Shown here: positions 1 to 64,000 of the stretch, piece by piece
Layout of the letters: the number at the start of each line of letters is the position of its first letter
Position numbering within the stretch: position 1 is the first letter of the stretch
Source of the DNA: a virus
Taxonomy: Duplodnaviria > Caudoviricetes
Strand: one strand, 5' to 3'
DNA: 64,000 bases
Virus record (IMG/VR): IMGVR_UViG_3300021255_001361
Span: 776-64,775 of that record
Made by a program: the position numbers and the translations under genes
Notes under the pieces: model-generated
What the model was told of the DNA's origin: nothing
The model's input: only the letters and a program-made list of their open reading frames with translations
The model's database searches: none

Positions 1-49
1 TTACATTTATTGATATATTCATATTGTTTTACCTCCATTTATTAAATTC

Positions 50-223
50 TTATATAGTTTCTAAAAAGCGGTTAATTGCTGCCGCGCCACTTACATCTGT
101 CAATATTTCAAAATGTGTCAGATTGCCGGCTCCACTTGTCTCATACTTAATCCCGGCACCGAGTAGAAAAACTTTTAACAATAAAGCGTTATTTACTTCT
201 AATTCTACATTATAATATTTCAT
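50..223 (-). CDS. Small hypothetical protein (57 aa, MKYYNVELEV...)
   Basis: Hand-translated ORF below the track cut-off; GGGGG RBS-like sequence upstream; lies downstream of the promoter at 595-623. Confidence 0.6.
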   Translation of the reverse strand: MKYYNVELEVNNALLLKVFLLGAGIKYETSGAGNLTHFEILTDVSGAAAINRFLETI

Positions 224-237
224 ATTTACACCCCCTT

Positions 238-480
238 TTATAACTCTACATCTGGCGCGTTGCGGTAGCTATTGCAATATATGGTTCTGTTTTCCGGGCT
301 ATAATATAACGTAAAATTCCAACCGTAAACACCAGTATTTACACCTAACTCCACCATATTGTATTTGCTGATCCCGTCCTCCTGATAACAACAATATCCT
401 TTTTTGTAAGTGTCAATTAATCCGAGCCTCTTATAATCCCATATAAAAGCCGCTGCCTCTTTTCTTGTGATCTTATTCAT
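238..480 (-). CDS. Hypothetical protein
   Basis: 80-aa ORF with AGGAGG RBS; first gene after the promoter at 595-623. Confidence 0.75.
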   Translation of the reverse strand: MNKITRKEAAAFIWDYKRLGLIDTYKKGYCCYQEDGISKYNMVELGVNTGVYGWNFTLYYSPENRTIYCNSYRNAPDVEL

Positions 481-594
481 AGTAAAACCTCCTTTTATTT
501 AACTAATAATGTTTAGTTGCCGCCGGCGTAGCTGATCCGCTACCGTTGCGGAATATCCACCGGGGGCGGGGCGTTATGTCCTCCGCTTAACTAT

Positions 595-623
595 ATATTA
601 CAGCACCCCCGGCAATATGTCAA
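595..623 (-). promoter_or_regulatory. sigmaA-type promoter TTGACA-17-TAATAT with AT-rich UP element
   Basis: Minus strand reads TTGACA tattgccgggggtgctg TAATAT. Confidence 0.7.
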
Positions 624-659
624 GAAATATTTATAAATATTTTTATATTTTTTTATATG

Positions 660-1485
660 GATAAAACACCCCGCTGCCACTGATCATATACAACCCCGGC
701 AGCGGTCCCGGCGGGGGTTTTGTTTGTATTCCTTCTTATTATAAAGAAAAACACGCGCACCCGCTGCCGGTTATTTGCTGCCGCTGATCATCAGCAACCG
801 CGCCGCAGGTTCTATAATAGGTGCACCCGCTGCCGAAGCTTTACAGACTGAACACGCCACCGGCACCGCAGGCTCATCCGGGTGATTATTTGCGCCGGGT
901 ATCTTCTTATTATAGAAAGATCAGCAACCCGGACCGGCAGCATATGCACCCCGGCACCCGTTGCGCGTGCTGTCGCTGATCATCTACGCCGGCAGCATAC
1001 CCGGACCGGCAGCGGGGACCGATCCAGGGGGAGCCGCTGCTGCTGATCTTTTCGCGCCGCTGATCTGGGGGTGCCGCGGTTATCAGTTTACATAATATGT
1101 TCACATAATACCAGCTACTACTGCTATTTTTAGGGGGTGCCCCTTCCGTGAATTTTTTGATCTGGGGAGGATTTTTTCGCGGTGATGATCAAAAACTACA
1201 TAGTTCATATGCAGAAAATTTTTTCATTTTGAAAAGCCGCTGCTGACCTGGCTGAACACTGGCAGCGGTCCCCCAGGATCATTAGGTTTACATAATACCA
1301 GGAATACTACTGCTGCTACCGTTCTGGACTGGGGGTATTTTTACAGGGGTGTTTTGCTATCGGGTGAACACTTTAAAAACTACATAGTTTGTATGTAGAA
1401 ATTCTGATCCAGGACCAGGTTTTTATCTATCCAGGCAGCGGCTATATGCTAATACAGATGAACTAAAAAACAGGCTATCTGATCC
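660..1485. repeat. GC-rich non-coding region with degenerate direct and inverted repeats (candidate pac/terminal region)
   Basis: CACCCGCTGCCG x2, CCGGACCGGCAGC x2, AAAAACTACATAGTT x2, GTTTACATAATA x2, TTCTTATTATA x2; no credible ORF; directly downstream of terS. Confidence 0.65.
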
Positions 1486-1608
1486 TTATTAGGTGACCAA
1501 ACAGCCTGTTTTCTGCTGAAATATGTCTGTTTTTGTGCATATTGACGAAAACAGTTGTATTTTCCATAGGGGTAAATTTTCATTTCTTCGTCAAATTGCA
1601 CAATAAAA

Positions 1609-2094
1609 TTACTGATTTTCCCGGCTCCAGTTAATAGAAATCTGTATATTTGGGTTAGTTTCCTTGCCATTTAGCTTGTTTTCCAGGTCTATTGTCCTCT
1701 TCGCTAACTCGACCGCTGCCCTTGTCCTTTCTGATAATGGAGCATCTAATCCGAACTGATCTTTGATGTTCCCTCTCATCACTTCTGACAGGAAAAACAT
1801 GACCTCTCCAGCCCTCGCAGAATCGCGCAAACGCTGGATTTCCAGGCGTTTTTTGAGTTCCTGCTGTACGGCGGGAAGGGCGTTTACGTCTTTTGCTCTC
1901 CCCCTCAAAAATGCATCTTCTGCTTGTTTTCTTTTCTTTTCATTTGGTATATTTTCTATACTTTCTGGAAATTGGTATTTAAAACCTGCTTCTTTATATG
2001 CTTGTGTTAGGTTATTTGTATTCATAAATATATCTATGAATTTACTTTGTTTTTTGGTTATTGTTTTATCAATTATTTCTGTATTTTCTTTCAT
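1609..2094 (-). CDS. terS: Terminase small subunit
   Basis: N-terminal KQxKFIDxFMxTxNLTQAYKEAG HTH and FLSEVMRG...RTRAAVELAKR, typical of phage TerS; GGAGG RBS. Confidence 0.8.
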   Translation of the reverse strand: MKENTEIIDKTITKKQSKFIDIFMNTNNLTQAYKEAGFKYQFPESIENIPNEKKRKQAEDAFLRGRAKDVNALPAVQQELKKRLEIQRLRDSARAGEVMFFLSEVMRGNIKDQFGLDAPLSERTRAAVELAKRTIDLENKLNGKETNPNIQISINWSRENQ

Positions 2095-2301
2095 CTTTTC
2101 CCGCCTCCGTTTTCATGGTTTTTAGTGTTCATCTTCTCTCTATCCCGCCCAGGTTTTTGGGTTGGATTTGACTGGTCTGGTCATATATTTATTATACTAT
2201 TATATATCACAATGGTTAAAAAAATGCAAGTTTATGATGTTAGACACAAAAAATAGGGCTAATAAGTGTTTTTCCTTATCCGCCCTATGTTTTGCGTGGT
2301 T

Positions 2302-2544
2302 TTAATGTTTACTATTTACTATTCTTATATTTCTTTTCATTTCATCCGGGTAAAATAACATTAATAACTGTATTATATCTACCTGTAATACATCCGCCCA
2401 TTTAAACAATTTATCTATTTCCGGTCTCTGTTTTCCGCTTAATACTTTTGTTACATTAGATGGGCTGTCATTCACTGCTATAGAAAACTGGCTGATATTT
2501 TTAAATCCTCTGGAAAGTATAAAATCTATTCTCTTTTCTTTCAT
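2302..2544 (-). CDS. XRE/Cro-family HTH transcriptional regulator
   Basis: ISQFSIAVNDSPSNVTKVLSGKQRPEIDKLFKWADVL HTH pattern; start moved to the ATG after AAGGAGG. Confidence 0.75.
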   Translation of the reverse strand: MKEKRIDFILSRGFKNISQFSIAVNDSPSNVTKVLSGKQRPEIDKLFKWADVLQVDIIQLLMLFYPDEMKRNIRIVNSKH

Positions 2545-2561
2545 ATAATCCCACCTCCTTT

Positions 2562-2795
2562 TTATACTCTCATACACTCATCAAGGCAAATTCTGGCTTT
2601 ACCAAATATAAAATAATTCTGACCAGATGGTGCTGTATATATCTTTGCTCTATGAACTGTTTTTCCAAATGCTGCAAATATAATATGATCATCTATACCA
2701 TATTCTATCTTTTTTATCTCCAGCCCTGTAAGCCCGAAACTATAAACTGCTATAGCTGGCATTTCTAAATACTCTTGTTTTTCTGATCTTGTCAT
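2562..2795 (-). CDS. Hypothetical protein
   Basis: 77-aa ORF with GGAGG RBS. Confidence 0.7.
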   Translation of the reverse strand: MTRSEKQEYLEMPAIAVYSFGLTGLEIKKIEYGIDDHIIFAAFGKTVHRAKIYTAPSGQNYFIFGKARICLDECMRV

Positions 2796-2798
2796 ACC

Positions 2799-2975
2799 TT
2801 AACCCTCCTTTACTTTATCATATAAACTTCTTATTGCGTGTTGTATGTTGGATTTATACTCATACAGTTTGGTGTATTCAGTACGGTTTGTATTTTCATC
2901 GTTGATTGTAAGTATTATATCCTCGTATTCTTTTAACAGGTTATTAACCTCATTTATATATTCTGATCTTGTCAT
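2799..2975 (-). CDS. Hypothetical protein
   Basis: ORF; start placed at MTRSEY after GGGGTG. Confidence 0.65.
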   Translation of the reverse strand: MTRSEYINEVNNLLKEYEDIILTINDENTNRTEYTKLYEYKSNIQHAIRSLYDKVKEG

Positions 2976-2979
2976 TTTA

Positions 2980-3204
2980 TCACCCCACATTCACTTCTAT
3001 ATTTAATTCGCGCCCTGGCATTACTACCTTAACTCTGGTCCTGTAATCTGGATCATATGCACCAATTTCTTTATCAGCAAGGTTTGCCATCTGTAAATCT
3101 TGTGAAAGTGCTACTGCTTCTATAGCGTGATCAAAAGTTGCTACTTTACGCCATCTGTGGTTAGTTTCGTGTCCTATCTCATAAACTACATAGTTAATAT
3201 CCAT
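2980..3204 (-). CDS. Hypothetical protein
   Basis: ORF; start placed at MDINYV after AGGAGG. Confidence 0.65.
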   Translation of the reverse strand: MDINYVVYEIGHETNHRWRKVATFDHAIEAVALSQDLQMANLADKEIGAYDPDYRTRVKVVMPGRELNIEVNVG

Positions 3205-3208
3205 AAAA

Positions 3209-3607
3209 TTACACCTCCTTACATTTACGCAAATAATCCTCATATACCACACTACCCAAGAATTTCGCCCACGGTTGTGCCATAGGAGCAAGTTCTCTAA
3301 CCTTTTCTGCACAACGGGTTAAATCCATTTCAACTTCCGGTTCTGGATTTGAAATAGCAGCTAACCAATCCCCGTTAAACCTGTTCATATCGGTGAGACT
3401 TTTCTGCATAATTCTATATGATTCATAAGCATTTTTCCAATTAATGTACGCTATTTCATCAACAGATTTTTCTTTGTACCCACAAGCACTACAAATACCA
3501 TCCACGTCTGCATCTGAAAGATGATCAACCCCACCCTTCATCTTTACACGACGAATAACTGAACGATTACCCTTATTTATTTCTACTCTGATCCAATCTC
3601 TTTTCAT
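3209..3607 (-). CDS. Hypothetical protein
   Basis: 132-aa ORF with AGGAGG RBS, first gene after the promoter at 3643-3671. Confidence 0.7.
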   Translation of the reverse strand: MKRDWIRVEINKGNRSVIRRVKMKGGVDHLSDADVDGICSACGYKEKSVDEIAYINWKNAYESYRIMQKSLTDMNRFNGDWLAAISNPEPEVEMDLTRCAEKVRELAPMAQPWAKFLGSVVYEDYLRKCKEV

Positions 3608-3642
3608 GTTAAATTCCTCCTTGTTTATTTGTTGGTATCTTT

Positions 3643-3671
3643 ACAATACCATGATCATCAGATATTGTCAA
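3643..3671 (-). promoter_or_regulatory. sigmaA-type promoter TTGACA-17-TATTGT
   Basis: Consensus -35 and 17-bp spacing; AT-rich UP element upstream. Confidence 0.65.
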
Positions 3672-3722
3672 CAACATTTTGTTAAATTTTATAAAAATGT
3701 TTTTAAATATTTTTATAAATAT

Positions 3723-3756
3723 AAAAAAGAAGCACCTGTTGGAGCAGATGCTTCTT
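3723..3756 (-). terminator. Intrinsic terminator
   Basis: AGAAGCA...TGCTTCT stem followed by a T run on the minus strand. Confidence 0.65.
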
Positions 3757-3817
3757 CTGAAAGAAAGGATAGAAAATGTTATGTGTAAAGAACTATAAAG
3801 GAGTGTTCTATACTATC

Positions 3818-4117
3818 TTAATCTGGTCTTAACATATTCCACATTTTATTATCTTTTGGTAATTCTTGTCCATTCAGTTTGAACCAATAATCACGCAAGA
3901 ATAATACTATCTGTATCTGGGAATATGCGCTGAATAACTCTACATTATGTGTTCTCTTTGGATTATCTTCATCTGGTATAGCTTTCTTTATAGTGTACTT
4001 TGTTATAGGACATTGTTTCTGTTCACTATAAAATTGAGAAGTATTATAGGTTATTCTTTCACCTTTTGAATTTATTGCCATTTGAAGTTTATGTATCATA
4101 GTGGAATTACTATTCAC
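3818..4117 (-). CDS. Hypothetical protein
   Basis: 99-aa ORF, GTG start after AGGAGG. Confidence 0.7.
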   Translation of the reverse strand: MNSNSTMIHKLQMAINSKGERITYNTSQFYSEQKQCPITKYTIKKAIPDEDNPKRTHNVELFSAYSQIQIVLFLRDYWFKLNGQELPKDNKMWNMLRPD

Positions 4118-4147
4118 AACTATCTCCTCCTACGTCTTGCACCGGCT

Positions 4148-4441
4148 CTACTTCTCGTTGCTCTCCGTGTTCGTCTGTATGTCACTTTCTGATATGCTCT
4201 CGCCATCTTCATCAACTCCTATCTGTTGCTTAACACTACCACTACTGTCAATATCATCCATGCTCTGCTCATAGCTTGTAACTGTTTCGTCAACTGGTAA
4301 CGTGATATACCACAGAAAACCTACGATTGTAGCTATCTCCAACCCTACCATTACACAAAATGCAATAAACCAACGCTTTGCACTTTGCTTTATCATATGT
4401 AACAATTCGGTTGCAAATGGTGTATTATCAAACTCATTCAT
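4148..4441 (-). CDS. Single-pass membrane protein
   Basis: Hydrophobic segment WFIAFCVMVGLEIATIVGFLWYI followed by an acidic tail. Confidence 0.7.
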   Translation of the reverse strand: MNEFDNTPFATELLHMIKQSAKRWFIAFCVMVGLEIATIVGFLWYITLPVDETVTSYEQSMDDIDSSGSVKQQIGVDEDGESISESDIQTNTESNEK

Positions 4442-5166
4442 AACAATACCCCCTTTAATACATTTGACTGTTCAGTTTTACCATTAAACACGTTTGACAG
4501 CATCGCTGTAGATACATTATAAATTTTAGATAGTTCTGTCAATGTTGTACCCCGCTTATATTGTTTATAAGCTGATACTACTTGTTCATCTGACAACTTA
4601 CGGTGCTTCTTACCCATTATGAAAACTCCTTGACGTTGAATATCTGAATAGTCAATTTTGAAATCATTAAGTTCATCATATTTATATTTATTATGTTGAG
4701 TTAATAACCTACTAATTGTCTGTCCTGCTGCTCCATAAATACTACCTAACTCATTCATTGAATATCCACTTTGCATCAATTTATAACAATCTAATATTTG
4801 TTGCTTTGTTAAAACAGACCTTGATAATGCCTGTTTTTTATGTGCATTACCATAATTCAGATTATATTCATTAGTACACCATTCAAGATTATCAACACAA
4901 TTATTTGATGGATTCTCATCTTTATGATTTACAAATGGTAAATTGTTAGGGTTTGGTATAAATGCTTCTGCTACAAGTCTGTGTACTTTATAAGACTTGG
5001 CTATTCCATTTTTGTTTAAAACTACGTCAACATATTTCTTCTTACGATTAGTTGGAGTGCTTAAAAATCTATTATATCTACAATTATACACTCTACCCAA
5101 ATTACTTACCTGATAAATACCTTCGTAGTTTTTAATATCTTTCCAAACTTCCTGCTCATTATCCAT
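4438..5166 (-). CDS. NUMOD4-HNH homing endonuclease with C-terminal HTH repeats
   Basis: EVWKDIKNYEGIYQVSNLGRV (NUMOD4); VHRLVAEAF...VNHKDENPSNNCVDNLEW (HNH). Confidence 0.9.
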   Translation of the reverse strand: MDNEQEVWKDIKNYEGIYQVSNLGRVYNCRYNRFLSTPTNRKKKYVDVVLNKNGIAKSYKVHRLVAEAFIPNPNNLPFVNHKDENPSNNCVDNLEWCTNEYNLNYGNAHKKQALSRSVLTKQQILDCYKLMQSGYSMNELGSIYGAAGQTISRLLTQHNKYKYDELNDFKIDYSDIQRQGVFIMGKKHRKLSDEQVVSAYKQYKRGTTLTELSKIYNVSTAMLSNVFNGKTEQSNVLKGVLL

Positions 5167-5196
5167 ATAGTTATCTCCTTTCTTTAGTATAGCATA

Positions 5197-5382
5197 TCAT
5201 TTATCTAAAGTAAATAATACACTTGTTTCTTTATGATCCTGTACTTTTTCCCAACAGGTTCTTCCATATCCTCTGATCATATATTCCGGGTTCTTCAATT
5301 TTCTTCCACACCGTAAACATCGTGGATAACTTTTTCCAGTTGCTTCTTCTTTCTTGTTAAGTTCCTGTCGCTTCTTTCCCAT
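5197..5382 (-). CDS. Small zinc-ribbon protein (DUF6011-like)
   Basis: CLRCGRKLKNPEYMIRGYGRTC pattern; overlaps the next ORF. Confidence 0.6.
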   Translation of the reverse strand: MGKKRQELNKKEEATGKSYPRCLRCGRKLKNPEYMIRGYGRTCWEKVQDHKETSVLFTLDK

Positions 5383-5546
5383 TTTCGGTAAAACTCCTTA
5401 TCTGTCGCTGATCTGATCCTCTCTTCTGAAAAATACCACTCACCACATCTTTTGCAAATCATTTTTCGATATACTTCTGGTTTATCTCGGTAATTAGGTC
5501 TGGTATCTATTACAGTTAGTCTATTTTTGCAATTTGGGCATATCAA
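5295..5546 (-). CDS. NrdR-N-like zinc-ribbon protein
   Basis: MICPNC...VIDTR...RKMICKRCGEWYFSEE resembles the NrdR zinc ribbon. Confidence 0.6.
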   Translation of the reverse strand: MICPNCKNRLTVIDTRPNYRDKPEVYRKMICKRCGEWYFSEERIRSATDKEFYRKWERSDRNLTRKKKQLEKVIHDVYGVEEN

Positions 5547-5562
5547 TCTGGATCAACCCCTT

Positions 5563-6504
5563 TCATAAGATATTAGATATTACATAATCTATTGCTACAT
5601 CCTCTTCAATCTCTCCGGTCTTTATTCTACGCTCTACCGATTGTATCAGTTTCATTATGTATATCAGATTGTTTGTGCTGAATTTTCCACAACATTCTTT
5701 TGCATTTCTTATCTGCCAGTATGTAAGTCCTGTTGTCTTTTCTATGTCTTTGCTTTCGCAAGTCTGTACCTGTAACAACTGTTTAGTGCTGTTGAATAAT
5801 ACAGACAGAATAGCAAGGTTAGATTCTCCTACTGCATTACATTCCTCTAACAGACTATAAGCTAACTCTACCCTATTCTGCAATACTGCTTTTACAAAAT
5901 CAAATATTGCATCTTTAGGCGGTTGATAGATAGTTCCGTCATTCATCAACATTTCAAACCCGTTGTTGTAGATATTTCTGATTAATGTAGGGTTGCTGTC
6001 GGAATATCTTTTTATCTTATCTATTTCCAATAAACATCTGCTGTAACTTCCTTCACACGCTTCTATCAGTCTATCACAGTTCTTGTCAGATAAGTCTATT
6101 TCTTTCTGTATGTATCGCTTCACTAAATCGCTTTTAAGCACATTAAACTCGATTATGCTATCTTTATACGTCTTATATAGTTTAGTGCGCTTATCAACGC
6201 TTGTAAGCGTTAAAATGAGTATGTCTGTATTCAGTCTACTTATCAATTCTTTTTGTAATGTTTCGTTACTGATAAGTTCCTTATCATCTAATACCACATA
6301 ACAATAATTGACTTTCAGAAAAGACTGACTTCCTAATTCTGTTAGTATCTCTGTTACGCTGTCTATATACCTAACTGTCAGATTTCTTGCTTTAGCTATG
6401 TGCTGTATATATATCTTCTGGATTGCATATTCTTCACCAGCAAATATCATAAAGTTAGGTATATCATTCTCCTTTATCCGCTGTTTCAGTTCTTGTATTT
6501 CCAC
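5563..6504 (-). CDS. holA: DNA polymerase III delta subunit-like clamp loader subunit
   Basis: MIFAGEEY, DKRTKLYK, SRCLLEIDKI, IFDFVKAVL HolA-like segments; GTG start after GGAGG. Confidence 0.8.
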   Translation of the reverse strand: MEIQELKQRIKENDIPNFMIFAGEEYAIQKIYIQHIAKARNLTVRYIDSVTEILTELGSQSFLKVNYCYVVLDDKELISNETLQKELISRLNTDILILTLTSVDKRTKLYKTYKDSIIEFNVLKSDLVKRYIQKEIDLSDKNCDRLIEACEGSYSRCLLEIDKIKRYSDSNPTLIRNIYNNGFEMLMNDGTIYQPPKDAIFDFVKAVLQNRVELAYSLLEECNAVGESNLAILSVLFNSTKQLLQVQTCESKDIEKTTGLTYWQIRNAKECCGKFSTNNLIYIMKLIQSVERRIKTGEIEEDVAIDYVISNIL

Positions 6505-6640
6505 ACCAATCCTCCACGCTTCTCTTATCATATAAATTACAATTTTCTGCAACATCTGTGTACGCATCTGGACAAGGCTTTAATCCTTCTCTAAATGCTT
6601 TCCAACTGTATTCACAATTACTACAACCTACTTTCTGCAT
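6464..6640 (-). CDS. Small Cys-rich hypothetical protein
   Basis: CSNCEY...CPDA...CNLY; TAATG-coupled to the upstream gene. Confidence 0.55.
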   Translation of the reverse strand: MQKVGCSNCEYSWKAFREGLKPCPDAYTDVAENCNLYDKRSVEDWCGNTRTETADKGE

Positions 6641-7458
6641 TACGACCACACCTTTCTGATATTCAGAATCCACACATCAAGCAACATACTCTTGTTTATT
6701 CCTGTTACTGAATTGAGCATAGATAATGTATTAGATGTTACCTTGACTGCTTCTATCCAATAATTACGTTCTTCTTTATCTTCTATCTCCTGTATATGTT
6801 TATTGCATACACGCTGAATAGCTGTAAGGAACATCTTTAAATCATATCCCTCGGCATCTGGTTTAAGTGCTATCTTGCTTGTCAGTTTGAATACATTGGA
6901 TATACTTACATATGCTATGTTATCTATTACTTTTTCCACATATTTGTAAAACTCATCTGCACCCATACTGAATAGCAAATCCACATCACCAGGCGTTCTG
7001 CATAACTCCCATACTATATTACTATCAAAGTCTGTCTGTTTGGATAGTGCATACTCTAATATCTCATCTTTTGAATATGCATCCATAGTCTGTATATATG
7101 CTCTACTCAATACAGTATTAAGAACATTCTGCCTGTTGCATACTGTCATTATGATATATACATTTCTTGGATATTCTTCCATGACTTTCAGTAATACATT
7201 CTTTGATGCAACCGACATATCATCTATGTCAGTCATTATAAAGATAGTTGGTGTTGATACCTTGTACATACAATGTATAGCTGTTCTGATAGTCTCTACC
7301 TTATTATCTGGACAGTAATAAGAATACCAACCTGTCTTATGTATAATCTCTTTAACAAGTGTTTTCTTTCCACTTCCTTTATCGCCAAGAATAAGCATAA
7401 AGTGTGGAAGTTCTTTCATGTTGTCTATATTTGCCAATACATTTTTCTGACCTATCAT
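6640..7458 (-). CDS. holB: DNA polymerase III delta-prime-like clamp loader subunit
   Basis: MIGQK...LPHFMLILGDKGSGKKT; ASKNVLLKVMEEYP; NTVLSR. Confidence 0.85.
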   Translation of the reverse strand: MIGQKNVLANIDNMKELPHFMLILGDKGSGKKTLVKEIIHKTGWYSYYCPDNKVETIRTAIHCMYKVSTPTIFIMTDIDDMSVASKNVLLKVMEEYPRNVYIIMTVCNRQNVLNTVLSRAYIQTMDAYSKDEILEYALSKQTDFDSNIVWELCRTPGDVDLLFSMGADEFYKYVEKVIDNIAYVSISNVFKLTSKIALKPDAEGYDLKMFLTAIQRVCNKHIQEIEDKEERNYWIEAVKVTSNTLSMLNSVTGINKSMLLDVWILNIRKVWS

Positions 7459-7459
7459 T

Positions 7460-7690
7460 TTACCAACCCCTTAATTCGTGATAATATTTTTCAAGTTCTT
7501 CAAACTCCTCTTGTGAAAGTCCAAACACTTCAAAATAACTATAATATCGGCATATGTCTATACGAAGTTCATCATCTTCATATAACATTTCCATTGGGTC
7601 ACCAGTCCAGCTACGACAATCAAATATTCCACAATCTGCATATTCCCAATTTCTCTCTATTATCGCTTTAGCCCGTTCTAAATTACTCAT
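7460..7690 (-). CDS. Hypothetical protein
   Basis: 76-aa ORF, coupled to dnaX. Confidence 0.7.
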   Translation of the reverse strand: MSNLERAKAIIERNWEYADCGIFDCRSWTGDPMEMLYEDDELRIDICRYYSYFEVFGLSQEEFEELEKYYHELRGW

Positions 7691-8724
7691 TTTAATCCCT
7701 CCAATAACATCGCTTCTATCAAATACTTAGGGTTGCTATCATACTTAACTGCCGAATTGATTTTTATAACTATATCTAACAAGTCACATATCATATCCCA
7801 TATCTTACTCCAATTATCAGTATCGTCTAAATCATTGATAAACTCTTTGATTGTATCAATCTCTGGTATCTGTAGATACTTGAAGTCACCGAGTATAAAC
7901 CATTTCTTAATATCAAGTACAAAATTAAGATACTGACGGATAAACTGCTTCATATCAATTCCTGTACTGTGTATAGTCTCTATAGATGTTATCAGCTTAT
8001 CTGGTTCGTTGTAGATGTAAGCACTTGTTACCTCTATCATACTATCATAGTTTGCTACTCCAAGTGCTTTAACTATGTTTCCGACAGTTAATTTTTTGCT
8101 ATATGATAGACACTTGTCAAGTAATGTTATCGCATCACGAAGCCCTCCTTCACTCAATTTGGATATATATTCAAGTGCATCAAGTCTTACAAGACCATCT
8201 TCTCCTGTAATTTCTCTATCACAAATATATCTCAATCTATCCACAATACCTTGCTGACTTATACGCCTAAAATCATAACGCTGTACTCTTGACAGAATTG
8301 TTTTAGGTATCTTCTGTGGGTCTGTAGTGCAGAATATAAAGATAGACTTTGCTGGTGGTTCTTCTATCAATTTCAGAAATGCCTGCCAACCTGTATTACT
8401 TATTGCGTGACACTCGTCTATAATGAATACCTTGTATTCACTGTCAAGACTTCTTGTCTTTGCCTGCTGAATAATATTTCTTACATCATCAACACTTGAA
8501 TTGCTTGCGGCATCGAGTTCTATCGGATTACCCTCACCACCGTTTATATCATTTGCAAAGATTCTGGCACAAGTTGTTTTACCTGTGCCAGCACCCCCAC
8601 AGAATAAGTAAGCGTGTTTCACTTCTCCAGACTGTAACTGTTGCTGTAAGATTACTTTAATGCTATTCTGTTCTGTTACATCCTCAAATGTTTTTGGTCT
8701 ATACTTAACTGCTAATGTCTGCAT
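7687..8724 (-). CDS. dnaX: DNA polymerase III gamma/tau-like clamp loader ATPase
   Basis: LAVKYRPKTFEDV, GGAGTGKTT, ELDAAS, IIDECH, LKLIEEPP, TILSRVQ, LRDAITLLD. Confidence 0.95.
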   Translation of the reverse strand: MQTLAVKYRPKTFEDVTEQNSIKVILQQQLQSGEVKHAYLFCGGAGTGKTTCARIFANDINGGEGNPIELDAASNSSVDDVRNIIQQAKTRSLDSEYKVFIIDECHAISNTGWQAFLKLIEEPPAKSIFIFCTTDPQKIPKTILSRVQRYDFRRISQQGIVDRLRYICDREITGEDGLVRLDALEYISKLSEGGLRDAITLLDKCLSYSKKLTVGNIVKALGVANYDSMIEVTSAYIYNEPDKLITSIETIHSTGIDMKQFIRQYLNFVLDIKKWFILGDFKYLQIPEIDTIKEFINDLDDTDNWSKIWDMICDLLDIVIKINSAVKYDSNPKYLIEAMLLEGLK

Positions 8725-8725
8725 A

Positions 8726-8950
8726 TTAATCCTCCTCGATCAACTCGTACTCTGCATACTTACAGGTCCCACCATATCTGTTTTTGCCTACTCTATCATG
8801 TGTTATGATATTATACCCGTCCTTTCTCAATTTGAAGATAATATCAGAAAGTCTTGTGGCACCAAATAGTCTAATGGCTAATGTACTTGTGATCTTATGT
8901 CCGGACTGCATATATGCAAGGACTTCACTCTTCTGTGTCGGTCTCTTCAT
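8726..8950 (-). CDS. Small winged-HTH DNA-binding protein
   Basis: TQKSEVLAYMQSGHKIT...FGATRLSDIIFKLRKDGYNI. Confidence 0.65.
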   Translation of the reverse strand: MKRPTQKSEVLAYMQSGHKITSTLAIRLFGATRLSDIIFKLRKDGYNIITHDRVGKNRYGGTCKYAEYELIEED

Positions 8951-9197
8951 CTTCTATTCCCTCCTTATCCCATACTACGCAACTGATTATATCATCTTCA
9001 TAATCACCATCTGGTAACTTCTTGTCTGAATTAACTGTAACGCTGATGTAGCCATTATGCTTAAACATAGCTAAACTTATATAGTCTGCTTCTGGGCAAC
9101 TATCACATATTAACTGCCTTAACTCTTTAGCCTTAACAAAAATCTGCTTCTCAAGGTCTGTAAACTTCTTATAATCATACTTTGGTATCTTCCTCAT
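8925..9197 (-). CDS. Hypothetical protein
   Basis: Start placed at MRKIPK after GAGGAGG. Confidence 0.65.
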   Translation of the reverse strand: MRKIPKYDYKKFTDLEKQIFVKAKELRQLICDSCPEADYISLAMFKHNGYISVTVNSDKKLPDGDYEDDIISCVVWDKEGIEDEETDTEE

Positions 9198-9367
9198 TTT
9201 TCTTCCTCCTCTTCTAACTTCGCTGATTCCTCTTTGTATATATAGTAATGATATAATACACAATCAGCGTTTGCACATCTAATAACTTCTGTTCCATATG
9301 ATGTATGCTGTTCATAATATGGACAATTAGGACAGTTTGGGCACTTTGACCCTTTTACATCTATCAT
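9194..9367 (-). CDS. Small Cys-rich hypothetical protein (57 aa)
   Basis: Hand-translated MIDVKGSKCPNCPNCPYY...; overlaps both neighbours by ATGA. Confidence 0.55.
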   Translation of the reverse strand: MIDVKGSKCPNCPNCPYYEQHTSYGTEVIRCANADCVLYHYYIYKEESAKLEEEEEK

Positions 9368-9711
9368 TTTTCTTCCTCCTGCGATATTAACTCCTTGAAT
9401 GTGTATTCATCTATAACGTAGTAATTCTGCATATCTGGTCCAAAGTTAAATGCAAGTGCATTGTATTCTTTTCCCATGTCAAATGCTTCTTCCTTGTTCT
9501 TAATCAGCCACTCATGTTTTATGCTGAATGATTGCTTTTCTTTGGTGCAAGTCTTTGCTTCTATCAGCCAGTTGTCTGTAGTCACATCACCCTTGTTAAA
9601 TTTTGTAGCACCGCTGTTAGCAACTTGTTTGCCACTAATCGCTTTTGCTATCTGTTTCTCCTGTTTATTACTATAAAACCTATTACTGTATTTTCTCTCT
9701 TTCTGCATCAC
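9364..9711 (-). CDS. PD-(D/E)XK nuclease, Holliday junction resolvase-like
   Basis: KQEKQIAK...NSGATKFNKGDV...WLIEAKT. Confidence 0.7.
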   Translation of the reverse strand: MMQKERKYSNRFYSNKQEKQIAKAISGKQVANSGATKFNKGDVTTDNWLIEAKTCTKEKQSFSIKHEWLIKNKEEAFDMGKEYNALAFNFGPDMQNYYVIDEYTFKELISQEEEK

Positions 9712-9780
9712 TTTTCTTCACTTTCTTTAACATACCTAATTCAAAACCATCATCTAAATATTTTTGTAAATCTTGTCGGT

Positions 9781-10296
9781 CTAATATTTCCCATATCGGT
9801 TCTGCCTTTTCTCGATTGCTTCAAGTTTATTAACTATATCTTTCTGGTTCTTATTACTGGTGATCAGATTATTTCTTAATTCACCTAAAATATAGTTTGT
9901 AGATTTCTGTTGTGCTAATATTTCTCGCAACAACTTATCTACATTTCCAAGGGCTATTAACAGGTTTTCATAGTTAGTGTTATCCACCTGTTTCTGAATT
10001 TCCTGTTTTTCCTGTTGACCAGTTATTATGTAATCCTTTTTATCAAGGTCATAATACTTACACAACTTCTCCAAGGCATCTAATGCCATAGTCCCATCTT
10101 TAATGGATTTAGAGTAATAAGTATCACCCCTACTCATTATAAACTCACTTACCTTTTTAGGATCAAACTTATCACCTTCAAAACTTTTAATCTGCTTATC
10201 AAGTAATTCTGCATTGATCTTAATATTCGGCTGCCTACTCAATTTACCACTTCCTTTCTTTCTATAATGGCGGATTTTACGATCCAACCAGACCAT
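9781..10296 (-). CDS. Hypothetical protein (possible HTH plus coiled coil)
   Basis: 171-aa ORF; C-terminal heptad pattern. Confidence 0.65.
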   Translation of the reverse strand: MVWLDRKIRHYRKKGSGKLSRQPNIKINAELLDKQIKSFEGDKFDPKKVSEFIMSRGDTYYSKSIKDGTMALDALEKLCKYYDLDKKDYIITGQQEKQEIQKQVDNTNYENLLIALGNVDKLLREILAQQKSTNYILGELRNNLITSNKNQKDIVNKLEAIEKRQNRYGKY

Positions 10297-10793
10297 TTAA
10301 TATTTACAAGTTCCTCTTTTATATTCTCAACATCATCAATTTCTCTGACAATACCAAGTTTTGATAAGCATATCGGACCAATACCATAATGTCTTGATAT
10401 AGGATTAGTAAGTTCCTTACCACAGCAATAACAGGTTATTGTTGGTTTTGCTAATCCGTGTAAATTCATATACACCATTCCAGGTGTTTCTTTTTCTATT
10501 ATACCCTGCATAATTCTCATTGGCATTGGGTTATTATCATTCCATTTCGCCATAAAATCAAATTCCAGGGTTGCTGGTTTGGTCATGTAAGGTTTTACAG
10601 TAATCTCATATTCACCTGTATCGTCTGTATTTTGCATTGTAGCGTGATCTGTAACATTTCTATGTGTGGATTTAAGGATTATATGAACCTTCCCGGAAAG
10701 TGTCTTAAAAATATGTTCAGCAGCTTGCACACTATCATATTCAACATCATTAATCACAACTGAACCTGTCCAATTATCAAATAATCTTACCAT
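10239..10793 (-). CDS. Hypothetical protein with DUF6011-like zinc ribbon
   Basis: CYCCGKELTNPISRHYGIGPIC. Confidence 0.7.
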   Translation of the reverse strand: MVRLFDNWTGSVVINDVEYDSVQAAEHIFKTLSGKVHIILKSTHRNVTDHATMQNTDDTGEYEITVKPYMTKPATLEFDFMAKWNDNNPMPMRIMQGIIEKETPGMVYMNLHGLAKPTITCYCCGKELTNPISRHYGIGPICLSKLGIVREIDDVENIKEELVNIKWSGWIVKSAIIERKEVVN

Positions 10794-11085
10794 TCTTTTT
10801 AGCAACCTCCTTCAACATATTAATTATTTGATCTGTTGTTGCGTTATACTGTTTCGCCATCCTTACTACCGTATGAAGATTACCAATAATATCTAATCTT
10901 CCTCGTTCTCTTCCAGCATTATATACTTCTTCAAGTTCCTCATCCCCCTCAAAATTAGGACTTTCACAATACGGACAGCCCTCATACTCATCATACATCT
11001 GGGGATCACATATAAAATTATTCATCTTATAACATATAGTTGGTTCTTCAAACCAACTATTACAGTTGTTACACCTGTACACCAT
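10777..11085 (-). CDS. Zinc-ribbon hypothetical protein
   Basis: CNNC...CPYC. Confidence 0.65.
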   Translation of the reverse strand: MVYRCNNCNSWFEEPTICYKMNNFICDPQMYDEYEGCPYCESPNFEGDEELEEVYNAGRERGRLDIIGNLHTVVRMAKQYNATTDQIINMLKEVAKKNGKII

Positions 11086-11112
11086 TTAACTTCCCTCCTT
11101 TAATGTTGTAGT

Positions 11113-11162
11113 ACACATTTATGACCTATATTTAATCTATCACACATTTATTAGTATGTCAA
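11113..11162 (-). promoter_or_regulatory. Promoter TTGACA-17-TAGATT with two ATAAATGTGT boxes
   Basis: -35 at 11157-11162, -10 at 11134-11139; boxes at 11113-11122 and 11142-11151. Confidence 0.7.
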
Positions 11163-11201
11163 CAACATTTTGATAATATTTATAAACTTTTTTTACTACA
11201 T

Positions 11202-11240
11202 AAAAAGAAAAGCACTTGCTGGGTCGGACAAGTGCTTTTC
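11202..11240 (-). terminator. Intrinsic terminator after recA
   Basis: AAAAGCACTTG...CAAGTGCTTTT stem with T run. Confidence 0.7.
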
Positions 11241-11299
11241 AAGGGGGAAGTTTTACATGGAAGTAGTGTTCCTTGTATGAAATAAAACTTACTATTATA

Positions 11300-12316
11300 T
11301 TAATCTTCTGTCATGGATTTGTCAACTAATTGTTCTACTTTGGCTAATAATTCCTCATCATTCTCTAATAGTGCGTACACATTAGCTTGACCCTGTACTT
11401 TGTCTGATATGACCTCTCCTGTTTCTGTATCTATTATCTCAAACCAAGCACCAGACTTCTTAATTATTCCATACTTAATAGCTACTTCAATCAAATCATT
11501 CAGATAGTCTATTCCGGTATCATATCTTAAAGTATAAAATCCTGTTCTTCTTGTCGGTGGGCATACTTTAGATTTTATAAGTGCTACATTAACTATATTA
11601 CCTACCGGGTTCTCTGCTGATCTTGTAAGTTCATTTCCTTTGCTGTCGATAAACTTTCCACGTCTAAATTCAAGTCTTAATACAGTATTATGTTTCCATG
11701 CTTTTCCACCTGTCGTTGTAGTTCCGCCATACATACTGTTCATATCATCACGCATCTGATTTATGCCTATAACAGTACAATTATTTCTCATACACAGACC
11801 TTCGGCTTTCTTACTGAAATTAGTTAATGCCATAGCTATTCCACCATAAGTTTTCTGGTCTACTGTTTTCTCCATAGCTTGATTTGATACCATTACACCC
11901 AGACTATCTATGATTACCAATCCTATCTCATTAGTATCTATCATATCAAGAATAAACTGGAATATATCTTCTGCACCCTGTGACGTTGGATTAAGGATTA
12001 TCAGTTGGTCTAAATCTACACCCAGCTTTGTTGCCCATACTGTATCAAGTGTATTCTCTGCATCAACATACAGGACTTTTCTATCATACACCTGCTGATA
12101 ATTAGCAACTACATCAAGTGCTGTTGTTGTCTTTCCGCCATGTTCTTCTCCATAAAACTCAACCAGCTTACCAACAGGCACTCCGCCGAATGTCATATAG
12201 TTAAGTCTCGGACTGGTAAACGGAATACGCTCATAGTCGTATGTAGCAACACCTGTATGAACTAATTCCTCTTTCCACGTCTTGTTAAAGTTTTTCATTA
12301 TCTCATCTATCTTCAC
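11300..12316 (-). CDS. recA: RecA recombinase
   Basis: EFYGEEHGGKTT Walker A, VLYVDAEN, IIDSLG, GINQMR, TTGGKAWKH, KSGAWF. Confidence 0.95.
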   Translation of the reverse strand: MKIDEIMKNFNKTWKEELVHTGVATYDYERIPFTSPRLNYMTFGGVPVGKLVEFYGEEHGGKTTTALDVVANYQQVYDRKVLYVDAENTLDTVWATKLGVDLDQLIILNPTSQGAEDIFQFILDMIDTNEIGLVIIDSLGVMVSNQAMEKTVDQKTYGGIAMALTNFSKKAEGLCMRNNCTVIGINQMRDDMNSMYGGTTTTGGKAWKHNTVLRLEFRRGKFIDSKGNELTRSAENPVGNIVNVALIKSKVCPPTRRTGFYTLRYDTGIDYLNDLIEVAIKYGIIKKSGAWFEIIDTETGEVISDKVQGQANVYALLENDEELLAKVEQLVDKSMTED

Positions 12317-12582
12317 TACTCTTCCTCACTTTCTGCTTCTATAATTGTATCTGCTTGGTCTATAGCATCTATAAAATCTGAAGGTTCATAATCGTTCATG
12401 CCCCAAGATGATACTTCTTCTCGTAAGGCATCTAAATCACCTATTCTGCCATGACCTTTAGGTAATGGAGTGCCATTTGCTACTGCTTTATCAATTATAG
12501 TTTCAAACCCATCAAAACCTTGTTCTCTGAGAAATTTTAACTGTTCATAGGTTCTTTCCGGTATATCAATTACTATCTGCAT
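12316..12582 (-). CDS. Hypothetical protein
   Basis: 88-aa ORF typical of phage early genes. Confidence 0.7.
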   Translation of the reverse strand: MQIVIDIPERTYEQLKFLREQGFDGFETIIDKAVANGTPLPKGHGRIGDLDALREEVSSWGMNDYEPSDFIDAIDQADTIIEAESEEE

Positions 12583-12593
12583 ATTATCCCTCC

Positions 12594-13364
12594 TTATCTG
12601 TAACAGAAATACACACCATCTATATAGTCATACACACCACTACCCTGTGAGAAGTTTGCTTGAAATACCACGTCACTTGGTAACCATGAACCGTTCTGTA
12701 GCAAATCTCTTGCTATCTCATAGCAACGGTCACTCGGTGTCAGGTCATAGTTCCCATCCCATGTACAAGCGTATTGACCTGACTGCCAGATTACACCAGC
12801 AATGGTGTCCGGAAAATCTGGGTGATTCACTCTATTCAACACAACTGAACCCACATAATATCTTGTGGTATCTGAACACCAGCTTGCCCCTGCTTCTCCA
12901 TTGATAAGATGTGCTAATAACCATAACTCATAATCATCAACGCTTGCATCTGTGCTTGTTGCTACTATGGTTGTAGGTTCTTCTGTCTGTCGTTCTGTCG
13001 TTGTTACCTCTTCTGTGGTTGATTCTGTCGTGTATTCAGTTGTGGTTACTTCTTCTGTTGTTATCTCTGTCGTAGCTTCTGTGGTCGTTACAGTTGTCTG
13101 TTCTGTTGTTACCGCTTTCTTTGCTACTGTCGTGACTTCGGTTGTAACTTCTTCTGTCGTAGCTTCTGTTGTTACAGTCTCTGTCGGATATTCAGATGTA
13201 GTAATATCATCTTCTGTCTTATCTTCCTTATTAAACATGAGATAAATGATATTCCACTTGCCATATTTCTGACTTGAATTATTATGGCTTGCTATATCTA
13301 TCCAGCAAACTATCAGATACAATAATACTATTCCACAAACTATATAGATGATATTTCTTTTCAC
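12594..13364 (-). CDS. Membrane-anchored SleB/CwlJ-like cell wall hydrolase with Thr/Glu-rich linker
   Basis: N-terminal TM; TTE repeats; LLAHLINGEAG, VGSVVLNRVNHPDFPDTIAGVIWQSGQY. Confidence 0.85.
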   Translation of the reverse strand: MKRNIIYIVCGIVLLYLIVCWIDIASHNNSSQKYGKWNIIYLMFNKEDKTEDDITTSEYPTETVTTEATTEEVTTEVTTVAKKAVTTEQTTVTTTEATTEITTEEVTTTEYTTESTTEEVTTTERQTEEPTTIVATSTDASVDDYELWLLAHLINGEAGASWCSDTTRYYVGSVVLNRVNHPDFPDTIAGVIWQSGQYACTWDGNYDLTPSDRCYEIARDLLQNGSWLPSDVVFQANFSQGSGVYDYIDGVYFCYR

Positions 13365-13891
13365 TACTGATTTCCTCCTAATCTTGTCAACTCCATTTCC
13401 TGCATACGTCTTGAAAGTGATTTCTTACAACTACTCATTAATTCCTGTGCATTTTCTATCTTCGCTTTCATGGTCTTGTATGCACGATTATAACAGATAT
13501 TAACAAGCTGTTCCTCTTGACTTGCAAGTTCTGCAAGACTGTCTTTATCCTGTACTGTTCCTTTATTCTGACTTGATCTTGCTGTGTGATATATTTCCTT
13601 ATATACACTTCTGCTTATATCATCACGAATACCAAGCTGTTCACACATACCACCAGCAAAGTAGATAAGTGTTGACAGATTAAGACACCAATCTTCAAGT
13701 TCTTCATCTGTAGCTGGATTAGTTCCGTCTTTCAAACACTCTCTGATAAAGTCCACATACTTATCAAGCCCTTTGCAATATGGCTGGATTATGTCATAAA
13801 CAATATCGTCTATTACTCGGCTATGTTCTTCCACTTTCTGTTGTACTTCATGCACTCTATCTAATTCTTCCTGTGATAGTTCTATTCTCAT
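13364..13891 (-). CDS. Coiled-coil hypothetical protein (possible recombination mediator)
   Basis: 175-aa helical ORF between the recU-like gene and recA; function inferred from context only. Confidence 0.6.
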   Translation of the reverse strand: MRIELSQEELDRVHEVQQKVEEHSRVIDDIVYDIIQPYCKGLDKYVDFIRECLKDGTNPATDEELEDWCLNLSTLIYFAGGMCEQLGIRDDISRSVYKEIYHTARSSQNKGTVQDKDSLAELASQEEQLVNICYNRAYKTMKAKIENAQELMSSCKKSLSRRMQEMELTRLGGNQ

Positions 13892-14361
13892 ACTTCCCTC
13901 CTGTTTATCTTTTCTATAGTGTGAAAAAAGTAATCCATATCATAATCGAAAAATACTCTTTTCTTTTTGCCTTGTAGTCTAATATAGGCTTCATCAAATC
14001 GAATACTCTTATCACCTAAATCTTTGGCAACTTTCAAGTCGTTTATTTCAACAAATATGGTTACATCTTTATCAACAAACCATATTATCAATCCAGCAAT
14101 TACACCTTTTATCTTTGACTTTTCTAACAAACCTCTAAACTGATTATCGGTGATATTACTGAATGGAAACGTATTACCATGTACTGACTTGCACTCAATG
14201 TAATATTCATAGGGCTTCTTATACACGATAAAATCACAGATATTCTTACTACCTAAATACCCTGTGGTCTGGTCGTGTAGTCTATCTACTGATACATTAG
14301 GTATCTTTTCAAAGGACTTTTTAATTACTTCTTCAAACTGTTTCCCTCGATTCTGGTTCAT
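13888..14361 (-). CDS. recU: RecU-like Holliday junction resolvase
   Basis: NRGKQFE, CDFIVY, YIECKS motifs. Confidence 0.85.
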   Translation of the reverse strand: MNQNRGKQFEEVIKKSFEKIPNVSVDRLHDQTTGYLGSKNICDFIVYKKPYEYYIECKSVHGNTFPFSNITDNQFRGLLEKSKIKGVIAGLIIWFVDKDVTIFVEINDLKVAKDLGDKSIRFDEAYIRLQGKKKRVFFDYDMDYFFHTIEKINRREV

Positions 14362-14785
14362 TCTCTTCCTCTTTCTTTTTCGCCCAACGTGCTTTTCCGG
14401 CATCACTTAACTGCTTTCTACGCGCTTCACTTATTTCTTTCTTTTCTGGGGTCATTACCTTATTCCACTTCTCTACAGCCTGGTATAAATTTGCCCCAGT
14501 TACATATTTCTCACACTCTTTACACTCTATATAATATGATCCATCTTTGACAACTCGCCTACGTTTATTACACCCGCATAAACATGGCAACAGCTTGGTA
14601 TAATTTCGCTTTACAACCATATAACCCTGTCTATCAACTTCTTTTCTGGTCTCATCAAGTGTCATTTTATACTCTTCAATCACCTTGATCACATCTTCTA
14701 ATTCCACATATTTAGTTTTTTCACCCTCAAACATCTTATATGTCTGTAATTTCTTGATCTTGTTAATTAACCTGGTACTCTGCAT
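14333..14785 (-). CDS. Hypothetical protein with CxCxC/CxxC and basic tail
   Basis: 150-aa ORF; PCLCGC, ECKEC. Confidence 0.65.
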   Translation of the reverse strand: MQSTRLINKIKKLQTYKMFEGEKTKYVELEDVIKVIEEYKMTLDETRKEVDRQGYMVVKRNYTKLLPCLCGCNKRRRVVKDGSYYIECKECEKYVTGANLYQAVEKWNKVMTPEKKEISEARRKQLSDAGKARWAKKKEEENEPESRETV

Positions 14786-14786
14786 C

Positions 14787-15593
14787 TTAATCCTCCTTAT
14801 TGCACCTTTCTCTATAACTACAATAACTACAAGCCTTTTTGCTTACGTTTTCTGGTTTCGGTGGTACTTTCAGCTTCTTAATATAACTGTCACACTCCTC
14901 TATATAGCTGATAAGTTCCTCTTTCATTTCATCTGTGACTTCTAACATAAATGCTTTCTTATCACAGTTGTCTCTGCACTCATACAGGAATATAACTTCA
15001 TTAAGTCCAAACGCTACACTGTATGCTGTAGCTTGATTATAATGTGATGGGTCTACTCCTGACCGCATAAAGAATTTATTGCTGTTCTCTGTCTTAATCT
15101 CAAGAATATAATAATGATTATGGTATCTGATTATTCCGTCACACAGAAAACTCATATTCAGCTTTTTATGATACAGCTTTGTTTCAAATCCACCTTTTTC
15201 CAAAGTTGGTTCTTTCACTATATCAAGGTAGTCAAGTCCTCTTTGTCTGACAAAACTTGCTACATTGATATACTCACAATCAATACCATTATCTTTCATG
15301 TGCAATACAGCTTCCTGTATTCTCTCATGCCTGTCAGAACCGCTTTCACAAATTCCTATGATCATACTACTACTTTCAGCACCATCTGGTTCTGCCCCAG
15401 TGATTACATAAAAACTCTGTCTAATACAATTCATACCAGAAGGCTTATATGTCTTACTTCCAGGTGCCTTATTATTTTGATCTTCAATCTCAATGGATCG
15501 TCTTAAATCATTTAAAAATGATTGCTCTACAGGAAGTTCCGCCTTTGCAACATCTATAAGATTGAAGATGTTTTTTAAACTATTCCTTGCCAT
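14787..15593 (-). CDS. Cas4-like PD-(D/E)XK exonuclease with Fe-S cysteines
   Basis: PSGMNCIRQ, CDGII, ILEIKT, Q..AY, CSYCSYRERC. Confidence 0.85.
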   Translation of the reverse strand: MARNSLKNIFNLIDVAKAELPVEQSFLNDLRRSIEIEDQNNKAPGSKTYKPSGMNCIRQSFYVITGAEPDGAESSSMIIGICESGSDRHERIQEAVLHMKDNGIDCEYINVASFVRQRGLDYLDIVKEPTLEKGGFETKLYHKKLNMSFLCDGIIRYHNHYYILEIKTENSNKFFMRSGVDPSHYNQATAYSVAFGLNEVIFLYECRDNCDKKAFMLEVTDEMKEELISYIEECDSYIKKLKVPPKPENVSKKACSYCSYRERCNKED

Positions 15594-15624
15594 TACTAAT
15601 CCTCCTTATATTGTAACTAAACAT

Positions 15625-15653
15625 AGTATAACGCATTTATATAAAGTTGTCAA
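15625..15653 (-). promoter_or_regulatory. Promoter TTGACA-17-TATACT with ATAAATGCGT box
   Basis: Box at 15631-15640 abuts the -10 element. Confidence 0.7.
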
Positions 15654-15677
15654 TAAAATATTTATAAATATTTTTAT

Positions 15678-15711
15678 AAAAATACAGGCTTGATAACTTG
15701 TACCAAGCCTG
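15678..15711 (-). terminator. Intrinsic terminator after dnaN
   Basis: CAGGCTTG...CAAGCCTG stem followed by TATTTTT. Confidence 0.6.
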
Positions 15712-15733
15712 CACTTATTAAATCTGATCATAT

Positions 15734-16816
15734 TTAATTTACATTTACAAAAAGTGCTATAACCTGCGTTATACTTCCGTCTACAAACTTTATCAGATTA
15801 TCATTTCCATAGTGTATCTCTACTACATCACCTGCATATGATTTAAGCTGTGCCGTAAGAAGTGCTATATTTATCCAGCACTCAAAATCCCCACTTTTAT
15901 CTGTATCTTCTGTGTACCATATATCTTCACAACTTTTACCAGATTTGTTAGATACTGTAAGCGCACCACTACCGAAACTCAACTTAACAGGCGCAAGCTG
16001 TCTTGTTACATCAGTAGCAAAAAGTGTCATTCTATCTAACAGATTAAGAAGTTCAAGTTTGTTTATCTTACAGGTATATGGGAAATTCATTGAAAGTAAT
16101 TCACTTAACTTCTGCGCTGGATATTCTTCTATATCCATATTGTTCTTTGAATAGACTATACAGCCAGTTCCTTTGAATATAACATACTCATCACCCATTA
16201 CCATATCTATGGTTTCATCTGTCATGTTATCAAGTAAGTCCATGCACTCTGCTGATATAAGCATATCGTCTGGACAAAGCCTGTTAGCAATCCCTGCAAC
16301 CATATGTCTGTTTGTAGCAAGTATTGTATCACCAGCATAATACTGTGTGATTACAGGCATTTCCATGTTTGTTGCGAGTGAACCTTTGAGTGATTCAAGT
16401 ATTGTCTTAACAAGACTTAAACTCACTGTTGCTGTTCTTTTAGTTACATGAGCAGCTTCTACAGGGTTTGGGTACTTAATAAGCATACCATTCTCATCTA
16501 ATGGAAGTTCAAGTGTATATACACCGTTACCTCTAACTTCAAGATTGCCATTCTCAATCTTCAACTCTGTATATTCACTTGTCATTTTAGATATAAGTTT
16601 GGCAAACTGTTCTACATATACTGTGACTGAAAAATCATCACTATCCACCTGATTTGTAATATACAGATAGTTTGTAGCATCTGTGGTTATGATAGATAAC
16701 TCACCGTCTTTCATTTCAATACCCATAAGCTGCGTTATAGGTATCTGCTTATTATTTCCTGCACCTCTGGTAGATTTTGCTACCATTCCTTTTAATACTT
16801 CTGTGTTGATCTTCAT
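15734..16816 (-). CDS. dnaN: DNA polymerase III beta-like sliding clamp
   Basis: 360 aa; MKINTEVLK..., IITTDATNYL, ATNRH, LEEYP-like, INIALLTAQLK, three-domain clamp layout. Confidence 0.85.
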   Translation of the reverse strand: MKINTEVLKGMVAKSTRGAGNNKQIPITQLMGIEMKDGELSIITTDATNYLYITNQVDSDDFSVTVYVEQFAKLISKMTSEYTELKIENGNLEVRGNGVYTLELPLDENGMLIKYPNPVEAAHVTKRTATVSLSLVKTILESLKGSLATNMEMPVITQYYAGDTILATNRHMVAGIANRLCPDDMLISAECMDLLDNMTDETIDMVMGDEYVIFKGTGCIVYSKNNMDIEEYPAQKLSELLSMNFPYTCKINKLELLNLLDRMTLFATDVTRQLAPVKLSFGSGALTVSNKSGKSCEDIWYTEDTDKSGDFECWINIALLTAQLKSYAGDVVEIHYGNDNLIKFVDGSITQVIALFVNVN

Positions 16817-16828
16817 TTTTCTTCCTCC

Positions 16829-18292
16829 TTAAAATAACATTGATGTATTCTCTGAAATTATATCAGCCTTATTTACTGCACTTAAATTAACAGTATTAGC
16901 ATAATCTATTCTCGCTTTAGATATAGCCAAATATTCTTTATTTAATTCTATACCTATGTACTTATAATTCTTGTTGGTAGCCCGGTTTTCAAAAACTACT
17001 GCTTTTCCGGTACTACCACTTCCGTTAAATGGATCGAGTATTACACCATCTTTAGGTGTTACAAGTTTGATCAAATACTGCATAAGTTCCATAGGTTTTA
17101 CAGTTGGATGTGTATTCTTTCTTAAATTATTACGCACATTTCCACTACCTGTAAGTAGTGACTGATTTTCTGTGTCTATCATACCTCCACCTACTTTATC
17201 TATAAACTTACCTAACCCCTCATCACGGTCCTTTTTACTTGCTTTTGCACAATAGAAGTACCTTGCGGCTGACCCACTATCCATGGGTGCTACATATCCG
17301 GTGTCTATACGTTTGGCATTACTTGTTTGACCAAAAGAAAGTTTATCAATACCTATTGCTTCTTTTGATTTTTGCCCTACGTCTCTAAAATCCTGTGATG
17401 TGGTCCTTCCACCATTACTTTCACTATATGGCATACCACCACAAACTTCTTGCTCGTCTGTTTCATCATAAGTAAGTATAACATTTGACGGGAATCTTCC
17501 GTTATGATCTATATTCAATGCCTCTGTTTCTTGAAACATACCTAATGCTTTGCCGGTTCTTTCATCACCAGCCATTGGGTTTTTCCTTGCTCCATTTGTA
17601 GTTATTACATCTGTACCTATTCTACACTCGTCAATATTAAGCCCACCGACACCATATTTAAGTACATTATCTGTAACACTGCCCTCACAAGGTTTTCTTG
17701 CTACAATAATAGGCTCATATGCTGGTTTTAGGGCTGTTCCCCAACCGTCCCACTTCTTGCCCTCTTCAGTCTGATAATTAACATTAACTGTTCTTGCGTG
17801 TTCATCAGCAGAATAGTCAGATGGTCTGGCACCGTAAAATTCATTGTTAGCGTTTAATCCCCAGTTGCCGGATTTAGTCTTTGTGCCATCTAAATTCTTC
17901 CACTCTTGGGTATTTGCGCTACCCGTAGTAAGTTTACTTTCAATCGCTTTGCCTAAATTCATAGATTTAGGAAACCCCGAACCATACAACCACATAATTG
18001 TATCTCTGATCTCAAATCCCGCATCTTCAATAGCAACTGCGATCCTGTGAAAAGTTCTACTACCACCAAATGCTAACAAATAACCACCTGGTTTTAACAC
18101 TTCATAACATTTCTTCCAAGTATCAGATTGAAAAGCTACACCGGAATTATCCCAGCCCTTGTTCATAAAATTTAATTCGTATGGTGGGTCCGTTACGATA
18201 CTGTCAATACTACTATGATCAATATGATCTAACATATCCAGCATACTGCCCTCGTACAGCGTATATATATCATTTTTACTATATAATTTCAC
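16829..18292 (-). CDS. Beta-class N6-adenine/N4-cytosine DNA methyltransferase
   Basis: SIVTDPPY precedes HPTVKP and DPFNGSGSTG; GTG start after AAGGTGG. Confidence 0.9.
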   Translation of the reverse strand: MKLYSKNDIYTLYEGSMLDMLDHIDHSSIDSIVTDPPYELNFMNKGWDNSGVAFQSDTWKKCYEVLKPGGYLLAFGGSRTFHRIAVAIEDAGFEIRDTIMWLYGSGFPKSMNLGKAIESKLTTGSANTQEWKNLDGTKTKSGNWGLNANNEFYGARPSDYSADEHARTVNVNYQTEEGKKWDGWGTALKPAYEPIIVARKPCEGSVTDNVLKYGVGGLNIDECRIGTDVITTNGARKNPMAGDERTGKALGMFQETEALNIDHNGRFPSNVILTYDETDEQEVCGGMPYSESNGGRTTSQDFRDVGQKSKEAIGIDKLSFGQTSNAKRIDTGYVAPMDSGSAARYFYCAKASKKDRDEGLGKFIDKVGGGMIDTENQSLLTGSGNVRNNLRKNTHPTVKPMELMQYLIKLVTPKDGVILDPFNGSGSTGKAVVFENRATNKNYKYIGIELNKEYLAISKARIDYANTVNLSAVNKADIISENTSMLF

Positions 18293-18305
18293 TCTATTAC
18301 CACCT

Positions 18306-18515
18306 TTAAAATAATTTATTACTCTTGCACTCCTGTACAAACATATTATCAAATATAGCCATAAGTACATCGACTACAATACTGTTTCCAGCTTGTTTAT
18401 ACTTTTGTGTGTTACTTACTGTAAGTTTCTCATAGTCCTCATCTTTAACTCCCATAAGTCTAAAACATTCTTTTGGTGTTAATTTTCTAATCCTATACTG
18501 TATCTCATTATTCAT
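18306..18515 (-). CDS. C5 cytosine methyltransferase C-terminal peptide (motifs IX-X)
   Basis: YRIRKLTPKECFRLMG...YKQAGNSIVVDVL; has its own AGGAG RBS. Confidence 0.85.
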   Translation of the reverse strand: MNNEIQYRIRKLTPKECFRLMGVKDEDYEKLTVSNTQKYKQAGNSIVVDVLMAIFDNMFVQECKSNKLF

Positions 18516-18535
18516 ATCAATATCACTCCTATTCT

Positions 18536-19036
18536 CTATTGTAATTTTCCTTCATCGTTACGAACTATACGAATTGCACTTGCCTCTAACACATAATTAT
18601 CCTTTTGAACTGTTGATAATGTATTTGCTATGTGATCAGATTGTATTTCAAGTCGTTGTTCAAGATTTTTTGATAATCTGTCACTTGGGTTATCTGGGTC
18701 TCTACCCACACTCCGTACTATTAAAGGTTCAATTTCCTTTAATTCTGAATAAACTTCTAACAACATTGATGTACTGGTAACTGTAGTTAGTGCGTTAGCA
18801 ACATCTTCATTAGACAATTCTAATTTCTGTTCATACTTATTTTCTACAGAATCCCTACCTCTAATTGCAGCTGGTTTGACCTCTTTTATCAAAATTTTCA
18901 CCTCTCCATCCGTATGATAACAGGGTATTGTGGGTGATATATATAAGGGGTCATAGACACGATTACTCTGGTCATAATTGTATATATGAATTGAACCTAA
19001 ACAGTTACATCTTGTAGCAGTTGTGTCACATTTCAA
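18536..19036 (-). CDS. C5 methyltransferase variable-region (TRD-like) modules
   Basis: Repeated units QSNRVYD..ISPTI, AIRGR..EQKLE..ANALTT, SVGR..EQRLE..ANTLSTVQKDNYVLE. Confidence 0.7.
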   Translation of the reverse strand: MKCDTTATRCNCLGSIHIYNYDQSNRVYDPLYISPTIPCYHTDGEVKILIKEVKPAAIRGRDSVENKYEQKLELSNEDVANALTTVTSTSMLLEVYSELKEIEPLIVRSVGRDPDNPSDRLSKNLEQRLEIQSDHIANTLSTVQKDNYVLEASAIRIVRNDEGKLQ

Positions 19037-19315
19037 TTAAATCATCCCCCCTTCCACTTCCTATAAGTACCTTTGGTTCTAAATTTCCACCTCCACAACA
19101 GTTAAGTGTTGGGGCTAAACCTTTATTGGAATATACAACATTACTTTGATGTGTACCTGTACCGCCATCTATATAACCTAAAATAAGAGCGTTATCACTT
19201 CTGGCTAACAAAGTACGACATAATTTACCAGTACCATCAAATATTCCATCTTGAAATTTATCAGATTTACCATAGTATATACTTCCCACAAATATGCACT
19301 CTCTCTCTCTGCCAT
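19026..19315 (-). CDS. TRD-like module, out of frame with its ATG at the (AG)6 tract
   Basis: AGAGGA RBS and ATG at 19315, then (AG)6 at 19299-19310; downstream frame RTLLAR..HQSNVVYSNKGLAPTL..EPKVLI. Confidence 0.65.
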
Positions 19316-19317
19316 AT

Positions 19318-19470
19318 TTACTGTTCCTCTAATATATAACTATCTGCGTAACCATGTCCTCCAGCTAATAAAGTTTTAGACACACCATCTACACTTATCA
19401 CTTCGGAAGATTGACTACTTGATAGTCTACCATAACTTATAACGACTGATGTGCTTATTTCATCTGACAT
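19318..19470 (-). CDS. TRD-like module (50 aa, MSDEIST...SKTLLAGGHGYADSYILEEQ)
   Basis: Hand-translated; GGAG RBS 7 nt upstream; overlaps the previous module. Confidence 0.6.
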   Translation of the reverse strand: MSDEISTSVVISYGRLSSSQSSEVISVDGVSKTLLAGGHGYADSYILEEQ

Positions 19471-19603
19471 TCTAAAACTCCATTTATTGTATCATACCCT
19501 GTTCCAGGACCTTTATAATCCCTTGCACATAAAGTTTTGGTTGTTTCTTTATTTACATTGTCAATGAACTTTAGATTAAATTGAATAGGTACTCTCTCTC
19601 TCT
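19455..19603 (-). CDS. TRD-like module without its own start (RERVPIQF...TLCARDYKGPGT...GVLECQMK)
   Basis: Hand-translated; TLxARDYKG motif typical of phage C5 MTase variable regions; begins at (AG)6 19592-19603. Confidence 0.6.
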
Positions 19604-19612
19604 GCCAATTTT

Positions 19613-19651
19613 CCCATCTGATTTAATGTCAGATGGGTTATTCAGTTTGGG
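19613..19651 (-). promoter_or_regulatory. Putative -1 programmed ribosomal frameshift cassette
   Basis: In-frame heptamer C_CCA_AAC (19651-19645), 7-nt spacer beginning with the TGA stop, 9-bp stem CCCATCTGA/TCAGATGGG. Confidence 0.65.
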
Positions 19652-20352
19652 AGTTGACCACTTACAATCAATTTATCTATAAGTTCCTGTGCTTTTTCGG
19701 AATTGATATAATACTTTTCATCTACATCAGTTTCCAACACATCTTTAAGTCTTTTATCTAACACCTTTGGTTTTGGAAACTCAAACACTTTATTCTCTGA
19801 TCTTAAAATACTAACCATGAAACATCTTTCTCTGTTCTGTGGTACTCCATAATCTTTTGCGTTAAGTAATTTATACTGATTATTATAACCTAACTTTGTA
19901 AGAAATGAAGTCCATTCTGAAAACAATTTAAGATTATCATTACTGATTACCTGTGGCACGTTCTCCATCAGTAAATACTGTGGGAGTTCTTTACATTCAG
20001 TAAGTATTCTCTCAACTTCCCACAACAAACTTGATGAAGTACCACTCTCTCTCTGCATGCCCTTACGTTTTCCGGCCACCGATAAATCGGTACAAGGAAA
20101 CGAATATGTCATAAGGTATTTGTAATTCTGGGTGTCTGTAATATTTATATCGTCTGCGTGAACATTCTTCACATCTGATACTTCAAAGTTAGTTCCATGA
20201 ATTTCATTGTATGACTGCATGGCATACTTATCAAATTCACATACAAACCAATGTTCCATAGGTACACCCAAGTATTTTAAAGCTAATGCCTGTGATCCAT
20301 ACCCGGCAAATAACTCTATAAGTCTTATAGGATTTTTAAACTTATAACTCAT
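19642..20352 (-). CDS. dcm: C5 cytosine methyltransferase catalytic core (motifs I-VIII)
   Basis: LIELFAGYG (I), FPCTDLS (IV), LLMENV (VI), GVPQNRERCF (VIII); motifs IX-X absent. Confidence 0.9.
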   Translation of the reverse strand: MSYKFKNPIRLIELFAGYGSQALALKYLGVPMEHWFVCEFDKYAMQSYNEIHGTNFEVSDVKNVHADDINITDTQNYKYLMTYSFPCTDLSVAGKRKGMQRESGTSSSLLWEVERILTECKELPQYLLMENVPQVISNDNLKLFSEWTSFLTKLGYNNQYKLLNAKDYGVPQNRERCFMVSILRSENKVFEFPKPKVLDKRLKDVLETDVDEKYYINSEKAQELIDKLIVSGQLPN

Positions 20353-21356
20353 TCTATTACCACCTTTTCACCATACCACGCTTTTGTTATCTCAACATCA
20401 CAGCCTATCGGCATTTCAAGTATCTTTTCAGCCGCCTTACTCATTGTTTCTGCTAATAACTTTGCACACTCTTTAACATTCTCCTCTGGACATTCTGCTA
20501 TGACTTCATCATGTACAGGGATAAGAAGTCTGAAACCTAATTCTTTAAGTCTCTGATTATTATTAAGTTCTATCATAGCAAGTTTAGTTAAATCTGCTGC
20601 CGATCCTTGAATCCGGGCGTTTACACATTGTCTTGAAGCATCTGCTATCTTTGCCCCATTATCTACTATCCATATACCTTCTTCATTTGCCTTTTCAAAG
20701 ATTTTCTTCTTCTCACCAAACTTACATTTATGTAATTGAGTAAGATATTTTCTGATAGTTCTTTCTGGTATTTCTTGCTCTACCTCATCATCAAAGTCTA
20801 ACACATCATTATCAGGTGCAACTCCATTCTTCCACTTAAACTCATACTCTTCAAGCTGTAAATCTGGAAGTCTGCGCTTTCTACCGCATACAGTTGTTAC
20901 ATATCCTGTTTCGTATGCCATATCAAGACTTTCATCTTCAAATTTCTTTATAGCTGGAAAACCTTTAAACACACTATCTTTGATTGCCTGTGCTTTCTCT
21001 GGTGTGCATTTAAGCTGTTCAGCTATGCTATTTACTCCTCTGCCATACAGCACACCTAACAGAATACTCTTCGCTTGTGTTCTTCTTTCTTTACCAGCTT
21101 TGTTTGTAGAACCGTCTGGGTTAAACTCTCGACACTCTTCATAAGGTTTATTGAAGGCTTTACTTGCAATCTCTGAATACAAGTCTTTACCTTGCATAAA
21201 TGTATTATACATCTGACTATCACCGTCTTTTCTACAAAGTGCCGCTAAAGAACGGGGTTCTTGTTGTGAATAGTCACTTGACATAAGAACATACCCTGGA
21301 CTTGCTATAAACATCTTTCGTATATCTTTATTGTGTGATGGAATGTTCTGTAAATT
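20349..21356 (-). CDS. polA: Family A DNA polymerase, exon 2 (polymerase motifs A, B, C)
   Basis: NLQNIP, SSDYSQQEPR, RTQAKSILLGVLYG, VHDEV. Confidence 0.93.
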   Translation of the reverse strand, partial: NLQNIPSHNKDIRKMFIASPGYVLMSSDYSQQEPRSLAALCRKDGDSQMYNTFMQGKDLYSEIASKAFNKPYEECREFNPDGSTNKAGKERRTQAKSILLGVLYGRGVNSIAEQLKCTPEKAQAIKDSVFKGFPAIKKFEDESLDMAYETGYVTTVCGRKRRLPDLQLEEYEFKWKNGVAPDNDVLDFDDEVEQEIPERTIRKYLTQLHKCKFGEKKKIFEKANEEGIWIVDNGAKIADASRQCVNARIQGSAADLTKLAMIELNNNQRLKELGFRLLIPVHDEVIAECPEENVKECAKLLAETMSKAAEKILEMPIGCDVEITKAWYGEKVVIE

Positions 21357-22102
21357 CAAATTGTTATCTTACAGGCTCTTTATCCTGTAATTCTAACACT
21401 TGTTGTTCGTGTTAGTTCAGACTATATCTCAAACTTTATCATAACTTTCAAAACGCCCATTAATTTTGTTTCTTCTGCGCTCTAAATCAACTTTGTGTTG
21501 TACTTTTTGATGATCTATTCGGTTAGTTAATTCCAAGTTTTCAAGTCTATTATCCAACTTATCTCCATTTATATGATGTACAATCTCATTAGGTTTTAGA
21601 GGTCTACCTAAATGGTTTTCCATTACTCGTCTGTGTAAAGCGTATCTCTCATTTACAGTTGATACATATACATATCCATCATATATGTATGTTCTATCTA
21701 ATCTGCCATTACCTCTACGCTTTAAACCCAATTTACAGGCTTTATGTAGAATTGCAGATTGACTTTTATTAAGATAGTTTGCACATTTTTTAACACCTAA
21801 TACTGAATAATTCTCAACTAACCATTTTACATCATCTTGTGTCCACCATTTATACATAAATATCACCTCGCTTTCACAAGGAATATTTTATCATAACTTG
21901 GTATGTTTTGTAAAGTTATATTATAAAGTCAACGGGCACTCGTGTTCCTTTTATTATTTGTGCTATTCAAGGATTAGTCGTTGCACCTTTTACCTACTTT
22001 TATGCACTTCGGTAACTTGGCACAGGATCAGCATTTCAGCTTTCCCTGTTTTCACCCGTTTACGCATTTAGTAACTCACGCTACTAACGCCCAATTTACT
22101 TT
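21357..22102 (-). mobile_element. Group I intron (746 nt) in polA
   Basis: 5' exon ends in U, intron ends in G; R CAACGACUA and S GAGAUAUAGUC give P7 (21975-79/21420-24); P9 hairpin 21369-21390; splicing restores SSQDP|NLQNIP in frame. Confidence 0.9.
21429..21857 (-). CDS. Intron-encoded HNH homing endonuclease
   Basis: LHRRVMENHLGRPLKPNEIVHHINGDKLDNRLENL; lies between R and S (P8 loop). Confidence 0.9.
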   Translation of the reverse strand: MYKWWTQDDVKWLVENYSVLGVKKCANYLNKSQSAILHKACKLGLKRRGNGRLDRTYIYDGYVYVSTVNERYALHRRVMENHLGRPLKPNEIVHHINGDKLDNRLENLELTNRIDHQKVQHKVDLERRRNKINGRFESYDKV

Positions 22103-23389
22103 AGGGTCTTGGCTTGACATTCTTCCTGTTACTGCACCATACTGTCTAAAATTACAATGTATTCTTCCGTCATTAGGATTTACACAGCTTGGTAGTTTAT
22201 CAATATAGGTGCTTATCAGCTTCTCAATTTCTCTGTAATCTATAAGTGCTTTGGACAACGGTGTATCCCACTTTAACAGTATATCTCCACCTGTTCCTCT
22301 TGGTGCTTTCTTATCAACTACTTCATATCCAAGAATATCATAAAACAGAATTGCAAGCTGTGTCGGACTTGCTATATTGATAGGATTATCAAGTTTACAG
22401 TCTGTATGCTTCAATCTGTAGCTTTCAATCTTGTCATTAAACTCACTCAAACGCTCATAGAACGCATTTAATTTATCTTTTAATATATTATTATATCTTT
22501 CAGATAAAACTTGATTATAAGTCAAATCAAGAAGTATTCCATTATCTTCCATATCAGCTACTACTGATATACAAGGCATTTCTATATTCTTAAATACCCA
22601 ATACAGATTTCGCATATCTTCTCTATCGCTGTCTGATCGTAAATACTTTTTCTGGTACTCATAATACTCATAAGTAATTACAGGGTCATGTGCGGCATAA
22701 AGTACAGCAGTCTGTAATGGCACCATTGTAAATGGTATTCCCTTGAATAACTCTTCAAACGTAAACTCATCTTCTTTACCATTAAGTACATACTTCTGGT
22801 GGAGTTTTTTAAGTGCATTGTTTGGTTCATTTTCATTAAGCAATCTTGCGGCTAAATAACAATCCCAAGTGCAGTATATGTCTTTAAGTCCAACTCTGCT
22901 ACGCATAAATCTCATATCAAACTTGGCATTAAACATTACTATTTCTATCTTACTTTGTATTAATCGGTCAAAGTGCTGTTTAATTACATCTACTGATAAC
23001 TGATTTGGTATAGGCATATTAGTTATGTATGATACATGATTAATCGGTATGTATGCACCTTGTCTGTTTGGTGTATAGATACATATACCAGCTATTTCAT
23101 CCTGTAAAGGGTCAAGCCCTGTTGTTTCTGTATCTATACTAATTACACCATTTTTAATTGCACCATCAATATATTCAATTAAGTCATTTTCCTCTGTAAT
23201 GACTAAATAAGAATCTTTGAATTTACCAAGATGTAACTCTACCAACTTCTGCGCTTGGGTTATTCTATCAAGTAAGCTGTTCCCACCTCTTACAGTAGGA
23301 ACAGCTTTTCTTGTGGAATTAGACTGCTTTGCTAACTTCATATCGTTAGCCTTACTATTTGTTCTTGTAGGTAAATCAAATAGTGGCAT
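22103..23389 (-). CDS. polA: Family A DNA polymerase, exon 1 (3'-5' exonuclease and thumb)
   Basis: IDTETTGL (ExoI), FNAKFD (ExoII), YAAHD (ExoIII), AVTGRMSSQDP. Confidence 0.93.
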
Positions 23390-23403
23390 CTAATTTCCTC
23401 CCT

Positions 23404-24081
23404 TTAAAATTCATCTTCGTGATTTGCAGGTGTTCTTCTTCCTCTTCTTACCGGCATTTCTCTTTCTCTGCTTGGTCTTTCTTCTGATCTGGAAGAACGT
23501 CTTACAGGTGCTTCACCGTCTGGTGGGAAGTAACCCTCTTCAAGATAGAAACTCATATCCTCTGCTGTCTTATCTAAAATAATACTACCAAGGACCTCTG
23601 GAATTTCAAAATCCTCTAAAGTTGTACTATCGGCTGGATCATCTGTTCTGTAGATTTCGTATGTGGTACTTGTGTCCTTTGGTTTACCATGTCTTTCAAT
23701 TTCAAACACCTGTGAAACAATAGGTGCTTTACTATATCTGGCACAGATACCACTTATCTTACCATAGAACTTTTTACCTCTTTCCCAAAGCTGCACCTTA
23801 TCCTCATCAATGTTATAAACAGGAATGAACAACTTTGCAACCTGGAACTTCTTTGCCCTACAGAAAGGACAATCGTCTACCGGCTGGTTATACTCCCTAA
23901 TACAGTTGACGTATCTCTTCTTTCCGTCAACTTCAACTTCATGCACAGCATAGCCCTCAATATCGTCTGCTGTGTTATACAGGAACCTTACTGCTGCCAC
24001 ATCAAGGTCATTCTGTAATGAAAAGAACCCCGCTGATCCTTTTCCACCGTACTTGTCAATCGTTTCTCCAGTAAATCTCAT
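23404..24081 (-). CDS. ssb: Phage single-stranded DNA-binding protein (gp32-like)
   Basis: GFFSL, VRFL, H...C...CPFC, acidic C-terminus HEDEF; sits next to polA. Confidence 0.7.
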   Translation of the reverse strand: MRFTGETIDKYGGKGSAGFFSLQNDLDVAAVRFLYNTADDIEGYAVHEVEVDGKKRYVNCIREYNQPVDDCPFCRAKKFQVAKLFIPVYNIDEDKVQLWERGKKFYGKISGICARYSKAPIVSQVFEIERHGKPKDTSTTYEIYRTDDPADSTTLEDFEIPEVLGSIILDKTAEDMSFYLEEGYFPPDGEAPVRRSSRSEERPSREREMPVRRGRRTPANHEDEF

Positions 24082-24141
24082 ACTCGTTTTCTCCTTTTCT
24101 CTTTTTATCGTTTTTGTCTGTAGAACTTCTCTACATTGAAT

Positions 24142-24170
24142 ATTGTATAACACATTTATGTATATGTCAA
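24142..24170 (-). promoter_or_regulatory. Promoter TTGACA-17-TACAAT with ATAAATGTGT box
   Basis: Box at 24150-24159. Confidence 0.7.
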
Positions 24171-24191
24171 CAAATATTTATAAATTTTTTA

Positions 24192-25217
24192 TTAAAATAA
24201 TCTACCTATTCCCTTTTTCTGATCATTCATCTTTGAACAAAATTCCCTGTATTGTTTAGTATATTCGTAGCTATCTTTAAATACTGTATTAACCGCCTTA
24301 TATATCAAAGGTTCATGTTCTTTTGTAACTTGTAATTCATATGTTAAATTTTTACCACTAAACGGACACCCTATACAACCAGTCCTATATAACCCATATT
24401 CTGTATAGCATTTACTGTGGTGTACCCCAAATGTCTGTTCATACCATCTTCTATCTTCCATTGAAAACCAGAATAAAGGTCTATACTGATCTTCTTTATC
24501 AGCATACTGCGAATAGCAGTTAGAATATATATTTGCTCTTATACCACCCTCATTTCTGCGCACACCATTAACAGATAAATCTATATTATGTAATTTACTG
24601 TATTTGGCAACTACTTTTTTCTTTGAGTACACACAGCATTTTGATGATACTTTAAAAGTTGGTGGGTGCGCAATTAAAAACTCTTTCAACCATTTATTAT
24701 ACTCAATATTAAACCGGTGGAATTTAAGGTCTTTACTTGTATCATTACACATATTACACCACCACTTTAATGCAAGTTCACAATCTGGATATTCTTCTTT
24801 AAGCTGATCAAAAGATTTATCTTCAAACTTAAACCCATGCTGCTGCAAACGTGATAACATATCAGACACCCTTTTAGACAAAAACGGTTGACCAAACTCT
24901 TTACAACAAAGTGGTATAGGCTTAATCGCTCTCTCTCTAGCAATTTTGATTTTATACTTATCTTCAAGGTAATCTAAATGATCTTTAGTCGCTTGGTACT
25001 CTAACCCTGTATTACACCAAACATAATTTACTTTCTCATCAATATCTACCTTGTGTATTAAATCTAACATAACATCACTATCAGCACCACCAGATACTGC
25101 ACACATAATATTCTTATATTTTGGATCATTTATTACACTATCAGCCTTTGTAAAAGCATCAAACACAGTAAAGTTTCCCCTACATCTTGCTAAAACATTG
25201 TCAAGATATTTACTCAT
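24192..25217 (-). CDS. PAPS reductase-family (PP-loop) protein
   Basis: AVSGGADSD, NTGLEY, GVRRNEG, RTGCIGCPF. Confidence 0.85.
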   Translation of the reverse strand: MSKYLDNVLARCRGNFTVFDAFTKADSVINDPKYKNIMCAVSGGADSDVMLDLIHKVDIDEKVNYVWCNTGLEYQATKDHLDYLEDKYKIKIARERAIKPIPLCCKEFGQPFLSKRVSDMLSRLQQHGFKFEDKSFDQLKEEYPDCELALKWWCNMCNDTSKDLKFHRFNIEYNKWLKEFLIAHPPTFKVSSKCCVYSKKKVVAKYSKLHNIDLSVNGVRRNEGGIRANIYSNCYSQYADKEDQYRPLFWFSMEDRRWYEQTFGVHHSKCYTEYGLYRTGCIGCPFSGKNLTYELQVTKEHEPLIYKAVNTVFKDSYEYTKQYREFCSKMNDQKKGIGRLF

Positions 25218-26520
25218 TTATCTTACCCTCCAGTGCTTCTACTAAATCTAAATCATCAAACCACAATGCTCTTACTTGTTTCTTATCGTCTTTTCTTTCA
25301 TTTATTGTACTTCCGCCTAACAGATAGTCTATATGGTCTACAAGATTAGGTTTGAGATTTAATACATATTCATTAGGATAATAATTCTCCATGTATATTC
25401 TGAATATTGTATCATCATATTTATTCTTGTTTACCCACATTCTATACTGTGGGTCGTGCCATACCCATTGATTAAACCACTCAACATAGTTTGCTATTAT
25501 CTTTGTTGGTATGTAAATACAAGGAAATGAATACCACATTTTCAGACCATTTGAATCACCGGGTTCCCATTTCTTTTCTCTGTCATAGTAAGAAGCAAAA
25601 CCACAAACTGTATAGTCACTACTCAATTCTTTTGTTCTTTTGGCAAAGTCTTTACAGATTATTACATCATCTTGTAAATGCCATATTCCGTCTACGCTCA
25701 TCTTTGATGCTTGTGTAAAACTATCTATGGAACTCTTTAAGCAACCACGTTTCTGCCTGTCAACATATACTATGATATTCTCATTTTTTATTCCCTGTTC
25801 TAACATAGATGGTATCAGATAATCATTAACATACCATTCTCTCTGTAAACAGGTGTGTATCATGTATAATGGCTTTATTGTCTTTACAAAAGGTTCTATC
25901 TTCTCTACATCTTTTGGCTCATCTATATCGCAAGTATAATCATTTATAGCGGTATAGTTTGTATAATCTATCTTATTTATCTCGGTATCTTTTATTACTT
26001 GCCATAACTCCCACGCTATAGGGTCTCTTTTAAACTGTTTCTGCTTATCCAGTTCTTTTGCTTTTGCTAAACACTCTTTAAATCTTTCCATGTTAGCTAC
26101 TTTATATGCAAAAGGTTCTGCATAAGGTTTACTATAATTCTTTGCAAAAGGTGGTGCAGATGCAAAAAACTCTATATCATCAGTTTCAGTTTCCACTATC
26201 TTCTGGATTGCTTCTTCTGAAAACACTACGTCACCAAAGATATAACAGGCTGACTTTACTTTCATATAGAACGCATCAAGCCATGAACCTGCTGTTGACA
26301 CACCTGGTCGTGCTACTGTCCACGGATTATCATGCTTTAATACAGGAACACCAAGTCCTTCAAATCTACTGTCATTACTACTGATTGCTATATCTTCTAC
26401 TCCTGCTTCTCTTAACAGTCTTATTGTTCTGATTACTATTGGTTCATTATTTATCTTTGTCAGTTGTCTTGGTTCTTTCCATATCTGATATGTTCCACCA
26501 CACATTATAATATATTTCAT
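25210..26520 (-). CDS. Two-domain protein: nucleotidyltransferase-like N-terminus and glycosyltransferase-like C-terminus
   Basis: MKYIIMCGG...PRQLTKINNEPIVIRTI, FGDV, CDID; second domain WHLQDDVII...PNLVDH. Confidence 0.65.
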   Translation of the reverse strand: MKYIIMCGGTYQIWKEPRQLTKINNEPIVIRTIRLLREAGVEDIAISSNDSRFEGLGVPVLKHDNPWTVARPGVSTAGSWLDAFYMKVKSACYIFGDVVFSEEAIQKIVETETDDIEFFASAPPFAKNYSKPYAEPFAYKVANMERFKECLAKAKELDKQKQFKRDPIAWELWQVIKDTEINKIDYTNYTAINDYTCDIDEPKDVEKIEPFVKTIKPLYMIHTCLQREWYVNDYLIPSMLEQGIKNENIIVYVDRQKRGCLKSSIDSFTQASKMSVDGIWHLQDDVIICKDFAKRTKELSSDYTVCGFASYYDREKKWEPGDSNGLKMWYSFPCIYIPTKIIANYVEWFNQWVWHDPQYRMWVNKNKYDDTIFRIYMENYYPNEYVLNLKPNLVDHIDYLLGGSTINERKDDKKQVRALWFDDLDLVEALEGKINE

Positions 26521-26723
26521 TCTTCTTCCTCTCCGTTGTAGTCACTGTTATGCGAACAATTAGCACAGTATTGGTCGTCATATGCCCACTCCGCATATTC
26601 TTTCAATGCCTGTATGTTTTCGGGCTTCTTATTTTCAATCGGACAGGCGTACCACATATCTGAATGTGGACAAATGCACCCATAATCTTCATCTTTAAAT
26701 CCACATTTATTACACTCTTTCAT
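26517..26723 (-). CDS. Cys-rich hypothetical protein
   Basis: CNKC...CICP...CPI...CANC. Confidence 0.6.
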   Translation of the reverse strand: MKECNKCGFKDEDYGCICPHSDMWYACPIENKKPENIQALKEYAEWAYDDQYCANCSHNSDYNGEEEE

Positions 26724-27181
26724 TCCTTATCCTCACTTTCTCCCATCTTTGCACCACAGTTAGGGCAATAATTGAAAGTTTCTTCTCCATGACCGCCACA
26801 CTTAGAACACTCATATCTGCACCAAAATGGTAATACTTGCCCTTTGTACTTGGTCTTTTCAAGATTTATCCAATGCCCTATCTTCGGGTGTGGTGTGACG
26901 GATGGTAGCCTTTTTAACATTTTTACAGTATCTTTCCAATCTCTTTCAGCTGTTATTTCAGCATCGCTATCTGTCCAAACCATAGGACATTCTCCTAAAG
27001 AATTAATTGCCGCCTGCCTGCTGATGCAATCCTCACAAGGTTTCTGCTCTAATACTTTGATTGCAACATCAAACGCTTCAACTCGCTTCATAACCTCATC
27101 ATAATGATTGTCTGTATCTCCATATCTGACTTCATTATCACTTGCATCTCTTAATTCATTGATTGCTTCTTCGTTTGTCAT
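26720..27181 (-). CDS. Hypothetical phage protein with C-terminal zinc ribbon
   Basis: ISRQAAI...GHWI...CSKC...YCPNCGAKM. Confidence 0.75.
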   Translation of the reverse strand: MTNEEAINELRDASDNEVRYGDTDNHYDEVMKRVEAFDVAIKVLEQKPCEDCISRQAAINSLGECPMVWTDSDAEITAERDWKDTVKMLKRLPSVTPHPKIGHWINLEKTKYKGQVLPFWCRYECSKCGGHGEETFNYCPNCGAKMGESEDKE

Positions 27182-27182
27182 A

Positions 27183-28205
27183 CTACCACACCTCCCATTC
27201 ATGTATATTCTTTATTTCTTCTGGTGTACATTCTCCTATATCTTTTCTGTTTGTAGGGAACATTATCTCTGTTATCAGCTTGTTTGTAATATTCTTTCTG
27301 ATACGTTCTCTTGCGTTCTGCCCTGCTGTATCATTGTCTGTTGCAAGTATCAGTTTTCTTGTAGGTAACTCCCTCAACTGCTTAAACTGTAATTCATTAC
27401 CAAGCCCGTTAAGTGCAGTTGCATAGAAACCAGCTTGCCATAGTAAGATACAATCTATCATACTTTCTGTAATGAATAACTCTGTAGGTATATGCTCTTT
27501 TCTTGAATCAACAACATAACCCCATTTTCTCAACTTTAACTCATACAATCCATACAAAGGCTTTTCTGCTCCTGCTGGATAGTTGAACCACTTGGTCTTA
27601 ACATTTCTTCTTGCAACGAACAGACAATTACCATTAATGTCTCTGACTGGAAATGTTATACAGTCTGTCTTTACATCATAGCCTAAATCGAACAGTTCTA
27701 TTATATCTTCATCTGTTATGCCACGCTTCTTCCAATACTGATGATAATATCTGTAGCTGTCTAATTCTTCCTCACTTACCCGATTAAGTTTATTATCACT
27801 ACTATTCCCCAATACACTATTCTTATGGGTAGTGTGACTACGTTCCATATCAATCTCAACATCTTTTCTGTCCTCCACCTGTACGGTTGCAAAGTTCTTC
27901 ATTATCCATTTGAAGCCTTGCTTACCTAATATATCTTCCGTATGTCCTAAACAATAGCTTATCATTTCTGGCAGTGTGTGGGTTGCTCCGCACGCAAAAC
28001 AATGCAGTACACCATCACTCTTTCTTATACCAGCACTCGGTTTTCTTTCTTGCCCGTTACCATGATATGGGCACTGTACCATTATGTTATCACCACTATC
28101 TTTCATCTTCTGTAATAATGGCACTTGGTTTATTATAAGCTGTTTCTGCAACTCGTCTAATATATCCTCACAGCTTGTATTGATCATTATATCATTAATT
28201 ATCAT
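27183..28205 (-). CDS. dnaG: DnaG-type primase (CHC2 zinc finger plus TOPRIM)
   Basis: CPYH...HCFACG; ITESMIDC; ATDNDTAG. Confidence 0.9.
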   Translation of the reverse strand: MIINDIMINTSCEDILDELQKQLIINQVPLLQKMKDSGDNIMVQCPYHGNGQERKPSAGIRKSDGVLHCFACGATHTLPEMISYCLGHTEDILGKQGFKWIMKNFATVQVEDRKDVEIDMERSHTTHKNSVLGNSSDNKLNRVSEEELDSYRYYHQYWKKRGITDEDIIELFDLGYDVKTDCITFPVRDINGNCLFVARRNVKTKWFNYPAGAEKPLYGLYELKLRKWGYVVDSRKEHIPTELFITESMIDCILLWQAGFYATALNGLGNELQFKQLRELPTRKLILATDNDTAGQNARERIRKNITNKLITEIMFPTNRKDIGECTPEEIKNIHEWEVW

Positions 28206-28471
28206 TATACCCTCCTTGGCACTATAGTTTCTGGTTTATTCTGTATAGCTGGTCCTTTTTTATACAACTCACAGTTATCATAGTCATTACCTCTTATATC
28301 ATAAGGCTTATACTTACCGTTATCTCTTAAACAAGTCTGACCGGTCACAGATGAGTAATTACAACATATGTTATTCATCTTCTGACCTTTTATAGCTTTC
28401 TGTCCACCGCTTACATGACCTCTATAAATGCAACTTCTACACTTACTTCTATCGAATTTTGTTTCACTCAT
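28205..28471 (-). CDS. Cys-rich hypothetical protein
   Basis: CRSCIY...CCNY...C; GGAGG RBS. Confidence 0.65.
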   Translation of the reverse strand: MSETKFDRSKCRSCIYRGHVSGGQKAIKGQKMNNICCNYSSVTGQTCLRDNGKYKPYDIRGNDYDNCELYKKGPAIQNKPETIVPRRV

Positions 28472-28667
28472 CAGATTCCTCCATATACTCTTCAAACACA
28501 TCATAACGTGTCTCGTACTGTGCAGTAATTATTATGTATTGAGTATCTTCCACTCTATCTACTTTCATTCCCGCAACTGTACATCTTCTTTCAAAATCAC
28601 TTGCTAATCTTTCACCTATCTTATCTCTGCCGAAAGACTTTTTTGTGTATGTTATGACCTTTCCCAT
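28464..28667 (-). CDS. Hypothetical protein
   Basis: 67-aa ORF coupled to dnaB. Confidence 0.65.
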   Translation of the reverse strand: MGKVITYTKKSFGRDKIGERLASDFERRCTVAGMKVDRVEDTQYIIITAQYETRYDVFEEYMEESDE

Positions 28668-29959
28668 TAGAATACATCCTCCTTGTCAACAAACTGCGCT
28701 CTTGCTTTTCTGACTTTCTTTTCTGTTACTTCTTTAGGTTGTGCATCATCATAGCTTGGTATGTTTACAAACTCTCCTGTATCTATATCCCATTGATATA
28801 TCAGCTTTCCACCAACAGCACCAAATCTCTGCTTCTTGACTTGCATTGTAAGTGTTCCCTCTTTTGTTTGTTTGATCGAAAGAACCTTACTTGCGTTATG
28901 TGCTATACCATCACTATCTCTTATACTCTCAAGTTCTGGCACATCATTACTATCCTCTGTGCTGACACCATTTCTGTTGGCTTGCACTACTACTAATACA
29001 GGTATCTTTAACTCGATTGATAACTCCATCAAATCTTCGCTTATGTTGGTAAGACTTGTGGTTTTGTTATCACCACGCTTATATCTTTCGTCAGACATAT
29101 ATGTGATACCATCTATTGCTATCATATCAAGTTTGTATTTCTTTACCCATTGTTTCAGCTTTGATACTGTTATCTGACGATTAAAGTCCATTGGTGTTGA
29201 TACTATAAACTTGTGCTTACTGTCTTTCAGTCTTTCTATATAGTCCTTATACTTATCTGCATCTTCATTACCCCACATAAGACCTTTGTTAGAAAACTGA
29301 TTGTACAATGTATCAAATCTATATCCTATACTATTAGCTGACATTTCAGGTGATACATAACCCACATTAAAACCTAACTGCCAAACGTGTGTACATATCT
29401 TTTCAAGTACCCAAGACTTACCTTGATTTGTTCTTGCGAACAGTACGAACAATTCTTCGCCACGCTGTATGCCATGAATTAAAACATCAAGTTCTTCAAA
29501 CCCTGTTGTAAAGAACCATTCGTTTTGATGTTCCTTTACTTGCGTAAACTGCTCATATCTATTTAACGCATCTTGTATTATATCTACACCTGTTATAGAG
29601 TAATTCGGCTGTAAGTCTCTCATAGACTGTATCATATACTCTACTGCCGCATTACTGTCTGTTTTCATCAGCTTTGCAACTTGCTGAACAACTGGAACAG
29701 ATTTGTAATACAGATATTCTTCCCTTATGGTATCTACTAAATACCTGTCACTCTCTTGTACTTCTACAAGTTCAAATTCTGGAAACTGTGCTATGAATGT
29801 TGCTTTATCAGGCACATTTCCATAATCGTTATAATGTTTCAGTATAAATTCTATCTCATCTTGATATTCTGGAAAGTAGTCTTTCGTTATCTGATTTTCT
29901 TCCAACAGACTTATATCCTGTGTCTGCAAGACTTTACTGATTATCTGTAAAGCAACCAT
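28667..29959 (-). CDS. dnaB: DnaB-like replicative helicase
   Basis: FARTNQGKS, SPEMS, IAIDGITY, VVQANR, IRDSDGIAHNAS, KQRFG. Confidence 0.92.
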   Translation of the reverse strand: MVALQIISKVLQTQDISLLEENQITKDYFPEYQDEIEFILKHYNDYGNVPDKATFIAQFPEFELVEVQESDRYLVDTIREEYLYYKSVPVVQQVAKLMKTDSNAAVEYMIQSMRDLQPNYSITGVDIIQDALNRYEQFTQVKEHQNEWFFTTGFEELDVLIHGIQRGEELFVLFARTNQGKSWVLEKICTHVWQLGFNVGYVSPEMSANSIGYRFDTLYNQFSNKGLMWGNEDADKYKDYIERLKDSKHKFIVSTPMDFNRQITVSKLKQWVKKYKLDMIAIDGITYMSDERYKRGDNKTTSLTNISEDLMELSIELKIPVLVVVQANRNGVSTEDSNDVPELESIRDSDGIAHNASKVLSIKQTKEGTLTMQVKKQRFGAVGGKLIYQWDIDTGEFVNIPSYDDAQPKEVTEKKVRKARAQFVDKEDVF

Positions 29960-29963
29960 GCTG

Positions 29964-30119
29964 TCACTCCTTGTTTTCGATTATTTTTGTGCCATTCTTT
30001 TCACATATAAACTTATATGTATCAAAGTCAATTATATCGTCATAACCTCGATTCAACCAATAACTAAACAGTTCCGCTTCTGTCGCTTCTACTATTTTCC
30101 CATTCTCTAATTTCATCAT
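29964..30119 (-). CDS. Hypothetical protein
   Basis: Start placed at MMKLENG. Confidence 0.55.
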   Translation of the reverse strand: MMKLENGKIVEATEAELFSYWLNRGYDDIIDFDTYKFICEKNGTKIIENKE

Positions 30120-30231
30120 TTTTCTCCCTCTGCTTATTCTGTTTTCCGGCAACCAATACTATTAATGTCATAAAACTGATTATGCCTAATACATAGCCTA
30201 TACAGATACCTGCTACTATATGTAACCACAT
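30064..30231 (-). CDS. Small membrane protein (55 aa)
   Basis: Hand-translated MWLHIVAGICIGYVLGIISFMTLIVLVAG...; TAATG-coupled to dnaC. Confidence 0.55.
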   Translation of the reverse strand: MWLHIVAGICIGYVLGIISFMTLIVLVAGKQNKQREKNDEIREWENSRSDRSGTV

Positions 30232-30881
30232 TATATACCCCTCCTGTCTTTTCCTCTAAATATTACTGTTGTACCGGCTCTATAGATTCTACTCGCTAAT
30301 CTTTCACCAACTGATTTTGCAAGTGCATTAAAATCTGCTATATTGCCTGTATAGATATTAGCTTTCTTACTAAACACTCTTTGGTCTACATACGATAATA
30401 ATTGAGAATGGTCATAAGCACTCATGTCTGTACTTGCTATATCGTCCCATACTACTAAATCACATTCAAGTAGGTTGCGCTTATATTCTTCTGATAAAGG
30501 ATTCTGAAAGTTCTTTAGTTGATTAAGTAATGTCGGAACGTGAACAAATAGTCCTCTCACTCTAAACCCATTACCAGCCCATATACTATCAAAGTATTTC
30601 AGCATCAACTTTATCGCCCAGCTTGTTTTGCCATTACCTGTTTCATCACTTGTAATATACAGATTAAATCCTTCATTAACATATCTTACTATATCATCTT
30701 TAATTTCCGCTAAAGTACAAAACACTTTGTAATCAGTACCGGCTTGTAACACAGTAGGATATTGTCTTGCTTTAGGAATGTTACTGTTATCTATCAGATA
30801 TTTCATTTCAAGGTATCTGATACAAGTATCTGAACATTCATTCTGACATACATCTTTGTACCAACAATCTTCTCGCTTCAA
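30231..30881 (-). CDS. dnaC: DnaC/IstB-like helicase loader
   Basis: ETGNGKTS, VVWDDI, IYTGN, GERLASRI, FRGKDRR. Confidence 0.88.
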   Translation of the reverse strand: MKREDCWYKDVCQNECSDTCIRYLEMKYLIDNSNIPKARQYPTVLQAGTDYKVFCTLAEIKDDIVRYVNEGFNLYITSDETGNGKTSWAIKLMLKYFDSIWAGNGFRVRGLFVHVPTLLNQLKNFQNPLSEEYKRNLLECDLVVWDDIASTDMSAYDHSQLLSYVDQRVFSKKANIYTGNIADFNALAKSVGERLASRIYRAGTTVIFRGKDRRGI

Positions 30882-31735
30882 AATTTTGTTCTCATTCCTT
30901 TCTTCTCACGTTCTTTGTCTATACGTTCCATTTCAGCTAATTCATCATCTGTATATGTCTCGCTCTTAACTCTACCAGCTTCACCAAATACATCTTTCTT
31001 CTTGTACTGCTTTTCTTCTTTCAATTCATAAAAAGCGTTCCACCCATTATCTAAAGTCTGCAATACTATTTTACGCTGAATATAATTATCTGTCGATAAC
31101 TGTTTCAGTTTATTTAACTTGGAAACAAAATGACTACTATAGAATGGTCTATCAGATTCTTTACTATGCTCTAATACTAATTTAAGGAACTGTATTAGAT
31201 ATTCTCTCAATACTGCATCATTGGTAAACTCATCTATTTTACTAACACATTTATCCCATAATGATTGCTTTTTAGGTTTTACTATTTCAGATGTTAGAAA
31301 ATCCTCTACTTTATCTTTAGATAAAGTATTATTATTTTTCTTATTACTATTCTTATTATTACTTGAGTGCAGATTTTTAACATCTTGTTGTGAAAAATCT
31401 GCACTACAAGTTGTTAAAATTTTAACAACTGAATCAGTATCAATTCTGAAATACTTTTTAGCTGGAACACCTTTTAATTCAGTTGTCAACACTCCTGCGT
31501 TTTCAAGTGATTTTATAGCCTGTCGCTGTTCATGTGCTGTTAATCCTGTATTATTTTCTATGTTATCTATAGTGCTATAGAACATACCATCTTCAAGTTT
31601 ATCTTCTTTAAGCCAATGTCTGTATTCAGTGCATAACTCTCCGAGCATAACTGCTTCATTTAAACCAAATGTTTTGATAAGTGTTTTATTAACTATTATA
31701 TAGTTATCACTTGCAAGATAACTTACTATATCCAT
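30878..31735 (-). CDS. Replication initiator / replisome organiser (N-terminal wHTH)
   Basis: NKTLIKTFGLNEAVMLGEL...TGLTAHEQRQAIKSL; lies upstream of dnaC; contains ori-like repeats. Confidence 0.8.
   Translation of the reverse strand: MDIVSYLASDNYIIVNKTLIKTFGLNEAVMLGELCTEYRHWLKEDKLEDGMFYSTIDNIENNTGLTAHEQRQAIKSLENAGVLTTELKGVPAKKYFRIDTDSVVKILTTCSADFSQQDVKNLHSSNNKNSNKKNNNTLSKDKVEDFLTSEIVKPKKQSLWDKCVSKIDEFTNDAVLREYLIQFLKLVLEHSKESDRPFYSSHFVSKLNKLKQLSTDNYIQRKIVLQTLDNGWNAFYELKEEKQYKKKDVFGEAGRVKSETYTDDELAEMERIDKEREKKGMRTKF
31321..31430. other. Candidate replication origin inside the initiator gene
   Basis: AT-rich tract 31321-31365; 13-bp inverted repeat 31366-78/31393-405; perfect 22-bp palindrome AGTTGTTAAAATTTTAACAACT at 31409-31430. 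Confidence 0.6.
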
Positions 31736-31759
31736 TTTATTCTCCTTTGTTATAAAACA

Positions 31760-31861
31760 AATAGCTTGTATAAAAGAGAGTGCAGTCTCGATTATACAAG
31801 CTATTGCTGGTTAGCTAAATTATGAGGTCTATATGCCGAACTCTGCACAATTCAGCTAACC
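31760..31861 (-). ncRNA. Candidate structured leader RNA (two long hairpins with complementary loops)
   Basis: 13-bp and 14-bp stems; loop GTGCAG complements loop CTGCAC; directly upstream of the initiator RBS. Confidence 0.55.
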
Positions 31862-31902
31862 TTTTTTTGCGACACATACAATGTATCTTAATTGACATAT
31901 AT

Positions 31903-31931
31903 ATGATAACATTGGATAACACAAATGTCAA
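31903..31931 (-). promoter_or_regulatory. Promoter TTGACA-17-TATCAT for the replication operon
   Basis: Consensus -35 and spacing. Confidence 0.6.
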
Positions 31932-32140
31932 TGGTTTTTTCTATCCTTAAACATCTGCATGATCTCTTCAATCTGGCGGTCTACTTCACCGTTGCACTCT
32001 TCCCACAGGATTGCTTTTTCAGCTTCTATATCATCCTTATCCTGTATGCTTTTCTCTTCACCAAATTCAACAGTATAGAAGCTGTCACCAACCTTGATAC
32101 TTGCTCTACTTGTAGCTTTAATTATCGTTGTCTTTGCCAT
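31928..32140 (-). CDS. Hypothetical protein
   Basis: 70-aa ORF with AGGAGG RBS. Confidence 0.7.
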   Translation of the reverse strand: MAKTTIIKATSRASIKVGDSFYTVEFGEEKSIQDKDDIEAEKAILWEECNGEVDRQIEEIMQMFKDRKNH

Positions 32141-32142
32141 AA

Positions 32143-32565
32143 CTACTCCTCCTTATTTTTAACTTTTGTGATCCTTAATGTTATGGTCTGTTTCTTTTCA
32201 CGGCAGTTGTCCATTTCTATGATCACTTCTTTAGGTATTGACCCATTGTAGATTGCTTTTTCCAGGGCATCAATATCAACGTATTTCTTTGTCTTAATGA
32301 TCCCAGACTTTGCTGTAACTTTATCTTGCAGGAGGGCTAACAGCTTATCTTCATTCATTGTACTTGTTTCTCTGACAGAACAGGTGACTTTATAACCACC
32401 GGCTTGCATATTATCTATACCTTCTTCTGTCATTATACGCTTGATTTCTGCATTTTCAGATTTACATATCTTATCATACTCGTCTAAAGTAGACTTATGA
32501 TTACCATATTCCGGTATCAACTGTAATAGTTTATCTGTGTTTGGAACTTTACTCTTCCTCATCAT
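32143..32565 (-). CDS. Hypothetical protein (possibly Gam/Gp157-like)
   Basis: N-terminal helix and K..VD..ALEK motif; family call tentative. Confidence 0.55.
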   Translation of the reverse strand: MMRKSKVPNTDKLLQLIPEYGNHKSTLDEYDKICKSENAEIKRIMTEEGIDNMQAGGYKVTCSVRETSTMNEDKLLALLQDKVTAKSGIIKTKKYVDIDALEKAIYNGSIPKEVIIEMDNCREKKQTITLRITKVKNKEE

Positions 32566-32857
32566 CTATGTACCTCTCTTTCTTCTGATACATTTCATGG
32601 GTAATTTCACCCATAACTCCATTTCTTCCCCTTGGTATTGCCTGTTTAAAGGTTATGATCTTCCATACATCTTCACGTTTCCAATACCTTGTCTGTCTGC
32701 CACCCTGCTGAATATAATCTGGTAATATCTGCGCATATTCATTGTCTGGAAACTTCTTTTTGAACATATACCAGTAGTTGATTGTTTTTACTGATACTCC
32801 GGCAAGCATAGCCAATTCCTCAATCTTGATATGCTCTTTGTAATTCATGTTTACCAC
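32549..32857 (-). CDS. MerR/excisionase-like HTH DNA-binding protein
   Basis: IEELAMLAGVSVKTINYW...RYWKREDV. Confidence 0.65.
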   Translation of the reverse strand: MVNMNYKEHIKIEELAMLAGVSVKTINYWYMFKKKFPDNEYAQILPDYIQQGGRQTRYWKREDVWKIITFKQAIPRGRNGVMGEITHEMYQKKERYIDDEEE

Positions 32858-32889
32858 TTCTTACACCTCCTTTCTAACTTAATAAGAAG

Positions 32890-33669
32890 TCAAGACTTAT
32901 GACCTCTTCCCTTACTATATCCGTTGTCTAAATATGTTTGTAGTTCGTCAACATTTATAAGCGTTCTATGTTCGCCATTATTTACCCAGATTCTATTTTT
33001 TAAGGATTCACTTATTTGTTGTTTTTGTTGTTCGCTTAATTTTAATCCTTTGTTCCAAGCTCTATTACCACGATTAGCTTTACTTACTTTTTGTTTCATT
33101 TCTTCCGAACCAGGTATTCCTTTATTCCAAGGTGTGTGTCCTAAGTGTGCTTGTGATAGTTTTTGTCGATATTCATCTGACAATTTTTTCCCTTTATTCC
33201 AAGCAGTTCTTCCTTTATTAGCTTGAGATATTTTTTGCTTCTGTTCATCTGTAATATGTTTTCCTCGATTAAAATGTGCATGATTCTGTTTAATTTTTTC
33301 AATCGTTTCTGCATTTCTATGTTTGCCTAAATTAAGCTGTCTTAATTTTTCTTTTGTCTCATCTGACATAGCTATCCCTAATGGTCCACAATCACCACCG
33401 ACATACACATTATATCCATATTTAGGATTATTAGTTTGAAATTTAGTAATAAGATATTTTTCACATTCGCAAGCCACTTCTTTAGAAAGATTTTCAAGTA
33501 AAACAATATGTTTAATATTATCCCAACCATATTTCTGTATTGCTCGATAAAATAGTTTTTGTACTGAGTATCCTCTACCATTATTTTTCCATCTTGCTTC
33601 AACTGCTTTACTTGTAATACCTATATAAATTTTATTATTTGGTGCTATGTGTGCATATAAAGTGTACAT
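32890..33669 (-). CDS. GIY-YIG homing endonuclease with NUMOD3 repeats
   Basis: TLYAH...KIYIGIT, YRAIQKYG, GYN; repeated SEE.KQK.S...G..AWNKG. Confidence 0.9.
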   Translation of the reverse strand: MYTLYAHIAPNNKIYIGITSKAVEARWKNNGRGYSVQKLFYRAIQKYGWDNIKHIVLLENLSKEVACECEKYLITKFQTNNPKYGYNVYVGGDCGPLGIAMSDETKEKLRQLNLGKHRNAETIEKIKQNHAHFNRGKHITDEQKQKISQANKGRTAWNKGKKLSDEYRQKLSQAHLGHTPWNKGIPGSEEMKQKVSKANRGNRAWNKGLKLSEQQKQQISESLKNRIWVNNGEHRTLINVDELQTYLDNGYSKGRGHKS

Positions 33670-33714
33670 TTTAATTCTCCTTTCATTTGCATTAGACATA
33701 GTACCATTATATAA

Positions 33715-34800
33715 CTAATTAATCAAGAAATCAATAATTTCAGACGCATTTCTTTTATTAAGAGCACCATCTACAAGTGCATCTGACATAGCACCTTTCT
33801 TCTGCACAAGTTCATGGATTCTTTCGTCTATTGTATTCTTGCACATAAGATTGTAGATTGTTACATTGTGCTTCTGTCCAACTCTGTGGCATCTATCTGT
33901 TGCCTGGTCATATAATGCTTTGTTCCAAGGCTCATCAAGGAATATCTCAACTGTGCCCGCTGTAAGGGTAAGACCTGTACCCATAGCACCGATTGTACCA
34001 ACTATAATCTGACTTGCACCTGTCTGAAATTCATTTACATTATCCTGCCGGTCTACATCTTTAGTATTACCTGTGATAACAGATACACGATAGTTTTTAT
34101 GTAATCTTGCCCAAACAACGTCCGTCATTTGTGTCCAGTTTGAGAAGATAACAACCTGCTGTCCATTTTCTACAGCTTCTTCAACAAGTTCTTCCATTCT
34201 ATCAAGTTTAGCACTCTCTTGTACTTTAGTTGAAAGAATACCTGTATAGCCTGTTGCTTGTCTCATTCTGATTAACTCTGCAAGCGGATTAGGTGCTGTC
34301 TTTATGTTATCAATATTGTTCTGCACATCTGATGTAACTTCTTTATAGATAACAGCTTGCTTTGGTGTCATATCAACATATTCATCTATGTATGTTTTTT
34401 CTGGCAAATCTAAAACTTCATCTTTAAGTCTACGCAACATTATGTCATTCAGTCTTTCCTGTAACTCGTCAAGATTCTTGTAGCCAACTACTTCATATCC
34501 GCCATAGCCACCCATTACACAGTAGTGATTCTTAAACTTGTAAAAAGCGTTCTTCTCATAACCAAGCCATTTAAGAATTATATATAAGTCCATAGGCTGA
34601 TTCATAAGTGGTGTACCTGTCATAGCAATTCTACATTCCGGCTGAATTTTGAGAATACCTTTGCCTTGCTGACTTGACGGATTCTTACAGTTGTGTGCAA
34701 GTATTCCTTCTACAAAGTAGTTGTGATTATCTTCAACTTCTATATCATATGTGAGAAATGATAAATCATCTACTGTTCGTTTAGAAATGAGTTTAGCCAT
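33715..34800 (-). CDS. SNF2 helicase C-terminal half fused to split-intein C fragment
   Basis: 37-aa IntC ending ILAHN|C, then MTGTP, VIFSNW, GTGLTL, QATDRCHRVGQ. Confidence 0.92.
   Translation of the reverse strand: MAKLISKRTVDDLSFLTYDIEVEDNHNYFVEGILAHNCKNPSSQQGKGILKIQPECRIAMTGTPLMNQPMDLYIILKWLGYEKNAFYKFKNHYCVMGGYGGYEVVGYKNLDELQERLNDIMLRRLKDEVLDLPEKTYIDEYVDMTPKQAVIYKEVTSDVQNNIDNIKTAPNPLAELIRMRQATGYTGILSTKVQESAKLDRMEELVEEAVENGQQVVIFSNWTQMTDVVWARLHKNYRVSVITGNTKDVDRQDNVNEFQTGASQIIVGTIGAMGTGLTLTAGTVEIFLDEPWNKALYDQATDRCHRVGQKHNVTIYNLMCKNTIDERIHELVQKKGAMSDALVDGALNKRNASEIIDFLIN
34690..34800 (-). mobile_element. Split intein C-terminal fragment (IntC, 37 aa)
   Basis: Block F TYDIEVEDNHNYFVEG, block G ILAHN, +1 Cys. 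Confidence 0.92.
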
Positions 34801-35420
34801 TTTTTAAACTCTCCTTTCTTTATTTGTTCGTGTGTAAATCTGACGGTTTTAAATCCAAGAAACTCTAAACATTCTTCTTTCTTTTTATCAAGTTTAATTT
34901 GTTCCGGTAAGGTGTGATTACGCCCGTCAATTTCGATACATAATTTCTTTAATGTGTTTGTAAAATCCGGTTTATAACTTTTTGCATAGTGTCTATCTGG
35001 AAATGTATCTCTTGCTAATTTTGTATTTATTGCGTAGTTATAATAAAATCCGGCTTGTATTAAATCATTATATACAAGCATTTCATATTCTGATATTTTA
35101 CCATTACCATATTTAAAGTTGTTTGGTAAATGTCCTCGTTGTAACTTTGTTTTATTTGACTTTTCTATCACACCGGGAATATATGTAGGATTATAATTTT
35201 TCATATATTCGATTTTCTTTTTTCTAAATTCTACATCTTTCCATCTATCTCTTAATATTTGCGCATTTTTCCTTTTCGTTTCTTCGCTTATTAAGTTAGG
35301 ACCAAATGTTTTATTTCTCCATTTTGCCGAACATGATGTATTGCAAAATCGTTTTCGTTGACCATGTTTATCATCAGAAACTTCAAAACTCTTACCACAA
35401 AATTCACAAATTTTAATCAT
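34770..35420 (-). CDS. Free-standing Vsr/DUF559-like endonuclease with N-terminal zinc finger
   Basis: CEFC...FCNTSC; YKPDF...LCIEIDGRNH...D..K...L...GFKTVRF. Confidence 0.85.
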   Translation of the reverse strand: MIKICEFCGKSFEVSDDKHGQRKRFCNTSCSAKWRNKTFGPNLISEETKRKNAQILRDRWKDVEFRKKKIEYMKNYNPTYIPGVIEKSNKTKLQRGHLPNNFKYGNGKISEYEMLVYNDLIQAGFYYNYAINTKLARDTFPDRHYAKSYKPDFTNTLKKLCIEIDGRNHTLPEQIKLDKKKEECLEFLGFKTVRFTHEQIKKGEFKKWLNSFLNEQ

Positions 35421-35435
35421 AAGTTTTACCTCCGT

Positions 35436-35484
35436 ATCTTTCATTTATGTGTTAATCATATCACATAAATGAAAGATTGTAAAG
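35436..35484 (-). promoter_or_regulatory. Promoter TTTACA-17-TATGAT overlapped by a 16-bp inverted repeat
   Basis: ATCTTTCATTTATGTG/CACATAAATGAAAGAT at 35436-35451 and 35462-35477, ending next to the GGAGG RBS. Confidence 0.65.
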
Positions 35485-35787
35485 TTAAAATTCTTGTATA
35501 TCATCATAACTTGTTAAATCTTCTGCCCTAACCCAGCCACGATTTTTTGTAAAAAACTTATGTCCTTTTGTGCATTTGATGGTCTTAATTCCAGATTTTG
35601 TTTCAAACTGTAACTCTAACAACTGTTCCGCAATAACATTTTCATGCCAATCTACAACACGTTTCCACTCTGTCTGTTTTGTGATTTCGTTGTATGACAA
35701 TACTGAACAATTAATTTGTTCTGTAACTATATCACCTATTTTTAATGTTCCTACATCGGTTGTAACCAATGTATTATAATCAAAACA
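35485..35787 (-). mobile_element. Split intein N-terminal fragment (IntN, 100 aa)
   Basis: Block A CFDYNTLVTT, block B KCTKGHKFFT..GWVRAEDL. Confidence 0.92.
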
Positions 35788-36489
35788 CTTATGTATCTCA
35801 TCTATTGCTACAAGACCAATCTCACCTGATTTGCATTTATTTGCGATTTCAGACACGATTCTTTCGTCACGCATAGTTTCTACGTTAGTGATAATAAAAT
35901 ACGCTTGTAGCGCATTTAGTGCGCATATATCAGTATATTTATCGCTGTTAGACCCTATGACTGTTTTATCTGCTCTTGTACGCTGTCCGAGAATGTAAGC
36001 ATCTTCGTTTGAGTGGGTATGAATTTCATTAACCCAGTTCCACTTCAAACCATTAACACCACAGATTATAAGACAATGCTTATATCCTTTCTGTAACTTC
36101 TTTGCGATTGCAATATCAATTACTTGTTTTGTCTTGCCAAGTCCTTGCTCATCACCGAGAAGCCATCTGTCATATTTAAGTCCATAGTTGAAGCCATCTA
36201 TCTGATGTTCAAAAGGCTTTGTCTTAAATTCAAACCCTGTAGGCATTTCAGCTTTTTTATCTTCTAAAGCACCGAAGTCCCCAGAAATATCAAAATCATA
36301 ATTTGATAACTGATCTGTAAGATACTGTAATTTCTTTACAGGTATCTCCCACTCTTTAGTATCTTTGTTCCAGTACCTTGTTGGTAAATCCCTTATAGTA
36401 TCTATTACTTTCTGATCATACGGAAATGATACAAAAAGTGCGTAATCATCACCGATGTTTTTAGAGTTTTTAATCTTTATTGTTATCAT
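35485..36489 (-). CDS. SNF2 helicase N-terminal half (HARP-like domain, motifs I-II) fused to split-intein N fragment
   Basis: DEQGLGKT, AIDEIHK|CFDYNT..., then a 100-aa IntN and a stop. Confidence 0.92.
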   Translation of the reverse strand: MITIKIKNSKNIGDDYALFVSFPYDQKVIDTIRDLPTRYWNKDTKEWEIPVKKLQYLTDQLSNYDFDISGDFGALEDKKAEMPTGFEFKTKPFEHQIDGFNYGLKYDRWLLGDEQGLGKTKQVIDIAIAKKLQKGYKHCLIICGVNGLKWNWVNEIHTHSNEDAYILGQRTRADKTVIGSNSDKYTDICALNALQAYFIITNVETMRDERIVSEIANKCKSGEIGLVAIDEIHKCFDYNTLVTTDVGTLKIGDIVTEQINCSVLSYNEITKQTEWKRVVDWHENVIAEQLLELQFETKSGIKTIKCTKGHKFFTKNRGWVRAEDLTSYDDIQEF

Positions 36490-36826
36490 AGTATTCTTCC
36501 CACCTTTTCTTGTCTCTTTCTTCTTTCATCTTTTTGTATCTATCACGGTCTTTCATAGGTAAATGTTTTATTGACCACTCTTTATCTGGAAACACATCTA
36601 TTTTACTATATACATCATCTTCTGTAGTGGCTTCACCCTTAATAAATCTCCAAGCTGCTTCGCTTGTCTTAAACATATAATCAAACTCATAATAATGGTC
36701 CGTTACATATCCTCTTTTTCCGGGTACTTTTTGGATCATCTTATTCATAATGATTACAAGTTGTTCTGATGGCACCATTACTACGTTCCAGCCATTTTCA
36801 TCTTTAACAGGAAAATAAACTAACAT
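36470..36826 (-). CDS. Hypothetical protein
   Basis: 118-aa ORF, first gene after the promoter at 36871-36899. Confidence 0.7.
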   Translation of the reverse strand: MLVYFPVKDENGWNVVMVPSEQLVIIMNKMIQKVPGKRGYVTDHYYEFDYMFKTSEAAWRFIKGEATTEDDVYSKIDVFPDKEWSIKHLPMKDRDRYKKMKEERDKKRWEEYYDNNKD

Positions 36827-36851
36827 CTTATCACCCCTTAAATATTGTAGT

Positions 36852-36899
36852 ACACATTTACGTTATAATTAATCTATCACACATTTATAATCTTGTCAA
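36852..36899 (-). promoter_or_regulatory. Promoter TTGACA-17-TAGATT with two (A/G)TAAATGTGT boxes
   Basis: Near-copy of the 11113-11162 promoter. Confidence 0.7.
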
Positions 36900-36900
36900 C

Positions 36901-36935
36901 AAAAAAATCGCCACCTATTAAAAAGTGACGATTTT
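36901..36935 (-). terminator. Intrinsic terminator ending the accessory cassette
   Basis: AAAATCG(T/C)CAC...GTGGCGATTTT stem and T run. Confidence 0.65.
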
Positions 36936-36938
36936 ACG

Positions 36939-37289
36939 TTATATATTCAGTTGTTTAATCATAGAAACAATAGCATCCCTTTCAGCTTGGGTATCAGTAC
37001 AACTATATAATGTATGTATAAACTCACTCAACTCTTTACATACATTATAGATAGAATTGATTACCGCTGATTCCGTTACTTCTTGCATCTGATATTTACG
37101 TTTGATTTCTCTATATAATTGATATTGAGGTAGTATGTCATTGAGTTCCTTTTCAACTCTGTTTGAGTTCTTACTATAATAAGCGTTTTTTATGATATAC
37201 ATATCTGCTAATATGCGACAGTTTTCCAATGTTGTATCACTGTTTTCAAGGTCTTGTATAGTATCTTCAATCTCCTGTATATCTAACAT
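36939..37289 (-). CDS. Hypothetical helical protein (cassette gene)
   Basis: 116-aa ORF, GGAGG RBS. Confidence 0.75.
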   Translation of the reverse strand: MLDIQEIEDTIQDLENSDTTLENCRILADMYIIKNAYYSKNSNRVEKELNDILPQYQLYREIKRKYQMQEVTESAVINSIYNVCKELSEFIHTLYSCTDTQAERDAIVSMIKQLNI

Positions 37290-37440
37290 CTAATACCTCC
37301 ATTATCTTATCAAGCTTCTTATTTTGTTCTTGCAGAATATCATGGATTTCTGCTATCTGCTGATTGTTAGTGTCAATCGTCTGTAGCTGTAGACAGAAAT
37401 CCATAATATTCACAAGGTCAATCATGCCAAGATTATTCAT
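37267..37440 (-). CDS. Small coiled-coil protein (57 aa, cassette gene)
   Basis: Hand-translated MNNLGMIDLVNIMDF...; TAATG-coupled. Confidence 0.6.
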   Translation of the reverse strand: MNNLGMIDLVNIMDFCLQLQTIDTNNQQIAEIHDILQEQNKKLDKIMEVLDVRYTGD

Positions 37441-37862
37441 TAATCTTCTATCTGACTAATACATCTTTCCATAGCCTGTCTTGTCTTTTCGTCTGATACA
37501 CCCTGCATCATAGACCGAAGCTGATTAACCATATGCTTACTGTCACGACTGTAGCCACCGTCTCTTGAATATCCGTCACGACTATAGCCATCATTAGCAT
37601 AGTCATAACTCATTCTACCCGAATAATCATTGTCGCTACTATATCTCCCCATGCTATCACGCTTTGCGTATCTACCACGGGCATTAGAATATCCATCGTT
37701 AGAATATCCGCCTTCTTCCATCTGCATTATCTCATCAATGTAGTGGATAGAAGCTGTAAGTTTTTCAATTAACTCCAAAGAACCGGAAGTTACTTGACCC
37801 TTGCCTGCAAGTTTATCAAGTTCTTCACAAAGCATATCTCGGAGTTCTTCCATCTTCTTCAT
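37440..37862 (-). CDS. Hypothetical protein with GYSRD repeats (cassette gene)
   Basis: GYSN x2, GYSRD x3 low-complexity core between helical ends. Confidence 0.8.
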   Translation of the reverse strand: MKKMEELRDMLCEELDKLAGKGQVTSGSLELIEKLTASIHYIDEIMQMEEGGYSNDGYSNARGRYAKRDSMGRYSSDNDYSGRMSYDYANDGYSRDGYSRDGGYSRDSKHMVNQLRSMMQGVSDEKTRQAMERCISQIED

Positions 37863-37878
37863 AATGTTTACCTCCTGT

Positions 37879-38322
37879 CTATGCTACCCTATTGATTACT
37901 ATGTTTGTGTTCTGCACATCTATAGGTTGTGTACTGCTATTCTCTATTGCAATAGTTGTACAACAACCTTTTGGTACTGTGACATACGCAAATTCAGTTA
38001 CGTTCCAGAAGTCTCCTACTGCGGCAGGTGTTACGATTGCTCTACTTGTAGGTACCTGCTCACCGTCTATAGTGAGTGTTACCTGTATAGGCTCAACTGT
38101 TCCACCTTCTGCTATGGCTATATTTGCTCCAAACATAACTGAATATCTTGCAAAGCAACCTGTAGGATTATTGACTATGCCTCGTAAGGTGAAGATACCT
38201 GAACCGCCTCTATGAAATACATATCCGTTGTTACAAGGTATTATATCTTCAGTAAACAAAACATTCTGATTAGCAGGAATTGTCTGTAAAGCGTTTGATA
38301 CATACTCTGCCATAGTCAACAC
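37879..38322 (-). CDS. Beta-sandwich protein, tentatively BclA C-terminal domain-like (cassette gene)
   Basis: All-beta pattern; F.ANIAI..GGTVEPI..; CC; fold call from recollection. Confidence 0.6.
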   Translation of the reverse strand: MLTMAEYVSNALQTIPANQNVLFTEDIIPCNNGYVFHRGGSGIFTLRGIVNNPTGCFARYSVMFGANIAIAEGGTVEPIQVTLTIDGEQVPTSRAIVTPAAVGDFWNVTEFAYVTVPKGCCTTIAIENSSTQPIDVQNTNIVINRVA

Positions 38323-38325
38323 CTC

Positions 38326-39174
38326 CTAAAATCCACCGTTGCACCCACAACCGCATCCGCCATTGTTGTTGCACTGGAATATAGGCTGTCTGCCATATAC
38401 AGGTACAGTTGGAACAGGGCAGTTAGAAAGTCTGTTATAAAGCTGGTCAACCTCATTAGTAAGACCCTGCTGAATAAAGGCGTTCTGTGCTGTCTGACTT
38501 GCGGCAAGATTAGCCATTGTAAGCTGTCTCTCAAGGTCGGCAATTTTTGTATTCTTACCATCCAGTTCAAGCTGGCATAATTTGTCGATTATGGTCTGAG
38601 TGCCCCTTGTCTGACTGTCGATAATGTCTCTTGTGTTCATCATAGACTGTGTTCTGTCGGCACAATTCTCTGTAGCTATTGTGTATTTAAGGTCTGCTGT
38701 TGCAAGCCTGTTTTCACAACAACAATCGGCAAGCTGTGACTGAACTCCGTTAAAGCCCTGATTCATAGCTGTCTGTGTAGCAAAAGCTGTCTGCATATTA
38801 GCCATCTGTCTTGCGTTTGCACCCTGTTCTACACCTGCAAAACCGTTGCAAAGTGCCATCTGAGTATCTGCACAACAGTTGCAAAGCTGTGTTGACAGGT
38901 TATTTACTCCGTCTCTGATAGATGTGATGTTGTCATTAAGCATCTGATTCTGGAATCCCTCACTTGTAATGTTAGCCTGGTTCATCCATGGATAGATTGA
39001 ATTATATCCACCACCAAAGCCACCATTACCGCCCCAACCATTACCGTTGAAAGCGAAAAGGAAAAGAACGAGAAGCCACCAAGCACCGTCTCCACCAAAA
39101 CCGCCGAAACCATTGTTACCTGTTACTGCGGCTACATCTGCGGCGGAAAGACCGCCATTTTCTGCTAAAGACAT
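38326..39174 (-). CDS. Gly-rich, TM, Cys-rich coiled-coil protein (cassette gene)
   Basis: GFGGFGG, AWWLLVLFLFAF, LCNCC, LADCCC, GCGCGC tail. Confidence 0.8.
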   Translation of the reverse strand: MSLAENGGLSAADVAAVTGNNGFGGFGGDGAWWLLVLFLFAFNGNGWGGNGGFGGGYNSIYPWMNQANITSEGFQNQMLNDNITSIRDGVNNLSTQLCNCCADTQMALCNGFAGVEQGANARQMANMQTAFATQTAMNQGFNGVQSQLADCCCENRLATADLKYTIATENCADRTQSMMNTRDIIDSQTRGTQTIIDKLCQLELDGKNTKIADLERQLTMANLAASQTAQNAFIQQGLTNEVDQLYNRLSNCPVPTVPVYGRQPIFQCNNNGGCGCGCNGGF

Positions 39175-39215
39175 AAGTTTGTCCTCCTTTGTGATTTATT
39201 TATAATTTTGCAAAA

Positions 39216-39413
39216 TTATTTCAGTAAGGATTGCATTTCATTTGCCATCTGTGACAGTCTGTTAAACTGTTCCTGTGACATTTTTCCATAATTAAGAAGT
39301 TCTTGCACTTGCTGTTTAGGGTCTCCCTTAAAGCTATTTCTAAACTGCTGAAACTGTGCAAGCATATTATTTTGAGGTTTACGGTTGAATAGATTATAAA
39401 TAGGATTAGCCAT
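39216..39413 (-). CDS. Small Gln/Asn/Met-rich protein (cassette gene)
   Basis: QFQQF..FKGDPKQQVQELLN.GKMSQEQFN. Confidence 0.75.
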   Translation of the reverse strand: MANPIYNLFNRKPQNNMLAQFQQFRNSFKGDPKQQVQELLNYGKMSQEQFNRLSQMANEMQSLLK

Positions 39414-39825
39414 TGTTATTCCTCCTTGTCATAGACCTGTTATTATGATTGTCAGATTGCGTTTTAAGCGTGATTTGCTCAAGTCGCTTATCTAATTCAG
39501 CTTTAGTTACATAATCGTCTAAATTGACGTTTGGTACGCTTGTAGTTGTATCTGTGTGCTGTTCTGCTGTGCGTTCTGAATAGTCGAATATCCTTAAAGG
39601 CATTGGCATACCACTTGTGTCTGTTGATTTGATGTAGAATACGGAATTTTCGCTATCCATAAGTAAGACTGAATTTCCCGCACCAACAAGATAACTCTTT
39701 GCACCTGCTTCACCCTGTACCCAGACTATTCCACTTTGCTGATTAGTCTGCGGTGGTTGATATACTTGTGGCATTTGCTGATACTGTGGGTACTGATAGT
39801 TCATCGGAAAATAATTGTAAGCCAT
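39406..39825 (-). CDS. Hypothetical protein with Q/P/Y-rich N-terminus (cassette gene)
   Basis: WVQGEAGAKSYLV...FYIKSTDTSGMP. Confidence 0.8.
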   Translation of the reverse strand: MAYNYFPMNYQYPQYQQMPQVYQPPQTNQQSGIVWVQGEAGAKSYLVGAGNSVLLMDSENSVFYIKSTDTSGMPMPLRIFDYSERTAEQHTDTTTSVPNVNLDDYVTKAELDKRLEQITLKTQSDNHNNRSMTRRNNNG

Positions 39826-39828
39826 AAC

Positions 39829-40206
39829 TTACTCCTTTCTTTGCCAGTAATAAATTGGTGTTGTATCACCACTATCCCAACTGTCATAATAATTTCCGCA
39901 TATTGCGGCGACAGTGTGTGTGCCGGTAGATAAGATGTAGTTGCCTTGTGGATGATCCTGGCAGAAATCTCTGACTGTATAGCAATCTGGACAAGTATTA
40001 GGTATGATGTATCGTTTATATCCGTTGTTACGCAAGAAGTTACCCCATACATTGTTAGCAGATGGCATATCAGATAACATAAGACCTTGTATTGCAAGTC
40101 TGATATATGTTTCTTCCCAAGACAATCCTAAAGATTTTGAGATAGCACGAATAACGCAGTCACCGACATATACACTGTGAGGATTAGGGTTGTAATGTAT
40201 GTACAT
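39829..40206 (-). CDS. Putative papain-fold Cys peptidase/amidase-like protein (cassette gene)
   Basis: NPNP...GDCVIRAI...H..A...G.YYDSWDS, a possible Cys-His-Asp triad. Confidence 0.55.
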   Translation of the reverse strand: MYIHYNPNPHSVYVGDCVIRAISKSLGLSWEETYIRLAIQGLMLSDMPSANNVWGNFLRNNGYKRYIIPNTCPDCYTVRDFCQDHPQGNYILSTGTHTVAAICGNYYDSWDSGDTTPIYYWQRKE

Positions 40207-40244
40207 TGTGCTATCTCCTTTCTCTTTATAGATTTACAATACAA

Positions 40245-40276
40245 TAAAAAAGAGACTGTAACTTATACAGTCTCTT
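40245..40276 (-). terminator. Intrinsic terminator ending the late operon
   Basis: AAGAGACTGTA/TACAGTCTCTT 11-bp stem followed by a T run. Confidence 0.75.
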
Positions 40277-40303
40277 TACATATTTTCTATGATTTTTATA
40301 CGG

Positions 40304-40513
40304 TCAAAGTGTTCTTATCATCTTATCCTTAATTCGTCTGATTAACTTACTCACCTTTGCTTCTGATATATTCATCTGTAGAGCAATAGCAGTATTTGAT
40401 TTGTTCTTTGCTCTTAAATTAAAGCACTCCAATTCTTCATCTGAAAAATTACAATTATCTCTAAAGTATTGAAGTTCCCACTCGACGAAATCAGATATAT
40501 GTGGTAGTTTCAT
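40304..40513 (-). CDS. Stand-alone LuxR/GerE-type HTH regulator
   Basis: FSDEELECFNLRAKNKSNTAIALQMNISEAKVSKLIRRIKDK. Confidence 0.75.
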   Translation of the reverse strand: MKLPHISDFVEWELQYFRDNCNFSDEELECFNLRAKNKSNTAIALQMNISEAKVSKLIRRIKDKMIRTL

Positions 40514-40525
40514 ATGTTAATCTCC

Positions 40526-41854
40526 TTACGCTATCCTAATCGCTCTAATTGATGCCGATGATGCATTAAGATTGCCACCGCTATTTTGAAAACCACGCAG
40601 ATATAATGTGGTCGATTGAGCCAACTCAAAGCATCCTGACACGCATAATCCTGTCGTATGGCTACCACCTGCCGATGGAACTCTAACATACATACTGTCA
40701 TAGCTTGATGTGCTTGTTGAACTATTCGTCACGATTATCGCTCTGTTGCCTGTCGCATTGGATGCAAACGATGCTCTTGCGTTTAATTGCCATATTCCTG
40801 CTGACAAGGTTACTTGCGCAAGTGTTCCGTAAGAGCCATTTGTAAGTGTAACAGCAGATGTCATGTCATCGGTCTCGATAGTATGTATATCTTGGTTCAT
40901 ACGCATCCAAGGAGACCACGAATTATTCATATAGTGCCTTTGAAAAACCTGTCCACATCCTGTTTGGCGGTATCGACTAAACCTCTGCATTGAGCCGAAA
41001 CATTCAAAATTTCCATAGTTACCATTAGCAACAGGAGCATTTGAGACGTACTGATTTATTCCTATCCAATAGACGTGCCTTGCATTCGCTCCACGAAAAG
41101 CCTCATCGTTAAAATCTATCGGATTACTCTGTGTAGCCTCTAACGTGCCACCATGACGGATGACGTTGTGTACAGGGATGCTAGATGGCACACCGCTTGG
41201 GTTAGTAACCTCAAAAGCACCATCAACTGAGCCTTCCTCAAACCGATATGCAGTATCTTTAACCCAAATGACTGAGTTTTGGTCAATCTCTATACCATTA
41301 CCCTCTGTCAAGGTGTCCTGTTTCTGCGCTGTTTCGAGATTTATGATAGTATTAATCTCACTTCTGTCATAGGTTTGAGATTTTGTATAATAATTGTCTA
41401 AATCGCTTAAGCTTGCCTTGTCCAACAATCCCCATGTTACCGCCGAATTAGTGATGAGGTTATTGCTTAATTGGTCTAATACTGTATCAAAGTCCTCAGC
41501 CGCCGCTGTGCCGAGAGTCGGCTTGTTGCTCAAATCAGCGTAAGCGCCACTTGTTGCTACTGTCGCAAGGTCTGATGTGTTTGCCTTACCCTGTAAAGCA
41601 TTATCTATATCAGTCTTGGTATAATAATTCGCCTGCAAAACTGCTGTGGTGGTGTAATCATCAAGAGCATTAATAACATAACTTTGTGTGGCATACTCGG
41701 ATAAATCTATTTGCGCCACTTTATTTTCGTCAACTACTGATGTGCCATTGACCTTTACATCATCAACTTGACCACCGCCTGTACCTTCGTTGAGCAATTC
41801 TGTGGCTTTTTGTTTCCACTCATCTTTTCCATTGTATTCTATAACATTCGCCAT
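40526..41854 (-). CDS. Tail fibre / receptor-binding protein
   Basis: VDDVKVNGTSVV, LATVATSGAYADLSNKP fibre motifs; beta-rich C-terminus. Confidence 0.75.
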   Translation of the reverse strand: MANVIEYNGKDEWKQKATELLNEGTGGGQVDDVKVNGTSVVDENKVAQIDLSEYATQSYVINALDDYTTTAVLQANYYTKTDIDNALQGKANTSDLATVATSGAYADLSNKPTLGTAAAEDFDTVLDQLSNNLITNSAVTWGLLDKASLSDLDNYYTKSQTYDRSEINTIINLETAQKQDTLTEGNGIEIDQNSVIWVKDTAYRFEEGSVDGAFEVTNPSGVPSSIPVHNVIRHGGTLEATQSNPIDFNDEAFRGANARHVYWIGINQYVSNAPVANGNYGNFECFGSMQRFSRYRQTGCGQVFQRHYMNNSWSPWMRMNQDIHTIETDDMTSAVTLTNGSYGTLAQVTLSAGIWQLNARASFASNATGNRAIIVTNSSTSTSSYDSMYVRVPSAGGSHTTGLCVSGCFELAQSTTLYLRGFQNSGGNLNASSASIRAIRIA

Positions 41855-41856
41855 AA

Positions 41857-43323
41857 TTATTCTCCATCGTCAAATGACAGAATGTAAATAACCTTCATGT
41901 TCTTATCTGCACTCTTTACAACAGGTGTTGCAAGATTATTGATTGTAGCAAGATAATCTGCATTTACACCTATTTTAAAGTACACATCACGCCAATTACC
42001 ACTATCATACGGTTGTACATTGTAAAGAAATGGGTCATCTGATGAAATATATCTACCGTGTCTCTGTCTATACCACTCATTACAAGCTGTAACTGTTCTG
42101 TTGACCATATCAATGAAGAATCCACCGTTCTGTCCTCCAGTTGCTTGACCCATACCCATAATGAATGATTTCTCCCTAATCATTACAGCACCATATTCAT
42201 CTACAGACATTGGTTGGTCAACAACTTTTGTCGTGTTATTAGTAAAGATATTCTCAAATATAATCTTGTTGGATGTGTATAGAGCTATGTTGTTATTACC
42301 AAAAGATATTGCATGATGTACTGTACTCCATGTGAAGTCTGTCTTATTGGTAACTGTGAATCCTTCTGCTACCTTTGTTGAGCAATTAATTCTGCAACCT
42401 TGTACAACTGTATTAGGTGCTATGTTGAGATTACCTGCAAGTAGATAATAATAGTTACCATATCTTCCTATACCCCATGCTGATGCGTTTCCAAGAGCGT
42501 TTACAAATGCTGGTGGTAATGATACCTCTGTCTCAACAACTGGAATAAAACTCTGATTAGGTTCAACAAGTTGGCTTGGTTGATACATATAAGGATATGT
42601 TTCTCTTATATCAATCTTACTCAATGGGATTTTCTTTGTGATAAGTTTAATCTTACCTGTAGTTCCCATATGTTCTGATGAGTGTGCTTGAACATAATTC
42701 ACATTATAGTAATCCACATATGTTACGGTGCTGTTGGTTTCGTTCACATCGAATATTCTTGTATGTAAATCGTTAGTCACTTCATCCACATCATAATTAA
42801 CACTCGGTGTAACAAGTGTTGTACTAATAGCACTTTTATGATTTCCTGCGGTTGCTTCGCTTGCATTACCAACACCAGCATAGCCTTTTACTTTAGATGT
42901 TAAACAAGCACAAGCTATTGTTCCATTTGCCTGCTCTTGGGTGAAATCCCAAACCATTCTGTACTTACCGTCTGCGGTCCATTTACTTTCCGTAAAGTTC
43001 CAAGAGCCAAACTCTGTAACACCATCTTCACCGTTGTAGGTATATCCTTTTGCGCCATTACCTGTCATGGTAAGACCACCTTCATATATCACATTGTCTG
43101 CATCTTCTGTGATAGTATTATCGAAGAGAAGCAATCCGCCATAAAGTTCACCAATTATATCTTGCTGAATAGCTTGTTGTTTGAGCGGTGTAGTGTACAA
43201 CATACCACCGTCTTGTGTGATATAGTCAAGAGCATTAGTTACAAGGTTATCATCTTCATAGACTTCCTTCTTACCTGTCTTTACATCTGTTAATTCAATA
43301 ATTGAATGTCCTTTAATTCTCAT
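41857..43323 (-). CDS. Minor tail / baseplate protein
   Basis: 488 aa, position in tail module. Confidence 0.65.
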   Translation of the reverse strand: MRIKGHSIIELTDVKTGKKEVYEDDNLVTNALDYITQDGGMLYTTPLKQQAIQQDIIGELYGGLLLFDNTITEDADNVIYEGGLTMTGNGAKGYTYNGEDGVTEFGSWNFTESKWTADGKYRMVWDFTQEQANGTIACACLTSKVKGYAGVGNASEATAGNHKSAISTTLVTPSVNYDVDEVTNDLHTRIFDVNETNSTVTYVDYYNVNYVQAHSSEHMGTTGKIKLITKKIPLSKIDIRETYPYMYQPSQLVEPNQSFIPVVETEVSLPPAFVNALGNASAWGIGRYGNYYYLLAGNLNIAPNTVVQGCRINCSTKVAEGFTVTNKTDFTWSTVHHAISFGNNNIALYTSNKIIFENIFTNNTTKVVDQPMSVDEYGAVMIREKSFIMGMGQATGGQNGGFFIDMVNRTVTACNEWYRQRHGRYISSDDPFLYNVQPYDSGNWRDVYFKIGVNADYLATINNLATPVVKSADKNMKVIYILSFDDGE

Positions 43324-44177
43324 TATTCCACCTCGTTTCCTACGGTTATGAATGTGTACTTTGTAAATGTATCGCTCACCTTGTCATACATACCCTCATC
43401 GTTGCCCTTCTTGGCAGGTACAAGGTCGTAAAGTATATCGCCCGTGCTTATTGATGTAATCTTGAACTCATATATTTTGCCGATATAATTACCGGATTGA
43501 AGTCTAAATCCGACTAAATACGGATTTGCAACCGAGGATGGAGTATAGTTAGTTACTTTGCTTCCGTCTAATGTATTTTCGTTATTAGTATTATTGATAA
43601 ATGTATGCTTTCCGGACGTATAGCTTCCAAACATCGATTCCGATGTACCTATTCCCGTGTACCAATTATTATTATATATCGTTAATTGTGGATACCGAGT
43701 ATTTGCGGAAGTTCCGAAGATGCTCATCGTTTGCGTGTAGTTGGCTTCAAACGTCACTTCTATCGTGTAATCAGATGATACATTAAAAGGTGTCGTGATG
43801 TAACCACCGCCATTAAATTCGGCATAATCATACAGTTCGACATCTGTTAAACCGAGCGCAACCTTGAGGTCGTATATCTGTTGCACTGATAGCTGTGAAA
43901 AGTCCAAATCGGATATATCACCGCCACCACCTTGTACGCTCTGCCATGTTCCATCACCACGCAAATATTTTTCTTCATCTCCTGCCATCGGTCTTGGTAC
44001 GATACCTTTTTCACCGTTCTCGGAACTGCTTGCACCTGTAAATGGTGTCGTTGACGCAACCTCATTCTGATGCATCTGAGCATCAATCTCATCAAGATTC
44101 TGATTAACAACTGTAACATCATAATTATCAGTTGAAGCATCTTTCCGCAAGTTGTAATTAGCTGTATAAGAAGCCAT
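43323..44177 (-). CDS. Tail fibre-associated protein with C-terminal lectin-like domain
   Basis: GIVPRPMAGDEEKYLRGDGTW motif; beta-sandwich C-terminus. Confidence 0.65.
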   Translation of the reverse strand: MASYTANYNLRKDASTDNYDVTVVNQNLDEIDAQMHQNEVASTTPFTGASSSENGEKGIVPRPMAGDEEKYLRGDGTWQSVQGGGGDISDLDFSQLSVQQIYDLKVALGLTDVELYDYAEFNGGGYITTPFNVSSDYTIEVTFEANYTQTMSIFGTSANTRYPQLTIYNNNWYTGIGTSESMFGSYTSGKHTFINNTNNENTLDGSKVTNYTPSSVANPYLVGFRLQSGNYIGKIYEFKITSISTGDILYDLVPAKKGNDEGMYDKVSDTFTKYTFITVGNEVE

Positions 44178-44188
44178 TTGTTCCCTCC

Positions 44189-45949
44189 TTATCCGTGAAT
44201 ATATCTATTGTTCAACTGTGCATGGGTTACATCATGTAATTCTCCATGCGTGTATGCGCTCATCATATCCTTGTCGATAAGTAACGTATCAATAGGTTTT
44301 TCAACTCGTATTCTTCTCAACTGGATTTCACCGATTGTATCTTCAAGCGATTCTTCTGTTGGAGCATCAAGTATAGTTGATATAGCATCTGTAAAATTAT
44401 GCTCTAATGTAGCACTCTTGTAAGGTATTTCTGATATTGTATCTCTGAAATACAGATAACCATCCCACTCATTAGATGATAATAAGCCTTGACCTCTGAT
44501 TGATGCTTGCATACCGTGTTGCTGAATTGTTAAACTACCACCTGCCATATTCAGAGTGACTTCAAATCTGATTGTTCTTGCGCCTTGAATTTCCATGAAG
44601 TATAGCAAGTGTAGAATGTGTTTTCCGTCTACCCATGTTTCTTTTGGGATATAGTCTGTAACCTGTGCATCATTGATGTAATACTTTATTGTACCAACTG
44701 CATCATTATATGTTATTCCGTTTACAGTTGTCTCAACATCAACTAATACTTCTGCATGAAAGATTACAGTTGTTGTAGCAATAGATGTAAATTGTATGTC
44801 CATGATAGTCTTTGTCTGACCATCACCAACTTCAATCTCGCTCTCATTGTTATACAGATAGTATTCTTCCGCAAGTATCTTTTGTTTAGATTTTAAATCT
44901 TCATTGGTAACACTATATTGATAGCCAGATATTGTCTGCTGTTCCTCATAATCTTCTTTACCCCTTGATATGATATTCTGTTCAATCAACTGTACACCGC
45001 TTAATAAGGTTTCACAAACAAGGTGGTCTCCCATATCAGTCTGTACAATCTTACCAAGTTTGGCATCATAATCAGAAACAATCATATTGATGTTAGCTGG
45101 ATTATAAGAAATCTTTGCCACACTATAAAGTATCGCTTGCGCAATTTCCTCTAACTCTGCTGATGTTCTATCCAATACAAGTAGATTATCTTGAATACAG
45201 ATTATCTTCTTTCCTGTTCCTGCTCTTGCTTCTGTATCTCTGATTGAATTGTTTATGTAAACCTGTGAGAATACAGGAACAGTAAATGCTTCAAACTCCG
45301 ATGTGTTCTTCTCGTAGTTATTTGTTATATCATAAGTTGAATATGCACCAAGAAATTCAAGTTTGCCCTCTCTATTGATGTTAGCATTACAAGCCTGTAG
45401 CGCACATATGTATCGTAGCATTTCAATAAAGCTAACGCCATTGATATTCTGTGTTTTGCTGATAAGCAAATTATCATTAGGCAGTGCTGTGTCAACATAA
45501 TCAAGACCGACAAAATCACACAAACCTTTTCTGAATACATCAAGTGTTACTGTGCGTTCACTTGTAAAAGTATCATTCCAGTATTTAGTTACATCTATAT
45601 CAGCAAGGTAATACAAGGCATCATAAGCTATAATATGTCTGCTTGTATCATTCCTTGACCTGTTTCGCTTACAGCTATCAACTCTACCATGGAATAAAGG
45701 AACAACTGTCGTAACATTACCTTCTGTGACATTCTGATATACATAGATATATTGCTTTTCTATATCTGGAATATCATACAGGTCAACTTCAAATCTGTTC
45801 GCATTACATTGACCTATCGTAAAGGCATCTGTACACAATACTTCATCAAGCTGTAGCGAACCAGAACCTATACCTGTGGTAATGCTCGGCAGTTGTTGAT
45901 TATTCGGAAAAGATATGACCGTTTGTCGATTAACTTGTATGTCTGGCAT
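44189..45949 (-). CDS. Tail hub / Tal-like protein
   Basis: 586 aa, downstream of the Dit-like gene. Confidence 0.65.
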   Translation of the reverse strand: MPDIQVNRQTVISFPNNQQLPSITTGIGSGSLQLDEVLCTDAFTIGQCNANRFEVDLYDIPDIEKQYIYVYQNVTEGNVTTVVPLFHGRVDSCKRNRSRNDTSRHIIAYDALYYLADIDVTKYWNDTFTSERTVTLDVFRKGLCDFVGLDYVDTALPNDNLLISKTQNINGVSFIEMLRYICALQACNANINREGKLEFLGAYSTYDITNNYEKNTSEFEAFTVPVFSQVYINNSIRDTEARAGTGKKIICIQDNLLVLDRTSAELEEIAQAILYSVAKISYNPANINMIVSDYDAKLGKIVQTDMGDHLVCETLLSGVQLIEQNIISRGKEDYEEQQTISGYQYSVTNEDLKSKQKILAEEYYLYNNESEIEVGDGQTKTIMDIQFTSIATTTVIFHAEVLVDVETTVNGITYNDAVGTIKYYINDAQVTDYIPKETWVDGKHILHLLYFMEIQGARTIRFEVTLNMAGGSLTIQQHGMQASIRGQGLLSSNEWDGYLYFRDTISEIPYKSATLEHNFTDAISTILDAPTEESLEDTIGEIQLRRIRVEKPIDTLLIDKDMMSAYTHGELHDVTHAQLNNRYIHG

Positions 45950-45963
45950 AATCTTTTCCTCCC

Positions 45964-46401
45964 TTAATACTCAATCAATTCCATCTTCATTTCTTTGTAT
46001 TTGATATTATCATCTTCAATATGATTAATAGGAAATTCCATGTTAGGTCTGTAGAAATAACCCTCATGGTATGTATTTCCATCATCGTCCCAATATTCTA
46101 TCCAGCACTTTCTTTGCTTATGGTCTGTTTCGTGGTCATAAAAGAACTGTTGAATAGCCATCTTATCTGCAAGGTTGACTGGTCTTATCGTGAATGTAAT
46201 TTTTGTTTTCATACCGTCTGCTGTAATACGATATAAGTCTCTACTATTATCATCACGATAAGCCTTCAACTCTTCTCTTTGCTTTGGGTTACTGCTATAT
46301 GTATCAAACTTGATATATCTATTAGGGAAGATAGTATATGTCTTTACATTGTTTACCATCTTTATCCCTCTAATAAGATACCCTTTGAATGGACTTGACA
46401 T
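45964..46401 (-). CDS. Distal tail (Dit-like) protein
   Basis: 145 aa directly after the tape measure; YRPN..F.. Confidence 0.65.
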   Translation of the reverse strand: MSSPFKGYLIRGIKMVNNVKTYTIFPNRYIKFDTYSSNPKQREELKAYRDDNSRDLYRITADGMKTKITFTIRPVNLADKMAIQQFFYDHETDHKQRKCWIEYWDDDGNTYHEGYFYRPNMEFPINHIEDDNIKYKEMKMELIEY

Positions 46402-46404
46402 ATA

Positions 46405-49400
46405 CTACCTCCTACCTGTTTGCTTATATCTCTTATCTTCTTCATCCCATACGCATTGTGCTACTGTTCTTCCATCTAATTGTAACACAATATTCTGGTT
46501 ATTACTACTACCACCCATTTCAGATAATGCAGTTTTAAACGCTTGTACCATTGTAGCAAGTGGTGTTTCGATATTTGTTCCGCTTGTCTGGTCTCCAAGC
46601 GTAGCTAAAAATTCTCTGTTAGGTGGTATAACTGCACCCTGTGCAAGTCTTGGAATACTTGGTATGTTGCTGAAAGAAGGAAGATTACTGAACAAAGAAT
46701 TTGCGCCTATCTTAACATTTTTGAATTTCTCAATGATTTCCTGTATCTTCCTTAAAGGTGAACTGACAGCACCATTTAAACCATCAATCAATCCATTAAT
46801 AGTATTACTCATACCTTCTGATAACTTACTATTGAAGTTTCCGAAAGTTGTACTACCACTACTAAATGCTGATTCTGCTTCATTCCAGCTTTCTTTAAAT
46901 GTATCACTAAAGAATGATGGAAGCTCTTTGAATGGCGTTTCGATGTTATCTTTAACAGATGTGAAGTGTCCTGTAAGTGCATCTTGTGTGAAGTTATTCT
47001 TAACACTTTCAAGTGCGCTTTGTGATGTATTACCCAAATCTGTAGGAACACTATCAAATGCTCCAACCATATCGCTTGCCCTATTTTCAAAAATCTCTTT
47101 GGTCTGGTCAAACGGACTTGCAATACTTTGTAAAGCACTTTGTGAAGTAGTACCCAATTCATTTGGTACTTCATCAAAAGAAGTTACCATATCACTTGAA
47201 GCCTGCTCCATAGCTTCTTTTACAGCAGGTGGAACATAACTTGTCATATTGTAAAATGATTGCTTTATATCTTTGTTGCCCTCTTCAATATCTGCTGGTG
47301 CTTCATTCTTATACTTCTCTGAATAGTCAGTCATGCCATAGATGGATTCTTTGTACTTGTCTGAATAATCTGACATTTGATTATTCATTGTTTCAGTAGA
47401 AGTTGTAATCTGCTCATTTCCTTCTGTAACACCTTGTGCTGATTGCTTATACTTCTCTGAATAATCAGACATTCCTTTAGTGCCTTTTTGTTGTGCTTCA
47501 TACAACCTATCTATTTCCGCAACATAATCATCACAACTATTCTTGAATTTCTCCCAATCTTCATCTGATATAGCGTGTCCTAATATTTCAAACTGATACT
47601 TTGACCGTTTCATTTGTTCGTTTGCGGCATCAAGTGCGTTTTTAGCATTGGCATTTGCCATTCCTGTTATATCTTCACCGAACAGCATATGTACCGCATT
47701 AGAAAGTGTAGAACGTCCTGTTGTTTCAGAATACTCTTTTGCGGCATCAACACCTGTTGATATAGCATTTACAAGATATTTTGTTGGACCTTTTGCAAAT
47801 TCACTATATTCTTTTGAAAGTTCCTCTTCACCAAGTAATGAAGCTATACCACTAAATAATGCACCAGCACCTCTACCAGCTAAATCAAACGTAGCCGCAC
47901 CGACAGCCACTTTTGCTAAACTGATACCACTTGTTATTGCTGAACCAAGATTTGTACTGAATAAACCTGTAAGCATACTCCAAATCTTCTTTACTGCAAA
48001 GATTGCAAGTAATGCTTCTGCGATTTTCAGTATCGCACTTGGATTTGAAACAAGTCCTGCTAATGCTTCTGCAAGCGCACCAAGTAAAGCAAGTGCCACT
48101 TCACCAAGTTTAGCTAATAATCCAAGCCAGTCAATATGAGTAAGGAAGTCTGCTATTGCTTCACCAACTCTATGCCAATCTATTGTAACAATTAAATCTG
48201 CTATTGCATCAAGAATACTTATGGCACAAGTTGATAAATCTTCTGCCAACTGACCGAAGTCTATCTGACTTAAAAATCTGTTTATGGCTGTACCAACTGT
48301 TGTACCTAATTTAGATGTTTGGATAAAGTGTGCTAAACTTGTAAGAATACCACTTGCAAGTTTTTGTAAATCAGCACCTAAATCTTCCCATTTAACTGTT
48401 CCAAACCAAGTCTTTAAGGCTGTGCCAAGTTTATCGCCTATTTCAGCCCAAGGAGTTGTGTCAATAAGACCTGTAGCAAAATCTATTACTGCATTTATCT
48501 TATTAGCAAGTGTTTCGCCAAGAAGAACAGGGTCCATATTATCAAAGAAACCTTTGATTAACCCACCAACTTTTTCACCAAGTCTCTTAAACTTGTAAGT
48601 CTTGAAGAAAGTATTTGTGGTATCAAGAATGGCATTAAGTGTATCTGCTATTGTCTTACCTGTAAGATTGCTGTCCCAACCTTCTGTAAGTCCGTTGAGG
48701 ATTCTTCCTATTCTACTCGCCCATGTTACAGCTTTTGGTCTGAATTTCTTATTAATCCAGTTATCGAAAGTTTTGGTGATAATATTAAGTTTATTTGCAA
48801 ACAGACCACCGACACCTTCCCAATCTCCACGATTGATTGCATCTTTAAGTTGTTTCGCAAAATCAGATTCAGCTAAAGTCTTTTCAAATGTTCCGGTAAG
48901 TCCATCAGCGGCACCACCGCCACCTCCGCCACCACTATCTTTTGGCTGATCTATAACAAGAAGATTATCATACTCTGCTAATTCCTTGTTAGCTTCTTTA
49001 GCGGCTGAACCAACACCTTTAATACTATCAGCATAGCTGTCATTAGCTTTCTGTGCTTTATAGATGTATTTCTGCCCTGTAAGAATTGCAAAGAAATTAG
49101 CCAACGCTGTCATAGCCCTGGTTATTAATTCGATAATATAAATTAAAGCTGGTGCTAAAGCGTGCATAAGAGGTTGAGCCATAGTACCAAAACTCAACTT
49201 CATCTGATTAAAGCTGTTCATTAAGGCTGAAACATCTGCATTAACTTCCTCAAACTGTGTTGCCATCAGCTTTAAGGCATCTGCTGTATATGCTCTTAAT
49301 TTTCTCCATAATATGAAAAGAGAACGAATACCAAGTCCATATCTCAAAACTTGATTGATCATTTTCTTTAAAGACATATTATGCTTTTCAGAAGCCTTAT

Positions 49401-50097
49401 TTATACCAAGCATTTTAGATCCAAACTTACCAAGATTTTTAATGCCCCTCGCAAGTAATCCAGGTATTTTTTTGATCACTTCTATAAGTTTTGAGAACCG
49501 TTTTTCAGTTTTTGCTGCGGTACTTCCAGCTTGTTCTCCCCACTCACTATTACGCGCTAACAACTGGTTATATGCTGATATAAGTGTTCTTATCTCGTTA
49601 TTACCGTTCTCAATCTTGTTTACATAATTCTGCCACTCTTGGGTATCTTGGGGTGATATTTTAGCCTTACCTTGTTTTTCCATACGCAATTTAAGGCGTT
49701 CATATAAATCTAACCAAGATTTATACTTTTCAAGTTGTTCTGTAGCATTTTGAAACCCGGCACTACCCGATCCTAATTTCTCCATAGCTTGTACATTCTT
49801 TTTGGCGGCTTCTACCTGTCTACTGTACAACTCGATTTTATCCAGAACTTTTTGATAAACCCCGGTATTACCAAAATCCTTGGTTTCAAGTTTAGCCATA
49901 CTTGCTTTGGCTTTCTCTTGTTGAGTGATGATCTTATTTATACGCAACCTAACTTTATCAAGCTGGTTCTCTAACTTACCGCTTGTAGGTTTGGTAAATA
50001 AATCTCTGATCTCATCTTGTAGGTTTTTTGCACTATTTATGGCATCATCTGCATCAACATCTATTGTAAAAGTTAAATCTGCCATTGTATTTTTCAC
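46405..50097 (-). CDS. Tape measure protein
   Basis: 1230 aa, helical, W/F-periodic repeats, typical position. Confidence 0.9.
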   Translation of the reverse strand: MKNTMADLTFTIDVDADDAINSAKNLQDEIRDLFTKPTSGKLENQLDKVRLRINKIITQQEKAKASMAKLETKDFGNTGVYQKVLDKIELYSRQVEAAKKNVQAMEKLGSGSAGFQNATEQLEKYKSWLDLYERLKLRMEKQGKAKISPQDTQEWQNYVNKIENGNNEIRTLISAYNQLLARNSEWGEQAGSTAAKTEKRFSKLIEVIKKIPGLLARGIKNLGKFGSKMLGINKASEKHNMSLKKMINQVLRYGLGIRSLFILWRKLRAYTADALKLMATQFEEVNADVSALMNSFNQMKLSFGTMAQPLMHALAPALIYIIELITRAMTALANFFAILTGQKYIYKAQKANDSYADSIKGVGSAAKEANKELAEYDNLLVIDQPKDSGGGGGGGAADGLTGTFEKTLAESDFAKQLKDAINRGDWEGVGGLFANKLNIITKTFDNWINKKFRPKAVTWASRIGRILNGLTEGWDSNLTGKTIADTLNAILDTTNTFFKTYKFKRLGEKVGGLIKGFFDNMDPVLLGETLANKINAVIDFATGLIDTTPWAEIGDKLGTALKTWFGTVKWEDLGADLQKLASGILTSLAHFIQTSKLGTTVGTAINRFLSQIDFGQLAEDLSTCAISILDAIADLIVTIDWHRVGEAIADFLTHIDWLGLLAKLGEVALALLGALAEALAGLVSNPSAILKIAEALLAIFAVKKIWSMLTGLFSTNLGSAITSGISLAKVAVGAATFDLAGRGAGALFSGIASLLGEEELSKEYSEFAKGPTKYLVNAISTGVDAAKEYSETTGRSTLSNAVHMLFGEDITGMANANAKNALDAANEQMKRSKYQFEILGHAISDEDWEKFKNSCDDYVAEIDRLYEAQQKGTKGMSDYSEKYKQSAQGVTEGNEQITTSTETMNNQMSDYSDKYKESIYGMTDYSEKYKNEAPADIEEGNKDIKQSFYNMTSYVPPAVKEAMEQASSDMVTSFDEVPNELGTTSQSALQSIASPFDQTKEIFENRASDMVGAFDSVPTDLGNTSQSALESVKNNFTQDALTGHFTSVKDNIETPFKELPSFFSDTFKESWNEAESAFSSGSTTFGNFNSKLSEGMSNTINGLIDGLNGAVSSPLRKIQEIIEKFKNVKIGANSLFSNLPSFSNIPSIPRLAQGAVIPPNREFLATLGDQTSGTNIETPLATMVQAFKTALSEMGGSSNNQNIVLQLDGRTVAQCVWDEEDKRYKQTGRR

Positions 50098-50106
50098 CTA
50101 CTTTCT

Positions 50107-50694
50107 CTATTCTTTGTTAGCGTTCCACATCCTCATTACCCAAGCCTCTGCTTCTTCATCTTCAAGAGACTTACTCTTCCAAACAAAGTATTGTGGATTA
50201 TCACGCTTAAACTGTTGTTCGTATTTTTCTAATTTCTTATTGGTGACTATCTTATGTCTTATACCTACTACTTGCGACAAGAGCGAATCTCCTACTGCTG
50301 TATAGTAGCCCATAAATGTCCACCAATGAATATAAGGTGCTAAACGAATCTCTGTGTTAGCCACTTTATTGATTGCGGCACAAATCATCTGTTCATCTTT
50401 ATCCCAATCAATAAGTCTGTAATTAAACTTTGCACCTATACTTTCATCTTCTCCGCAATTAAAGAATCGGTACATTTCCTTAATTGCGACTTCCGTATCT
50501 GGTATATTATTTATATCATCAATACTATTTATGTCCTCATAAAAAATAATAAGGGCAGCTATCATGCGTTCCTGGTCGGTCAATTCAGTATCGTTCAAAG
50601 CTGAAAAACAATCAAGAACCACACGATAATCTCCCTTATTTCTTATACCGAAAGACTTGTCCTGTATTGTGATTGAAGTTGGTATATTATACAT
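50107..50694 (-). CDS. Tail assembly chaperone (Gp15-like)
   Basis: IDWDKDEQMICAA...HWWTF. Confidence 0.75.
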   Translation of the reverse strand: MYNIPTSITIQDKSFGIRNKGDYRVVLDCFSALNDTELTDQERMIAALIIFYEDINSIDDINNIPDTEVAIKEMYRFFNCGEDESIGAKFNYRLIDWDKDEQMICAAINKVANTEIRLAPYIHWWTFMGYYTAVGDSLLSQVVGIRHKIVTNKKLEKYEQQFKRDNPQYFVWKSKSLEDEEAEAWVMRMWNANKE

Positions 50695-50697
50695 ATA

Positions 50698-51237
50698 TTA
50701 TTTCCTAATATATTTGTCTGTATGTTTGTTAATACGTTTCCTTAACTTCTCGTACTCGTTATTAAGATTTGTCTCATACAATCCAGTAAGTTTATTTAAG
50801 ATATGCTCATATCTAAACTCACCATTGAATGGGTCAAACATTGAACCAGATGGAGCGCATTTAGCTGAAACATCAGCATCAAATATAAAGTCCATAATCT
50901 CTCTCATTTCAGTATCAATCTCACGCAGGGTCTGTGAAATGTTTACCTTTTCAGCGGCTTCTTCAAGTGTATCATCATCCCCTAATTCATCTTTAACCTT
51001 CATAAGACTTGCTTTCTGTTCAAGTGCAACAAGTTTAGGATAAGAATCCTCAATACGATTGATTACTGATAAATCAGATGTATCAAGTTCCAGTATTCTG
51101 TTATTATCTCCCTCAATACGGAATTTCTTCTTCTTGATGGCGTCAAATTTGACATCAATAATGTCATTATCTACTGGAGCATTTACCATAACTTCTTCTT
51201 TTGTCTCTGTGCTTATTGGGTTAGATTTCTTTGCCAT
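50698..51237 (-). CDS. Tail assembly chaperone
   Basis: Position between the major tail protein and the Gp15-like gene. Confidence 0.65.
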   Translation of the reverse strand: MAKKSNPISTETKEEVMVNAPVDNDIIDVKFDAIKKKKFRIEGDNNRILELDTSDLSVINRIEDSYPKLVALEQKASLMKVKDELGDDDTLEEAAEKVNISQTLREIDTEMREIMDFIFDADVSAKCAPSGSMFDPFNGEFRYEHILNKLTGLYETNLNNEYEKLRKRINKHTDKYIRK

Positions 51238-51258
51238 ACCTGTCTATCCTCCTGTTAA

Positions 51259-51801
51259 TTATACATCTGCTGTAAACTCAAAGTCAGCGGTCAGCTTATC
51301 AACTGTACCTGTTCCTGGCTTACCAGAACCATTCCAGTCATTACTGTAATATACAGTAATAGGGAAGTTTACGTTGCTGTCTCCACCGAATGAATCATAT
51401 GAGATAGTACAATTTGAATGTCTCTCCGCTTCAAACGCTCCTGTTGTTCCAACGAAAGCTGTGATTACATAAACCGTAAACTGATTGAGTTCTGATACTG
51501 CATTTCTTCTACGAATATCGTTGAGAAGTGCGCCCAGCTTTGAACCACCAAGTACAAGGAATGGGTCAAACGGTTGCTGTGGCTGTGTTCTGTTTACGTC
51601 TGTATAGTTGATACCACGAATATCTGTCATGGTCTCAATGTCAGAATTGTACTCAATACTTGAATCCTCTGTACGAGTACCAAGAATTTCTCTTACTTCT
51701 GTTGCAGATGTACCCTCACCTTCCATCCAGCCTACAACTGTAATAAGAAGTTTACGCTCGGCTCTCTGCTTATCTTTCAGATTAAACTGTGTTACTGCCA
51801 T
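51259..51801 (-). CDS. Major tail tube protein
   Basis: 180 aa, beta-rich, position. Confidence 0.75.
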   Translation of the reverse strand: MAVTQFNLKDKQRAERKLLITVVGWMEGEGTSATEVREILGTRTEDSSIEYNSDIETMTDIRGINYTDVNRTQPQQPFDPFLVLGGSKLGALLNDIRRRNAVSELNQFTVYVITAFVGTTGAFEAERHSNCTISYDSFGGDSNVNFPITVYYSNDWNGSGKPGTGTVDKLTADFEFTADV

Positions 51802-51824
51802 TGTTTTAATCTCCCTTCATTTTA

Positions 51825-52307
51825 TTATTGACATATCACTTTAGATGTGTCCAAATATGTTATTCTTATTGCTATACTGTATCTACCTAATGCTGGTTGT
51901 ACTGACGTATCTACATCTTCAAGTACCGGTGTAGAAGTAAGTGTTTCCATTGAATCGACTATACAATCTTCCCCGAAGTTAGGGTAATTGTAAATGGAAG
52001 CCTCTTCATTTATCCAGTCAATCAAACTTTGAACATCAGCAAGGTCAGACACATTTTCGTCTGGATAACCTTCTATTTTAACAACTGCATTTTGAGATAC
52101 AGATTTGAATAAGACTATGGTAAAGATGTACTCTTTTAATATACTTCCATCAACATATTTTACTTGTAAAGCTGTATCATTCCCGGAAGTAATAATTTGA
52201 TTATTATTATCCTTTGCGTTTATGAAGTTAAAGAAAAGTGGATTATCAGCAATAACAGGACAACTTAAAAGAAAGTTGATTACTGCTTCATTCTTATCTA
52301 CCACCAT
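51825..52307 (-). CDS. Tail terminator / minor structural protein
   Basis: Position and size. Confidence 0.6.
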   Translation of the reverse strand: MVVDKNEAVINFLLSCPVIADNPLFFNFINAKDNNNQIITSGNDTALQVKYVDGSILKEYIFTIVLFKSVSQNAVVKIEGYPDENVSDLADVQSLIDWINEEASIYNYPNFGEDCIVDSMETLTSTPVLEDVDTSVQPALGRYSIAIRITYLDTSKVICQ

Positions 52308-52716
52308 TTTTCTTTACCTCCTTTTTGATCACCTTTGCAGTATATTTAATAAGTTTGGTATGTCCGGGTGTACCCGGATAAACCTCTTCTGTCCAAAAAG
52401 ATTTAGTACCAGGTGTAGTTCTGCGCCAGTTACTATCATCTGAATTATGCTGATATGCGGCGTATAAACTTGTTTTACCTACTTTAGCATCACCCCATAT
52501 GATCTTGACCTGTTTTGGTCTGACTTTCGTATGGGTACTTTTACGCAAGGCACCTGTTTTCTTTGGTACATAACGATCCAAAATCCTTATTGCACCATTA
52601 CCAACTTCTTGCATAACTGCTGGGTTTTGAACAGTTTTAGCAATCGGAACAATTATGCGTGATTTAATAGCTTGTCTGATCTCATTACCATTTATTTTGA
52701 TAGACACATTAGCCAT
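52294..52716 (-). CDS. Minor capsid / neck protein
   Basis: YVPKKTGALRKS...YAAYQH motif. Confidence 0.7.
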   Translation of the reverse strand: MANVSIKINGNEIRQAIKSRIIVPIAKTVQNPAVMQEVGNGAIRILDRYVPKKTGALRKSTHTKVRPKQVKIIWGDAKVGKTSLYAAYQHNSDDSNWRRTTPGTKSFWTEEVYPGTPGHTKLIKYTAKVIKKEVKKNGGR

Positions 52717-52717
52717 A

Positions 52718-53164
52718 TTAAACACCCTTTACATAATAATGCTCGTTACATCTTCCTGCTCCTACATTTATTGCAAACTCTTGTACTTCCATACAACCTT
52801 GCAATTCTTTATATTTCTTTAATAAATCTGTTGACCTTTGACCTTGCTGATACTCATTTACTATATCATCTACTTCACCTTTAATGATTATATCTCCTTG
52901 ACCAAGTGTGAAGTAATTACTCATCTCGTCATTAGGTAATGCTTGCCATACATACTTTTCAAGGAACGCATCATCTTTAGGTATTCTGCATATGATATTA
53001 TTAGTCTCTAATACCGTTTCACCGACAGTCACTTTATCACCAGTGTACTTCCAAAAACAATTATTCACAGTATGTTTAAACCACATAACTATATTAGTTA
53101 CGGGGTCCTCGTAACGATTATATATAGTTAAAGTAGTTTCCCACCATGGCGCATAATTATTCAT
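52718..53164 (-). CDS. Head closure protein
   Basis: Position; ends HYYVKGV. Confidence 0.6.
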   Translation of the reverse strand: MNNYAPWWETTLTIYNRYEDPVTNIVMWFKHTVNNCFWKYTGDKVTVGETVLETNNIICRIPKDDAFLEKYVWQALPNDEMSNYFTLGQGDIIIKGEVDDIVNEYQQGQRSTDLLKKYKELQGCMEVQEFAINVGAGRCNEHYYVKGV

Positions 53165-53579
53165 CTGGATATATACCTCTATATAAGACTTTTCTGCCAG
53201 CTTCATTTCTTACATCTGCAAGATACATTCTGATTGTGCTTTCGGATTCTGTTCTTAACAAATCGAATATCCTATCAGCACTCATGGCATTGTAAGAAAT
53301 TGAAACACCATCATTATCTTGTCTTGTTATTGCTGGTTCTACATTACCATCTGATTTCCAGCCCATTGATAAAGCATCATTTTTCTGCTGTAGCATATTG
53401 ATAAGTCTGAACACGCAATACTTTAATTCTGTTGGAAACGTAGTATCATGTATCAGTCGGTCAAACGTCACATAATCTATTAACGCTTTTGCTTGATAAT
53501 AATAATTATTAAAGGTAGTTTCATCCAATGTACCACCCATATTCTGATATTCCTCATATGTTAAATACATTGTACTCAA
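53157..53579 (-). CDS. Head-tail adaptor
   Basis: YLTYEEYQNMGG...IDYVTFDR...NDGVSISY. Confidence 0.75.
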   Translation of the reverse strand: MSTMYLTYEEYQNMGGTLDETTFNNYYYQAKALIDYVTFDRLIHDTTFPTELKYCVFRLINMLQQKNDALSMGWKSDGNVEPAITRQDNDGVSISYNAMSADRIFDLLRTESESTIRMYLADVRNEAGRKVLYRGIYPDE

Positions 53580-53587
53580 CTCCTTTC

Positions 53588-53935
53588 TTACTCGGAACGC
53601 TTCTTCCTACTACGGGTTGAAGTCTGTGCTATTGTCTGTGGAATTTCTACAGATATAGTTGGTGTCACAGCTTCTTTCGGCATAGATTTAATCTTCTCTT
53701 TAAGAGAATCTATCTCGGCTTTAAGCGTTCTGACTTCTTCTTTAAGCTGTGTTATTGTTGCTTGATTATCAACAAAGGCTTTCTTTAAGATGTTAGGGTC
53801 GTGTGGTACGCTTGCTTGTACCACACCGCCCTGTTCATCTATTATATCATAGCCATTTGCTATATACTTGGCAACCTCATTTTCGCTTACTCGAAGAACT
53901 TTGTTAGCTTTCCTAACTCTGATTTCCTTCTGCAT
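53588..53935 (-). CDS. Hypothetical coiled-coil protein
   Basis: 115 aa after the major capsid gene. Confidence 0.65.
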   Translation of the reverse strand: MQKEIRVRKANKVLRVSENEVAKYIANGYDIIDEQGGVVQASVPHDPNILKKAFVDNQATITQLKEEVRTLKAEIDSLKEKIKSMPKEAVTPTISVEIPQTIAQTSTRSRKKRSE

Positions 53936-53952
53936 AAGCTACCTCCTACTCA

Positions 53953-54975
53953 TTAAGCAGTTGTTGTAGAAGTTGATGTACCTGTAGATGTTCCACTACC
54001 ATCAGCTACGTTGAACTGAATAGCGTTAGACTTGTTATTAAGGATAAATACATCCTCGAAACTCTCTTCGTAGTATGTGTACTTACCTTCTGACATAGCA
54101 GACGGAGCATCAAGTCTACTGAATGTGTAGCTAACTGGAGTGATAACTGCAAGTGGGTGTACAAGGAACATATTAATCTGCTGTGCATCCTTATCAACTG
54201 CATAATCCTCACTGAAATCATAAAGAGTTTTCATAAGTGTTGAAGGAACACCAATTACCTGTACCTGGTCAAGTCTATTAACTCTACGGTCAATAGCGTT
54301 TGGTCCACTTGTAATATCCATTGATCTTGAAATCTTTTCTGCTTCTTTGAGAATATAAAGAACCTCAAACGGAACATAAAGAATACGTCCATTAGCAGGA
54401 ACTCTACCATTATCCATCTTGAGCATCAGCTTATCAAATACTGAAAGGATATTAGCAGTTGTAAGAACTGTGTTATCTGCGGTATGAGTAATACCTGTAT
54501 CTGGGTCAGCTACAGAAGTCCAATCTGCATAAATCTTGCTGATTGTGTAGGCATCCATTTCTGGGAACTTATGCTCCTCGTTGAATACCTGTGTAATGTT
54601 AGCAATAGTTGCTACCATGTTTGTCTGGTCAATATCCATTGGGTGAACAAGTGTTGACCACTTTCTCTCGTTTTCAAGGGTCTTTGCCTCCCACTTATTG
54701 CTGAAATTTCTCTGTGCAAAAGCTACTGTATCTCTGTTCGCATCAACACGACCTGTGGTTGCGATTGAAGGAATCTCAATAGTCTTTGCGTTAATCCATC
54801 TGTACCTACCGTTGTTTGGTGTACTATAAAGTGCCCCATAATTAAGTACATATGGGAAATTCTGTGATAATGCTCTACTATATTCAGTTGCGTAATTAAG
54901 TCCACCGATAGCTGTTGAACCATCGTATGTACCTGTTGTACCATTATTAGCTGGTGCTACATAACTTGTTGCCAT
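53953..54975 (-). CDS. Major capsid protein
   Basis: 340 aa after the scaffold; AKTIEIP, VHPMDIDQT, P.MDAY. Confidence 0.85.
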   Translation of the reverse strand: MATSYVAPANNGTTGTYDGSTAIGGLNYATEYSRALSQNFPYVLNYGALYSTPNNGRYRWINAKTIEIPSIATTGRVDANRDTVAFAQRNFSNKWEAKTLENERKWSTLVHPMDIDQTNMVATIANITQVFNEEHKFPEMDAYTISKIYADWTSVADPDTGITHTADNTVLTTANILSVFDKLMLKMDNGRVPANGRILYVPFEVLYILKEAEKISRSMDITSGPNAIDRRVNRLDQVQVIGVPSTLMKTLYDFSEDYAVDKDAQQINMFLVHPLAVITPVSYTFSRLDAPSAMSEGKYTYYEESFEDVFILNNKSNAIQFNVADGSGTSTGTSTSTTTA

Positions 54976-54989
54976 TGTTTTAGTCTCCT

Positions 54990-55658
54990 TTACTTATTAT
55001 TTTCTTTAGGTCTTACACCTGTAAAATGAAATGCGCTTGCAAATCCACCTGTGCTGTCTGCTGGTGGGTTTGCGCCCTGTGTTGAACTAACAAATGATGG
55101 CTTTGGCTGTTCGGGTACTTTATCTTCCTTTTCTACAACAAACGCATCTGCGTTCTCCGTAGAATAGCTTGTTACAAAATCATCTGCACCAAGTATTCTG
55201 CCATTGTCCATCTTCAACTCTTTTGCAATCATAGAATTAATGAAGTCACGCTTTGCGGCATTACTTGTAAACTTCTTTGAACTTGCAAAGTCCTTTACAG
55301 CAAACTCATATGCTTGTTTACTCAACTTATCCTGGTATGCCTTAATATCGCTATCATACTTTGTCTGTAGAGAATTAAATTCTCCTGTGAGTGAAGCTAA
55401 CTTGTCTGCATCTGTACCAGCGGCTTTCAGCTTATCTTTTAAATCAGCTAAATCCTTATCTCTGGTGGAAATAGTGCCATTAAGTGTTTCAATAGCGGTA
55501 TCTTTTGCTTTAATGTCGTCCTCATACTTATTCTTGCTGACGTACTTTCCCTCACCTAAATCTGTGAAGTTTGCATTGGATTCTTTCGCTAACTTCTGGA
55601 ACTCATCATAAGTTAAAGTTCCTGTCTGTGACTTCTTGAATAATTCCTCAACTGTCAT
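54990..55658 (-). CDS. Head scaffolding protein (Gp20-like)
   Basis: YVSKNKY, coiled coil, directly upstream of the capsid gene. Confidence 0.8.
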   Translation of the reverse strand: MTVEELFKKSQTGTLTYDEFQKLAKESNANFTDLGEGKYVSKNKYEDDIKAKDTAIETLNGTISTRDKDLADLKDKLKAAGTDADKLASLTGEFNSLQTKYDSDIKAYQDKLSKQAYEFAVKDFASSKKFTSNAAKRDFINSMIAKELKMDNGRILGADDFVTSYSTENADAFVVEKEDKVPEQPKPSFVSSTQGANPPADSTGGFASAFHFTGVRPKENNK

Positions 55659-55770
55659 ATTCTGTTCTCTCCTTTTACATTCTTTTATATCCGTTTAGCT
55701 TGTAATTCCGCAGGCACGGTACTGCGATTGAATGTACGTTTGTTTAATGGTCGTTACGCTCGACTATATA

Positions 55771-55986
55771 TTATATCAACTCATCTTGAGAGTTGTTATA
55801 ATTCTTACTTGATATTCCGATTAATGCCCCAAGAAATACTGTAATAGCACCCATTGTAGCACCTATCGGCTCACCATATGGTATGTGCCATATACTTGCT
55901 ACTGTTAGCCATAAAGTTGTTAATGCTGGTAAGAATATGGTCACAACATATTTAAGAATGTCATAAGTTTTATTACTTAACCTCAT
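55771..55986 (-). CDS. Holin (Dp-1 family-like)
   Basis: MRLSNKTYDILKY...FLPAL...FLGALIGISS, two TM segments. Confidence 0.85.
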   Translation of the reverse strand: MRLSNKTYDILKYVVTIFLPALTTLWLTVASIWHIPYGEPIGATMGAITVFLGALIGISSKNYNNSQDELI

Positions 55987-56236
55987 TTTTTAACTCCTTT
56001 ACTGTAATTTCCAGAACATCTACTCTGTTCTCTAACACAGGAATCTTACTCGCAAAATCATTATGCTTTCGGACTTCCTCGGTCAGATTTTCAAGTTTGG
56101 TATCTGTGACTGCTTGATTTGTAATTATCTTGTTTTCTATGGATTTGTTACTTGCTGAATTAGTAACTACGACACCAATAAAACCAATTAGTGCAACTAT
56201 GACTGATCCTATTAAAGAAATAATAGCAGTACCCAT
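55973..56236 (-). CDS. TM plus coiled-coil protein (lysis accessory-like)
   Basis: N-terminal TM, EEVRKHN, coupled to the holin. Confidence 0.7.
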   Translation of the reverse strand: MGTAIISLIGSVIVALIGFIGVVVTNSASNKSIENKIITNQAVTDTKLENLTEEVRKHNDFASKIPVLENRVDVLEITVKELKNEVK

Positions 56237-56337
56237 AGCAATCTCCTTTCAAGTATCTACTATACCGGGACCACCGCCCCGGTATAGTTTTCAACAGGAG
56301 GTGACAGATATGCACAAAGTAATCTATTCCCACCTAA

Positions 56338-56367
56338 ATTATACAATAGTTTACATAAAATGTAAAC
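56338..56367 (-). promoter_or_regulatory. Promoter TTTACA-17-TATAAT overlapped by the palindrome GTTTACAT-N3-ATGTAAAC
   Basis: Palindrome at 56349-56367; extended -10 TG. Confidence 0.75.
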
Positions 56368-56373
56368 AATAAT

Positions 56374-57504
56374 TTAGTTTACATAAAGTCTTTTATCAAG
56401 CTGTTCTTTGAACATATCATACATAGCTTGATACTTTTTATACATCATTTCATAATGCGCAACTAACTTATCATTATTAGCAGCTTTAGCAAGTTCAATT
56501 CCACGTTCTGCTTTCTTCATCTGCCGCCTAAAATAATTCAATTTCTGTGTACACTCATAGAACGTATAATGTTTTCCATCTTTTGTAGTATATCCACGTT
56601 CATTAGCTTTCAGAATGTTGGTAAGTTTCTGTTCGTCATTCTCTTGTGGTGTTACCCCAACTATAATAGGTTTGGTCAGATGCTTACAGTTACAAGTACC
56701 TATATGTCTATCAAATCCTATATAATGTCTACCTTGCACATCTATAAAGTCTAATCCACTCTGTATAAACTCCCAATTCTGGTTTGTAAATTGGTGTCCT
56801 TGACAGGGTGCATGATCTGGTGCTGGTGCCATATGTGCGGATATTTCTACACCATTCGCCTTAACTTGCACACCTATAGTATCATATACTCGTTGTGCGG
56901 TATCAACTAATGCCTGGTTTACAATATTTTCAAGTCCGGTATCTGAATTATAATACCCATCATCATAACGTATCTTTAACCCGCCAATCAAATCTGTTTC
57001 CAAGTTGTGCATTACCGTATCAAAGTCAAGGTTTGATCTTTTTGATACTTTTGCTTGGTCTACTATTTGGTTATATGCTTTATCTAAAGGTAAGTAGGTT
57101 TTCACTTTAGGGTTTTTAGGATCAGATAACTTAATATAATAGTTGTTTAAATTAGCATACAATAACAACATTGTACCTATAAGTTCATTGGTTAAATCTA
57201 TTACAGGGGTATTTTCTTTAAATGTAGGAAAATCCTCATCATATAAATAATCACAGTCAAGATATGCTAAATTTGCCATAGTAAGTATTGCTAATTTTAT
57301 TTTCTGCCATATCTCATCAGTATATTTATCTTTGATTTTTCCTATCTCATATAAATCATCATAAGAAGCCGGACTAACGCTGTCCGGCTCTTCTTTGATT
57401 TTTCCTATTCTCTGCATAATAACCTTAATTATATCGGCACTACAATCACCTTGTAATTCCCATATAGGTTCTACTAACTTATTAAAGGTTACTTCATTGA
57501 TCAT
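56374..57504 (-). CDS. Minor capsid protein (head morphogenesis)
   Basis: VEISAH..APDH..CQG, NCKH. Confidence 0.85.
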   Translation of the reverse strand: MINEVTFNKLVEPIWELQGDCSADIIKVIMQRIGKIKEEPDSVSPASYDDLYEIGKIKDKYTDEIWQKIKLAILTMANLAYLDCDYLYDEDFPTFKENTPVIDLTNELIGTMLLLYANLNNYYIKLSDPKNPKVKTYLPLDKAYNQIVDQAKVSKRSNLDFDTVMHNLETDLIGGLKIRYDDGYYNSDTGLENIVNQALVDTAQRVYDTIGVQVKANGVEISAHMAPAPDHAPCQGHQFTNQNWEFIQSGLDFIDVQGRHYIGFDRHIGTCNCKHLTKPIIVGVTPQENDEQKLTNILKANERGYTTKDGKHYTFYECTQKLNYFRRQMKKAERGIELAKAANNDKLVAHYEMMYKKYQAMYDMFKEQLDKRLYVN

Positions 57505-57507
57505 ACA

Positions 57508-59259
57508 TTAATCCCTCTTTGGGTCATGCGGCTTACGCTCATTATCAGTTTCATCTTTCTTGTCCAAATCCTTTTGAGATTCAGTTTTTCTATCCTCTGT
57601 ATCTCTTCTGTCTTTAAGATTAGATTGCTGGAATGTATTACCAAGAACAGACTGAACAGCCATGTTATCTTCCATTTCTTGTAAAGTCTCTTCCTTGATT
57701 TTATCAAGTGCTTCAACTGCCTGTCTTTCAGTTTCACCGAAGTACCACATTCTGTTCTCAACTTTACTAACAAGTCCGTTTTGCTGTAATGAAAGTCTCT
57801 TGCTCAACTCTGTGTCCATATCTACAAGAATACTATCATCCCATTCAAACGATACATCATACTCACCATCTGGTGTAATATCATACAGATTACAATATGT
57901 GTCCATGATATAGATTACATCTTCAAGCGTGTACTGTACTGCTTTCTGTATCTCATAGTTTGCTGAATAACTACGCTGTTTCAGTATCTTAATCTCTGTG
58001 GCAGTCTTTGCTTCAATTCCTACATCTGAAAGTGTACCTCTTGAAAGTCCTGTTGCATCTTCTATGTGCATAAGAATTGAATTAAGTCCTGTCGTATAGC
58101 TTGTATCTCTTAAAGGTGGAGCAAATGGTTCGTATGTATCACTATTAGAACCTAAATCCAACTTTCTATAAAGTCTCTGCTGTAACATAGGTCTTATTGT
58201 TCTTGTAGATTTTCCATCATCATTCAAATCTACTCTTAACGCATCACGGTCAATATCAATAGCCATCTGTCCAGCTTCATACTCCCAAAGAAGTGTTGAA
58301 TACTGAATATCTGCATCCTTTATAAGATTAATTACTCTGCTATATCCAGATACTCCAAGAGGACTTAATGTATCAATCGTATTTGCTTCTGGCATTTTGA
58401 AGTATGCAAAGAGTGGTCTATCAACATCTGTGATGATTACTTCTGGTTCAAGTCCAGCCCATTCAGCTACTTCCGTAAGCGGAACTTCTTTTCCTAAATC
58501 AACGCCTGTATTACTGCTTCTCGTATTCTCTGACTTGTATGCCTTATTGATTACTGTTACCGTGTTATTTTCAAACTTATGATATTCAAGTCTACGATAT
58601 ATTACCTCTTTATCTACCTTTGACTGAATAAAAGCAGCTTCGGTAATTTTACCGTTTGCATCAAAAGAAAGCGGATAGAAATTATTTGCCTGTATAAAGT
58701 CAAACTCAATATCCATTTTAGGTTTAAATGTGTTAGTGACTTTATTACCATCTTGTGTAGTCATTGTCTTTACTTTACTACCCGCGTTCTGAACAACATA
58801 AGGTTTAATAACAAGACCACCCATAGCAATTCCATATTCAAGCTGTCTCCTTATCTGACGTTTCAGCTTCTTATACTGTGAATCAAGATATTCAGCACGT
58901 TTGGAATTACCTACTGTTTCAACTTCTTTCTCTCCGCCAACACCTACTGACGGTTCTACTTTAGTCTTTACTTTAGGTGCTGTAATCTCACTCTGCCATT
59001 CAAGCATAGCCATTCTTGCTTTCTCACTTGCGATAAGTGCAGGAATACCTAAAGAAGTTATCCTTGTAGGATCAGCAAAACTTGGTTCTTTTAACCAAGG
59101 TGCTTTGTTGCAATACATATCTTCCCAAAGTTGTATTGCGTGTTCCATTTCAGTTGATATTGCCGATGTAACGTGTAATACATCTTCTATATTTTGCTTT
59201 CCTATCATCTTATTTATTATCTCCTTTATACGGTGTGCTATATTTGAGAATAGTGCCAT
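57508..59259 (-). CDS. Portal protein (A118/SPP1-like)
   Basis: 583 aa; SPLGVS.Y, KTATEI, FEWDDSI. Confidence 0.9.
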   Translation of the reverse strand: MALFSNIAHRIKEIINKMIGKQNIEDVLHVTSAISTEMEHAIQLWEDMYCNKAPWLKEPSFADPTRITSLGIPALIASEKARMAMLEWQSEITAPKVKTKVEPSVGVGGEKEVETVGNSKRAEYLDSQYKKLKRQIRRQLEYGIAMGGLVIKPYVVQNAGSKVKTMTTQDGNKVTNTFKPKMDIEFDFIQANNFYPLSFDANGKITEAAFIQSKVDKEVIYRRLEYHKFENNTVTVINKAYKSENTRSSNTGVDLGKEVPLTEVAEWAGLEPEVIITDVDRPLFAYFKMPEANTIDTLSPLGVSGYSRVINLIKDADIQYSTLLWEYEAGQMAIDIDRDALRVDLNDDGKSTRTIRPMLQQRLYRKLDLGSNSDTYEPFAPPLRDTSYTTGLNSILMHIEDATGLSRGTLSDVGIEAKTATEIKILKQRSYSANYEIQKAVQYTLEDVIYIMDTYCNLYDITPDGEYDVSFEWDDSILVDMDTELSKRLSLQQNGLVSKVENRMWYFGETERQAVEALDKIKEETLQEMEDNMAVQSVLGNTFQQSNLKDRRDTEDRKTESQKDLDKKDETDNERKPHDPKRD

Positions 59260-59262
59260 TTC

Positions 59263-59520
59263 TTATTCTCCCTTCTTCTTATGCTTACCATTTCTTTCAC
59301 GTTCCCACTTCTTACGTTTAGTAGTTTTAAGGGAGGTATCAATACTTTTCTGATTACTACCTTTTCTAACATACCTATCACCCTCATATACTGTTTCTCT
59401 TTGTCTACTACCAGTTATGCTTGTACTACTACTTGAACTGGTCTCATACTCATATCGTTCTCTTGGTGATTTAGGTTTTTCCCGGTTTTTACGTTTTGCA
59501 TTTATTCCACCGTTACCCAT
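59263..59520 (-). CDS. Basic hypothetical protein
   Basis: 85 aa, Lys/Arg/Ser-rich. Confidence 0.6.
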   Translation of the reverse strand: MGNGGINAKRKNREKPKSPRERYEYETSSSSSTSITGSRQRETVYEGDRYVRKGSNQKSIDTSLKTTKRKKWERERNGKHKKKGE

Positions 59521-59531
59521 ACTACTCCTTT

Positions 59532-60185
59532 CTAAAGCGATACCTTTGAACTGATTAGTTTCTTAATCACAATGTTACCTTTAAATTTGGTGTTCTGTCG
59601 GCTGTTTCCATAAAGTATAATTTTCTCTGGTTCAAGTCTTTCTAACATTTCGTCCCAATGTTTCAGATGTGCTTCGCCATCATTATACCAAAAATCTCCC
59701 ATAGTAGATATTGCTATCGTGCTATGTTTAGGAAGTCCGTCTAAACAAAATTCAAAGGTTTCATCATCACTCCAAGTTACTGTGGGAACAACTGTCAATC
59801 CTTGCTCTTGCCAATATCTTGCACACCATCTATTCCTGTATGTGTTGAAAACTCTGACCGCAAATGGCGTATCAGAGAAACAACTGAAATCTGGACTTAA
59901 TACATATTTAAACCTTGAAAGTACATCTGTATATCTGTCTGGATAACGCCATACTCTTTCAAACTGATAATCATGTAAAAAGAAGTGAACTGCCTTATCT
60001 TGCGGATTATCGTCTTTAAGAGCAAAGTTAAATCCTTGTAATGGTATATTTTCAAGATTGTCTATATGTACGGGTTCCAATATGGGAATATCATACTTTC
60101 CCGCGCCTTTAAAGTTTCCATATCCTAAATTACATACGTTTACTTCTAACCAACGTGTCTGCCCCGCATATGGTCTATCTGACAT
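59532..60185 (-). CDS. DUF4417-like protein
   Basis: GKYDIP, HFFLHDYQFERVW, PDFS, YRNRW, VVPTVTW. Confidence 0.75.
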   Translation of the reverse strand: MSDRPYAGQTRWLEVNVCNLGYGNFKGAGKYDIPILEPVHIDNLENIPLQGFNFALKDDNPQDKAVHFFLHDYQFERVWRYPDRYTDVLSRFKYVLSPDFSCFSDTPFAVRVFNTYRNRWCARYWQEQGLTVVPTVTWSDDETFEFCLDGLPKHSTIAISTMGDFWYNDGEAHLKHWDEMLERLEPEKIILYGNSRQNTKFKGNIVIKKLISSKVSL

Positions 60186-60188
60186 TAA

Positions 60189-60815
60189 TTACCTCTCCTG
60201 TTTTTTAACTTGCCATTTGTACTTATTAGCACAACTATGTGAGCAAGTTATTGATGGTCTATACTTATTTGTTTTAAACACCTTCTCACAAATAGGACAT
60301 TTCTGTTCAATGGTGTCTAAATCATTAATTCTACGATAGGCAGATTTACAAGCATTACTACAAAATGAATTACCACCGTTCTTATACAAAACACCATCAA
60401 ACTCTTTACCACAATTAGTACAAATTAATCGTCTATTAAACTTTCCATTATTATGTTGTTGTTTAATGTGTTCACTATGCCATTCGCTACCTTTTTGTGA
60501 TTTATGCCATTCAACTGCTTTAGGTCGAGCCTTTGTATTCATATTATTTCTGCGCCACTCACGTTGTTGGTCAGTAAGCAGTTCCTTATGAAGCTGATGA
60601 TGTTCCTGTGATGTGAGTAATTGTAGATTAGAAATATCATTATTACTTTTATCAAAGTCAATATGATGTACTTCATACCCACTTGGTATCTTTCCGTTAT
60701 AATATTCCCAAACATATCTGTGCATATATTTTCGTAAAGTTTGGTGCCTATAATAACCAGATTTCTCACAAAGAGTAAATTTTATACCATCGAAATATTG
60801 ATATTTAGGTTTCAT
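60189..60815 (-). CDS. Free-standing HNH endonuclease with zinc fingers
   Basis: MHRYVW...EVHHIDFDKSNNDISNL; CTNC..FCSNAC; CPIC..CSHSC. Confidence 0.9.
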   Translation of the reverse strand: MKPKYQYFDGIKFTLCEKSGYYRHQTLRKYMHRYVWEYYNGKIPSGYEVHHIDFDKSNNDISNLQLLTSQEHHQLHKELLTDQQREWRRNNMNTKARPKAVEWHKSQKGSEWHSEHIKQQHNNGKFNRRLICTNCGKEFDGVLYKNGGNSFCSNACKSAYRRINDLDTIEQKCPICEKVFKTNKYRPSITCSHSCANKYKWQVKKQER

Positions 60816-60830
60816 AATTTATACCTCCTA

Positions 60831-60874
60831 ATATGTATTTTTTCCATTATACAATACATATCATTCGGTGTCAA
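60831..60874 (-). promoter_or_regulatory. Promoter TTGACA-17-TATAAT for the HNH gene, with a 9-bp inverted repeat next to the RBS
   Basis: Perfect consensus; ATATGTATT/AATACATAT. Confidence 0.7.
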
Positions 60875-60876
60875 TA

Positions 60877-62208
60877 TTACTGTCCTCTACGGTTGTAGTA
60901 TCGTTCAAGGGCGTACCTAACTGCATCGATTCCGTGGTTATTCTCATCTGGATAGTCACTAATAAAGTTTCCGTCCCTGTCTTGTGCATATTCGTAACTG
61001 ATAAACTCACTATATGTATTAGGACAAGTACGTTTATCAATATAGATGTGTCGTAAACCTTGTAGCCACTTTATTCCGTATCTGATACTATCTGGACCTT
61101 TAACAGCACCTCTGATATAAGCACCATACGCTTTAAAGTCTGCTACTGATTTAGGTTCTGCTGAATCCGCAGTCACCAATTCGTTTACATTAATATATTT
61201 CTTCTTCTCGTATAACTCTTCAAAGATTGTAATATTTCTTGTTTGGTGTGAATCCAACTCTCTAAAAATATACAAATCAAGATGTTTCGCATCAAAGTGC
61301 ATACGCACAAATCTAAATGGGTCTTTAGCAAAACCCCAGTCTATTCCGTTATAAATATGGTCAAATGTAGTCCACATAGGAACTTTCTCAACATGACCTT
61401 TAAAATCTTCTATCTCTACAAGCTGTGACATATCTAAATCTTCAACATTAGGAAATACATCACCACCTGTACCTATAGGAATACCCATGTACTCATGGTC
61501 ATACGCTCTCGGATTTATCTCTTTTAAATCTTCTGCTTCTTCTATGAATATAGGTCCAAGCCACTCTTCTGGCACATCTAAATAAGTATTCCTTGTGACT
61601 AAAGTATTGTCTCTTGTTTCTGCTATATCAACATATTCATTAGCCCAATTATTCTTGCTTATAGGTGGGTTGAATGTTCTGAAATCCCAAAACTCTGTGC
61701 CACCACGCATTGTAGACTGTGTTACTTTTCTTATCTCATTCTCACCTGCAAACTGATCTAACTCCTCAAACCACGTTATGCCTATATACCCAAACGGAAG
61801 TTTGATAGACTTCACCTTGTCTGGATCATCAAGACCCATGAAAAGTATCTGCTGCCCTGTCGGTTTGTAGATTATCGGTGTATTATAGTGTTTCGGTATC
61901 TGAAACAAACTATCAATACCCATCTGATACAATCCCCATTTAACTTGTGAAAAGATACTGTTCTGAATAGTATTAGCGACTTTTCTAAAACATACAGCAT
62001 GAATATTAGGGTTTGCCATTAGTGTTAATGGAAGTGCTATGCCCCCAACGAAAGAGGACTTTGTGCTACCTCTTCCGCCGGGAAAAACATAGTGAATGTG
62101 CCTGTGACTTAATATATCTTCAAGAACATCATCATACATAGGTATGATGCAGTCCTTAATTGGAATAGATATTTGTGGTTGTGATATTATTGCCTGTACC
62201 TCTGCCAT
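60877..62208 (-). CDS. terL: Terminase large subunit (PBSX family)
   Basis: GGRGSTKS, WFEE, TFNP, IDWGF, NHGIDAVRY. Confidence 0.95.
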   Translation of the reverse strand: MAEVQAIISQPQISIPIKDCIIPMYDDVLEDILSHRHIHYVFPGGRGSTKSSFVGGIALPLTLMANPNIHAVCFRKVANTIQNSIFSQVKWGLYQMGIDSLFQIPKHYNTPIIYKPTGQQILFMGLDDPDKVKSIKLPFGYIGITWFEELDQFAGENEIRKVTQSTMRGGTEFWDFRTFNPPISKNNWANEYVDIAETRDNTLVTRNTYLDVPEEWLGPIFIEEAEDLKEINPRAYDHEYMGIPIGTGGDVFPNVEDLDMSQLVEIEDFKGHVEKVPMWTTFDHIYNGIDWGFAKDPFRFVRMHFDAKHLDLYIFRELDSHQTRNITIFEELYEKKKYINVNELVTADSAEPKSVADFKAYGAYIRGAVKGPDSIRYGIKWLQGLRHIYIDKRTCPNTYSEFISYEYAQDRDGNFISDYPDENNHGIDAVRYALERYYNRRGQ

Positions 62209-63392
62209 TAACCTACCTTCTTCTCAAAAGATTTTGCTTTAGCAAGTGTTTCCTGTCCATAACTTCCATCCTGCTTTATGTTGACAGTTTTCTGAAACTT
62301 TGTTACAGCTTTCACAGTAGCTGGTCCGTAGCAACCATCAATCTCCAACTTGCTGCCTATAGCCCAATTCATATATTCCTGTATATACCTAATTTGGTTC
62401 TGGAACGAAACATATGTATCATAGCCATCACCTTTAATGAAATATCCTCGACCAGGTAATACAGGATAATAGCCTGTCCATTTCTGATACTTGCTTGGTG
62501 TTTTCTTCTTTGTTGTTGCGGCTACTGAACGTGAAGCCGGTCCGAAACAACCATCCACGACAAGTCCCGCACCAGATGTAAGCTGAAAATCTTTGACTGC
62601 TTTTTCCGTAGCTGGACCATAACTTCCGTCCACATCAAGTCCATAACTACCATACCAATTCAAGAAATCTTGTAAATACTTAACTTGATAACCCGCATCA
62701 CCAATAGCTAAATTCTCTGTTGGTAATGGTCCTGTATAATAGTCGGTAGACGGTTGTGTGCCATTCATTATCTCATAAACACGTTTTCTAACATCTCTCA
62801 TGTCCTTGCCAATAAGTTTAGGGAACCAATGATTAATGTCTGCATGATAACTTCCAAGTCCAAGTTTAGCGGCATCATTGTGGCAAGTAATAACAGGAAC
62901 AGAAACACCGTTGCAGTTAGCTTGTCCATTTGGGTTAAGTCTGAATATCTTACACAAGTAAGCTGTCAACTGACAACCTTCCTCAAACACTTTATTCGCA
63001 TAGTCCTTATCTTTCAGATTATCTTCACATATTTCAAACTGAATCCAACCACTATTGCAACTCCCTTTATCTCCTGCCCCACAGCCCCAAGGACGAAAAT
63101 CCCACGGCATTGTCTGGACAGTTCCGACACTTCCATCAGCAAACTTTCCAATCCACGCATTAAGTCCAGCATCAACATCAACATGGTTCCAATCGTTGCC
63201 ATTTGTATTCTTCCCTAACTTCTTAATATCTGCATCATAGTTAGGAGAGCCATCTGTCGGCTGAACATATCTGCATAAATCAGTATTATTAACGCCTGTA
63301 CTATGCCATAAAACACCTTTAACTTCCATCTGTCTTGTTTCTTTATAGCAAGTGCTATTAGTCTGCATACAAATATAAGGTACAAAACTCAT
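62208..63392 (-). CDS. Endolysin: amidase_2 domain with peptidoglycan-binding domains
   Basis: LWHSTG, WGCG, FEICE, CHNDA..H.D; two DG.YGPAT..AV..FQ PGBD repeats. Confidence 0.88.
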   Translation of the reverse strand: MSFVPYICMQTNSTCYKETRQMEVKGVLWHSTGVNNTDLCRYVQPTDGSPNYDADIKKLGKNTNGNDWNHVDVDAGLNAWIGKFADGSVGTVQTMPWDFRPWGCGAGDKGSCNSGWIQFEICEDNLKDKDYANKVFEEGCQLTAYLCKIFRLNPNGQANCNGVSVPVITCHNDAAKLGLGSYHADINHWFPKLIGKDMRDVRKRVYEIMNGTQPSTDYYTGPLPTENLAIGDAGYQVKYLQDFLNWYGSYGLDVDGSYGPATEKAVKDFQLTSGAGLVVDGCFGPASRSVAATTKKKTPSKYQKWTGYYPVLPGRGYFIKGDGYDTYVSFQNQIRYIQEYMNWAIGSKLEIDGCYGPATVKAVTKFQKTVNIKQDGSYGQETLAKAKSFEKKVG

Positions 63393-63418
63393 CTTCAATT
63401 CTCCTTTCAATAAAAAGC

Positions 63419-63510
63419 GTGAATGGATAGAGGCTATACAATAGTTACCGTTACATTGTTTGGGGTGTGCTTTGTGAAGGAAAACAACGACTAAACCCCT
63501 ACCCACTCAC
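63419..63510 (-). ncRNA. Candidate structured RNA between the tRNA and the endolysin gene
   Basis: 15-bp closing stem with three G-U pairs, internal hairpins, T run after. Confidence 0.4.
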
Positions 63511-63514
63511 TTAA

Positions 63515-63586
63515 CTACCCCTATTGGACTCGAACCAATACATATAGGAACCAAAATCCTATGCCTTACCATTTGGCGAAGGGGCA
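63515..63586 (-). tRNA. trnQ: tRNA-Gln (anticodon TTG)
   Basis: Cloverleaf TGCCCCT/AGGGGTA acceptor, TAGGA-TTTTGGT-TCCTA anticodon arm, GGTTCGAGTCC T arm; no encoded CCA. Confidence 0.93.
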
Positions 63587-63613
63587 ATTAAATGTGTCTA
63601 TCAATATAAGATA

Positions 63614-63642
63614 ATTATACAACATAAACTATATTATGTAAA
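63614..63642 (-). promoter_or_regulatory. Promoter TTTACA-17-TATAAT for the tRNA/lysin/terL operon
   Basis: Same design as the 56338 promoter, including GTTTACATAA. Confidence 0.7.
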
Positions 63643-63644
63643 CA

Positions 63645-63900
63645 TAGAAAAAATCCGCCCGCAATATAGAAAAATCAGTTTGGAAAAAATCTCACTTTAC
63701 GACCCCACAATTATAGAAATAAGGGGTGCAAAAAAATCCAGTACCTCCTCACAATAAGGAAAATAATGCTTATAAAAAAATCTCACTTACAAATATACAA
63801 AATTATGGAAGTCCCTAACGATATAGAAAAATGACGTTGTAAAAAATCCAGCCCTACAATATAGAAAAATGCACTCATAAAAAATCGAGGGCACAAACAG
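63645..63900. repeat. Degenerate tandem repeats AAAAAATC...ACAATATAGAAAAAT (about 6 copies)
   Basis: A-tract units near 63650, 63686, 63732, 63775, 63841, 63879; no credible ORF. Confidence 0.6.
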
Positions 63901-64000
63901 TAATATGTAAATTTGAGTTGTGGAGATGAAAGTGCCGGAGAGTGCTGCAAAAAGTGCTATGCCGTTGTTAACCATAGCATTATTATGTAAACCACGCCGG

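Follow-up and report, generated by a model that had tools for sequence, protein, structure and literature searches.

Modular and Phase-Variable C5 Methyltransferases

Phase-variable methyltransferases are known bacterial devices, and multispecific ones are fixed counter-defences of phages. In M.SPRI, M.Phi3TI and their relatives from Bacillus phages, several short, exchangeable TRDs lie in tandem between motifs VIII and IX, the presumed role of these enzymes being protection from host restriction. A different kind of genetic device, the -1 cassette found in dnaX, the IS3-family transposases and the phage tail chaperone G/GT, is built from a heptamer X_XXY_YYZ, a spacer of 5-9 nt and a stem-loop, and gives a short and an extended product from one start.

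C5 enzymes made of more than one polypeptide have also been described. M.AquI (CYCGRG) is encoded by two adjacent genes, alpha contributing motifs I-VIII, either alone or with a portion of the variable region, and beta the remaining variable region together with motifs IX-X; in M.EcoHK31I (alpha/beta, YGGCCR) a small second polypeptide gives motif IX in trans, and fragment complementation has precedent among C5 methyltransferases (PMC3404938). The H. pylori C5 enzyme hpyAVIBM contains 4-5 AG units (PMC3411764).

The locus analysed here is a C5 cytosine methyltransferase locus of a phage, and all its pieces are located on the minus strand, spread over six frames or ORFs of the window (the whole 64-kb stretch of DNA under analysis). 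We read it, with a probability of roughly 0.7, as a conserved, hypervariable, multi-TRD C5 methyltransferase encoded in parts and switched by repeats, which would act in anti-restriction in rumen and gut phages of Firmicute type. As in the Type III Mod phasevarions and hpyAVIBM, whose repeats are of unequal length from strain to strain, short repeats inside ORFs vary in length and shift the frame; those, however, are chromosomal bacterial genes with a single on/off tract, whereas here a phage gene carries several tracts, each gating a different part. The Bacillus phage enzymes are single polypeptides without repeat tracts or frame breaks, whereas the TRDs of this locus are distributed over several frames or ORFs. 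The M.AquI plan is likewise observed in three relatives (L082, L083, L205); unlike M.AquI, the locus has a beta with several tandem TRDs, small TRD ORFs between alpha and beta, an alpha that ends in a frameshift-type cassette and repeats that gate its parts, and in the window its beta is broken. Phase variation and multispecific methylation would thus be united in a virus, and a few slippery dinucleotides would be the price at which a population of such phages could spread its bets among the restriction systems to be evaded. In the open-access literature, no phage C5 methyltransferase was found described as repeat-switched or frameshifted.

Organisation of the Locus

The pieces, coordinates and AG tracts listed in an earlier, sequence-only reading of this DNA were re-derived from the window sequence and are genuine. 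The features are the following, all on the minus strand:

19642..20352, minus: alpha gene (catalytic core), 236 aa, with motifs I-VIII (FAGYGS, FPC, ENV, QNRER), ending L-P-N-TGA
20045..20054, minus: core AG tract, (AG)5, in frame, codons M-Q-R-E-S
19645..19651, minus: heptamer C_CCA_AAC, X_XXY_YYZ in the core frame, with the TGA stop (19642-19644) directly after it
19613..19637, minus: hairpin CCCATCTGA / TCAGATGGG, perfect 9 bp, 7-nt loop, starting 7 nt past the heptamer
19592..19603, minus: AG tract 1, (AG)6 here, in the linker ahead of module 1
19455..19592, minus: TRD module 1, open frame without a start codon, ..TLCARDYKGP..GVLE
19318..19470, minus: TRD module 2, 50-aa ATG ORF, GGAG 7 nt upstream
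19299..19315, minus: ATG GC and AG tract 2, 5' end of the module 3 ORF, (AG)6 here
19026..19298, minus: module 3, frame ending at 19026, two TRDs, ..CRTLLARSDN..ALIL and ..HQSNVVYSNKGLAPTLN..KVL
18536..19036, minus: module 4, the start of the beta gene, GGGGGG lying 9 nt ahead of the TTG start, three TRDs, then a premature stop after residue 13 of a fourth
18545..18548, minus: junction of a 397-nt deletion, 4-nt microhomology
18306..18515, minus: motif IX-X ORF, 69-aa ATG ORF, RKLTPKECFRLMGV, GNSIVVDV, AGGAG at 18530-18526

The division into six pieces therefore stands, except that module 1, which the same reading had counted among the ORFs, is an open frame only, because no ATG, GTG or TTG lies ahead of its TRD, and this is so in the (AG)5 alleles of relatives described below. 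Modules 2 and 3 are free ORFs of 50 and 95 aa.

The core matches PF00145 over profile positions 2-209 (E 5e-51) and the IX-X ORF over positions 271-322 (E 2.6e-12); from the profile and a reading of the motifs, C5 motifs I, IV (PC), VI (ENV), VIII, IX and X are present in order. In a search of PDB sequences, the motif IX-X region could be aligned with the same motifs in Dcm-type and HhaI structures, and the matches of the beta protein are confined to these motifs, so that no target specificity can be predicted. The TRD pieces matched no Pfam family. The four of them comprise at least seven TRD-like modules (T-L/T-I motif, VLE/ILE/LIE ends) and the stump of an eighth, an assignment made from sequence pattern alone. 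Several modules thus stand in tandem between motifs VIII and IX, as in the multispecific phage enzymes, but not within one continuous polypeptide: they occupy several of the six frames or ORFs in the window, and the relatives have at least two ORFs.

The window allele recurs at 100% identity in two further assemblies, an ENA scaffold and a Logan contig of SRR873598 (L210, L211), and is therefore not an assembler artefact; the two probably derive from the sample that gave the window. An alternative genetic code does not explain the locus either, because the remaining breaks are changes of frame; when TGA is read as sense, the core frame gains just 21 codons up to a TAA and no TRD.

The Break between Core and Module 1

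The break between the core and module 1 looks like a programmed -1 frameshift, a feature that the sequence-only reading had recorded in a separate entry and not in its account of this locus. In the window, an in-frame X_XXY_YYZ heptamer is followed, after a spacer of 7 nt (5-9 nt being usual), by a stable structure (-14 kcal/mol, z -4.2; fourth among 422 segments of the gene). The sequence CTCCCAAACTGA is nucleotide-invariant in nine lineages despite differing upstream codons; there, the heptamer and the TGA do not vary, and a hairpin begins 5-7 nt past the heptamer, with a different sequence at the same spacing in the other lineages. The site is kept across these diverged relatives with the -1 frame open into a TRD under selection, and in the (AG)5 alleles the -1 frame of the core runs on without a break into module 1. 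In L205/L206, one -1 shift at the cassette joins the core to a 254-codon frame containing TRDs and motifs IX-X. Core-only ORFs ending in ..LPN recur in many proteins at 72-82% identity. An exact search for CAACTCCCAAACTGA in viral contigs gave 27 matches, of which the L003 contig is the only one to lie in a methyltransferase, and further cassette lineages were gathered through protein look-ups.

Heptamer, spacer and downstream stem-loop are shared with the cassettes of dnaX, IS3 and G/GT; the differences are an A-site AAC instead of AAG, a stop directly after the heptamer and a downstream repeat that gates the extended product. In E. coli, an A-site AAC makes for weak slippage. No report of a frameshift cassette in a DNA methyltransferase was found in the open-access literature, and this would likely be the first case of ribosomal frameshifting inside such an enzyme. 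The hairpin was also considered as an intrinsic terminator and rejected, as no T-run follows it in any lineage. In most lineages an ATG, GTG or TTG lies just past the hairpin, where termination-reinitiation could stand in for frameshifting.

The module 1/2 and 3/4 junctions, inspected by eye, contain no convincing frameshift-type heptamer; they look like overlapping starts, with an ATG behind GGAG in the first case and a TTG behind GGGGGG in the second.

Slippery Repeats and Their Lengths

The junction tracts 1 and 2 are embedded in an identical sequence at two module boundaries, described before as a 16-mer; the repeat is genuine and is in fact the 17-mer TGGCAGAGAGAGAGAGT. At the thresholds used, the 64-kb window has six simple repeats, half of which (3/6) fall inside this 2-kb gene (Poisson P ~6e-6), and AG/CT tracts of at least 5 units number 4 in the window as against a mean of 0.5 per window in Markov-1 simulations. 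The three AG tracts of the locus are located inside an ORF or at its 5' end, where they set the frame.

The loss of one AG unit had been proposed to restore the frame at both junctions. This holds for tract 2, where the ATG at 19315 is joined to module 3, but not for tract 1, where module 1 falls instead in the -1 frame of the core; to join module 1 to the ATG ahead of tract 1 would take (AG)7 or (AG)4. The third tract, (AG)5 at 20045-20054, does lie in frame inside the core, as had been noticed.

Tract lengths were compared between 90-100% identical relatives from independent SRA/ENA samples (~14 others), so that the differences, which were indeed seen, are those between samples, as read in assemblies. 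Tract 1 is (AG)6 in three genomes (the window allele, L082 and L084), against (AG)5 in 8 other samples. Each of the three backgrounds on which the longer form appears has nearest neighbours (0.3-1.4% divergent) that carry (AG)5. Tract 2 is (AG)6 in the window genome only and (AG)5 in 9 other samples, the (AG)5 alleles giving rise to proteins beginning MAERECIFVGSIYYGK.. (P0022-P0026). At the core tract, L207 alone has (AG)6, its core being out of frame past motif IV; all the remaining close relatives read at this site have (AG)5. The homologous tract in the L083 lineage has 5, 5, 5 and 6 units. Tract lengths therefore differ between close relatives, and their changes recur on different backgrounds. 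Both junction tracts of the window have the 'off' length (AG)6, which is the rare one, and its core tract has the 'on' length, (AG)5. Poly-G tracts range from 6 to 9 and from 9 to 10 among relatives; some of these lengths are odd, and Illumina assemblies can miscall such tracts. A length of (AG)5-6 is short for a contingency locus.

The Beta Gene and Its Deletion

In L082 and L083 the beta ORF is intact (375 and 359 aa) and runs to motif X. Alignment of the window with L082 by blastn gives two blocks, 1-1808 / 1-1806 and 1805-2047 / 2200-2442: the window has lost 397 nt (397 mod 3 = 1), with which three TRD modules are gone and the frame is shifted. An alpha with motifs I-VIII and a separate beta with variable region and motifs IX-X are found in L082, L083 and L205, and the beta of the window is cut by the deletion. 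The motif IX-X peptide, regarded in the sequence-only reading as a separate product with its own AGGAG ribosome-binding site, is the C-terminus of the 359-375 aa beta ORF of relatives, and the AGGAG corresponds there to the linker codons N-R-S. The 69-aa ORF is a by-product of the deletion and not a designed part. M.EcoHK31I is the only precedent for the usefulness of something like it, although the small subunit of EcoHK31I is conserved in that system, whereas the 69-aa ORF is a deletion product with both motifs IX and X.

Since modules 1 and 3 are off and beta is cut by an out-of-frame deletion, the window allele is probably weakened or inactive, unless its fragments complement each other.

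Selection on the Modules and Proposed Mechanism

The core evolves with a dN/dS of 0.03-0.06 against near relatives. In module 1, dN is 0.000 and dS 0.32 against L087; its ratio lies at 0-0.17 when the closest lineages are compared and reaches ~0.7 in pairs that are very divergent. Module 2, whose 50-aa ORF was also called in 9 other contigs, has 0.05-0.08 at dS 0.34, and motifs IX-X 0.02-0.08; the values for the core, for module 1 (0.00), for module 2 and for motifs IX-X were obtained at dS 0.1-0.5. Values for module 3, the modules of which have homologues in L002, L003, L199 and L203, are 0.11-0.41, and those for the start of beta (module 4) 0-0.37. Between L199 and L003, each module frame has a dN/dS of 0.14-0.24, and the overlapping wrong frames exceed 2. 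Each module frame is under purifying selection, with dN/dS of 0-0.4 (0-0.08 for the two smallest), and the locus is not a decaying gene.

In the layout observed among the relatives, alpha (motifs I-VIII) ends at the -1 frameshift-type cassette, formed by C_CCA_AAC, TGA, spacer and hairpin; according to the mechanism that we propose, some ribosomes would slip there, so that TRD module 1 is added to the core. Optional small TRD ORFs in staggered frames follow, and the TRDs of beta, several in number, are joined to motifs IX-X in the manner of the two-subunit M.AquI. The (AG)n and poly-G tracts, at module junctions or the 5' ends of ORFs, would change length by slippage and turn the core, module 1, the module-3 ORF and beta on or off independently; because of this independent switching, a phage population is proposed to carry many methylation repertoires. 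The copy in the window would be one such state, with the core on, (AG)5, modules 1 and 3 off, (AG)6, and beta cut.

A more daring version, which we put forward only tentatively, stacks three stochastic layers to set the target repertoire of one methyltransferase: -1 frameshifting, on which the presence of TRD 1 on the core would depend, several independent slippery repeats, which would select the modules and subunits that are made, and free TRD mini-proteins of 50-100 aa that would dock in trans onto an alpha/beta core. If it were true, each virion lineage would have its own protective methylation pattern, in a viral contingency system aimed at host restriction enzymes.

Alternative Explanations

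It is possible, although doubtful, that separate polypeptides, made from the core, from every small TRD ORF and from the IX-X ORF, assemble in trans, the AG tracts choosing among TRD peptides. Modules 2 and 3 each come with an ATG and a sequence of Shine-Dalgarno type, the free 50-aa module 2 shows strong purifying selection, and arrays of small TRD ORFs in staggered frames and shuffled order recur in L199, L201, L203 and L003. In addition to the motif IX polypeptide of M.EcoHK31I, C5 enzymes tolerate splits in the variable region, but distal ones complemented poorly in M.SssI (PMC3404938). Among known C5 enzymes, moreover, none works with a TRD that is separate from the core as well as from motif IX; module 1 lacks a start codon, and the separate IX-X peptide, as a deletion product, is not conserved. 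Questions about the smallest workable TRD and about the need to tether it to the core could in any case be addressed with this natural system.

We find it improbable that the out-of-frame modules constitute a silent store of cassettes, rarely or never translated in place and moved into alpha or beta by recombination at repeated linkers such as the 17-mer, in the manner of silent pilin cassettes. Module order and content do differ greatly among phages with near-identical cores, cores 97% identical to that of the window being fused to quite different TRD sets (P0002, P0010); the identical 17-mer at two boundaries and the occurrence of microhomology deletions fit as well. However, many modules have start codons and ribosome-binding-like sequences, tracts placed right behind ATGs suit translational switching, and strong selection in each module frame needs frequent expression.

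The least probable explanation by far, and one that is largely refuted, is a pseudogene or assembly artefact, in which neutral decay, or errors of sequencing or strain mixing, would account for the breaks and the repeats would be there by chance: the window allele does have at least three disabling features, a few relatives are broken inside modules and poly-G lengths can be miscalled, but the allele recurs in the two further assemblies, long ORFs are intact elsewhere in the 64-kb phage, the layout is maintained over dS 0.3-1.2 with dN/dS far below 1 in each module frame, and the heptamer is invariant in nine lineages.

Relatives and Occurrence of the Family

The repeat-switched, multi-TRD methyltransferase in parts is thus the reading that we retain. 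The earlier interpretation is partly supported overall; its view of a modular, repeat-switched gene that is not decaying agrees with tract polymorphism, purifying selection on the modules and the recurrence of breaks and repeats at the same junctions in homologous loci. In L086 the breaks fall inside modules, so that some decay or assembly noise exists among the relatives.

Comparison of the gene with 50,697 phage records by blastn gave as sole match a 20% match to Dulem virus 39, and tblastn with the beta protein retrieved ordinary C5 enzymes of Firmicute phages at 30-50% identity. Rumen and human-gut viromes are rich in members of the family, and annotation pipelines would therefore miss a common function by calling such loci broken or hypothetical. 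The relatives also provide ready-made on and off alleles.

In more distant relatives from the human gut, the same junction is occupied by (AGAGC)3-15 or (GACA)4-17, and, unlike the on/off tracts of bacteria, one tract chooses among three frame outcomes: a stop in 32 loci, TRD-B in 24 and TRD-A in 22, all counts for this group including duplicates because the IMG/VR and metagenome locus sets overlap. Among the 21 human-gut loci scored as without a tract, 14 read into a TRD.

Organisation of the methyltransferase locus

The C5 cytosine methyltransferase of the window is divided into several reading frames. Its target-recognition-type (TRD) modules lie between the core and motif IX and are numbered from the core outward. 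The three AG tracts are located where the sequence-only reading had placed them.

Pieces and AG tracts of the locus
20352-18306, minus strand, whole locus
minus strand, core with motifs I-VIII, 236 aa, ending at TGA
minus strand, open frame with one TRD-like module (module 1)
minus strand, ATG ORF with one module (module 2), 50 aa
minus strand, frame with two modules (module 3 ORF)
minus strand, TTG ORF (module 4) holding three modules plus the stump of one more, 166 aa
minus strand, ATG ORF with motifs IX and X, 69 aa
20045-20054, core tract
19592-19603, tract 1, before module 1
19299-19310, tract 2, before module 3

The 64 kb contain just six simple repeats, three of which are these tracts. 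The sole further (AG)5/(CT)5 tract (24929-24938) lies within a 341-aa ORF (24192-25217, minus strand). The window allele is identical in an ENA scaffold and in the Logan contig of run SRR873598, and thus its frame breaks were not produced by an assembler; it is a multiply-off, partly deleted state of the locus.

Repeat-length variation

Exact-protein look-ups gave each piece of the locus cluster mates in other public assemblies, at 90% identity or more, and their contigs were fetched (L082-L091, L207-L212).

Tract lengths in near relatives and their effect
Tract 2 (after ATG 19315): nine samples with (AG)5, whose proteins start MAERECIFVGSIYYGK; the window genome alone with (AG)6, which takes the module 3 ORF out of frame
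Tract 1: eight samples with (AG)5; three with (AG)6, which takes module 1 out of frame
Core tract: L207 with (AG)6, shifting the core frame past motif IV; all other relatives read with (AG)5
AG tract behind the start of the beta gene (TRDs plus motifs IX-X), sister lineage L083, L089-L091: five units in three; six in L089, which turns the beta gene off
Two poly-G runs: 6-9 and 9-10 G long, setting the reading frame of the beta gene

At tract 1, the three (AG)6 alleles stand on three distinct sequence backgrounds, and their nearest neighbours, 0.3-1.4% divergent, have (AG)5, indicating that the length of this tract has changed repeatedly. The core tract, in frame in the window, also switches, since contig L207 (ENA ERZ27291628) carries a natural (AG)6 allele in which the core is split into ORFs of 128 and 108 aa. 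The tract-length polymorphism that the sequence-only reading had named as a check was found between samples, not within one sample; together with the selection on modules described below, it supports the earlier proposal of a phase-variable, modular locus.

The functional position of the window's tract 2 is held by different repeat types in relatives. In L002, which is closest among the IMG/VR relatives, the 4990 region has a beta-type ORF put out of frame by a G11 run some 20 codons past its ATG, and G12 or G9 would bring it back; L120 has runs of G9, G9 and G7.

A candidate frameshift cassette at the core end

The core ends in CTC CCA AAC TGA, in which C_CCA_AAC is an X_XXY_YYZ heptamer, followed 7 nt later by a perfect 9-bp hairpin. 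Many proteins with 72-82% identity to the window core are core-only ORFs ending in ..LPN, and several such lineages were fetched. In nine lineages, the twelve bases CTCCCAAACTGA are invariant and the neighbouring codons vary; the hairpin (-13 to -23 kcal/mol, 5-7 nt downstream) differs in sequence by lineage and, where it fits a 45-nt window, ranks with the gene's few most stable local folds. Through the heptamer site, the -1 frame stays open into a ..TLxARDYKG..-type TRD. In L205/L206, a single -1 shift links the core to a 254-codon frame with TRDs and motifs IX-X, a fusion predicted to make a complete enzyme.

In (AG)5 alleles of the window's own lineage, no ATG, GTG or TTG precedes the module-1 TRD, although the amino-acid sequence of this module is fully conserved at dS 0.32; the simplest reading is that module 1 would be translated from the core through a -1 shift. 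A shift at C_CCA_AAC would extend the core into module 1 when tract 1 is (AG)5; with the (AG)6 of the window, such an extension would reach a stop some 24 codons on and carry no TRD. Other lineages have a start codon directly past the hairpin, and termination-reinitiation in place of frameshifting therefore stays a rival there.

A deletion before motifs IX-X

The sequence-only reading had taken motifs IX-X for a separate peptide with its own ribosome-binding site, a view that the relatives contradict. In L082 and L083, an ORF starting like the 166-aa piece extends to 375 and 359 residues, taking in three further modules as well as the linker ..ITIENRSDIDMNNEIQYRIRKLTP.. to reach motifs IX-X. 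The alignment of the window with L082 falls into two blocks and skips 397 nt, with a 4-nt microhomology at 18545-18548; 397 not being divisible by three, motifs IX-X are put out of frame in the window. The AGGAG before the 69-aa ORF corresponds to the linker codons N-R-S. The separate peptide of the window is accidental, a deletion product, and the conserved plan is an alpha gene (core motifs I-VIII) plus a beta gene, without a free IX-X peptide. M.AquI likewise has alpha and beta genes (PMC3404938). In M.EcoHK31I a small motif-IX subunit is functional, and the 69-aa ORF of the window might have kept a comparable role. The assembly of free TRDs in trans is unproven.

Selection on the modules

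Against near relatives (dS 0.1-0.5), dN/dS is low throughout the locus: 0.03-0.06 in the core, 0.00 in module 1 (no amino-acid change at dS 0.32), 0.05-0.08 in module 2, 0.11-0.41 in module 3, 0-0.37 in module 4 and 0.02-0.08 in IX-X. These values bear out the earlier view that this is not a decaying gene. In the more distant pair L199 and L003, own-frame dN/dS is 0.14-0.24 in every module (overlapping wrong frames, taken as an internal control, score >2), and module order is unlike between the two. The modules are selected coding units that undergo shuffling.

Distant relatives and known systems

A large human-gut group (L006-L081, L123-L198), whose core is 60-64% identical, lacks the heptamer and carries (AGAGC)3-15 or (GACA)4-17 exactly at the core/TRD junction, as well as (ACTT/TTAC)3-5 immediately before the catalytic Cys. 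Consecutive TRDs are offset by one base (62 of 64 loci). In 71 of 72 loci, the frame crossing the first TRD to the second is free of stops, a hint of dual coding. Reading through the repeat leads to a stop in 32 loci, to the second TRD in 24 and to the first in 22, whereas 14 of the 21 loci scored without a tract read into a TRD, both sets of counts including some duplicate contigs. The penta- or tetranucleotide repeat appears to choose among a truncated core, core plus TRD-A, and core plus linker plus TRD-B; in the last outcome, the linker would be read across TRD-A in another frame. Some close relatives have an ordinary enzyme in one chain (330-410 aa). The core/TRD junction thus stands out as a hot spot of regulation, which takes one of three forms: in frame, with a repeat, or with a frameshift cassette.

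In the Streptococcus prophages Javan129, Javan131 and Javan141, the stretch matched by the beta protein in tblastn covers two or three features with annotations of their own (DNA-cytosine methyltransferase, methylation subunit, hypothetical protein), so that split C5 enzymes may occur in cultured streptococcal prophages.

Repeat-switched bacterial methyltransferases, such as the C5 enzyme hpyAVIBM with its AG repeats (PMC3411764), two-subunit C5 enzymes (e.g., M.AquI, PMC3404938) and multispecific phage enzymes are each already known. An open-access literature search returned no report combining repeat switching, two-subunit and multispecific design in a phage, and none of a methyltransferase with a frameshift cassette.

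Genome setting

The window covers nearly all of the virus record (64,775 bases). Its G+C content is 33-43%, for the most part near 35%, and the long ORFs are on the minus strand. At the locus, the gene order is family A DNA polymerase, cytosine methyltransferase (20352-18306), N6/N4 methyltransferase and a sliding-clamp-like gene.

Other features of the window
21865-22112, minus strand, group I intron match (Rfam RF00028, 56.7 bits)
21429-21866, minus strand, HNH endonuclease ORF carried by the intron
16829-18292, minus strand, second methyltransferase, N6/N4 type (PF01555, E 1.3e-32)
55665-55768, minus strand, GP20-a RNA motif in the structural gene region (Rfam, 63.4 bits vs gathering score 47.2)

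In the region 21360-22112 (minus strand), the polymerase is split by the group I intron; it is unbroken in L199-L205 (771-787 aa), and L084 and L089 instead have GIY-YIG endonuclease ORFs among polymerase fragments. The N6/N4 methyltransferase starts about 10 nt past the stop of the C5 locus. Its PF01555 match spans residues 29-459, so that the insert separating the catalytic from the AdoMet motifs is very long, and the protein varies from 427 to 471 aa among relatives.

What the first reader, a model, noticed from the sequence alone, without database searches (positions are those of the whole stretch)
19571..19651. Canonical -1 ribosomal frameshift cassette at the end of the C5 methyltransferase core
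Seen: the last two codons of the catalytic ORF form C_CCA_AAC, an in-frame X_XXY_YYZ heptamer. A 7-nt spacer beginning with the TGA stop follows, then a perfect 9-bp hairpin (CCCATCTGA-7-TCAGATGGG). The -1 frame stays open for 24 further codons (LNNPSDIKSDGKIGRERE...) and runs into the first (AG)6 tract. Established: heptamer, 5-9 nt spacer and stem-loop is the standard -1 PRF design (dnaX, IS3). Inference: the phage makes both a bare core and an extended core; I know of no programmed frameshifting reported in a DNA methyltransferase.
Basis: partly seen in the sequence, partly recalled or inferred. Interest (0 to 1): 0.8.

Follow-up and report, generated by a model that had tools for sequence, protein, structure and literature searches.

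The report
Frameshift signal in phage DNA methyltransferase
A gut phage's cytosine DNA methyltransferase gene carries a conserved ribosomal -1 frameshift signal that, in related phages, joins the catalytic core to a DNA-recognition module, but in this genome a two-base repeat expansion just downstream cuts the frameshifted product short.

Summary
The parts are heptamer C_CCA_AAC (19651-19645), TGA, a 7-nt spacer, a perfect 9-bp hairpin (19637-19613), and a -1 frame open for 24 more codons through the first (AG)6.

- Eleven other phage contigs, with cores 75-81% identical, keep CTC CCA AAC plus a stop without a single synonymous change.
- Ten of the eleven have a hairpin 5-8 nt downstream. The stem sequences differ, and one pair covaries AU/UA/CG at synonymous sites.
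- Heptamer-less relatives lack such a hairpin (Fisher p = 5e-9).
- In every relative the -1 frame runs into a target-recognition domain (TRD) under purifying selection. It has no consistently placed start codon. In one locus the 0/-1 overlap is only 10 nt.

This window is the exception. (AG)6 puts the TRD out of frame, so the frameshift product gains only a 24-residue tail. Near-identical phages in other gut metagenomes carry (AG)5 at this tract (2 runs) and at a second tract (3 runs), which restores both frames.

I found no paper reporting frameshifting in a DNA methyltransferase. A sibling first-reader note on this same window describes the modular gene. Nothing was reported earlier on other DNA.

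Verdict: a new member of a known kind, with interest 0.7.

The parts
19642..20352 (-). C5 DNA methyltransferase catalytic core ORF (motifs I-VIII), 236 aa, ending GQLPN + TGA
   Evidence: ORF list. Pfam PF00145 E=5e-51, profile positions 2-209 of 324.
19645..19651 (-). Slippery heptamer C_CCA_AAC in the core's frame
   Evidence: CTC CCA AAC is invariant in 12 of 12 loci while neighbouring conserved residues vary synonymously.
19642..19644 (-). 0-frame stop TGA directly after the heptamer; first 3 nt of the 7-nt spacer TGAATAA (19644-19638)
   Evidence: The stop is TGA or TAA directly after the heptamer in all 12 loci.
19613..19637 (-). Stimulatory hairpin CCCATCTGA-CATTAAA-TCAGATGGG (9 bp, 7-nt loop, -12.9 kcal/mol)
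   Evidence: Hairpins with divergent stems sit at the same spacing in 10 of 11 relatives. Covariation is shown, and hairpins are absent from heptamer-less relatives.
19571..19651 (-). -1 frame extension as encoded here: PK + 24 codons (LNNPSDIKSDGKIGREREYLFNLI) ending at TAA 19573-19571
19592..19603 (-). (AG)6 tract #1, at the junction between the -1 frame and the frame that encodes TRD1; (AG)5 would join them
   Evidence: Two bases are left out here in near-identical contigs of runs X2 and X4 (table 4).
19455..19592 (-). TRD1 coding segment (VPIQFNLKFIDNVNKETTKTLCARDYKGPGTGYDTINGVLECQMK + TAA); no ATG, GTG or TTG start
   Evidence: It is homologous to the TRD reached by the -1 frame in all relatives. 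pN is below pS against every relative compared.
19318..19470 (-). ORF B, a free-standing TRD-like cistron (SKTLLAGGHG); its ATG lies 13 nt before the TRD1 stop, with GGAG upstream
   Evidence: L092, L093 and L095 show the same -13 overlap.
19299..19315 (-). ATG GC + (AG)6 tract #2 (19310-19299) at the start of the next TRD cistron; (AG)5 puts the ATG in frame with ORF C
   Evidence: Two bases are left out here in X2, X3 and X4. The L094 homologue reads ATGGC(AG)5TAC in frame.
19026..19289 (-). ORF C, a TRD-like module (APTLNCCGGGNLEPKVLI); it is listed from a GTG here and would start at ATG 19315 in the (AG)5 allele
18536..19036 (-). ORF D, 166 aa, with three TRD-like segments; TTG start behind a G6 run
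18306..18515 (-). ORF E, 69 aa, motifs IX-X of the C5 methyltransferase, with its own GGAG and ATG
   Evidence: Pfam PF00145 E=2.6e-12, profile positions 271-322 of 324..

Best explanation
The heptamer C_CCA_AAC, the adjacent stop, the 7-nt spacer and the 9-bp hairpin form a genuine, conserved programmed -1 ribosomal frameshift signal. It sits at the boundary between the catalytic core (motifs I-VIII) of a phage multi-TRD cytosine-5 DNA methyltransferase and its first TRD.

Most ribosomes terminate at TGA and release the bare core. A minority pause at the hairpin with tRNA-Pro on CCA and tRNA-Asn on AAC, slip back one base to CCC AAA, and continue in the -1 frame. In relatives, and in the (AG)5 allele of this phage, that yields a core-TRD1 fusion. 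In relative L089 it yields a complete methyltransferase that includes motifs IX-X.

In this window a one-unit expansion of an (AG)n tract 41 nt downstream of the heptamer shifts TRD1 out of the -1 frame. The frameshift product here is therefore the core plus a 24-residue tail (OFF state).

Shown: the sequence anatomy, conservation, covariation, coding selection on the -1 frame, and tract-length polymorphism.
Inferred: that ribosomes actually shift, the efficiency (probably low), and that bare core and fusion have different partners or specificities.
For: 1. Anatomy is confirmed.
2. At least 14 homologous cores (75-82% identical) end in G(Q/T/E)LPN. DNA for 11 of them shows CT CCCAAAC T(G/A)A in all.
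3. CTC CCA AAC is invariant in 12 of 12 loci, while nearby conserved Tyr, Ile, Leu and Gly codons vary synonymously. CTC makes up only 7% of Leu codons in these genes. The chance of this is about 4e-13 for 7 lineages.
4. A closed hairpin starts 5-8 nt after the heptamer in 11 of 12 loci, at -10.5 to -21.2 kcal/mol. It comes in at least 7 different stem sequences. The background median is -3.3 kcal/mol.
5. In L088, L091 and L092 one pair is AU, UA and CG, formed by the third base of a Pro codon and the third base of a Val codon. Three further pairs change on one side and stay paired.
6. Of 53 heptamer-less relatives, 5.7% have such a hairpin at the equivalent place, against 11 of 12 heptamer-bearing loci (Fisher p = 4.6e-9).
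7. In all 11 relatives the -1 frame runs at least 37 codons, to the contig end in L091. In the other ten it reaches a ...TL(M/C/A/Q)ARDYKG...N(G/A)V TRD.
8. That frame has dN/dS of 0.09-0.40 with dS of 0.8 or more.
9. The 0/-1 overlap is 10 nt (ACTCCCAAAC) in L090.
10. TRD1 has no start codon in this lineage. Every later module has its own ATG and a purine-rich leader.
11. Low-efficiency X_XXA_AAC motifs are used for PRF by bacterial IS elements (PMC4066793).
12. Near-identical contigs from other samples carry (AG)5, which joins the -1 frame to TRD1.
Against: - No experiment, RNA data or peptide evidence exists.
- In E. coli the AAC-to-AAA re-pairing is poorly tolerated and X_XXA_AAC motifs are weak (PMC4066793), so efficiency may be only a few percent or less. 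The host is unknown.
- L093 has the heptamer but no obvious hairpin.
- In this window the -1 product is a short tail without a TRD, so the signal may currently serve no purpose here.
- The core-TRD1 fusion lacks motifs IX-X in most loci. Its activity would need a separately made IX-X partner, and that has not been shown.
- In L089 the 3' arm of the hairpin looks like an SD before an in-frame ATG, so independent initiation could also occur there.
- The 12 loci are related, so they provide fewer than 12 independent observations.
Confidence: 0.8

Rival explanations
1. There is no frameshifting. The core and the downstream TRD are separate subunits, as in M.AquI, made by termination and re-initiation. 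The hairpin only tunes coupling, by masking a start site until the terminating ribosome melts it.
For: - All later modules in these loci are clearly coupled cistrons with their own ATG and SD.
- Two-polypeptide C5 methyltransferases exist: M.AquI and M.EcoHK31I (PMC3404938).
- In L089 the 3' arm AGAGGGGA precedes an in-frame ATG by 7 nt, and gene callers start an ORF there.
Against: - In the window's lineage the -1 frame and TRD1 contain no ATG, GTG or TTG before the TRD.
- In the other loci the first ATG lies at inconsistent positions or far downstream.
- Coupling does not explain the nucleotide-invariant CTC CCA AAC.
- Coupling does not explain why the -1 frame is open from before the heptamer in all 12 loci.
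Confidence: 0.09
2. The conserved 12-mer and the adjacent inverted repeat are a DNA-level feature. They could be a recombination or module-exchange junction, or a protein-binding site, where different TRD cassettes are swapped behind a common core.
For: - The sequence downstream of the heptamer is highly mosaic: there are different linkers and TRD sets.
- A 97%-identical core (P0001) continues in frame into a different TRD just before this point.
- In 48 relatives the same junction holds hypervariable repeats.
Against: - The inverted repeats differ completely in sequence between loci, so they cannot be one protein's binding site.
- Pairing is kept through G-U pairs, which matter in RNA and not in DNA.
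- The spacing and the frame relations fit PRF exactly.
- No recombinase gene is linked to the locus.
Confidence: 0.05
3. This is a fixed inactivating frameshift in a decaying gene, and the heptamer and hairpin are coincidental.
For: - The gene in this window is broken at several places, and two (AG)6 tracts are out of frame.
- Many relatives have fragmented TRD arrays.
Against: - The junction persists across cores that are 18-26% divergent, with saturated synonymous sites.
- The downstream frame is under purifying selection (dN/dS 0.09-0.40).
- The hairpin covaries.
- Frame breaks fall only at module ends, never inside modules.
Confidence: 0.03
4. The hairpin is a transcription terminator or an RNA-processing site that ends the core's message.
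For: It is a stable stem-loop placed directly after a stop codon.
Against: - No T-run follows the stem in any locus.
- The scan found no terminator-like site on either strand of 19300-19900.
- Coding sequence under selection continues through and beyond the hairpin.
Confidence: 0.02

Closest known systems
Bacterial and phage -1 PRF cassettes: dnaX tau/gamma, IS1 and IS3-family transposases, phage tail assembly chaperones G/GT
   Same: It has an X_XXY_YYZ heptamer, a 5-8 nt spacer and a downstream stem-loop. It makes two products that share an N-terminus at a set ratio. The X_XXA_AAC class is used by IS elements (A_AAA_AAC, G_GGA_AAC; PMC4066793). As in G/GT, the long form adds a C-terminal functional domain.
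   Different: The host gene is a DNA cytosine-5 methyltransferase, and the added part is a DNA target-recognition domain. The 0-frame stop abuts the heptamer. In this genome a hypermutable (AG)n tract lies 41 nt downstream of the heptamer and gates what the shifted ribosome can reach. I found no earlier report for any DNA methyltransferase.
Multispecific C5 methyltransferases of Bacillus phages (SPR, phi3T, rho11s, SPbeta; from my own knowledge) and the single-ORF relative in Dulem virus 39 (PP511791.1)
   Same: It has a catalytic core with several TRD modules in tandem between motifs VIII and IX. The Dulem virus 39 enzyme is 60% identical in the core and is one 527-aa ORF.
   Different: Here the array is not one polypeptide. 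The first TRD is reached by a frameshift. Later TRDs are separate overlapping cistrons. Motifs IX-X lie on a final ORF.
Two-polypeptide C5 methyltransferases M.AquI and M.EcoHK31I
   Same: The gene is split within or next to the variable region. The core (I-VIII) and the IX-X part are made as different polypeptides (PMC3404938).
   Different: Those enzymes have two fixed subunits and no recoding. Here there are five or more pieces, a PRF signal and simple-sequence repeats.
Phase-variable DNA methyltransferases (phasevarions; Type III mod and Type I hsdS repeats)
   Same: Simple repeats lie inside the coding sequence, and their length sets the frame (PMC3711429). Tract lengths differ between near-identical genomes.
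   Different: These are phage-encoded Type II-like C5 enzymes. The repeats switch individual TRD modules, or choose between TRDs in overlapping frames, and do not turn the whole enzyme on or off. In this clade the repeat acts in series with a translational frameshift.

Membership tests
-1 programmed ribosomal frameshift cassette | X_XXY_YYZ slippery heptamer in the upstream (0) frame | tested here: met
   C_CCA_AAC is read as CCA AAC in the core frame. It is identical in 12 of 12 loci.
-1 programmed ribosomal frameshift cassette | Downstream RNA structure at 5-9 nt spacing | tested here: met
   The window has a 7-nt spacer and a 9-bp hairpin of -12.9 kcal/mol. Spacing is 5-8 nt in 11 of 12 loci. 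Hairpins are absent from heptamer-less relatives.
-1 programmed ribosomal frameshift cassette | Structure maintained by compensatory change | tested here: met
   One pair is AU, UA and CG, and three pairs keep pairing through one-sided changes, in L088, L091 and L092. There are at least 7 unrelated stem sequences overall. The sample is small.
-1 programmed ribosomal frameshift cassette | Overlapping -1 ORF that encodes a selected protein with no start of its own | tested here: met
   This holds in all 11 relatives. In the window it holds only for the (AG)5 allele. As assembled, the -1 frame stops after 24 codons.
-1 programmed ribosomal frameshift cassette | Suppressed synonymous variation at the shift site | tested here: met
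   The last three codons show zero third-position entropy, against 0.4-1.8 bits at the neighbouring codons.
-1 programmed ribosomal frameshift cassette | Cognate A-site re-pairing after the shift (the rule for high efficiency in bacteria) | tested here: not met
   AAC to AAA is near-cognate. PMC4066793 reports that such motifs are weak in E. coli yet are used by IS elements. This predicts low efficiency and does not exclude membership.
-1 programmed ribosomal frameshift cassette | Trans-frame protein actually produced | not testable with these tools
   No RNA holder was listed, and no proteomic data are available.
C5 DNA methyltransferase (PF00145) | Motifs I-VIII and IX-X present | tested here: met
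   The core matches profile positions 2-209 (E=5e-51). ORF E matches positions 271-322 (E=2.6e-12).
C5 DNA methyltransferase (PF00145) | All motifs on a single polypeptide | tested here: not met
   The core and the IX-X piece lie in different ORFs and frames, 1.1 kb apart. The same is true in most relatives.
Multispecific phage C5 methyltransferase | Several TRDs in tandem between motifs VIII and IX | tested here: inconclusive
   At least six TRD-like segments (T-L/P-T-L motifs with ...VLE or KVLV ends) were recognised by eye and by homology among loci. Pfam has no TRD model. Specificities were not tested.
Phase-variable (contingency) simple-sequence repeat | Repeat in the coding sequence whose length differs between near-identical genomes and sets the frame | tested here: met
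   The window and the run X1 contig have (AG)6. (AG)5 is found at tract #2 in X2, X3 and X4, and at tract #1 in X2 and X4. (AG)5 restores both frames. SSRs are 20-fold enriched in TRD regions, and poly-G tracts of 7, 8 and 9 share the same flanks.
Phase-variable (contingency) simple-sequence repeat | Reversible switching within one population | not testable with these tools
   Only assembled contigs were available, not raw reads.

The most novel reading that the evidence does not exclude
The core-to-TRD junction of this phage methyltransferase family may be a dedicated frame-selection node.

- In this clade a -1 PRF signal fixes the ratio of bare core to core-TRD1 fusion.
- In sister clades (GAGCA)n or (GACA)n repeats choose heritably among three outcomes: core only, core plus TRD-a, or core plus TRD-b, with the last read through an overlapping frame.
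- (AG)n and poly-G tracts toggle individual TRD cistrons.

The bare core would then assemble with free-standing TRD peptides and a separate motif IX-X subunit. Together these layers would give one phage a combinatorial, bet-hedged methylation repertoire. That repertoire would let the phage balance escape from restriction-modification systems against avoidance of methylation-dependent restriction.
Probability: 0.3. Interest if true: 0.9.

Novelty: new member of a known kind. Interest (0 to 1): 0.7.

Why it matters
If ribosomes do shift here, this is the first recoding signal described in a DNA methyltransferase. It would also be a clean, phylogenetically supported addition to the short list of conserved -1 PRF families in phages beyond tail chaperones and IS elements.

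It would show that a phage can set translationally how much catalytic core is tied to one recognition domain and how much stays free. A hypermutable repeat placed immediately behind the signal would then switch that option on or off genetically.

That links two fields that are usually separate: recoding and phase-variable epigenetic specificity. It also suggests a way for gut phages to diversify their anti-restriction methylation patterns.

In practice, gene callers split these genes into 'hypothetical' fragments, so current annotations of this common gut-phage family miss the enzyme's real architecture.

Tried and rejected
- Megablast of the locus against deposited phages found no match. A distant search found only Dulem virus 39.
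- An exact-pattern scan of IMG/VR for the junction gave L003 again plus three chance hits outside any methyltransferase.
- The metagenome scan gave 15 loci and no new junction. L096 equals L092 and L099 equals L003.
- The look-up of encoding contigs closed after 10 look-ups, so P0014 and P0029 could not be fetched.
- Rfam gave no match in 19400-19800.
- No RNA holder was listed for this stretch, so expression could not be examined.
- All runs laid were assembled contigs, so within-sample heterogeneity of tract length could not be seen. X3's contig ends inside tract #1 and is uninformative there.
- Read-through of TGA was rejected. The 0 frame has a second stop within 1-2 codons in L003, L087 and L088, and within 20 codons in the window.
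- Transcriptional slippage was rejected, because the only run at the site is A3.
The TRD1 frame is closed until 19622 and the core frame closes at 19642.
- A chain of PRF events through all modules was rejected. Later junctions go in mixed directions (+1 and -1) and have their own ATG and SD.
- My first dN/dS run for the window's TRD1 used the wrong frame. It was corrected.
- Complex prediction and structure prediction were not run. A trans-frame fusion is not an unaltered sequence, and core plus IX-X would pass merely by likeness to solved enzymes.

Full report
**The observation**

The feature lies on the minus strand of a 64.8-kb IMG/VR phage contig estimated to be 94% complete. ORF 20352..19642 encodes 236 aa that match the C5 DNA methylase profile over motifs I-VIII (PF00145, E=5e-51). 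It ends ...SGQLPN with codons CTC CCA AAC TGA.

The heptamer C_CCA_AAC occupies 19651-19645 and the stop 19644-19642. After the 7-nt spacer TGAATAA comes a perfect 9-bp stem, CCCATCTGA (19637-19629) paired with TCAGATGGG (19621-19613), around a 7-nt loop.

The -1 frame reads PK, then LNNPSDIKSDGKIGREREYLFNLI, then TAA at 19573-19571. That is 24 further codons running through (AG)6 at 19603-19592.

**The surrounding gene**

The methyltransferase is spread over several frames:
- The core.
- A TRD-like segment with no start codon (VPIQ...TLCARDYKG...NGVLECQMK, 19592-19458).
- ORF B (19470-19318).
- ORF C (19289-19026).
- ORF D (19036-18536).
- A 69-aa ORF E that carries motifs IX-X (PF00145, E=2.6e-12).

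The core frame closes at 19642 and the TRD1 frame opens only at 19622. TRD1 can therefore be reached from the core only through the -1 frame: first at the heptamer, then across (AG)6.

The only two (AG)6 tracts in the 64 kb, and the only G6 run, lie in this gene.

**Comparative test of the frameshift signal**

A protein search found at least 14 cores, 75-82% identical, that end in exactly G(Q/T/E)LPN. I obtained DNA for eleven of them: L003 from IMG/VR and L086-L095 from ENA and Logan assemblies. The results were as follows.

- Every one has CT CCCAAAC followed directly by TGA or TAA.
- CTC CCA AAC is invariant in 12 of 12 loci. Neighbouring conserved Tyr, Ile, Leu and Gly codons use 2-5 synonymous codons, and CTC is only 7% of Leu codons in these genes. 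This is selection on nucleotides, not on amino acids.
- A closed hairpin begins 5-8 nt after the heptamer in 11 of 12 loci, at -10.5 to -21.2 kcal/mol.
- There are at least seven unrelated stem sequences, among them CCCATCTGA, CCACTCATACC, CACTCTGTTC, CCCAACTAATGT, TCCCCTT, ATCCCCGC and GCCCCAC. The same statistic at 698 random positions has a median of -3.3 kcal/mol.
- In the gap-free trio L088, L091 and L092 one pair is AU, UA and CG. It is formed by the third base of a Pro codon and the third base of a Val codon. Three other pairs change on one side and stay paired.
- Of 53 non-redundant relatives without the heptamer, only 5.7% have a comparable hairpin at the equivalent position. The contrast with 11 of 12 gives Fisher p = 4.6e-9.
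- L093 has the heptamer but no obvious hairpin.

**Where the -1 frame leads**

In all eleven relatives the -1 frame continues for at least 37 codons. In L091 the contig ends there. In the other ten it reaches a TRD of the ...TL(M/C/A/Q)ARDYKG...N(G/A)V type. In L089 it continues through further TRDs and motifs IX-X, so a single -1 shift yields a complete enzyme.

That frame is under purifying selection, with dN/dS of 0.09-0.40 and dS of 0.8 or more. It opens only 1-17 codons before the heptamer. In L090 the 0/-1 overlap is just ACTCCCAAAC, which pins the shift to the heptamer.

TRD1 has no ATG, GTG or TTG in the window's lineage. By contrast, nearly every later TRD module in these loci starts with its own ATG, 1-56 nt before the preceding stop and behind a purine-rich leader. 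Those later junctions shift in mixed directions. They are coupled cistrons, not recoding sites.

There is no terminator-like site and no Rfam family here.

**What is special about this window**

With (AG)6 the shifted ribosome stops after 24 codons. Removing one AG unit gives PKLNNPSDIKSDGKIGRERVPIQF...TLCARDYKG...ECQMK, which is core-TRD1. The second (AG)6 (19310-19299) follows an ATG GC start, and there too (AG)5 puts the ATG in frame with ORF C.

I laid contigs of four gut-metagenome runs on the locus.
- The probable source run (X1) reproduces (AG)6 at both tracts in an independent assembly.
- A 4.7-kb goat-gut contig (X2), about 99% identical where it aligns, and a contig of X4 from the same study lack exactly 2 nt at tract #1.
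- X2, X3 and X4 lack 2 nt at tract #2. These runs come from two other studies.
- The in-frame homologue in L094 reads ATGGC(AG)5TAC.

So the window carries the OFF length at both tracts, and close relatives carry the ON length.

**Wider context**

Simple repeats are 20-fold enriched in the TRD regions of the family: 0.56 per kb against 0.027 per kb elsewhere. Poly-G tracts with identical flanks occur as G7, G8 and G9.

In 48 more distant relatives the same core-to-TRD junction carries (GAGCA)3-15 or (GACA)5-17. Reading on in the core frame gives one of three outcomes:
- A stop after 0-3 codons.
- An ARYDCGIS-type TRD.
- A different TRD, reached through an overlapping frame.

The junction is therefore a frame-selection point throughout the family. 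In the window's clade it is implemented translationally.

**Mechanism proposed**

Most ribosomes terminate at TGA and release the bare core. A minority, held by the hairpin with CCA in the P site and AAC in the A site, slip to CCC AAA and continue.

X_XXA_AAC motifs are weak in E. coli but are used by IS elements (PMC4066793). I therefore expect a low fixed fraction of fusion product. From general knowledge, the abutting stop may add to the pause.

What the two forms do is inference. Two-polypeptide C5 enzymes and fragment complementation are documented (PMC3404938). A bare core could therefore work with the separately made IX-X subunit and other TRDs, while the fusion commits the core to TRD1.

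**Comparison with what is known, and novelty**

The cassette is a canonical -1 PRF design of the dnaX, IS or G/GT type, so it is a new member of a known kind. The closest deposited phage enzyme, in Dulem virus 39 (60% identical), is an ordinary single 527-aa multi-TRD ORF.

My literature searches found no frameshifting reported in a DNA methyltransferase.
- The 'methyltransferases' cited in the PRFect paper refer to the erm leader, which concerns an rRNA methyltransferase.
- The part of the Atkins 2016 review that is held lists only yeast TRM140, a tRNA methyltransferase.
- The GeneTack survey mentions methyltransferases only under phase variation and translational coupling.

**Limits**

- Nothing here measures frameshifting.
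- The host is unknown.
- The twelve loci are related to one another.
- One of them lacks the hairpin.
- In this genome the signal currently leads to a short tail.

I put the PRF reading at 0.8.

Noticed in passing
L006-L080 (for example L009:4717, L020:4705, L038:4715), at the position equivalent to window 19645: In 48 related loci the core-to-TRD junction carries (GAGCA)3-15 or (GACA)5-17. Depending on repeat number, the core frame runs into a stop after 0-3 codons, into an ARYDCGIS-type TRD, or through an overlapping frame into a different TRD. This would be a three-way switch set by repeat number.
   Followed up: partly
L017-L061 and others, for example flanks TTTATGATGT-Gn-TGTAGTCCAA; L002:4856 and L002:4991: Poly-G tracts inside TRD modules occur as G7, G8 and G9 (and G11 in L002) between identical flanks in different contigs. 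Simple repeats are 20-fold enriched in TRD regions compared with the rest of the loci.
   Followed up: partly
window 18306-19470, and L003, L086-L095 downstream of TRD1: Later TRD modules are separate overlapping cistrons. Each has its own ATG and a purine-rich leader, and motifs IX-X sit on the last ORF. Whether free-standing TRD peptides of 50-110 aa are functional subunits is unknown.
   Followed up: partly
L089:3195-3936: In this relative a single -1 shift at the heptamer gives a complete methyltransferase (core, two TRDs and motifs IX-X). The 3' arm of its hairpin (AGAGGGGA) also looks like an SD 7 nt before an in-frame ATG, so fusion and separate initiation may coexist.
   Followed up: no
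window 20349-23389: The family A DNA polymerase gene is in two pieces (22076-23389 and 20349-21359) with an HNH-type ORF (21429-21866) between them. Relatives have an intact polA, or one interrupted by a GIY-YIG ORF (L087) or an HNH ORF (L093). This suggests mobile introns or inteins with different homing endonucleases.
   Followed up: no
L003:4037-4045: The L003 core has two consecutive in-frame stop codons inserted in motif I (FAGY**GSQALAL). The rest of the gene looks intact. This is unexplained.
   Followed up: no
window 19034-19133: The near-identical goat-gut contig (run X2) lacks 100 nt here, across the end of ORF C. It also lacks 3 nt at 19487 and has GAT inserted at 18504. The TRD array is therefore also polymorphic through larger indels.
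   Followed up: no
window 18536-18550: The junction between ORF D (...NDEGKLQ*) and the motif IX-X ORF E needs a -1 shift. It overlaps a GGAAAAT stretch, and E also has its own GGAG and ATG 23 nt downstream. In most relatives the equivalent TRD and motifs IX-X lie in one ORF.
   Followed up: no
L030:2294, L032:2306, L060:2082: (GACA)7-10 repeats also occur in a different gene, about 2 kb upstream of the methyltransferase, in some relatives.
   Followed up: no

Follow-up and report, generated by a model that had tools for sequence, protein, structure and literature searches.

A SNF2-family helicase in the window, the 64,000-nucleotide stretch of phage DNA analysed here, is encoded in two separate pieces with another gene between them. 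The question raised by this locus is whether the pieces can still give one helicase, and what maintains the interruption. The locus is, with high probability, a functional fractured gene, in which a mobile element occupies the motif II (Walker B, DEIHK|CKN) codons of the phage helicase. The three open reading frames of an earlier sequence-only reading are all present on the minus strand. ORF 1 (36489..35485, 334 aa) encodes the N-terminal half of the helicase and the N-terminal intein fragment, IntN, directly after which it ends in a stop codon. It is followed by a free-standing homing-endonuclease gene (HEG), the longest ORF of which spans 35444..34770 (224 aa). ORF 3 (34800..33715, 361 aa) encodes the C-terminal intein fragment, IntC, and then the C-terminal half of the helicase. 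ORF 3 overlaps the HEG ORF by 31 nt, and its own ATG is preceded by a ribosome-binding site (RBS), AAGGAG at 34816..34811 on the minus strand, inside the 3' end of the HEG ORF. The whole inserted element, formed of IntN, a spacer control element, the HEG, and IntC, spans 34690..35787 on the minus strand (1098 nt). The source material is ruminant/animal gut metagenomes.

The two helicase halves carry the features of the SNF2 family (SF2), an ATPase domain with GLGKT and DEIH plus a Helicase_C lobe. The N-extein (36489..35788, minus strand, 234 aa) is HARP-like at its N-terminus and contains motif I (GLGKT, residues 116-120) and motif II (DEIHK). The C-extein (324 aa, minus strand, within ORF 3 after IntC) contains motifs III-VI and Helicase_C. 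The SNF2-rel_dom profile PF00176 (cut-off 24.9 bits) matches residues 96-241 of ORF 1 with 32.1 bits and ORF 3 with 54.2 bits, and PF00271 matches ORF 3 with 66.3 bits. Profile positions 2-143 of PF00176 are covered by the N-half and positions 134-262 by the C-half, with Helicase_C after them, which indicates a single domain interrupted at the intein. The helicase also matches phrog_62 'DNA helicase' at 2.1e-93. Isolate relatives were found at the protein level only, and megablast gave no match to the locus among 50,697 phage records. The closest helicase and portal relatives, all less than 45% identical, belong to phages of Clostridium/Clostridioides, Streptococcus, and Bacillus, and a Firmicute phage, as previously suggested, would be compatible with this. 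An intron was considered as the cause of the interruption and rejected, since Rfam finds no family, introns included, in the helicase locus. A group I intron was found by Rfam elsewhere in the window.

The uninterrupted form of the gene is present in the same family. More than 20 loci are intein-less and read DE.HK-[CMATN]KNP... without gaps, and six of them have flank peptides identical to those of the window. The intein-less loci L014, L017-19, L023, and L036 read G-x-V-A-I-DEIHK-CKNPSSQQGK without gaps, and the motif II predicted for the spliced window protein, DEIHK-CKNPSSQQGK, is identical. L036 is 83-86% identical in nucleotide sequence on both sides of the site, lacks the element, and runs straight across. 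The helicases of intein-less relatives are 557-585 aa long, and the predicted length of the joined window exteins is 558 aa (234 + 324). Both the junction DEIHK-CKNPSS and the product length proposed in the sequence-only reading are thus matched exactly or closely by intein-less relatives, and the lengths of IntN (100 aa) and IntC (37 aa) are borne out as well.

IntN (35787..35488, minus strand) begins with Cys1, which is residue 235 of ORF 1 (CFDYNT...), contains block B T-K-G-H, and ends in an acidic tail, ...RAEDLTSYDDIQEF. IntC (34800..34690, minus strand) reads MAKLISKR...YDIEVEDNHNY...AHN and ends in ...NHNYFVEGILAHN|C, where the Cys+1 codon (34689..34687, minus strand) encodes the first residue after the terminal His-Asn. 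Both halves exceed curated cut-offs in the intein HMM search: IntN matches TIGR01445 intein_Nterm with 37.9 bits (cut-off 24.5) and IntC matches TIGR01443 intein_Cterm with 34.9 bits (cut-off 15.6). The features are those of class 1 inteins, with Cys1 and block B TxxH in IntN, and IntC ending in His-Asn with Cys at +1. Cys1, the block B Thr and His, the block F Asp, and the terminal His-Asn with Cys+1 (H36, N37, and C38 of IntC numbering) are invariant across eight loci that represent three sub-lineages, the IntN fragments of which are mutually just 57-62% identical. The best PDB match of IntN is NrdJ-1 (8UBS, E 1.3e-13, approximately 37% identity). No chain named gp41-1 is among the IntN PDB matches at E <= 1, which says nothing for orthogonality. 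A docking model of IntN with IntC reached an ipSAE of 0.73, compared to 0.00 for the best control. Of 80 solved complexes, 58 reached this mark, as did two of 110 mismatched pairs. At least 92% of contacts agree between docking runs, with a partner pLDDT of 71 or more. The docking result may simply mirror likeness to split-intein complexes that have already been solved.

The halves could in principle be no more than interaction domains that hold the helicase fragments together non-covalently, with no peptide bond formed, although this is very improbable. Fragmented phage enzymes that work without splicing exist, for example the NrdA of Aeromonas phage Aeh1 (PMC3045599). However, association alone would not need the chemistry-specific residues listed above, from Cys1 to Cys+1, that stay invariant in three diverged lineages. 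In addition, a 137-aa HINT domain placed inside motif II would disrupt the ATP site.

The observed layout, residues, and selection instead point to protein trans-splicing, the course of which is a prediction. For splicing as such, the purifying selection and the docking model are indirect support. Two polypeptides would be produced, N-extein-IntN of 334 aa and IntC-C-extein of 361 aa, the latter translated from the RBS inside the end of the HEG. The acidic tail of IntN would pair with the basic start of IntC, MAKLISKR, and the two would fold into a single HINT domain. Splicing would then proceed in the usual way, with an acyl shift at Cys1 followed by trans-thioesterification to Cys+1, after which the terminal Asn would cyclise and an S-to-N shift would complete the reaction. 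The expected product is the 558-aa helicase with its DEIHKCKNPSSQQGK motif intact.

The window is a metagenomic contig, and an apparent split could arise from a contiguous intein with a nested endonuclease and frameshift errors, or the locus could be a dead pseudogene. Such an artefact of assembly or annotation is extremely unlikely. The three-ORF layout is shared by eight other IMG/VR contigs, with frame overlaps of 28-35 nt. Although their proteins diverge by 20-45%, nine loci from different metagenomes keep the identical arrangement of stop and start codons, RBSs, and overlaps. A contig from an independent 2025 goat-gut study covers positions 33766-36123 with 124 substitutions and no gaps, and indels across the element are listed in none of four runs (a comparison of contigs, not of raw reads). 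All parts are under purifying selection, and the spacer is not coding sequence, but a conserved promoter and hairpin. The frameshift explanation, named at the outset among the findings that would undermine the split, is opposed by the gap-free independent contig and by the three frames kept in nine loci. HMM scores, invariant catalytic residues, exact intein-less junctions, and frames preserved in independent assemblies together uphold the split-intein, fractured-gene reading.

The gene between the halves encodes a zinc finger, a helical linker, and a nuclease domain of the DUF559/Vsr-fold type. Its true start is likely the second ATG at 35420, which gives a protein of 216 aa and is preceded at a distance of 8 nt by the RBS GGAGG (35433..35429). 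The N-terminus has a CxxC...CxxxC zinc finger with a weak zf-FCS match. There is one zinc finger in the window copy (W), L005, L006, and L011, and there are two in L008, L012, and L013. A search of the HEGs for a NUMOD-type N-terminus gave zero matches. DUF559 (PF04480, cut-off 20.6 bits) matches the window HEG with 35.0 bits and the L008 HEG with 44.2 bits. The nuclease domain covers approximately residues 108-216, and D152, E163, D165, H169, and D178 are invariant in seven copies, as are the zinc-finger cysteines. The DUF559 protein 3HRL was found at E 0.18 in a PDB search with the single HEG sequence and at E 6.9e-5 in a profile search, from which I-Bth0305I (3R3P) was absent at E <= 1. Residues 108-216 of the predicted HEG structure have block-mean pLDDT values of about 75-92, whereas the N-terminal half is of low confidence (pLDDT below 50 at residues 17-42 and 82-107), and the fold assignment concerns the C-terminal part. 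Foldseek returned E 0.058 for 3HRL and 3R3P alike, with probabilities of 0.99-1.0. VIA-align gave Z 10.5 for 3HRL, 10.2 for 3R3P, 8.9 for Vsr 1CW0, and 8.6 for 1VSR. The model thus indicates a Vsr/I-Bth0305I-like nuclease fold, and the earlier description of a free-standing zinc-finger, Vsr-like endonuclease agrees with the DUF559 and weak zf-FCS matches and with the Z scores of 10.2 and 8.9.

I-Bth0305I is the prototype of 'EDxHD' Vsr-like homing endonucleases (PDB 3R3P, PMC3239194). Its catalytic domain aligns with that of the HEG model over 91 residues, with an rmsd of 2.9 Å. In the HEG, a Glu lies 11 residues beyond the PD aspartate, which is the spacing given by Dassa et al. relative to Vsr Asp51 and Phe62 (PMC2677866), and the invariant D152, E163, D165, H169, and D178 are candidates for the composite catalytic motif (Glu, Asp, His, Asp) of this family. 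In contrast, I-Bth0305I belongs to a group I intron in recA and has a NUMOD/HTH-type N-terminus in place of zinc fingers, and the best sequence relative of the present HEGs is 3HRL, not I-Bth0305I.

The spacer between IntN and the HEG (35483..35436, minus strand) contains a candidate promoter interleaved with a hairpin or palindrome. The -35 box TTTACA (35483..35478) and the -10 box TATGAT (35460..35455) are separated by 17 nt, with TG upstream, and match in 10 of 12 positions. A promoter of the HEG had been proposed previously. A candidate site does exist, but the promoter scan overall was not above chance level (19 sites versus 15.2 ± 4.5 expected). What favours this site is that six related loci have it at the same position. 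The 16-bp arms of the hairpin (35477..35462 and 35451..35436) enclose the -10 box in the loop. The RNA fold has an energy of -23.4 kcal/mol (z = -6.9), and none of 200 shuffled sequences was as stable. The control element is kept in seven loci, where base changes in the stem are compensatory; one stem position, for instance, is variously C:G, G:C, and A:U. The hairpin probably blocks translation of the endonuclease from read-through helicase transcripts, whereas transcripts started at the internal promoter would be devoid of its 5' arm and translatable. The palindrome could equally be a DNA operator instead of an RNA structure. The locus thus has the composition of a fractured gene, with the HEG between the halves on the same strand, a GGAGG RBS, a conserved promoter-like site, and a hairpin.

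The element is proposed to combine the two halves of a class-1 mini-intein with a zinc-finger/Vsr-fold HEG that is expressed separately, from a promoter and an RBS of its own. During mixed infection, this endonuclease would cut intein-less helicase alleles at or near the insertion site, and repair off the intein-bearing genome would copy the entire element into the cut allele. This homing activity, including cleavage and the target site, is predicted from the comparison of loci. Relative to L005 and L006, IntN has a dN/dS of 0.04, IntC one of 0.03-0.12, and the HEG, compared over 213 or more aligned codons, one of 0.10-0.12. These values indicate purifying selection on the intein and HEG. Several extein comparisons had saturated dS (returned as -1), and those ratios were left out. 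Among W, L005, L006, and L007, protein identity is 80-89% for IntN and 89-100% for IntC, compared to 56-62% for the N-extein and 70-77% for the C-extein. The IntN fragments of L011 and L013 are 95% identical, and their N-exteins 62%. At the nucleotide level, the element is 66-88% identical (mostly 76-88%), and the extein sequence that flanks it 50-84% (mostly 50-74%). A mobile element would be expected to show this pattern, in which intein and HEG are more conserved than the host helicase. Stronger constraint, and not transfer, could in part explain why the intein is the more conserved at the protein level. The HEG module has passed between intein lineages: the HEG of L011 is closer to those of W, L005, and L006 than to those of L012 and L013, though L011-L013 share an intein lineage.

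It is possible, but unlikely, that the intein still trans-splices while the endonuclease no longer homes, and that the element is a decaying or domesticated passenger, for example with the endonuclease turned into a regulator that binds the palindrome of its own promoter. In that case its persistence would be due solely to the loss of motif II in any imprecise deletion. I-TevI, which represses its own expression, is a precedent for an endonuclease that acts as its own regulator, and an operator could be seen in the conserved palindrome that covers the -10 box. The IMG/VR relative L007 has lost the HEG alone and kept the split intein; the deletion lies between short repeats (..TACA) and retained the last ~38 nt of the HEG ORF, in which the RBS lies. 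Furthermore, the intein dS relative to L005 and L006 is 1.6-1.7, near saturation, so that spread was not very recent. However, a passenger of this kind does not account for the HEG dN/dS of about 0.1 and the invariance of putative catalytic residues and zinc-finger cysteines in seven copies, for the many susceptible empty sites that coexist within the same phage group, or for the passage of the HEG module between intein lineages. Empty sites, full elements, the HEG-less L007, a cis mini-intein at the same site, and a copy in which IntN and the endonuclease form one frame represent all stages of the homing cycle side by side, and an active homing element is preferred.

Fractured genes were described by Dassa, London, Stoddard, Schueler-Furman and Pietrokovski in 2009 (NAR 37:2560, PMC2677866) in eight host enzymes, including gp41, IMPDH, DnaE, NrdA, NrdJ, DNA ligase, and terminase; SNF2 is never mentioned. 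The present locus shares with them a DNA-metabolism enzyme split at a conserved motif, IntN at the end of the first ORF and IntC at the start of the second, a same-strand free-standing Vsr-like (or GIY-YIG) endonuclease gene between the halves, overlapping frames, a hairpin upstream of the endonuclease ORF, and a mainly phage origin. The initial comparison with an established arrangement was therefore apt. The differences are in the host and site (SNF2 helicase, motif II), in the endonuclease N-terminus (NUMOD-type in the earlier set, one or two zinc fingers here), and in the source (marine GOS data versus ruminant/animal gut metagenomes). Novikova et al. (2016, PMC4760082) reported 15 inteins in SNF2/HepA proteins (COG0553) of cellular bacteria; they belong to the same host protein family but are contiguous, and none is termed split. 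In the literature searched, mostly non-subscription and with InBase outside the search, no description of a SNF2 or UvsW split intein, or of a motif-II split site, was found. The suggestion that the host was undescribed holds within that literature, given Dassa 2009 and Novikova 2016. The element appears to be the known fractured-gene arrangement in a host gene and at a site for which no description was found, common in metagenomic phages. It is not an isolated new type, since it is an NrdJ-1 homologue and part of a large metagenomic clade of motif-II split inteins.

NrdJ-1 (PDB 8UBS/9OMB) is the closest solved intein, with ~37% identity over 82 IntN residues including the ...TIKCT..H..FTKNRG.VRA..LT block. 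It presumably derives from the fractured-gene set of Dassa et al., and it is split at a similar position. The hosts in that set include NrdJ (PMC2677866). NrdJ-1 differs in its ribonucleotide reductase host, in the flanking extein residues, and in ~63% of the sequence, a difference from which cross-reactivity cannot be predicted. Another homologue is the split intein in the fractured uvsW gene of Salmonella phage S16 and its relatives (gp114 / gp114.1 / gp115, NC_020416), with IntN ~42% identical and an Intein_splicing match of 43.5 bits. Like the SNF2 element, it interrupts motif II of an SF2 helicase and has a free-standing endonuclease ORF between the halves. However, the host is UvsW, the insertion lies three residues earlier (DE|CH versus DExHx|C), IntC has 44 aa, and the endonuclease is a NUMOD3 + TnsA-like PD-(D/E)xK protein. 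The NC_020416 record labels the three ORFs just helicase, hypothetical protein, and helicase.

Natural split inteins are used in protein ligation and cyclisation, in split-protein delivery, and in logic circuits, and the fastest known ones (gp41-1, NrdJ-1, and IMPDH-1) originate in fractured phage genes of the same kind. With the SNF2 element and its relatives come three further sub-lineages, the IntN fragments of which are ~57-62% identical to each other and the extein context of which is new. A much larger clade that extends over SF2 helicases may come in addition, and such natural variation is a starting point for orthogonal sets. A broader proposal, tentative and rated slightly short of even, is that in phage SF2 helicases the split inteins of motif II (SNF2 DExHx|C and UvsW DE|CH) form one large NrdJ-1-related clade, for which no description was found. 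The clade would comprise dozens of clusters at 50% identity, and this helicase family alone would account for three or more diverged sub-lineages. Several fast pairs that are orthogonal to one another and have Cys-Lys-Asn as native C-extein context could be obtained from it. Its HEGs would be under a promoter-inside-hairpin switch, by which the endonuclease would be expressed independently of read-through transcription of the helicase gene. The locus family is also a good natural system for the study of selfish elements crowding one phage gene, and of the silencing of free-standing endonucleases until needed.

At least 22 protein clusters carry the SNF2 motif-II split intein. The metagenomic protein P0021 has a contiguous mini-intein of 141 aa at the exact same site, and in another copy of the locus family IntN continues in frame into the endonuclease. 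The helicase locus family has a further intein site in motif I, and a GIY-YIG endonuclease gene flanks it.

All genes of the helicase region lie on the minus strand of the source contig, which is 64,775 nt long with an estimated completeness of 94% in IMG/VR. Three ORFs follow one another: the N-terminal half of an SNF2 helicase with the N-terminal intein fragment IntN (36489..35485, 334 aa), an endonuclease (35444..34770, 224 aa), and the C-terminal intein fragment IntC with the C-terminal half of the helicase (34800..33715, 361 aa). The SNF2-related domain of Pfam is distributed over both outer ORFs, with profile positions 2-143 in the first and 134-262 in the third, where it is followed by Helicase_C. 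Judged from these matches, the outer ORFs are a single ATPase domain interrupted midway. In the first ORF, residues 235-314 match the NCBIfam profile of the intein N-terminal splicing region (37.9 bits, cut-off 24.5); in the third, residues 17-38 match that of the C-terminal splicing region (34.9 bits, cut-off 15.6). Because Cys1, the first intein residue, is residue 235 of the first ORF, IntN comprises 100 aa. IntC comprises 37 aa and ends in His-Asn, followed by a cysteine. The exteins of the predicted spliced helicase total 558 aa, with the junction DEIHK-CKNPSS. The ORF calls and both sets of profile matches agree to the single residue with the sequence-only reading of ORFs, intein halves, and junction. 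The arrangement is real and well supported, and the locus most likely encodes a helicase that is functional through trans-splicing, together with a mobile endonuclease.

A scan of IMG/VR with the N-terminal helicase half returned 35 related loci of three types. The three-ORF layout of the window recurs in eight of them (L005, L006, L008-L013), with a stop after IntN, a spacer of 3-69 nt before the longest endonuclease ORF, and an overlap of 28-35 nt between the endonuclease ORF and the start of IntC. In the locus L007, the IntN and IntC ORFs overlap by 8 nt without an endonuclease in between. More than 20 of the related loci contain a single unbroken helicase of 557-585 aa. Its junction consists of DE.HK, one of the residues C, M, A, T, and N, and KNP; the spliced junction of the window is matched at 20/20 residues by six of the unbroken genes. 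The closest relative by flanking DNA, the IMG/VR locus L036 (83-88% nucleotide identity), is uninterrupted across the motif-II site, and the insert in the window was therefore delimited to 34690..35787 (1098 nt). The sequence-only reading had raised the alternative that the three ORFs are one contiguous intein broken by assembly frameshifts. Contigs from four public sequencing runs align to the window with zero insertions or deletions at the locus, and one contig of an independent goat-gut study (2025) extends over 33766-36123 without gaps, differing by 124 substitutions. The Rfam search found no intron in the helicase locus. The gap-free contigs and this result, together with the intein-less alleles and the shared layout, therefore rule out an assembly frameshift or pseudogene for practical purposes.

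The nine intein-bearing copies belong to three sub-lineages (the window with L005, L006, and L007; L008-L010; L011-L013), between which IntN is merely 57-62% identical. The residues of the splicing chemistry are invariant in all three: Cys1, the block B Thr and His, the Asp in the YDIEV of block F, the penultimate His, the terminal Asn, and Cys+1, the first residue of the C-extein. IntN has a dN/dS of 0.04 relative to the nearest copies, and IntC one of 0.03-0.12. The start of IntC is basic (MAKLISKR) and the end of IntN acidic, which is the usual pattern of split inteins. The docking model of IntN with IntC has an ipSAE of 0.73, compared with 0.00 for the best control; of 80 solved complexes, 58 reach the mark that it passes, as do 2 of 110 mismatched pairs. 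Contact agreement among the docking runs is at least 92%, and the pLDDT of the partners is at least 71. Since split-intein complexes have already been solved, the result may reflect mere likeness to them. The closest solved intein is NrdJ-1 (8UBS; E 1.3e-13, 30 of 82 aligned residues identical), followed by the Spl DnaX mini-intein and the DnaE inteins.

The middle ORF matches DUF559 with 35 bits (cut-off 20.6), and a profile of seven endonuclease copies matches the DUF559 structure 3HRL with an E-value of 6.9e-5. Its AlphaFold model is confident only in the C-terminal domain (residues 108-216, block-mean pLDDT about 75-92). This domain aligns to 3HRL with a Z-score of 10.5, to the catalytic domain of I-Bth0305I (3R3P) with 10.2, and to E. 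coli Vsr with 8.9 and 8.6, so the label "Vsr-like" that the gene had received from sequence is correct at the fold level. Residues D152, E163, D165, H169, and D178 are invariant among the aligned copies. E163 is located 11 residues past the PD aspartate, and the extra invariant Glu of the Vsr-like family has the same spacing, relative to Vsr Asp51 and Phe62 (Dassa et al. 2009, PMC2677866). Whereas members of that family carry NUMODs, the endonucleases studied here have one or two CxxC...CxxxC zinc fingers at the N-terminus. The dN/dS of the endonuclease is about 0.1. Translation probably begins at the second ATG (35420), 8 nt after GGAGG, which would give a 216-aa protein; the homologues start at this position.

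The spacer between the stop of IntN and the endonuclease gene contains a promoter-like sequence, TTTACA-17-TATGAT with an upstream TG, and L011-L013 have a perfect TTGACA at the equivalent position. A 16-bp hairpin (-23.4 kcal/mol, z = -6.9) is interleaved with the promoter: the 5' arm is formed by the promoter spacer, the -10 box is in the loop, and the 3' arm begins 4 nt past the -10 box. The stem is preserved by compensatory changes in seven loci; at one position, three of them have C:G, two G:C, and two A:U, and at another, A:U and U:A occur in three loci each. In a weaker outer helix, the Shine-Dalgarno region is paired. Transcripts reading through from the helicase would form the hairpin and allow weak translation of the endonuclease, whereas transcripts from the internal promoter, without the 5' arm, would leave it translatable. 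Homing endonuclease genes of T4 are under the same type of regulation. Instead of acting as an RNA switch, the hairpin sequence could serve as a DNA operator. The ribosome-binding site of the IntC ORF is positioned within the final codons of the endonuclease gene.

Within the sub-lineage of the window (the window, L005, L006, and L007), the element is plainly more conserved than its host gene. Identities are 80-89% for IntN, 89-100% for IntC, and 80-83% for the endonuclease, compared with 56-62% for the N-extein and 70-77% for the C-extein. Nucleotide identity is 66-88% within the element, mostly 76-88%, and 50-84% in the flanking extein sequence, mostly 50-74%. Similarly, IntN of L011 and L013 is 95% identical, whereas their N-exteins share just 62%. 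This contrast in conservation fits horizontal spread through homing. Because the synonymous divergence from L005 and L006 is already high (dS about 1.6-1.7), a very recent transfer is not claimed. The endonuclease modules reshuffle: for the one-finger endonuclease of L011, the copy in the window is a closer match than the copies in L012 and L013, even though L011-L013 form one intein lineage. In L007 (IMGVR_UViG_3300028048_000004, 4995-7113), the endonuclease gene was deleted between short ..TACA repeats; IntN is longer by 10 residues, and the last ~38 nt of the endonuclease ORF, with the ribosome-binding site of IntC, are retained exactly. The stages of the homing cycle are represented with unusual completeness in this natural set of loci.

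When 1.84 billion representative proteins were searched exhaustively with IntN in HMMER, 1499 matched at E <= 0.001, and the best 150 were classified. Among these, 61 appear split, ending at most 20 residues past the IntN match. DE.H and one or two further residues precede IntN in 27 of the 61, and 22 of these 27 N-exteins are significantly similar to the helicase of the window; nine further split-looking proteins have ..DE directly before IntN. Two proteins are variants at this same site. The metagenomic protein P0021 carries a contiguous mini-intein of 141 aa exactly at DEIHK|C. In P0041 (553 aa), an SNF2 N-terminal half is followed by an IntN that runs in frame into a Vsr-like endonuclease, forming an IntN-endonuclease fusion.

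A homologous split intein interrupts motif II of uvsW, at DE|CH, in Salmonella phage S16 (NC_020416, 104626-107352). Gp114 consists of UvsW_N and IntN, gp115 of IntC and Helicase_C, and gp114.1, encoded between them, is a NUMOD3/TnsA-like endonuclease. Joining the junctions ..NDE|CFDGDT.. and ..AHN|CHLATGKS restores DECH. The same fractured uvsW is present in STP4-a, SEA1, CF-SP2, and Proteus phage PM2, which are cultured T4-like phages. The records label the pieces only as helicase, hypothetical protein, and helicase, and the literature search found no paper describing the arrangement.

The hosts reported for fractured genes are gp41, IMPDH, DnaE, NrdA, NrdJ, DNA ligase, and terminase; Vsr-like endonucleases, overlapping frames, and hairpins upstream were described with them, and SNF2 and UvsW are nowhere mentioned (Dassa et al. 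2009, PMC2677866). Fifteen inteins in SNF2/HepA of cellular bacteria were not termed split (Novikova et al. 2016, PMC4760082), a library of 34 inteins has no helicase host (Pinto et al. 2020), and a 2025 survey of actinobacteriophages cites the Vsr-like endonuclease solely from the split inteins of Dassa et al. Neither a split intein in SNF2 or UvsW nor the large clade that contains the element was described in the literature searched. Relative to that literature, the host gene and insertion point are new, and the kind of system is already known. The finding is of value for the new split inteins that nature supplies here and for the range of homing-cycle stages among the loci.

A free-standing GIY-YIG homing endonuclease gene with NUMOD3 (32890-33699, minus strand; TIGR01453, 62 bits; phrog_314) begins 16 nt past the helicase stop, so that two selfish elements are associated with the helicase gene. 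GIY-YIG-like ORFs also follow the intein-less helicases of L018 and L022 at the equivalent position. Over this interval of the window, an independent goat-gut contig carries 861 other letters. The 907-aa helicase of L036 (IMGVR_UViG_3300032038_000071, 3597-6320), which lacks the motif-II element, carries in its P-loop a contiguous 349-aa LAGLIDADG intein (GLGK|ALALNT...VVTHN|TKQV) that starts with Ala, not Cys or Ser. A goat-gut contig from the public run X2 contains both a 1051-nt insert at this P-loop position (window 36123/36134) and the motif-II element; a single gene can therefore carry the two inteins together.

Another interrupted gene encodes the family A DNA polymerase, whose two ORFs (22076..23389 and 20349..21359, minus strand) span positions 9-127 and 127-286 of the Pfam profile DNA_pol_A. 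The region between them (21429-22112) contains a group I intron (RF00028; 22112..21865, minus strand; 56.7 bits, gathering score 50) and an ORF of 145 aa (21866..21429, minus strand) whose HNH-like motif reads HHINGD...N..N. In the 513-aa N6/N4 DNA methyltransferase (16829-18370, minus strand), a Pfam profile of 221 positions is spread across residues 55-485, and the protein therefore contains an insertion of roughly at least 200 residues.
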